From Candidatus Hodarchaeota archaeon (lineage in GTDB: Archaea > Asgardarchaeota > Heimdallarchaeia > Hodarchaeales > Hodarchaeaceae), in the NCBI GenBank assembly GCA_016840035.1, contig JAEOTC010000219.1, positions 1 to 13,221 on the forward strand: DNA of 13,221 bases, given 5' to 3'. Below the pieces are notes generated by a model, which was given only the letters and a program-made list of their open reading frames with translations, was not told the origin of the DNA and did no database searches. Each line of letters starts with the position of its first letter. Position 1 is the stretch's first letter. Position numbers and translations under genes: made by a program. Shown here piece by piece: positions 1 to 13,221 of this stretch.

Positions 1-1934
1 GGTGAAAATCGTGAAACTACATCAGATGCAAATTTAAATGAAGGAAAGAAAGCAAAATACTTACCAGGTTTTTTTTGAACTGCAAAAATAATTAAATCGG
101 CAATCTCTTGTAAATAGGTGTTCCGACTTTTATATCGGGTGTCTATCTCTGGTTCAACTAATATGACACGGTTTTCTTGTGGAAAGGGTGACGGATATTG
201 TTTATAGATAGTTCTTTCGATAGGAAATCCGAGCAAATCTCTATAAAAGGGAAATGGAGTAATTGTAGCAGATATTGCAATGACAGATTGAAATTGGTTT
301 AGCTGATTGTTCAGAAAGGGAGAGGCGTCTTTACATAGTAATTGTATTTGTCCTTCTTGAGAGTTATATATGATTGAAAATTCCTCAGCAGTTTGAGCAT
401 GTCTGGCGGTCTCTGTGAAATCACGTAAATGATAATAAAACCAGAGGATGGGATCTTCGGGCCAATGAAGATCATGTTCAAATAGAAAACGGAGGTATTG
501 GGGAATATGCTCTTCTAAACGAAGGAGAATCGTCTCAAATGAACGGATATCCAAAGATTCTAAGAGATGCATCGAGGGATTTATTCCATAATTTGCCCGT
601 AGGATTCTAAATACTCGTTCTAATAACGGAGAAAGGAATTTAGGAATAGGTATTCCCTGATATTTTCGTTCTAATGCGTTTAAATCTTTTTTAAACTGAA
701 ATACATCTTGTTGACTCAGAGTATGGGAATAATAGTCCAAACTCCTGTTAACTAGATTATGGGCTTCATCGATGATGAGAAAATATTTCTGAGATTTTGG
801 AATTTGTGCTCCAAAAAACCGTTGAAGTGTTACTCGTGGATGGAAAACATAATTATAATCGCTAACAATAACATTTGATGCTAAAGAGAGATCTAGTATG
901 AATTCAAAAGGGCAAAAAGCCCTAGAGGTCAATGCCATCTCTTCAATCATTTCTGGCGTAACAATTCCGCGAGTATGAATGACACTTTCTAGTTGATCCT
1001 CTGGATACTTTTGAATATAATTCTTCAGAAATGGACAGTATTCCTCATGGCAGAAGTAGATAGAATTGGTACACATCTTCTCCTTAGCTTTCATAATAAC
1101 AGCTAGAAATTCAACACCCTGATTATGAAATAACGTAAGAGTTTCTTCTACAATCCGTCTTTGAGTGGCCTTAGCAGTTAGAAAAAAGAGTGGACGGTTC
1201 TCCTGAATTGACCGTGAAAGTAGTGGGAATAGTGAAACTACCGTCTTACCTAAACCACTAGGAGCTTCAATGATTAAATTGATTTTCTCATCCAATACTT
1301 GATTTATCGTTTTAATAATCGATTCCTGATGAGGACGAAAAGAAAAAGGAAATTGGAGATTCTTGAGGGTTGAAAGTTGGTTCTGATGTTGTGAGTACTG
1401 TCTGAACTCCTCTTCCATGATTAAATCGATTTTACTTTGGATAAATTCCTTCATATCAGTACTAGGGACAGAAATCGTATATTTTGTATCATCAAACCTA
1501 TTATAAACAATCAAAACAAGTTTTAACGGTAATTTGGGTGTTTCTAATTGTCCAAAGATCCAAGCATAACATTGAATCTGCCTATAGAATGAGTTGATAG
1601 AAGGATTAGAAGGGGATCCATCAAAGTTTTTTGAATAGATCGACTTTATTTCTTCGAATTGAATACTTTCAGGTGTTTCTGCAAATAGATCTACTCGTCC
1701 ACGTAATGTAATTGTCCAATCCTTATACTTAAAAGAATATTTCAAGAAATATTCCGCAATATAATTTGCATCTTCATCTCGTTTTTCGTCTTGTATGCGT
1801 TGGTGAATTTCCCTTCCTTTTTCTGCATTTTTGAAGAAAACATGTGAGGTACCAGACCTAGGAGCATTAAGATAAGCCAAATCTCGTATACTTACAGATA
1901 TTTCTTTTTTTTCAAAGTCAGCTCGTATGGTCAA
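1..1934 (-). CDS. PD-(D/E)xK (RecB/Cas4-like) nuclease fused to an XPD/Rad3/DinG-family Fe-S SF2 DNA helicase; 3'-truncated by the window edge
   Basis: Manual translation. TTG at 1934 with an in-frame TAA at 1943-1941; open for 644 codons to the edge (MTIRADFEKKEISVSIRDLAY...). Nuclease motifs: GREIH (1817-1803), RGRVD (1703-1689), EEIKS (1655-1641), QIQCY (1580-1566). Helicase motifs: Q motif FPFSFRPHQ, Walker A APSGLGKT (1265-1242), four Fe-S-type Cys (1073, 1052, 1037, 914), SDYNYVF, DEAH (770-759), SAT (272-264), FFPSF. Confidence 0.93.
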   Translation of the reverse strand, partial: MTIRADFEKKEISVSIRDLAYLNAPRSGTSHVFFKNAEKGREIHQRIQDEKRDEDANYIAEYFLKYSFKYKDWTITLRGRVDLFAETPESIQFEEIKSIYSKNFDGSPSNPSINSFYRQIQCYAWIFGQLETPKLPLKLVLIVYNRFDDTKYTISVPSTDMKEFIQSKIDLIMEEEFRQYSQHQNQLSTLKNLQFPFSFRPHQESIIKTINQVLDEKINLIIEAPSGLGKTVVSLFPLLSRSIQENRPLFFLTAKATQRRIVEETLTLFHNQGVEFLAVIMKAKEKMCTNSIYFCHEEYCPFLKNYIQKYPEDQLESVIHTRGIVTPEMIEEMALTSRAFCPFEFILDLSLASNVIVSDYNYVFHPRVTLQRFFGAQIPKSQKYFLIIDEAHNLVNRSLDYYSHTLSQQDVFQFKKDLNALERKYQGIPIPKFLSPLLERVFRILRANYGINPSMHLLESLDIRSFETILLRLEEHIPQYLRFLFEHDLHWPEDPILWFYYHLRDFTETARHAQTAEEFSIIYNSQEGQIQLLCKDASPFLNNQLNQFQSVIAISATITPFPFYRDLLGFPIERTIYKQYPSPFPQENRVILVEPEIDTRYKSRNTYLQEIADLIIFAVQKKPGKYFAFFPSFKFASDVVSRFS

Positions 1935-1949
1935 GGTAAATTATGATTT

Positions 1950-2130
1950 TTCAACGCGAATTATTATACTCTTAGGAGTAGGTAGGGGGGATTTTTCCAT
2001 AGGATTTCACGTTGAATTTTGAGGAATATTGGTTTTAGAAAATAATCAGGATATTGAACCTGAAGATTTATTTTTGTCAAAAACCAATAGGTTCATCTGC
2101 ATTCCCTCATTACAAAAAGGAAATCCCTAG
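1950..2130. repeat. Cluster of nested and competing inverted repeats (candidate structured leader RNA or MITE-like element)
   Basis: TATTGGTTTT 2027-2036 / AAAACCAATA 2080-2089 (10/10); AAAATAA 2039-2045 / TTATTTT 2068-2074; TCAGG 2046-2050 / CCTGA 2059-2063; TGAGGAA 2020-2026 / TTCCCTCA 2102-2109; TAGGATTTC 2000-2008 / GAAATCCCTA 2120-2129; TTCAACGCGAA 1950-1960 / TTCACGTTGAA 2006-2016 (10/11); TACTC/GAGTA 1967-1980; TGAACCT 2055-2061 / AGGTTCA 2089-2095. Confidence 0.6.
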
Positions 2131-2173
2131 TTTAAGCACAAACGCAATTGGCGGAACTTCATTCCAGTGCCCT

Positions 2174-2198
2174 TTTTATAGAATCATAGAGTATAAAT
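2174..2198. promoter_or_regulatory. Possible back-to-back archaeal TATA boxes for the divergent helicase and surface-protein genes
   Basis: TATAAAA on the minus strand at 2180-2174 and TATAAAT on the plus strand at 2192-2198. The AT-rich background makes this weak. Confidence 0.3.
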
Positions 2199-2284
2199 CC
2201 TCAAGTATACACTATCATGACGAAATTATGCTTCTTATCCAGAGAAAGTGTCTTTTCCGATAATTAGATCTGTGTATTCCTTAT

Positions 2285-2291
2285 AAGGTGA
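2285..2291 (+). promoter_or_regulatory. Shine-Dalgarno site
   Basis: AAGGTGA, 7 nt before the ATG at 2299. Confidence 0.7.
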
Positions 2292-2298
2292 ATATTTA

Positions 2299-4782
2299 AT
2301 GAATAAAAGACTTTTTTGCGTAGGAGTCGTGACTATCGGCCTACTACTTCTTGGTAGTCTTTCTATTCCAGTTTCCGCTCAGGATGACGAAGGCCCCAAC
2401 ATGGGTGACTTTGAAGGTATAATAGATATCTTTTCTGATATTTCTTTGTCAAATAACTGGATAGTAGGACCATCAATGGGTTCAGTATCCGATCTCACAA
2501 ATACTAACCTACGGTACAATCTCACCAGCGCCATAACTCCAGTTGATCAATTTTTCAATGCTGGATTCTTTATGGGTGGTGATGGAAGTAATGGTCCGCA
2601 ACCAGAATTTGCATTATCTGGAACTTTTGAAGGATCAGAGCTTTTTGTTAAGATTGTTAACGATCAATGGTCAATAAATGACCCTACACGTCGTTTATTG
2701 GATTGGCAAGCAGTTTTAACACTTGGGCAAGAAATTGAATTATCAATAAATTATCCCCCAGAATTAGCTGACCAAGGTGTTCCAGTTGATCTGTTACCAA
2801 CGAGTGTTGTCATGCCAGCTGGATCAGGAACTCCTCCATTCCCAGTTGTAAGTTCTACAACAAACTTCACTGACTTTGAGGATTTAAATGATTTAGTCTC
2901 TTCGTATGGATTCGATGGGTTACCCTTTGTTGCACCATCTATCTTCTTTGTGGAAGATGTAAGTGATGCATTTAGTTATTGGGATAGTGAAGTCGATCTA
3001 GACAAGTTATTCCATATTGACGAAGATTCATCAGAGAATATTACTGTTACAGCAACACCTATTCTGACACCCGATTTGGAATTAAATCTGACTGTTCAAT
3101 TCTCTAACGCTACAGCCAGTCATGGTGACATAAGAATTCTAGGTGTTTGGGATTCAGTTTCTGGATTCTTAAAACACTTTAGTGTTCATGGAATTGGTGA
3201 TATGGATGATAGCGGTGTGGTTGAAAATTGGGAAGAATTCTTCTTTGCCTTTGATTTACTCGGTACCCCAACTCAAGCATCAACTCCAATTCGTGTTGGG
3301 GATTCAGGAGAATACGTCATCAACGTTGATATGGGATTAGATGAACTTAATTTAGTGAATGATACTGAAGAACAGTTCGTAGAGGATCTCCTAACTGCAG
3401 TTATTGAAGCAGTTGAGGAACTTGATGGCAGACAATTGTTAAACTATACCGTTGATGAAATGGATGGACTATATTACCATCTTGAAGGTTATATGTTGGA
3501 TTTCAATAAATTCCTTGGTGAACGATTAGGATTCCTCTTTGGTGGTGAATCTCCACAAGACCCTCTCCCCTCTGTTGATGCTTATTATCATCCTTTCGAT
3601 GATAATATGGACGAACGACGCACTTCAGACTTTGCAATCAATCTCTTTGATGCTCAGATGTATCAAAACACAACAAGTTTCATAGAAAGATTTGATGGAA
3701 GTCACTGGGGATACTGGAACGAATGGGACGAATGGGTTGAAGAATATCATCCATTACAAGCCGAAGACAATCAGACCTTACGCATCAATGACTGGATTCG
3801 AGGAATAATGAACGCTCAGGTTTTCGAGAAAGAAGATTGGGACATGAACTATGATCAATCTAAAACACTCGAGGAAAATCTAGCAACTCCCAACGCAGCT
3901 TTGGTTTATGATGGACCAGTAGATTATGTCGAAGTTGTTGAGCAAGGCTGGGATTATAACGAAAGTAGCGGTATGTATGATATACCTGTGAATTGGACTT
4001 ACACCGATATCCTAATCAACGATAGCACATATCAAAATTTCGTGCCTGGTGTCGATTACGTCGCATTCTTCGAAATTGAAGCAATGCCAGAGAGTGGATT
4101 TACCTCCTACCTCACCAAGAATAATTTCATAAATATGTTTATGTTTGGTGGAAATAATGGTGGCGATGGAATGGATGCTGGTATGGGTGCTGCAGATGAA
4201 CCCATGCCCCCTGAAGAAGGGCAAGGCTTCAGATTACCAGTTAGTACTGATGTAATTATACCCATGCCTGCTCGAACCCCCGATTGGGATCAAGTTGGTG
4301 GAGCAATTATCCTAATGGAAGCCTATGTTGATCAAGTAGCTGATGTAATCACAGATCCAGATTTCCTAGCATTCCTTATGAATATGCCAATGGAAGATGT
4401 CGGTGACTCCCTCACAATTCACTCATTTAGCCTTGATTTGGATTATATCAACAATGCAACTCAATTTGGTGCAGCAGCTTATACTGAACTTGACATGACC
4501 CAAGTTGATAACGATACTGGAGAAGAGGTAATTGTTACAACAGATGGTTATGTCTATACAGAGGAACACTATTACTGGAATCCAAACGGTGCTTTCGAGT
4601 GGATGAGTTCTTACACATCCTATTACCTTGAGGTTGTTGTAGAAGACTATCCTTCTGAAGAAACTACTACTGACGAACCAACAACTACTCCAACCGATGT
4701 TGAAATCAGCCCTGGTTTCGAGGTTATTTTCGTTCTTGGAAGTTTAATTGCCTTACCTATCTTCCTTCGGAAGAGAAGGTAA
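2299..4782 (+). CDS. Secreted acidic cell-surface glycoprotein with PGF-CTERM-like (archaeosortase-type) C-terminal anchor
   Basis: Sec signal peptide (MNKR + hydrophobic stretch, VSA|QDD). Very D/E-rich and Lys-poor. 14 N-x-S/T sequons by manual count. Thr/Pro linker (PSEETTTDEPTTTPT), then SPGFE, one TM helix and RKRR. Confidence 0.85.
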   Translation: MNKRLFCVGVVTIGLLLLGSLSIPVSAQDDEGPNMGDFEGIIDIFSDISLSNNWIVGPSMGSVSDLTNTNLRYNLTSAITPVDQFFNAGFFMGGDGSNGPQPEFALSGTFEGSELFVKIVNDQWSINDPTRRLLDWQAVLTLGQEIELSINYPPELADQGVPVDLLPTSVVMPAGSGTPPFPVVSSTTNFTDFEDLNDLVSSYGFDGLPFVAPSIFFVEDVSDAFSYWDSEVDLDKLFHIDEDSSENITVTATPILTPDLELNLTVQFSNATASHGDIRILGVWDSVSGFLKHFSVHGIGDMDDSGVVENWEEFFFAFDLLGTPTQASTPIRVGDSGEYVINVDMGLDELNLVNDTEEQFVEDLLTAVIEAVEELDGRQLLNYTVDEMDGLYYHLEGYMLDFNKFLGERLGFLFGGESPQDPLPSVDAYYHPFDDNMDERRTSDFAINLFDAQMYQNTTSFIERFDGSHWGYWNEWDEWVEEYHPLQAEDNQTLRINDWIRGIMNAQVFEKEDWDMNYDQSKTLEENLATPNAALVYDGPVDYVEVVEQGWDYNESSGMYDIPVNWTYTDILINDSTYQNFVPGVDYVAFFEIEAMPESGFTSYLTKNNFINMFMFGGNNGGDGMDAGMGAADEPMPPEEGQGFRLPVSTDVIIPMPARTPDWDQVGGAIILMEAYVDQVADVITDPDFLAFLMNMPMEDVGDSLTIHSFSLDLDYINNATQFGAAAYTELDMTQVDNDTGEEVIVTTDGYVYTEEHYYWNPNGAFEWMSSYTSYYLEVVVEDYPSEETTTDEPTTTPTDVEISPGFEVIFVLGSLIALPIFLRKRR

Positions 4783-4809
4783 TCTTCCTCCCTTTTTTTC
4801 TTTTTTTTT
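4769..4809 (+). terminator. Intrinsic terminator (pyrimidine/oligo-T tract with a weak hairpin)
   Basis: GGAAGA 4769-4774 / TCTTCC 4783-4788 spans the stop codon, followed by T7-C-T9. Confidence 0.65.
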
Positions 4810-4931
4810 AGTATTATCTATTCCTGATTGCTTTTTCTGTCTTAAGAAAGGTAGTAATGCCAATATTTTCTCAAGCATTGATTAATTATAATCCGAAGTA
4901 TCTTATTGTAGATAAGATTGGAAGGACAAAG

Positions 4932-6188
4932 ATGGCTGATTCACCTTTATCTAATCTCCAAAATAAGATTAATCAATATAAAACAGAATTATTGATTATT
5001 TTATTCGCTGCCATCCCAACTAGTCTTTTTATTTTAATCGCATGGATTGAGGGGGACTTTTCAGTTCTTGATCATAGTTATTGGATCGGAATCATCTTCT
5101 ATAATCTGGTTCTGGTTTTTGGAATCTGGTTTGCACATACCAAGCGAGTTTTGAAGATATCAGAGCGGATTCTTTATGTAGGAATTGTGATCACTCTCAT
5201 TCTATATACAGCTTTTCGAGATATCGTTTTTACTGGGGATATAACACAAGGAGTTATTGAGGGAGCACGAGTGCTTTGGGAAGGAAAAAACCCTTATGTA
5301 GTAGCCGAGATTCCCCATGCAGTACCCAATATCCCTGGGGAATTCCGTCTTGGAACATATGCATATTTACCTGTTGATTTGATTTCATACTCAATTTTTT
5401 TGGGAGGATTAAAGTTACTTTTCTCTCCTTTTACTACCTTATCGCCCTTTCCCCTTCCAGGAATTAATGAAATGGGAATCCTAGTAACCAATCTCGGATT
5501 GATGTGTGTCTCAATTTATTTATTGAAAGATATTCTTGAAATCAACTGGAAAAAAGCTGCTGTCCTTGGATCATTTCTCTTTTTAATTCTCATTTGGAAT
5601 AATGTCTGTCTAGCACAGACGTTTTTCATTGCAGGATGGTATTTCCATAAGCGAAAACAAACAAATTGGGTGGTATTCTTCTGGTCGTTGAGCATGCTAT
5701 CAAAATACTTTGCAGGAATATTCATTGTTGCCTATCTGGTTGAATATCTTAGAAAACAAGAGTGGCTGGAAGTTATTGTGAAAAGTATGATAGCTGGTGT
5801 CTTAAGTATTCTAGTAAGTCTTCCATTTGGTATTCTAGAAGTTTTAAATTCTACAGTATTTTTCTATAATACAGAGGAACGGATTTTAGACGGATCGTTC
5901 GGTGGATCTATATTTTCAGAAGCAATACTATATTTCAATCTTGAGGATATAATTTGGTTATTCACAGTAGTGGGATTTAGTATAATCTTAATTGTTGCAA
6001 TTTTAATTAAAGACCTCTTCCAAAGACTTGTAATCACAAGCTGTTTAGCTTTGTTCGTCATTACTGGCATTTCAGCACAATTTCTTACCTTAATTATCTT
6101 GATTTTAGTACTTGCGGGTCAAATTCTTCTTTTTGACGGGCAGAAACAATATAGAGCGGCTGATGAGTACACTCAAACCAGTTTGTAA
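4932..6188 (+). CDS. Multi-pass GT-C-fold glycosyltransferase (GT87/DUF2029-like)
   Basis: Roughly 10 or more hydrophobic segments. Loop GDITQGVIEGARVLWEGKNPY...YAYLP matches the D...A..L..G.NPY...Y.Y.P pattern of GT87-like proteins; later WNN and LSKYF motifs. Start at ATG 4932 (MADS) preferred over 4857 because of the purine-rich GGAAGGA upstream. Confidence 0.65.
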   Translation: MADSPLSNLQNKINQYKTELLIILFAAIPTSLFILIAWIEGDFSVLDHSYWIGIIFYNLVLVFGIWFAHTKRVLKISERILYVGIVITLILYTAFRDIVFTGDITQGVIEGARVLWEGKNPYVVAEIPHAVPNIPGEFRLGTYAYLPVDLISYSIFLGGLKLLFSPFTTLSPFPLPGINEMGILVTNLGLMCVSIYLLKDILEINWKKAAVLGSFLFLILIWNNVCLAQTFFIAGWYFHKRKQTNWVVFFWSLSMLSKYFAGIFIVAYLVEYLRKQEWLEVIVKSMIAGVLSILVSLPFGILEVLNSTVFFYNTEERILDGSFGGSIFSEAILYFNLEDIIWLFTVVGFSIILIVAILIKDLFQRLVITSCLALFVITGISAQFLTLIILILVLAGQILLFDGQKQYRAADEYTQTSL

Positions 6189-6196
6189 AGAAATGA

Positions 6197-7429
6197 TTAC
6201 TTTTCAAAAAGGTCTGACTGCAACAGCTGTAATAGCTCCGCTAGGGGAAAGTCCGAAATACTTACCTTTCCTGTTCTACCGAGTGATTTTCCTTTATTAT
6301 GACGATTTATTACTTCTAATCGGATTAATCCAATTTTATGGAGTTCCTGCATGTATACCCAGAATTGAGTTTGTTTTCGTGCATTTAATCCATTAGCTTG
6401 ACATATAGACTCATATTTTTGTTTTATGTCAGCAGTTAATACGTACATACTATCAGATTGCCGCCTAAGAATACTAGCGATAGAAAACAAGACGAATTTT
6501 TGATGTAAAGGAAGATCTGTAATTAAGCTCTGTTTGATAGGAAAACTGCTAACTTGTGCTTTTCTCACATGCTCAAATGTTATCTCATTGGATTGTTCAC
6601 CTTCTGCAACTTTACCTGCTCTCCATAAAAGCTCAAGTGCATACCGAGCATCACCAGAAGCATGAGCAACAATAGCGATCTCTTTAATTACTTCATTTGT
6701 ATAAGTTGTAGTATTTAATCCATGTTTTGCCCTAGCTATAAGAATATCATAAAGTTGTGTAGTAGTATATCGATGGAAAACAATCATTCGCTTACTTAAT
6801 GATGAATAAAGAGCAGAATCAAGATAAATGTAGAGATAGGGGCTTCGAGTAATAAAAATCAAAGAAAGAGGAAAATTAAATTCAGTCATGTTTCCTTCAT
6901 TATTCCGAATTAATGCGTAAAGAATATCCTGACCCTTGGTTGTAGAAATTAAATAATCGATTTCGTCCAGACAGAGAAGAAGTTTTTGATTTCTCTCATT
7001 TAAAATTGTACCAATATAAGTAAGCAGCTCAGCTGCACTAAATCCTCTGATTGGAAAGGCAGGTACTAATTGACGAAGAATTGTAGTAAAAAGAATGCTC
7101 CAAGATCTCTGTCTTCGGCAATTGAGATGAAAAAATCGGAAAGAGGAGATATTTTCCCGGATTTTATTTCGACTATACTGCTCTAATGTGTTGCCAAATT
7201 GTTTAACAATTGTAGTTTTCCCCAAACCAACAGAACCCTGAACTACCACATGAGTTCCTAGAGTAGGAGAGGATTTGCTAAGGATAGGTTTGAAGTATTG
7301 AGCAAGAGTTGCCAACTCACCTTCTCGATGTAACAAACATTCGGGAATGAAAGAGGGTTCAAAGACTCCCTCATTTTGAAAAATTCGAGAGGGAAAATCG
7401 AAATTTTCAAATAGTTTATAGTTTGTCAT
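6197..7429 (-). CDS. cdc6: Orc1/Cdc6 family AAA+ ATPase with winged-helix domain (resembles the Orc1-2/Cdc6-2 clade)
   Basis: N-terminal IF.NE.VF.P.FIPE.LLHRE; Walker A GSVGLGKT; LNC; FPIRGFS; Walker B LLLCLDEID; sensor-2 GDARYALELL; winged helix RKQTQFWVYMQEL..IGLI with wing GKSLGRT. Confidence 0.95.
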   Translation of the reverse strand: MTNYKLFENFDFPSRIFQNEGVFEPSFIPECLLHREGELATLAQYFKPILSKSSPTLGTHVVVQGSVGLGKTTIVKQFGNTLEQYSRNKIRENISSFRFFHLNCRRQRSWSILFTTILRQLVPAFPIRGFSAAELLTYIGTILNERNQKLLLCLDEIDYLISTTKGQDILYALIRNNEGNMTEFNFPLSLIFITRSPYLYIYLDSALYSSLSKRMIVFHRYTTTQLYDILIARAKHGLNTTTYTNEVIKEIAIVAHASGDARYALELLWRAGKVAEGEQSNEITFEHVRKAQVSSFPIKQSLITDLPLHQKFVLFSIASILRRQSDSMYVLTADIKQKYESICQANGLNARKQTQFWVYMQELHKIGLIRLEVINRHNKGKSLGRTGKVSISDFPLAELLQLLQSDLFEK

Positions 7430-7506
7430 CGAGAATCAATCCATTCAAACCGTAATGAACAAGTTCCTGCCAGGAGAAAATCAGAGAAGTCAAAGTCTCC
7501 AGTCAT
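7426..7506 (-). CDS. Possible 26-aa upstream peptide coupled to cdc6 (MTGDFDFSDFLLAGTCSLRFEWIDSR)
   Basis: ATG at 7506; its TGA (7428-7426) overlaps the cdc6 ATG (7429-7427) as ATGA. A purine run plus TATATTAA (7548-7535) lies about 30 nt upstream. Confidence 0.25.
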   Translation of the reverse strand: MTGDFDFSDFLLAGTCSLRFEWIDSR

Positions 7507-7783
7507 TATACTAAATGAGCTGTATAGTTGGGACTTAATATACCTCCTAAGTGTTCAATCAAATTGAGAACGGCTTTTTTTATCTATTAAGCAGAGAGCT
7601 ACTCTTCAAATTATTGACCACCTTATGATACTTAATGTGAAAAACAACACAGTAGATAGAGGGGTTATTTCGTTATTTAAAATGAAAATAACTCTATATA
7701 ACGAAAAATTAGGGCAATTTCACTCAAACTAGAATTTTATCACTATCATTAGCATTATTTTTTAGGATTTAGGGCTTCTCAAG

Positions 7784-7845
7784 AGGTAATCGAAAATGAC
7801 AATTTCATTATTATCAAAGATTATTCAATGATTTTCGATTTACCT
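7784..7845. repeat. Inverted repeat in the cdc6 upstream spacer
   Basis: AGGTAATCGAAAAT (7784-7797) / ATTTTCGATTTACCT (7831-7845): 14 bp with one bulge. A second IR nearby: TTTCGTTAT 7668-7676 / ATAACGAAA 7698-7706. Confidence 0.6.
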
Positions 7846-7978
7846 TCCATGTCCATATACAGATCTGGTTCAGCTAGGATAATCAAATGATATAGCTAAT
7901 TACTGGTTTCGAGAATACAAATATACTTAAGAGGTTCATAGTTAAATTCAGATTAATTCTGTATAGGAGAAAATTTTT

Positions 7979-8686
7979 ATGGCACAGGTTACAGAACAGA
8001 AAAAAACTAAAGCTAAAAAAGAAAAAAAGTATTTAATTATTCGATCTTATCCTGAAACGCTCTTTTTCTACCCATCAATGATTGTAGGAATTATAATCTT
8101 CTTCATTCAATTTCTCGCAGAAAGCAGTGACGGCCTCACTCCAGAAGTTCAAGCGCAATGGGGAACATTTTTCTTTGCAGTGTTTGCTTTTAACTTCCTA
8201 GTTGTTGCTTTTGACTTCGGACTTGGAAAAACAGCACTTATTGCAGCAGGATTTATTATTTTAATCCTTGTAGTGGTCTTACTGCAGCAACAAATAGGCG
8301 ATGCCTTTCAAATTACATTGACACCTCCAAACATCACAATGTCAACGGACTTCTACTTGTTTTTTGACCTACTTATGATAGCACACTTTGTCTTGATGTA
8401 TATTTACTCGAGAATTGATTACTGGTTAATTTCTCCCACTGAGATTTACCATCACCGTGGGATCTTGGGAGACGAAAAACGCTTTGGGAATGCCCAACAT
8501 GCTCACATCGAGAAAACAACACCGGACATTTTTGAAAAAATGTTATTCCTAAGTGGGGATATTTTCATTAAACCCGAGACAGATCCACATATTTACCGGA
8601 TATCCAATGTTTTTCGTGTTAACAAGAAGGAAAAAGCGATTCGTGGTATATTATCTTACGTTCCCTCTGAACGTCTAGACGTCTAG
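7979..8686 (+). CDS. 4-TM membrane protein with C-terminal bacterial-PH-like domain
   Basis: AGGAG at 7965-7969. Lys-rich N-terminus and four hydrophobic segments. Soluble tail DYWLISPTEIYHHRGILG...DIFEKMLFLSGDIFI...ISNV fits the Y..T...I....G.L...I..R.L..G.I pattern of bPH domains. Confidence 0.7.
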   Translation: MAQVTEQKKTKAKKEKKYLIIRSYPETLFFYPSMIVGIIIFFIQFLAESSDGLTPEVQAQWGTFFFAVFAFNFLVVAFDFGLGKTALIAAGFIILILVVVLLQQQIGDAFQITLTPPNITMSTDFYLFFDLLMIAHFVLMYIYSRIDYWLISPTEIYHHRGILGDEKRFGNAQHAHIEKTTPDIFEKMLFLSGDIFIKPETDPHIYRISNVFRVNKKEKAIRGILSYVPSERLDV

Positions 8687-8722
8687 AGAGAGAAAAGACC
8701 TCCATTTCCCCTCTTTTTTTTT
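8685..8722 (+). terminator. Terminator between convergent genes
   Basis: Imperfect AGAG..GAAA / TTTC..CTCT stem followed by T9 (8714-8722). Confidence 0.6.
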
Positions 8723-8727
8723 ATCAT

Positions 8728-9942
8728 TCAAGTGCTAGTTTTCTTGATGACGCTACTGTCGGCAATAACTTGATCAGCATCAATTACTACATAAGGTTTT
8801 AAAACCGAGTTGGACCCAATAACAGAATTAGGCCCGATTATAGCACCTAGTTTGTGATATTTTCGTCCTTTGATTTCTTGGGAAGATTTTTGAAGCTCCT
8901 CATCCCTTAAAACGTTCATTGTAGTAACGCCAGATCCGATAAGGACATTTTCACCGATAACACTATCACCGACAAATGATAACCGGCCAATCTTTACATT
9001 AGGTTGAATTACAGAATTCTTTACTTCTACTGAATATCCTATTTTGGAATTCATTCCGATACAGGAATAATTGCGGATTAAACTATTTGTCCCAATATAG
9101 GCATTTTTCCCAATAAAACAAGGGCCGACAATTTTTGCATTGTGATCAATGGTGACTCCCTTCTCAATAAGAACTAAACCTGAAATATGGGCAGAAGTGG
9201 AAATTTTAGCTGATTTATGGATTCGGGCATACTCTAATCCTTTAAATATATCTTGATTAGCTGCTAATAGATCCCACCCATAACCCACATCGATCCATTC
9301 ATCCTGCCACACAGAAGCACAAACGCGTCTTTGTTCTTTCAATAAACGTGCAAGTGCTTTGGTCAATTTTTCTTCTTCGCCTAGGATTTCAAAAAATTCC
9401 CCAGGAAGAATTGATGCACCGGCAAAAATATAATTAGTATCATTATCTTTAGCAGAAGGGCCAGGAGAGATTTTTTTTATAAATCCTCGTTCATCAATAT
9501 TAGCTATACCAAATTCTTGGGATTTACCGACAAGTGTAACCGAAATAGCTCCATCTGCAGCAGTATTGATAAAGGAGTTCAACAGGTGATGATAAAACAT
9601 AGGAGGAGCAACAATATCTCCATAAGCAACAAGAAAGGGTTTATCTTTACTAAAATGCGTCTGTGCTGACAGAATCGCACCTTCAATTCCTTTCCTCTCC
9701 CCTTGATTCACAATTTGAATATTGAGTCCTCGAGACCGATAATCAGCGAATATTTCTTCGAGTTTCTCCCCCTGATGACCAGTAACAATAACAAATTCAT
9801 CTACTCCTGTTTCAAGTAAACCCTCGAGAACATACTCGATTACATATTTTCCATGGATACGCAGCATGGTTTTCGGACAATACTTAGAAAGAGGAAGCAT
9901 TTCCTTCCCAACCCCGCCAGTGAGTACTAGTGCTTTCATCAT
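8728..9942 (-). CDS. Archaeal GlmU-like protein (sugar-phosphate nucleotidyltransferase domain plus left-handed beta-helix) with degenerate catalytic motifs
   Basis: MKALVLTGGVG...P.....PK, YGD, FGI, AG, WIDVGYGWDLL; hexapeptide repeats (IVGPCFIGKNAYIG, SVEVKNSVI, VGDSVIGENVLIGSG, KLGAIIG). Confidence 0.88.
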   Translation of the reverse strand: MMKALVLTGGVGKEMLPLSKYCPKTMLRIHGKYVIEYVLEGLLETGVDEFVIVTGHQGEKLEEIFADYRSRGLNIQIVNQGERKGIEGAILSAQTHFSKDKPFLVAYGDIVAPPMFYHHLLNSFINTAADGAISVTLVGKSQEFGIANIDERGFIKKISPGPSAKDNDTNYIFAGASILPGEFFEILGEEEKLTKALARLLKEQRRVCASVWQDEWIDVGYGWDLLAANQDIFKGLEYARIHKSAKISTSAHISGLVLIEKGVTIDHNAKIVGPCFIGKNAYIGTNSLIRNYSCIGMNSKIGYSVEVKNSVIQPNVKIGRLSFVGDSVIGENVLIGSGVTTMNVLRDEELQKSSQEIKGRKYHKLGAIIGPNSVIGSNSVLKPYVVIDADQVIADSSVIKKTST

Positions 9943-10125
9943 TTACTTTCACTGTGATTAATTGACTTGATTCAGAATTAAGATGTATTAAGAGAGAATA
10001 TTCCTTCTACATCTAGATTTCCCATAGTTAAATTAATGTAGGTCAAAATGATAATTAAGATTGTTCTTTTTAAACTCTTCTCCATCTTTCTCTTTGACTA
10101 AAATAATGCGATGTGGAAGCAATAA

Positions 10126-11781
10126 ATGAGTAGCCATCCAAAACCAGCCATGCTACACTGGGTAGACAAGCTAACAGACGATTTAATCACTCACTGGCCT
10201 GATAACAAAGAATTTCATTGCAATTGTGGGATTTCAGTCTCGGGCAGACAGCATGTCGGTCGATTACGCGGAGAAATTGTATTAACCAATGCAGTAGTCG
10301 AAGAACTGAAACGAAAAGGTTTCTCTGCAACACATTACTTAATTTTATACACCTCAGATCCGTGGAAAGGGAAAGATGCACAGTTAAATGCATTCAAAGA
10401 CACCAAAGAGGCAAAAAAGTACATTAACTGGCGTTTAGTTGATGTTCCTGATCCCACGGGAAAACATGCCTCATGGATTGACTATTATTGGAAAGCATTT
10501 GGAAAACCTCTACCTAAATTTGGAAAAAATGTTCAAATCATTCGTACTCATGAATTCTATCAAACAGAAGAGATGAAAACTACCATTATTGCTTTAATCC
10601 AACAGAAGGATAAAGTACGCACTATACTTAACAAATATCGCGCAGAAAATCCGTTTCCTGAAGATTGGATTCCTTTCAACCCATTATGTAACAAATGTCA
10701 CCGAATTGGGACAACTACTGCACTAGAAGTTGATCTTGAGAAATATAAAATCCGCTATTCATGCTCGGAATGTGAGGATGAAGATTGGTCAGATATGAGA
10801 TTAGGGAAGCTAACCTGGAGACTTGAGTGGTTAGCCATCTGGTATACATTGAATATTCACTTCGAACCTTACGGAAAGGATCATGCTACTCCAGGTGGAT
10901 CACGAGATAGTTGTATTGAAGTTTTAGAAACGGTATTAGACCATCCGGGTCCTTATGGGTTTTGGAATGAATGGGTTGGGTATTCAGAAGGACGAACCGA
11001 TCATGGGGATATGACAAGTTCAGGATTCATCGGATTTACACCAACCACATGGTTAAAATATGCTGAGCCACAAATTTTACGCTACCTGTATTTGAAACCC
11101 CCTCCTAGACGGAGAATCGTATTAGGATTAGACAAATTACCGTCGTATATATCTGAATATGACAAAGCGGAACGGATCTATCATAATATTGAATCGTTTG
11201 ACGATCCATCGGAACTCCACACCATTCGGAGAAGCTACGAAATTGCCCACTTCAATAAAGTTCCGAAATATATTGGATTCCAATTAGATATCAATCATGC
11301 CATTATTCTAGGACAACTAGTTGAAGAAGGGAAAATAGGTACACGGAAAGCGATTGATAAACTTCTCGCCACAGGTATCTTATCGAAAAAGCCTACAGCT
11401 GCGGTGAAAACACATATCCAATCACGTCTTACATTAGCTCGAAATTGGATAAAGGACTGTGCGCCACCACACTTACATATTGATATTCCAGACGAAATTC
11501 CCGCAGGTATCATAGACGATATCGATCCTGATATGCAAATGATAGTGATAGCCTTAGCAGAAACTCTAAAGACAATTTCTTGGAAACAAGAAGAAATCAA
11601 AACAGCCATGATGGATCTAAAAACTGAATTCAAACTTTCTCGTAAGAAAATGACTGCATTCTTTGGTGTATTATATCAAATCTTCTTGGGAACTTCTCGG
11701 GGACCAAGATTTGCACCTTTCATTGCTGCATTAGAACAAGATTGGGTTATTGAGCGTTTATATCAAGTGAAGAACAAGTAA
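10126..11781 (+). CDS. lysS: Class I lysyl-tRNA synthetase
   Basis: HWVD; GISVSGRQHVGR (HIGH equivalent); VPDP; CNKC/CSEC Zn knuckles; GKLTWRLEW; FEPYGKDH..PGGS; DMTSSG (KMSKS equivalent); LRYLY; LY.IFLG..RGPR anticodon-binding domain. Confidence 0.97.
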   Translation: MSSHPKPAMLHWVDKLTDDLITHWPDNKEFHCNCGISVSGRQHVGRLRGEIVLTNAVVEELKRKGFSATHYLILYTSDPWKGKDAQLNAFKDTKEAKKYINWRLVDVPDPTGKHASWIDYYWKAFGKPLPKFGKNVQIIRTHEFYQTEEMKTTIIALIQQKDKVRTILNKYRAENPFPEDWIPFNPLCNKCHRIGTTTALEVDLEKYKIRYSCSECEDEDWSDMRLGKLTWRLEWLAIWYTLNIHFEPYGKDHATPGGSRDSCIEVLETVLDHPGPYGFWNEWVGYSEGRTDHGDMTSSGFIGFTPTTWLKYAEPQILRYLYLKPPPRRRIVLGLDKLPSYISEYDKAERIYHNIESFDDPSELHTIRRSYEIAHFNKVPKYIGFQLDINHAIILGQLVEEGKIGTRKAIDKLLATGILSKKPTAAVKTHIQSRLTLARNWIKDCAPPHLHIDIPDEIPAGIIDDIDPDMQMIVIALAETLKTISWKQEEIKTAMMDLKTEFKLSRKKMTAFFGVLYQIFLGTSRGPRFAPFIAALEQDWVIERLYQVKNK

Positions 11782-11795
11782 ATCGAGGACTGAAT

Positions 11796-12335
11796 TTGCC
11801 AGAAGAGAATCAGGTTGATAGTAAAGAACAAAAAATTACTTATCAACCATTAAACATACTAAATATTATCATTGCCTTGCTAATCCCCGTAACTGTTGGG
11901 TATTTGAGTGTAGTTTTAATTACAAATGTCTTTACATTTATTTCTAGAGAGATTTGGTCACTACAAGTTGTATGGCCTGATGTACTATTTCTAGGTGGCT
12001 TTCTTGGAGGTTTATTCGGAGGAATTATAGCCATTACAGAAGTAGTGTTACTTCATTTTAAAGATTATAGAGTAGCTCCTGGAGAAGCAATACCTTCAGA
12101 TTTATATTATATTGGAGTCCTCATAGTATTCACTTATGTGTTAGAGTTCCTTTCTGAAAATCAAGTTATGCAAATTATACTCTTTTTCTTGGAAGTGAGC
12201 TTTTTCTTCGTTTTAGGACGGAATATGAGTAAATTATCCCTAGAAACCCGCGTAAGTGTGAAACCTAAACCTACTATAAATAATGAAAGTAAAATAACTC
12301 CAGAATCTCAAATAGACCAAACAGAAACAGAATAA
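11796..12335 (+). CDS. Hypothetical membrane protein (about 4 TM), probably co-transcribed with lysS
   Basis: TTG start after GAGGA, 14 bp downstream of the lysS stop. Four hydrophobic segments, one with GxxxG repeats (LGGFLGGLFGG). Confidence 0.75.
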   Translation: MPEENQVDSKEQKITYQPLNILNIIIALLIPVTVGYLSVVLITNVFTFISREIWSLQVVWPDVLFLGGFLGGLFGGIIAITEVVLLHFKDYRVAPGEAIPSDLYYIGVLIVFTYVLEFLSENQVMQIILFFLEVSFFFVLGRNMSKLSLETRVSVKPKPTINNESKITPESQIDQTETE

Positions 12336-12387
12336 GGAAATTTTACTAAACATATGTTACAAACAGAAAGGTGAAATGATCGAAAGG

Positions 12388-12395
12388 TTTTTTTT
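12388..12395 (+). terminator. Oligo-T terminator candidate
   Basis: T8 run about 50 nt after the stop at 12335. Confidence 0.35.
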
Positions 12396-12496
12396 CTAGA
12401 AGTACCTATGAGATCAGATTGAAATAATGTAATTCGAAGAGGAAAGTTCTTTGATTTTCCTTTAAATCCAGTAGTTGAAAAATGGTTTGAACTTTT

Positions 12497-12901
12497 ATGC
12501 AATTTAGAACTTTTGGTTGGATCGCACGGCAAAATCCACACATTCGCGTGACAGAAACTGAAATCATTGATGATAAACGGTTTATGTTCAGCGGATTACA
12601 AGGAAAGTCAGTAGAAACACCCGTTAATGAACGAAAAGAGTGGTTTAAGAAGGGTGAGCTGTGGCCAACGTTAATTTTAGTAGAAAAAGCATGGGATGAG
12701 GAAACAGGAGCTAGAACAGAGCATTCGTTTGTTCGAATTTTCCGCCATGAGGATGGAGCTATCCTAGATATCCTCGTAACATTAAGTCTTGACACAGCCA
12801 CACTTATTGCACACGAATTTAGTGTCCCCTTATTTAGTGTCACCTGTTCACGAAAAGGAACCCGGGGAACAGCACAACGTATTCATATGGATATTCTATA
12901 A
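12497..12901 (+). CDS. Hypothetical protein (134 aa)
   Basis: Protein-like composition; fills the gap between neighbours and converges on the 12941 gene. No motif recognised. Confidence 0.65.
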   Translation: MQFRTFGWIARQNPHIRVTETEIIDDKRFMFSGLQGKSVETPVNERKEWFKKGELWPTLILVEKAWDEETGARTEHSFVRIFRHEDGAILDILVTLSLDTATLIAHEFSVPLFSVTCSRKGTRGTAQRIHMDIL

Positions 12902-12940
12902 GAACTACGATATCCAACGAATACCTTTAAACATCATTGT

Positions 12941-13186
12941 TTATTCTTCACGTAGGAGTGTAGTAAACTTCGAAATCGTATTAATTACACGCACGAATCC
13001 CACAGCATCGATATAGAGGATTCGAATGTGGGAAGGATCATCATTGATACCATGCGTATCAATGAAAATATCTAGCCCCGTTACATCGGGTTGAAGTTTC
13101 TCTGTAGGTACAGATAGTGCCAAAGTCTTTTGACACACTGTACAGGGTTCAGTTCGTAAGCGTAGAGTTTCTGACATTGTTTTCAT
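12941..13186 (-). CDS. Small putative Zn-binding protein (CxxC...H...H, YID..xVR)
   Basis: CTVC ... DTHG ... PSHIRILYIDAVGFVR. Purine-rich GAGAAGGA upstream; alternative start at Met4 (13177). Confidence 0.8.
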   Translation of the reverse strand: MKTMSETLRLRTEPCTVCQKTLALSVPTEKLQPDVTGLDIFIDTHGINDDPSHIRILYIDAVGFVRVINTISKFTTLLREE

Positions 13187-13221
13187 TCCTTCTCATTATC
13201 ATCTAAAAAATCTGCTTCAAA
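13183..13221 (-). CDS. Probable 3' end of an upstream gene (...FEADFLDDNEKE*)
   Basis: Open from the right edge; TGA at 13185-13183 overlaps the ATG at 13186 (ATGA). Only 12 codons visible. Confidence 0.4.
   Translation of the reverse strand, partial: FEADFLDDNEKE

Follow-up and report, generated by a model that had tools for sequence, protein, structure and literature searches.

The archaeal gene analysed here, located within a 13,221-nucleotide stretch of DNA that was examined in full (the window), is a selectively maintained paralogue of the ST0452/GlmU-type enzymes in which substitutions at catalytic and substrate-binding positions have become fixed. Judged from its motifs, the encoded protein very probably no longer performs either of the canonical GlmU reactions, and the account that we favor, by a modest balance, is that of a non-catalytic ligand-binding or regulatory paralogue resembling GMPPA and KONJAC in its logic. 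The new observations are that RLSF constitutes a signature of an entire His-less clade, that loss of the nucleotidyltransferase Arg is concentrated in this clade, and that other pocket residues are kept.

A GlmU-like protein with altered motifs

The reading frame, described as intact in an earlier note made from the letters alone, is indeed open throughout, and, because orthologues begin with MKAL, translation more likely starts from its second ATG (9939). Pfam matches and a full-length alignment with ST0452 delineated a single polypeptide of approximately 400 aa in which a nucleotidyltransferase (NT) domain is followed by a left-handed beta-helix (LbH) domain (Table 1). The AF2 model of the protein had a pLDDT of 83 and a pTM of 0.84, with a pLDDT of approximately 90 over most of the NT domain. 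The protein scored 269.1 bits against TIGR03992 (Arch_glmU), under the curated cut-off of 292.1, and 61 bits against TIGR02091. In public records, relatives are named "sugar phosphate nucleotidyltransferase" or "bifunctional GlmU".

HMMER alignment to S. tokodaii ST0452 (PDB 2ggo, E 2.6e-39) paired GSGER with GVGKE, IIEKP with ISPGP and HLSY with RLSF, and alignment to the canonical GlmU of the same genome paired GKGTR with GVGKE, GTGHA with GIEGA, EKKP with SPGP and HLSY with RLSF. These alignments bear out the four substitutions first read from the sequence. The codon positions given for them are correct, and the PK lysine (K24), YGD (D109) and W.D.G (W216 and D218) are retained, as had been noted. 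GlmU holds the NTP phosphates through Arg18 and Lys25 and reads uracil through Gln76 and Gly81; Glu14 occupies the position of E. coli GlmU Arg18, the Arg that clamps the triphosphate. The nucleotide- and metal-side residues K24, Q80, D109 and D218 were invariant in the orthologue conservation table, as was a glycine numbered G86. On the sugar side, the EKP motif was lost across the Hodarchaeales clade, with the variants ISPDP, ILPDP and ILPET, and the sugar-contacting Asn of NAG was replaced by Phe (FAG) in the clade of the window protein. The NT pocket is hydrophobic on the side where a sugar would bind, and any ligand bound there is therefore probably not UDP-GlcNAc itself. Most orthologues carry Lys or Arg one position before Glu14, a basic residue that could partly replace the missing Arg; such compensation is disfavored because one subclade has Thr at this position.

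The second site presented a different picture. In GlmU, His363 is the general base of the acetyltransferase. The residue at the corresponding position, Arg320, was invariant in the orthologues and was kept via five synonymous codons (CGG, CGC, CGA, CGT and AGA). Only the His-to-Arg and Tyr-to-Phe changes distinguish the acetyltransferase pocket, the rest of which is conserved residue for residue, with R290, E306, K308, N343 and K364 unchanged. The proposal that both active sites are degenerate needs correction for the LbH pocket, which is better termed altered because its other residues are fully conserved; nor is RLSF private to this protein.

Table 1 Features of the gene and its upstream region (positions in the window).
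Feature	Position	Strand	Description
Whole gene	8728..9942	-	His-less, Arg-less ST0452/GlmU-like paralogue; 404 aa, or 403 aa from the second ATG; stop codon 8728-8730
N-terminal nucleotidyltransferase (Rossmann-like) domain	9247..9942	-	Residues 1-232; Pfam PF00483 (NTP_transferase) over residues 3-232, 89 bits
Glu14 codon GAA	9901..9903	-	At the GxGxR arginine position (ST0452 Arg13); Glu in 59/59 orthologues
Lys24 (PK lysine) codon	9871..9873	-	Retained, invariant
GIEGA, residues 85-89	9676..9690	-	Replaces GTxxA; Ile86 for the sugar-contacting Thr
ISPGP, residues 158-162	9457..9471	-	Replaces the sugar-phosphate-binding I-E-K-P; Glu-Lys to Pro-Gly
C-terminal left-handed beta-helix (LbH) domain	8731..9177	-	Residues 256-404; Pfam Hexapep and LbH models
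RLSF, residues 320-323	8974..8985	-	Replaces HLSY; Arg320 at the catalytic His position
Intergenic region	9943..10125	.	183 bp, AT-rich, between the gene and divergent class I lysS; arrangement conserved in Hodarchaeales loci

Fixation, selection and the His-less sister clade

Glu14 was present in all 59 full-length orthologues, which derive from Hodarchaeales-type Asgard archaea and share 62-88% identity, and 121 of the 404 positions in the orthologue alignment were at least 98% conserved. Against the three closest orthologues, dN was 0.074-0.090 and dS 1.4-2.5, giving a dN/dS of approximately 0.04-0.05; the dN values were below those of the adjacent lysS (0.097-0.103) and of Orc1/Cdc6 (0.137). 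The substitutions are thus fixed under strong purifying selection and not specific to one strain, as they would have been had close orthologues retained the Arg, the EK pair and the His. Among the 16 other genomes of the GTDB family to which the window belongs, 15 gave strong matches (340-790 bits), two being partial or interrupted (G136 and G211), and G175 gave a weak match only. A second match at E <= 1e-30 was found in all family genomes except G175; in G000, the one genome in which its identity was checked, it was canonical GlmU. The same genome as the window carries, on another contig (C186), a canonical GlmU with GKGTR, EKKP and HLSY that scores 461 bits against TIGR03992, over the cut-off. 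The earlier statement that no active paralogue exists in the window is accordingly true of the window but not of the genome, in which, by motifs and TIGR03992 scores, a degenerate NT and LbH paralogue coexists with an active-looking one.

The His-to-Arg change marks a large His-less (GRLSF-type) sister clade of archaeal ST0452/GlmU that extends over archaea and bacteria. In the tree, this clade comprised 58 rows (SH-aLRT 98), was separate from the canonical HLSY GlmU and contained the window protein nested inside it. Of 146 cluster representatives, 64 were His-less and 82 His-bearing. The GxGxR Arg was missing in 45 of the His-less representatives, only 19 of which kept it, compared with a single one of the His-bearing, 81 of which kept both Arg and EK. 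Members of the His-less clade show E, D, N, K, A, S, Q, H, T, G or Y at the Arg14 position, with frequent loss of EK, and the tree requires a minimum of 12 changes in the Arg state; some members nevertheless keep intact GxGxR and EKP. Such a record suggests that catalysis is dispensable across the clade.

An exclusive clade made up of the Hodarchaeales proteins and the paralogues from other Heimdall families, the grouping expected had the Arg-less state arisen once in Heimdallarchaeia, was rejected (AU p 3e-58). This result shows only that the two Heimdall types are not exclusive sisters, because the group was defined with the tree already in view and excluded metagenomic relatives whose taxonomy is unplaced. 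Longer fused forms (P0163 and P0164) were considered as functional hints and set aside, their cores being His-bearing and Arg-bearing and having no bearing on the window family.

The divergent arrangement with lysS, also noticed earlier, was confirmed: a class I lysS lies at 10126-11781 on the plus strand, and the intergenic region presumably holds the putative promoters of both genes. The order of lysS, the gene and an uncharacterised membrane protein of approximately 235 aa was conserved only within Hodarchaeales-type genomes, distant Glu-type members had unrelated neighbors, and the convergent neighbors were not homologous among the compared loci. Gene context was rejected as functional evidence because the neighbors are conserved only inside Hodarchaeales, and the loci of relatives indicated no functional partner. 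The orthologue of one relative has aIF2-gamma and aIF5B a few genes away, and one locus has an IF-2B gene nearby, neither arrangement being conserved. The window genome has three IF-2B family genes, none linked to the gene.

Possible roles of the paralogue

A non-catalytic role, as proposed in the earlier note, is the best reading of the fixed substitutions, the selection and the coexisting GlmU, although the specific analogy with eIF2B that accompanied the proposal is unsupported. In such a role, the protein would fold and oligomerise like ST0452 and would bind but not turn over ligands, in one pocket or in both, the first pocket being likely to accept a uridine- or thymidine-type nucleotide and the second an anionic sugar-phosphate or CoA-like ligand. 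It might thereby serve nucleotide-sugar metabolism as a sensor or as a regulatory or scaffolding subunit, and its most plausible partner would be the active GlmU of the genome, in the manner of GMPPA on GMPPB and KONJAC on VTC1. What the analysis establishes is the substitutions and their fixation, the purifying selection, the coexistence with an active-looking paralogue and the fold; the loss of activity, the ligand binding and the partner are what we infer.

Loss of the His alone is no proof that acyl transfer has been lost, and a site still at work would also account for how nearly perfectly the remainder of the pocket is conserved. The main rival, which we regard as unlikely yet deserving of serious weight, is a re-tooled enzyme in which one pocket is still catalytic with altered chemistry or substrate, for example through base-independent acyl transfer, with Arg320 holding an extra anionic group, or through nucleotidyl transfer via Glu14 and metal ions. 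The acetyltransferase pocket, intact apart from its two changed residues and with Arg320 invariant through synonymous codon turnover, is in keeping with this, as are the invariant K24, Q80, D109 and D218 and a rate of evolution no faster than that of an essential enzyme. Furthermore, QdtC and WlbB are LbH N-acetyltransferases that work without a catalytic base. One conserved NT mechanism is, however, hard to fit to a clade in which the Arg14 position is highly variable and EK is often lost, and the replacement of the EKP Glu and Lys, the GTA Thr and the NAG Asn by Pro and Gly, Ile and Phe, respectively, removes known sugar-phosphate contacts.

The publicly annotated function, that of an ordinary bifunctional GlmU-type enzyme in which the odd residues are simply tolerated, appears improbable. 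Although the full-length architecture, the good family-level score (269 bits to TIGR03992) and the public names of relatives speak for it, this score lies under the curated cut-off of 292, four catalytic or substrate-binding motifs have changed together, and a motif-intact canonical GlmU is present in the same genome.

We also consider it very doubtful that the protein would be an archaeal counterpart or forerunner of eIF2B gamma/epsilon acting on aIF2 in translation initiation. The two share the same two-domain core, with eIF2B chains (7kmf, 6o85, 5b04 and 7l70; subunits not specified) matching the AF2 model at a Z of approximately 30-31 and an rmsd of approximately 3.2 Å over approximately 350 residues. 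Moreover, yeast eIF2B-epsilon scored 42.4 bits with the window protein in phmmer, compared with under 42.1 bits for the canonical GlmU; one relative has aIF2-gamma and aIF5B a few genes off; and the protein occurs in Heimdallarchaeia, with reviews describing eIF2B gamma/epsilon as missing in archaea (PMC6412873, PMC7531240). Against these points, the family profile matched ST0452 (242 bits), GMPPB (approximately 122-133 bits) and bacterial GlmU (approximately 100 bits) ahead of eIF2B-epsilon (65 bits, at approximately rank 53), and the Pfam LbH_EIF2B model favored the canonical GlmU of the genome (61.8 bits) over the window protein (56.4 bits) and an orthologue (50.3 bits). The nearest protein-language-model clusters were all prokaryotic and GlmU-like, with no eukaryotic cluster among them. 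Family-profile, LbH_EIF2B and structural scores all favor other proteins or GlmU, and in these comparisons we found no specific affinity to eIF2B gamma/epsilon. The protein also lacks a W2/HEAT domain, and the translation-gene neighbors are not conserved. Human eIF2B subunits presumably keep Arg in the glycine-rich motif, and Glu14 would hence not be a derived trait shared with eIF2B. A genome-wide search for the W2 domain gave no match; control genomes were equally silent, which renders the result uninformative. Searches for longer homologues (profile A1 over 740 aa; truncated profile A2 over 614 aa, E up to 10) yielded bacterial NT-LbH fusions and nothing else, phosphomannomutase being the usual fusion partner.

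A broader proposal, that the degenerate paralogue of Heimdallarchaeia might be the archaeal source of eukaryotic eIF2B gamma/epsilon or GMPPA and already a nucleotide- or sugar-phosphate-sensing subunit, seems to us just as improbable; if true, it would overturn the textbook absence of an archaeal counterpart of eIF2B gamma/epsilon. Finally, the idea of a functionless copy decaying after recent pseudogenisation, to which the loss of several catalytic residues might point, is refuted by the intact frame, the recurrence of the same substitutions in 59 orthologues with identities as low as 62%, a dN/dS of approximately 0.04-0.05 with a dN under that of lysS, and 121 near-invariant positions, and retains practically no probability.

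Because the public annotation is GlmU or sugar-phosphate nucleotidyltransferase, metabolic reconstructions of Asgard archaea would count these proteins as a second UDP-GlcNAc-forming enzyme, a role that they very probably do not fill. A clade always without the acetyltransferase His, in which the NT Arg has repeatedly been lost and the pockets are otherwise kept, points to a widespread, uncharacterised class of proteins in prokaryotic nucleotide-sugar metabolism, either pseudoenzymes that bind ligands or enzymes re-tooled in an unusual way. To our knowledge, regulatory dead paralogues of the NT and LbH fold have so far been known mainly from eukaryotes (GMPPA, KONJAC and eIF2B gamma/epsilon), and the host lineage stands close to the eukaryotic stem.

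Comparison with known NT and LbH proteins

The closest known system is ST0452 (PDB 2ggo, 5z09 and 5z0a), which has the same length, two-domain architecture and domain packing, and which the AF2 model matched at a Z of 41 and an rmsd of approximately 3 Å over approximately 365 residues with approximately 30% identity. K24, Q80, YGD, W.D.G and the pocket formed by R290, E306, K308, N343 and K364 are shared. In contrast to ST0452, the window protein has Glu for the GxGxR Arg, PGP for EKP, GIE for GTA, FAG for NAG and Arg for His, falls under the TIGR03992 cut-off and belongs to a separate His-less sister clade.

Likeness to eIF2B gamma/epsilon lies in the NT and LbH core without sugar-nucleotide catalysis and in a full-length structural match; at the sequence level the resemblance is weak (42-65 bits) and does not clearly exceed that of the canonical GlmU, and, unlike eIF2B epsilon, the window protein stops at residue 404, directly behind the LbH domain, and carries no W2/HEAT domain. 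ADP-glucose pyrophosphorylase (GlgC; Z of approximately 30) likewise places an LbH domain after the NT domain, and in this enzyme the LbH domain is non-catalytic and serves oligomerisation and allosteric control; its NT site, unlike that of the window protein, is fully active, and sequence similarity is low (61 bits to TIGR02091). QdtC and WlbB share the trimeric LbH acyltransferase fold without the catalytic His, but their substrates are nucleotide-linked amino sugars, they have no NT domain and their pocket differs; their sole relevance is the warning that absence of the His is no proof of inactivity.

The remaining comparison is with GMPPA and KONJAC. The AF2 model matched GMPPB and VTC1 at a Z of 38 and 8yre_A, which we take to be KONJAC2 (the inactive chain), at a Z of 36.2; Foldseek gave a TMq of 0.73 to 7d72_B, presumably GMPPA given its length of 406 residues. 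GMPPA and KONJAC chains were absent among the best 60 PDB sequence matches of the window protein and the family profile; in a PDB sequence search, the canonical GlmU of the genome matched GMPPA at 55 bits. The decay of the window protein is independent of that of GMPPA and KONJAC and belongs to another branch of the superfamily, and a conserved pocket inherited from an acetyltransferase is absent from the LbH domain of GMPPA. Itself without catalytic activity, GMPPA binds GDP-mannose, the product nucleotide sugar, and inhibits GMPPB (PMC11228364). What the window protein has in common with GMPPA, kept with GMPPB in animals, and KONJAC, kept with VTC1 in plants, is that a catalytically degenerate paralogue is retained beside an active one.

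Conservation of a substituted GlmU paralogue

The 404-aa frame that the earlier note described as intact is indeed open over its whole length, and its second ATG is the likelier start, since orthologues open with MKAL. Pfam places an NTP_transferase domain at residues 3-232 (89 bits), followed by hexapeptide/left-handed beta-helix (LbH) repeats, and the top NCBIfam model, TIGR03992 for archaeal bifunctional GlmU, scored 269 bits, short of its curated cut-off (292). The best solved relative, ST0452 of S. tokodaii (2ggo), aligned end to end (E 2.6e-39). Reading motif pairings from this alignment and from that with the same genome's canonical GlmU, we found that GVGKE pairs with GSGER (ST0452) or GKGTR (canonical GlmU), GIEGA with GTGHA, SPGP with IEKP or EKKP, and RLSF with HLSY; PK, YGD and W.D.G are retained. 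Every motif entry of the earlier note agrees with both alignments, and its codon coordinates are right.

The first homologue search returned ~60 proteins with 62-88% identity to the window protein, those with a named source being labelled Hodarchaeales, Kariarchaeaceae or Heimdallarchaeota. All 59 full-length orthologues carry Glu at the GxGxR arginine position (GxG[K/T/R/N]EMLPLS), lack EKP (ISPDP, ILPDP or ILPET instead) and contain GRLS[F/Y]; conservation reaches at least 98% at 121 of the 404 positions. Against the three closest orthologues, the gene showed dN of 0.074-0.090 and dS of 1.4-2.5, and for the same genome pairs both lysS (dN 0.097-0.103) and Orc1/Cdc6 (0.137) exceeded that dN. 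Arg320 is encoded by CGG, CGC, CGA, CGT or AGA among relatives, so it is the amino acid rather than the codon that is maintained. Strain-specific decay, with close orthologues retaining R/EK/H, had been raised as the alternative; because the substitutions are fixed in 59/59 orthologues, dN lies below that of lysS and Arg320 persists across codons, a decaying gene is excluded.

The host genome (Asgard, 4.3 Mb, 87% complete), of which the window is contig C201, also encodes a canonical GlmU on contig C186, scoring 461 bits (above the TIGR03992 cut-off) and carrying GKGTR, EKKP and HLSY, and several shorter sugar-nucleotidyltransferases. Among 251 sampled genomes of the host's phylum, strong matches (340-790 bits) were confined to the window's own GTDB family, occurring in 15/16 other members (two partial or interrupted, in G136 and G211); the 80% complete member G175 had a weak match only, and identity was at most 39% in every other family.

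Genomic neighbourhood

Gene order is kept in the Hodarchaeales lineage, with lysS divergent, as the earlier note observed, a convergent ~235-aa membrane protein, then RadA and Orc1/Cdc6. Beside Glu-type relatives further afield these neighbours do not recur, so nothing about function can be read from the context. Along the window, base composition is uniform.

Features of the window around the GlmU-like gene
Feature	Position	Strand	Remarks
XPD/Rad3-type helicase	3-1934	-	DEAD_2, HBB; extends past window start; housekeeping
827-aa ORF	2299-4782	+	no Pfam family
443-aa ORF	4857-6188	+	no Pfam family
Orc1/Cdc6 homologue	6197-7429	-	ordinary archaeal housekeeping gene, flanking
235-aa protein P0199	7979-8686	+	convergent with GlmU-like gene, 41-bp gap
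GlmU-like gene	8728-9942	-	open frame, 404 aa
Class I lysyl-tRNA synthetase (lysS)	10126-11781	+	ordinary archaeal housekeeping gene, flanking
145-aa ORF	12406-12843	-	no family; overlaps opposite-strand 134-aa ORF
134-aa ORF	12497-12901	+	no family; overlaps opposite-strand 145-aa ORF

P0199 matched no Pfam or NCBIfam family; it contains a number of hydrophobic segments that are suggestive of membrane helices. It occupies the same position at every Hodarchaeales-type locus examined and evolves about as slowly as the GlmU-like gene (dN 0.083-0.109); it is not homologous to the protein encoded convergently beside a distant relative. At its C-terminus the 827-aa ORF matched Heimdall-CTERM weakly, with 21.4 bits where the cut-off is 24, which suggests a sorted surface protein. 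At a relative's locus, L011, the corresponding region holds 825- and 418-aa ORFs, similar in size to the 827/443-aa pair. Of the overlapping 145- and 134-aa ORFs, likely at most one is real. In the complete Heimdall genome CP070695 (locus L010), lysS beside the orthologue is called as a 183-aa piece (L010 7285-7833), just past which (L010 3029-7166) lie aIF5B, ribosomal protein S6e, aIF2-gamma and a PIN protein, an adjacency not seen at other loci.

A His-less clade in archaea and bacteria

The main addition to the earlier reading is the pattern in the wider family. In a 68-row maximum-likelihood tree of canonical and His-less GlmU relatives, the canonical HLSY GlmUs formed one group and all remaining rows a His-less clade (SH-aLRT 98), which takes in bacterial proteins (Nitrospina, SAR324) as well as archaeal members, some of them retaining GxGxR and EKP, and within which the window protein sits deep. 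RLSF, previously taken as degeneration of this protein, is thus not private to it and marks the whole clade. At E <= 1e-30, an exhaustive profile search yielded 1,724 cluster representatives; among the best 146 scorable, His was present in 82, with Arg and EK in 81 of these, and absent in 64, where Arg was kept in only 19, replaced by Lys in 8 and by E, D, N, A, S, Q, H, T, G or Y in 37, and EK was missing in 31, counts that describe a pattern and not a statistic, the relatives not being independent. The Arg state changed at least 12 times on a FastTree of the scored representatives. K24, Q80, R290, E306 and K364 persist across the His-less clade, as mostly do K308 and N343. Spanning bacteria and archaea, with Arg lost many times, the clade may represent a widespread uncharacterised class of pseudoenzymes. 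Separately, in bacterial proteins of ~835 aa (P0122-P0160, P0166-P0194) a GMPP-like nucleotidyltransferase (NT)+LbH module is fused to one of phosphomannomutase or phosphoglucomutase type, so that a single chain unites two successive steps of GDP-mannose synthesis.

Other Heimdallarchaeia families have their own His-less, Arg-less and EKP-less paralogue alongside canonical GlmU, with GKGLDL, GKGEEL, GHGKAL or GKGEDL at the Arg site. Elsewhere in Asgard, a His-less paralogue carries Glu in one family and keeps Arg in three, and in one family the canonical copy alone was seen. Exclusive sisterhood of the Hodarchaeales and other Heimdall types, a group named after the tree was seen, was rejected (AU p 3e-58), so the degenerate state appears to have arisen or spread more than once.

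Pockets, fold and probable role

Comparing pocket residues of the window family with those of canonical Asgard GlmUs, we found the PK Lys, a Gln and a Gly, the YGD Asp and the W.D.G Asp invariant in the NT site; in GlmU and RmlA structures, these positions hold nucleotide and metal, the Gln and Gly reading a uracil or thymine base. The phosphate clamp is replaced (Arg to Glu), as are all sugar or sugar-phosphate contacts (GTA Thr to Ile, EKP Glu-Lys to Pro-Gly, NAG Asn to Phe). The LbH acetyltransferase set (R290, E306, K308, N309, S310, L321, S322, GDS, N343, K364) is that of canonical GlmU, with two exceptions: Arg stands in for His and, mostly, Phe for Tyr. This combination of kept and replaced residues is typical of pockets still binding something while lacking the groups that the known chemistry requires. 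The LbH pocket, which the earlier note counted as degenerate, is better called altered.

We lean towards reading the window protein as a paralogue of archaeal GlmU that binds ligands without catalysis and has a regulatory or scaffolding role, which upholds one part of the earlier interpretation. The main rival reading, in which Glu14 and/or Arg320 are the centre of a re-tooled enzyme, is rather unlikely.

An AlphaFold2 model from 32 relatives was confident (pLDDT 83, pTM 0.84) and matched ST0452 (TM about 0.79, Z 41), GMPPB/VTC1 (Z about 38) and 8yre_A, which we take to be an inactive plant KONJAC2 chain (Z 36). Matches to eIF2B chains (Z about 30-31) were level with ADP-glucose pyrophosphorylase (about 30), and bacterial GlmU matched less well because its domains are arranged differently.

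The other part, an analogy with eIF2B gamma/epsilon, found no specific link in profile scores, language-model features or domains. Such a link would matter, since reviews hold that these subunits have no archaeal homologues (PMC6412873, PMC7531240). LbH_EIF2B (Pfam) scored 56.4 bits for the window protein and 50.3 for one orthologue, below the 61.8 of the same genome's canonical GlmU; with the family profile, eIF2B-epsilon came in at about rank 53 with 65 bits, behind ST0452 (242) and GMPPB-type enzymes (122-133); the nearest language-model clusters were prokaryotic, and a W2/HEAT domain is absent. Yeast eIF2B-epsilon did score 42.4 bits with the window protein versus <42.1 with canonical GlmU, the one small signal in favour, which may merely reflect neither sequence rewarding catalytic motifs, and an eIF2B-like role is very improbable. 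We give equally little credence to an enzyme as annotated. As a non-catalytic paralogue, the window protein would resemble GMPPA and KONJAC in its working logic.
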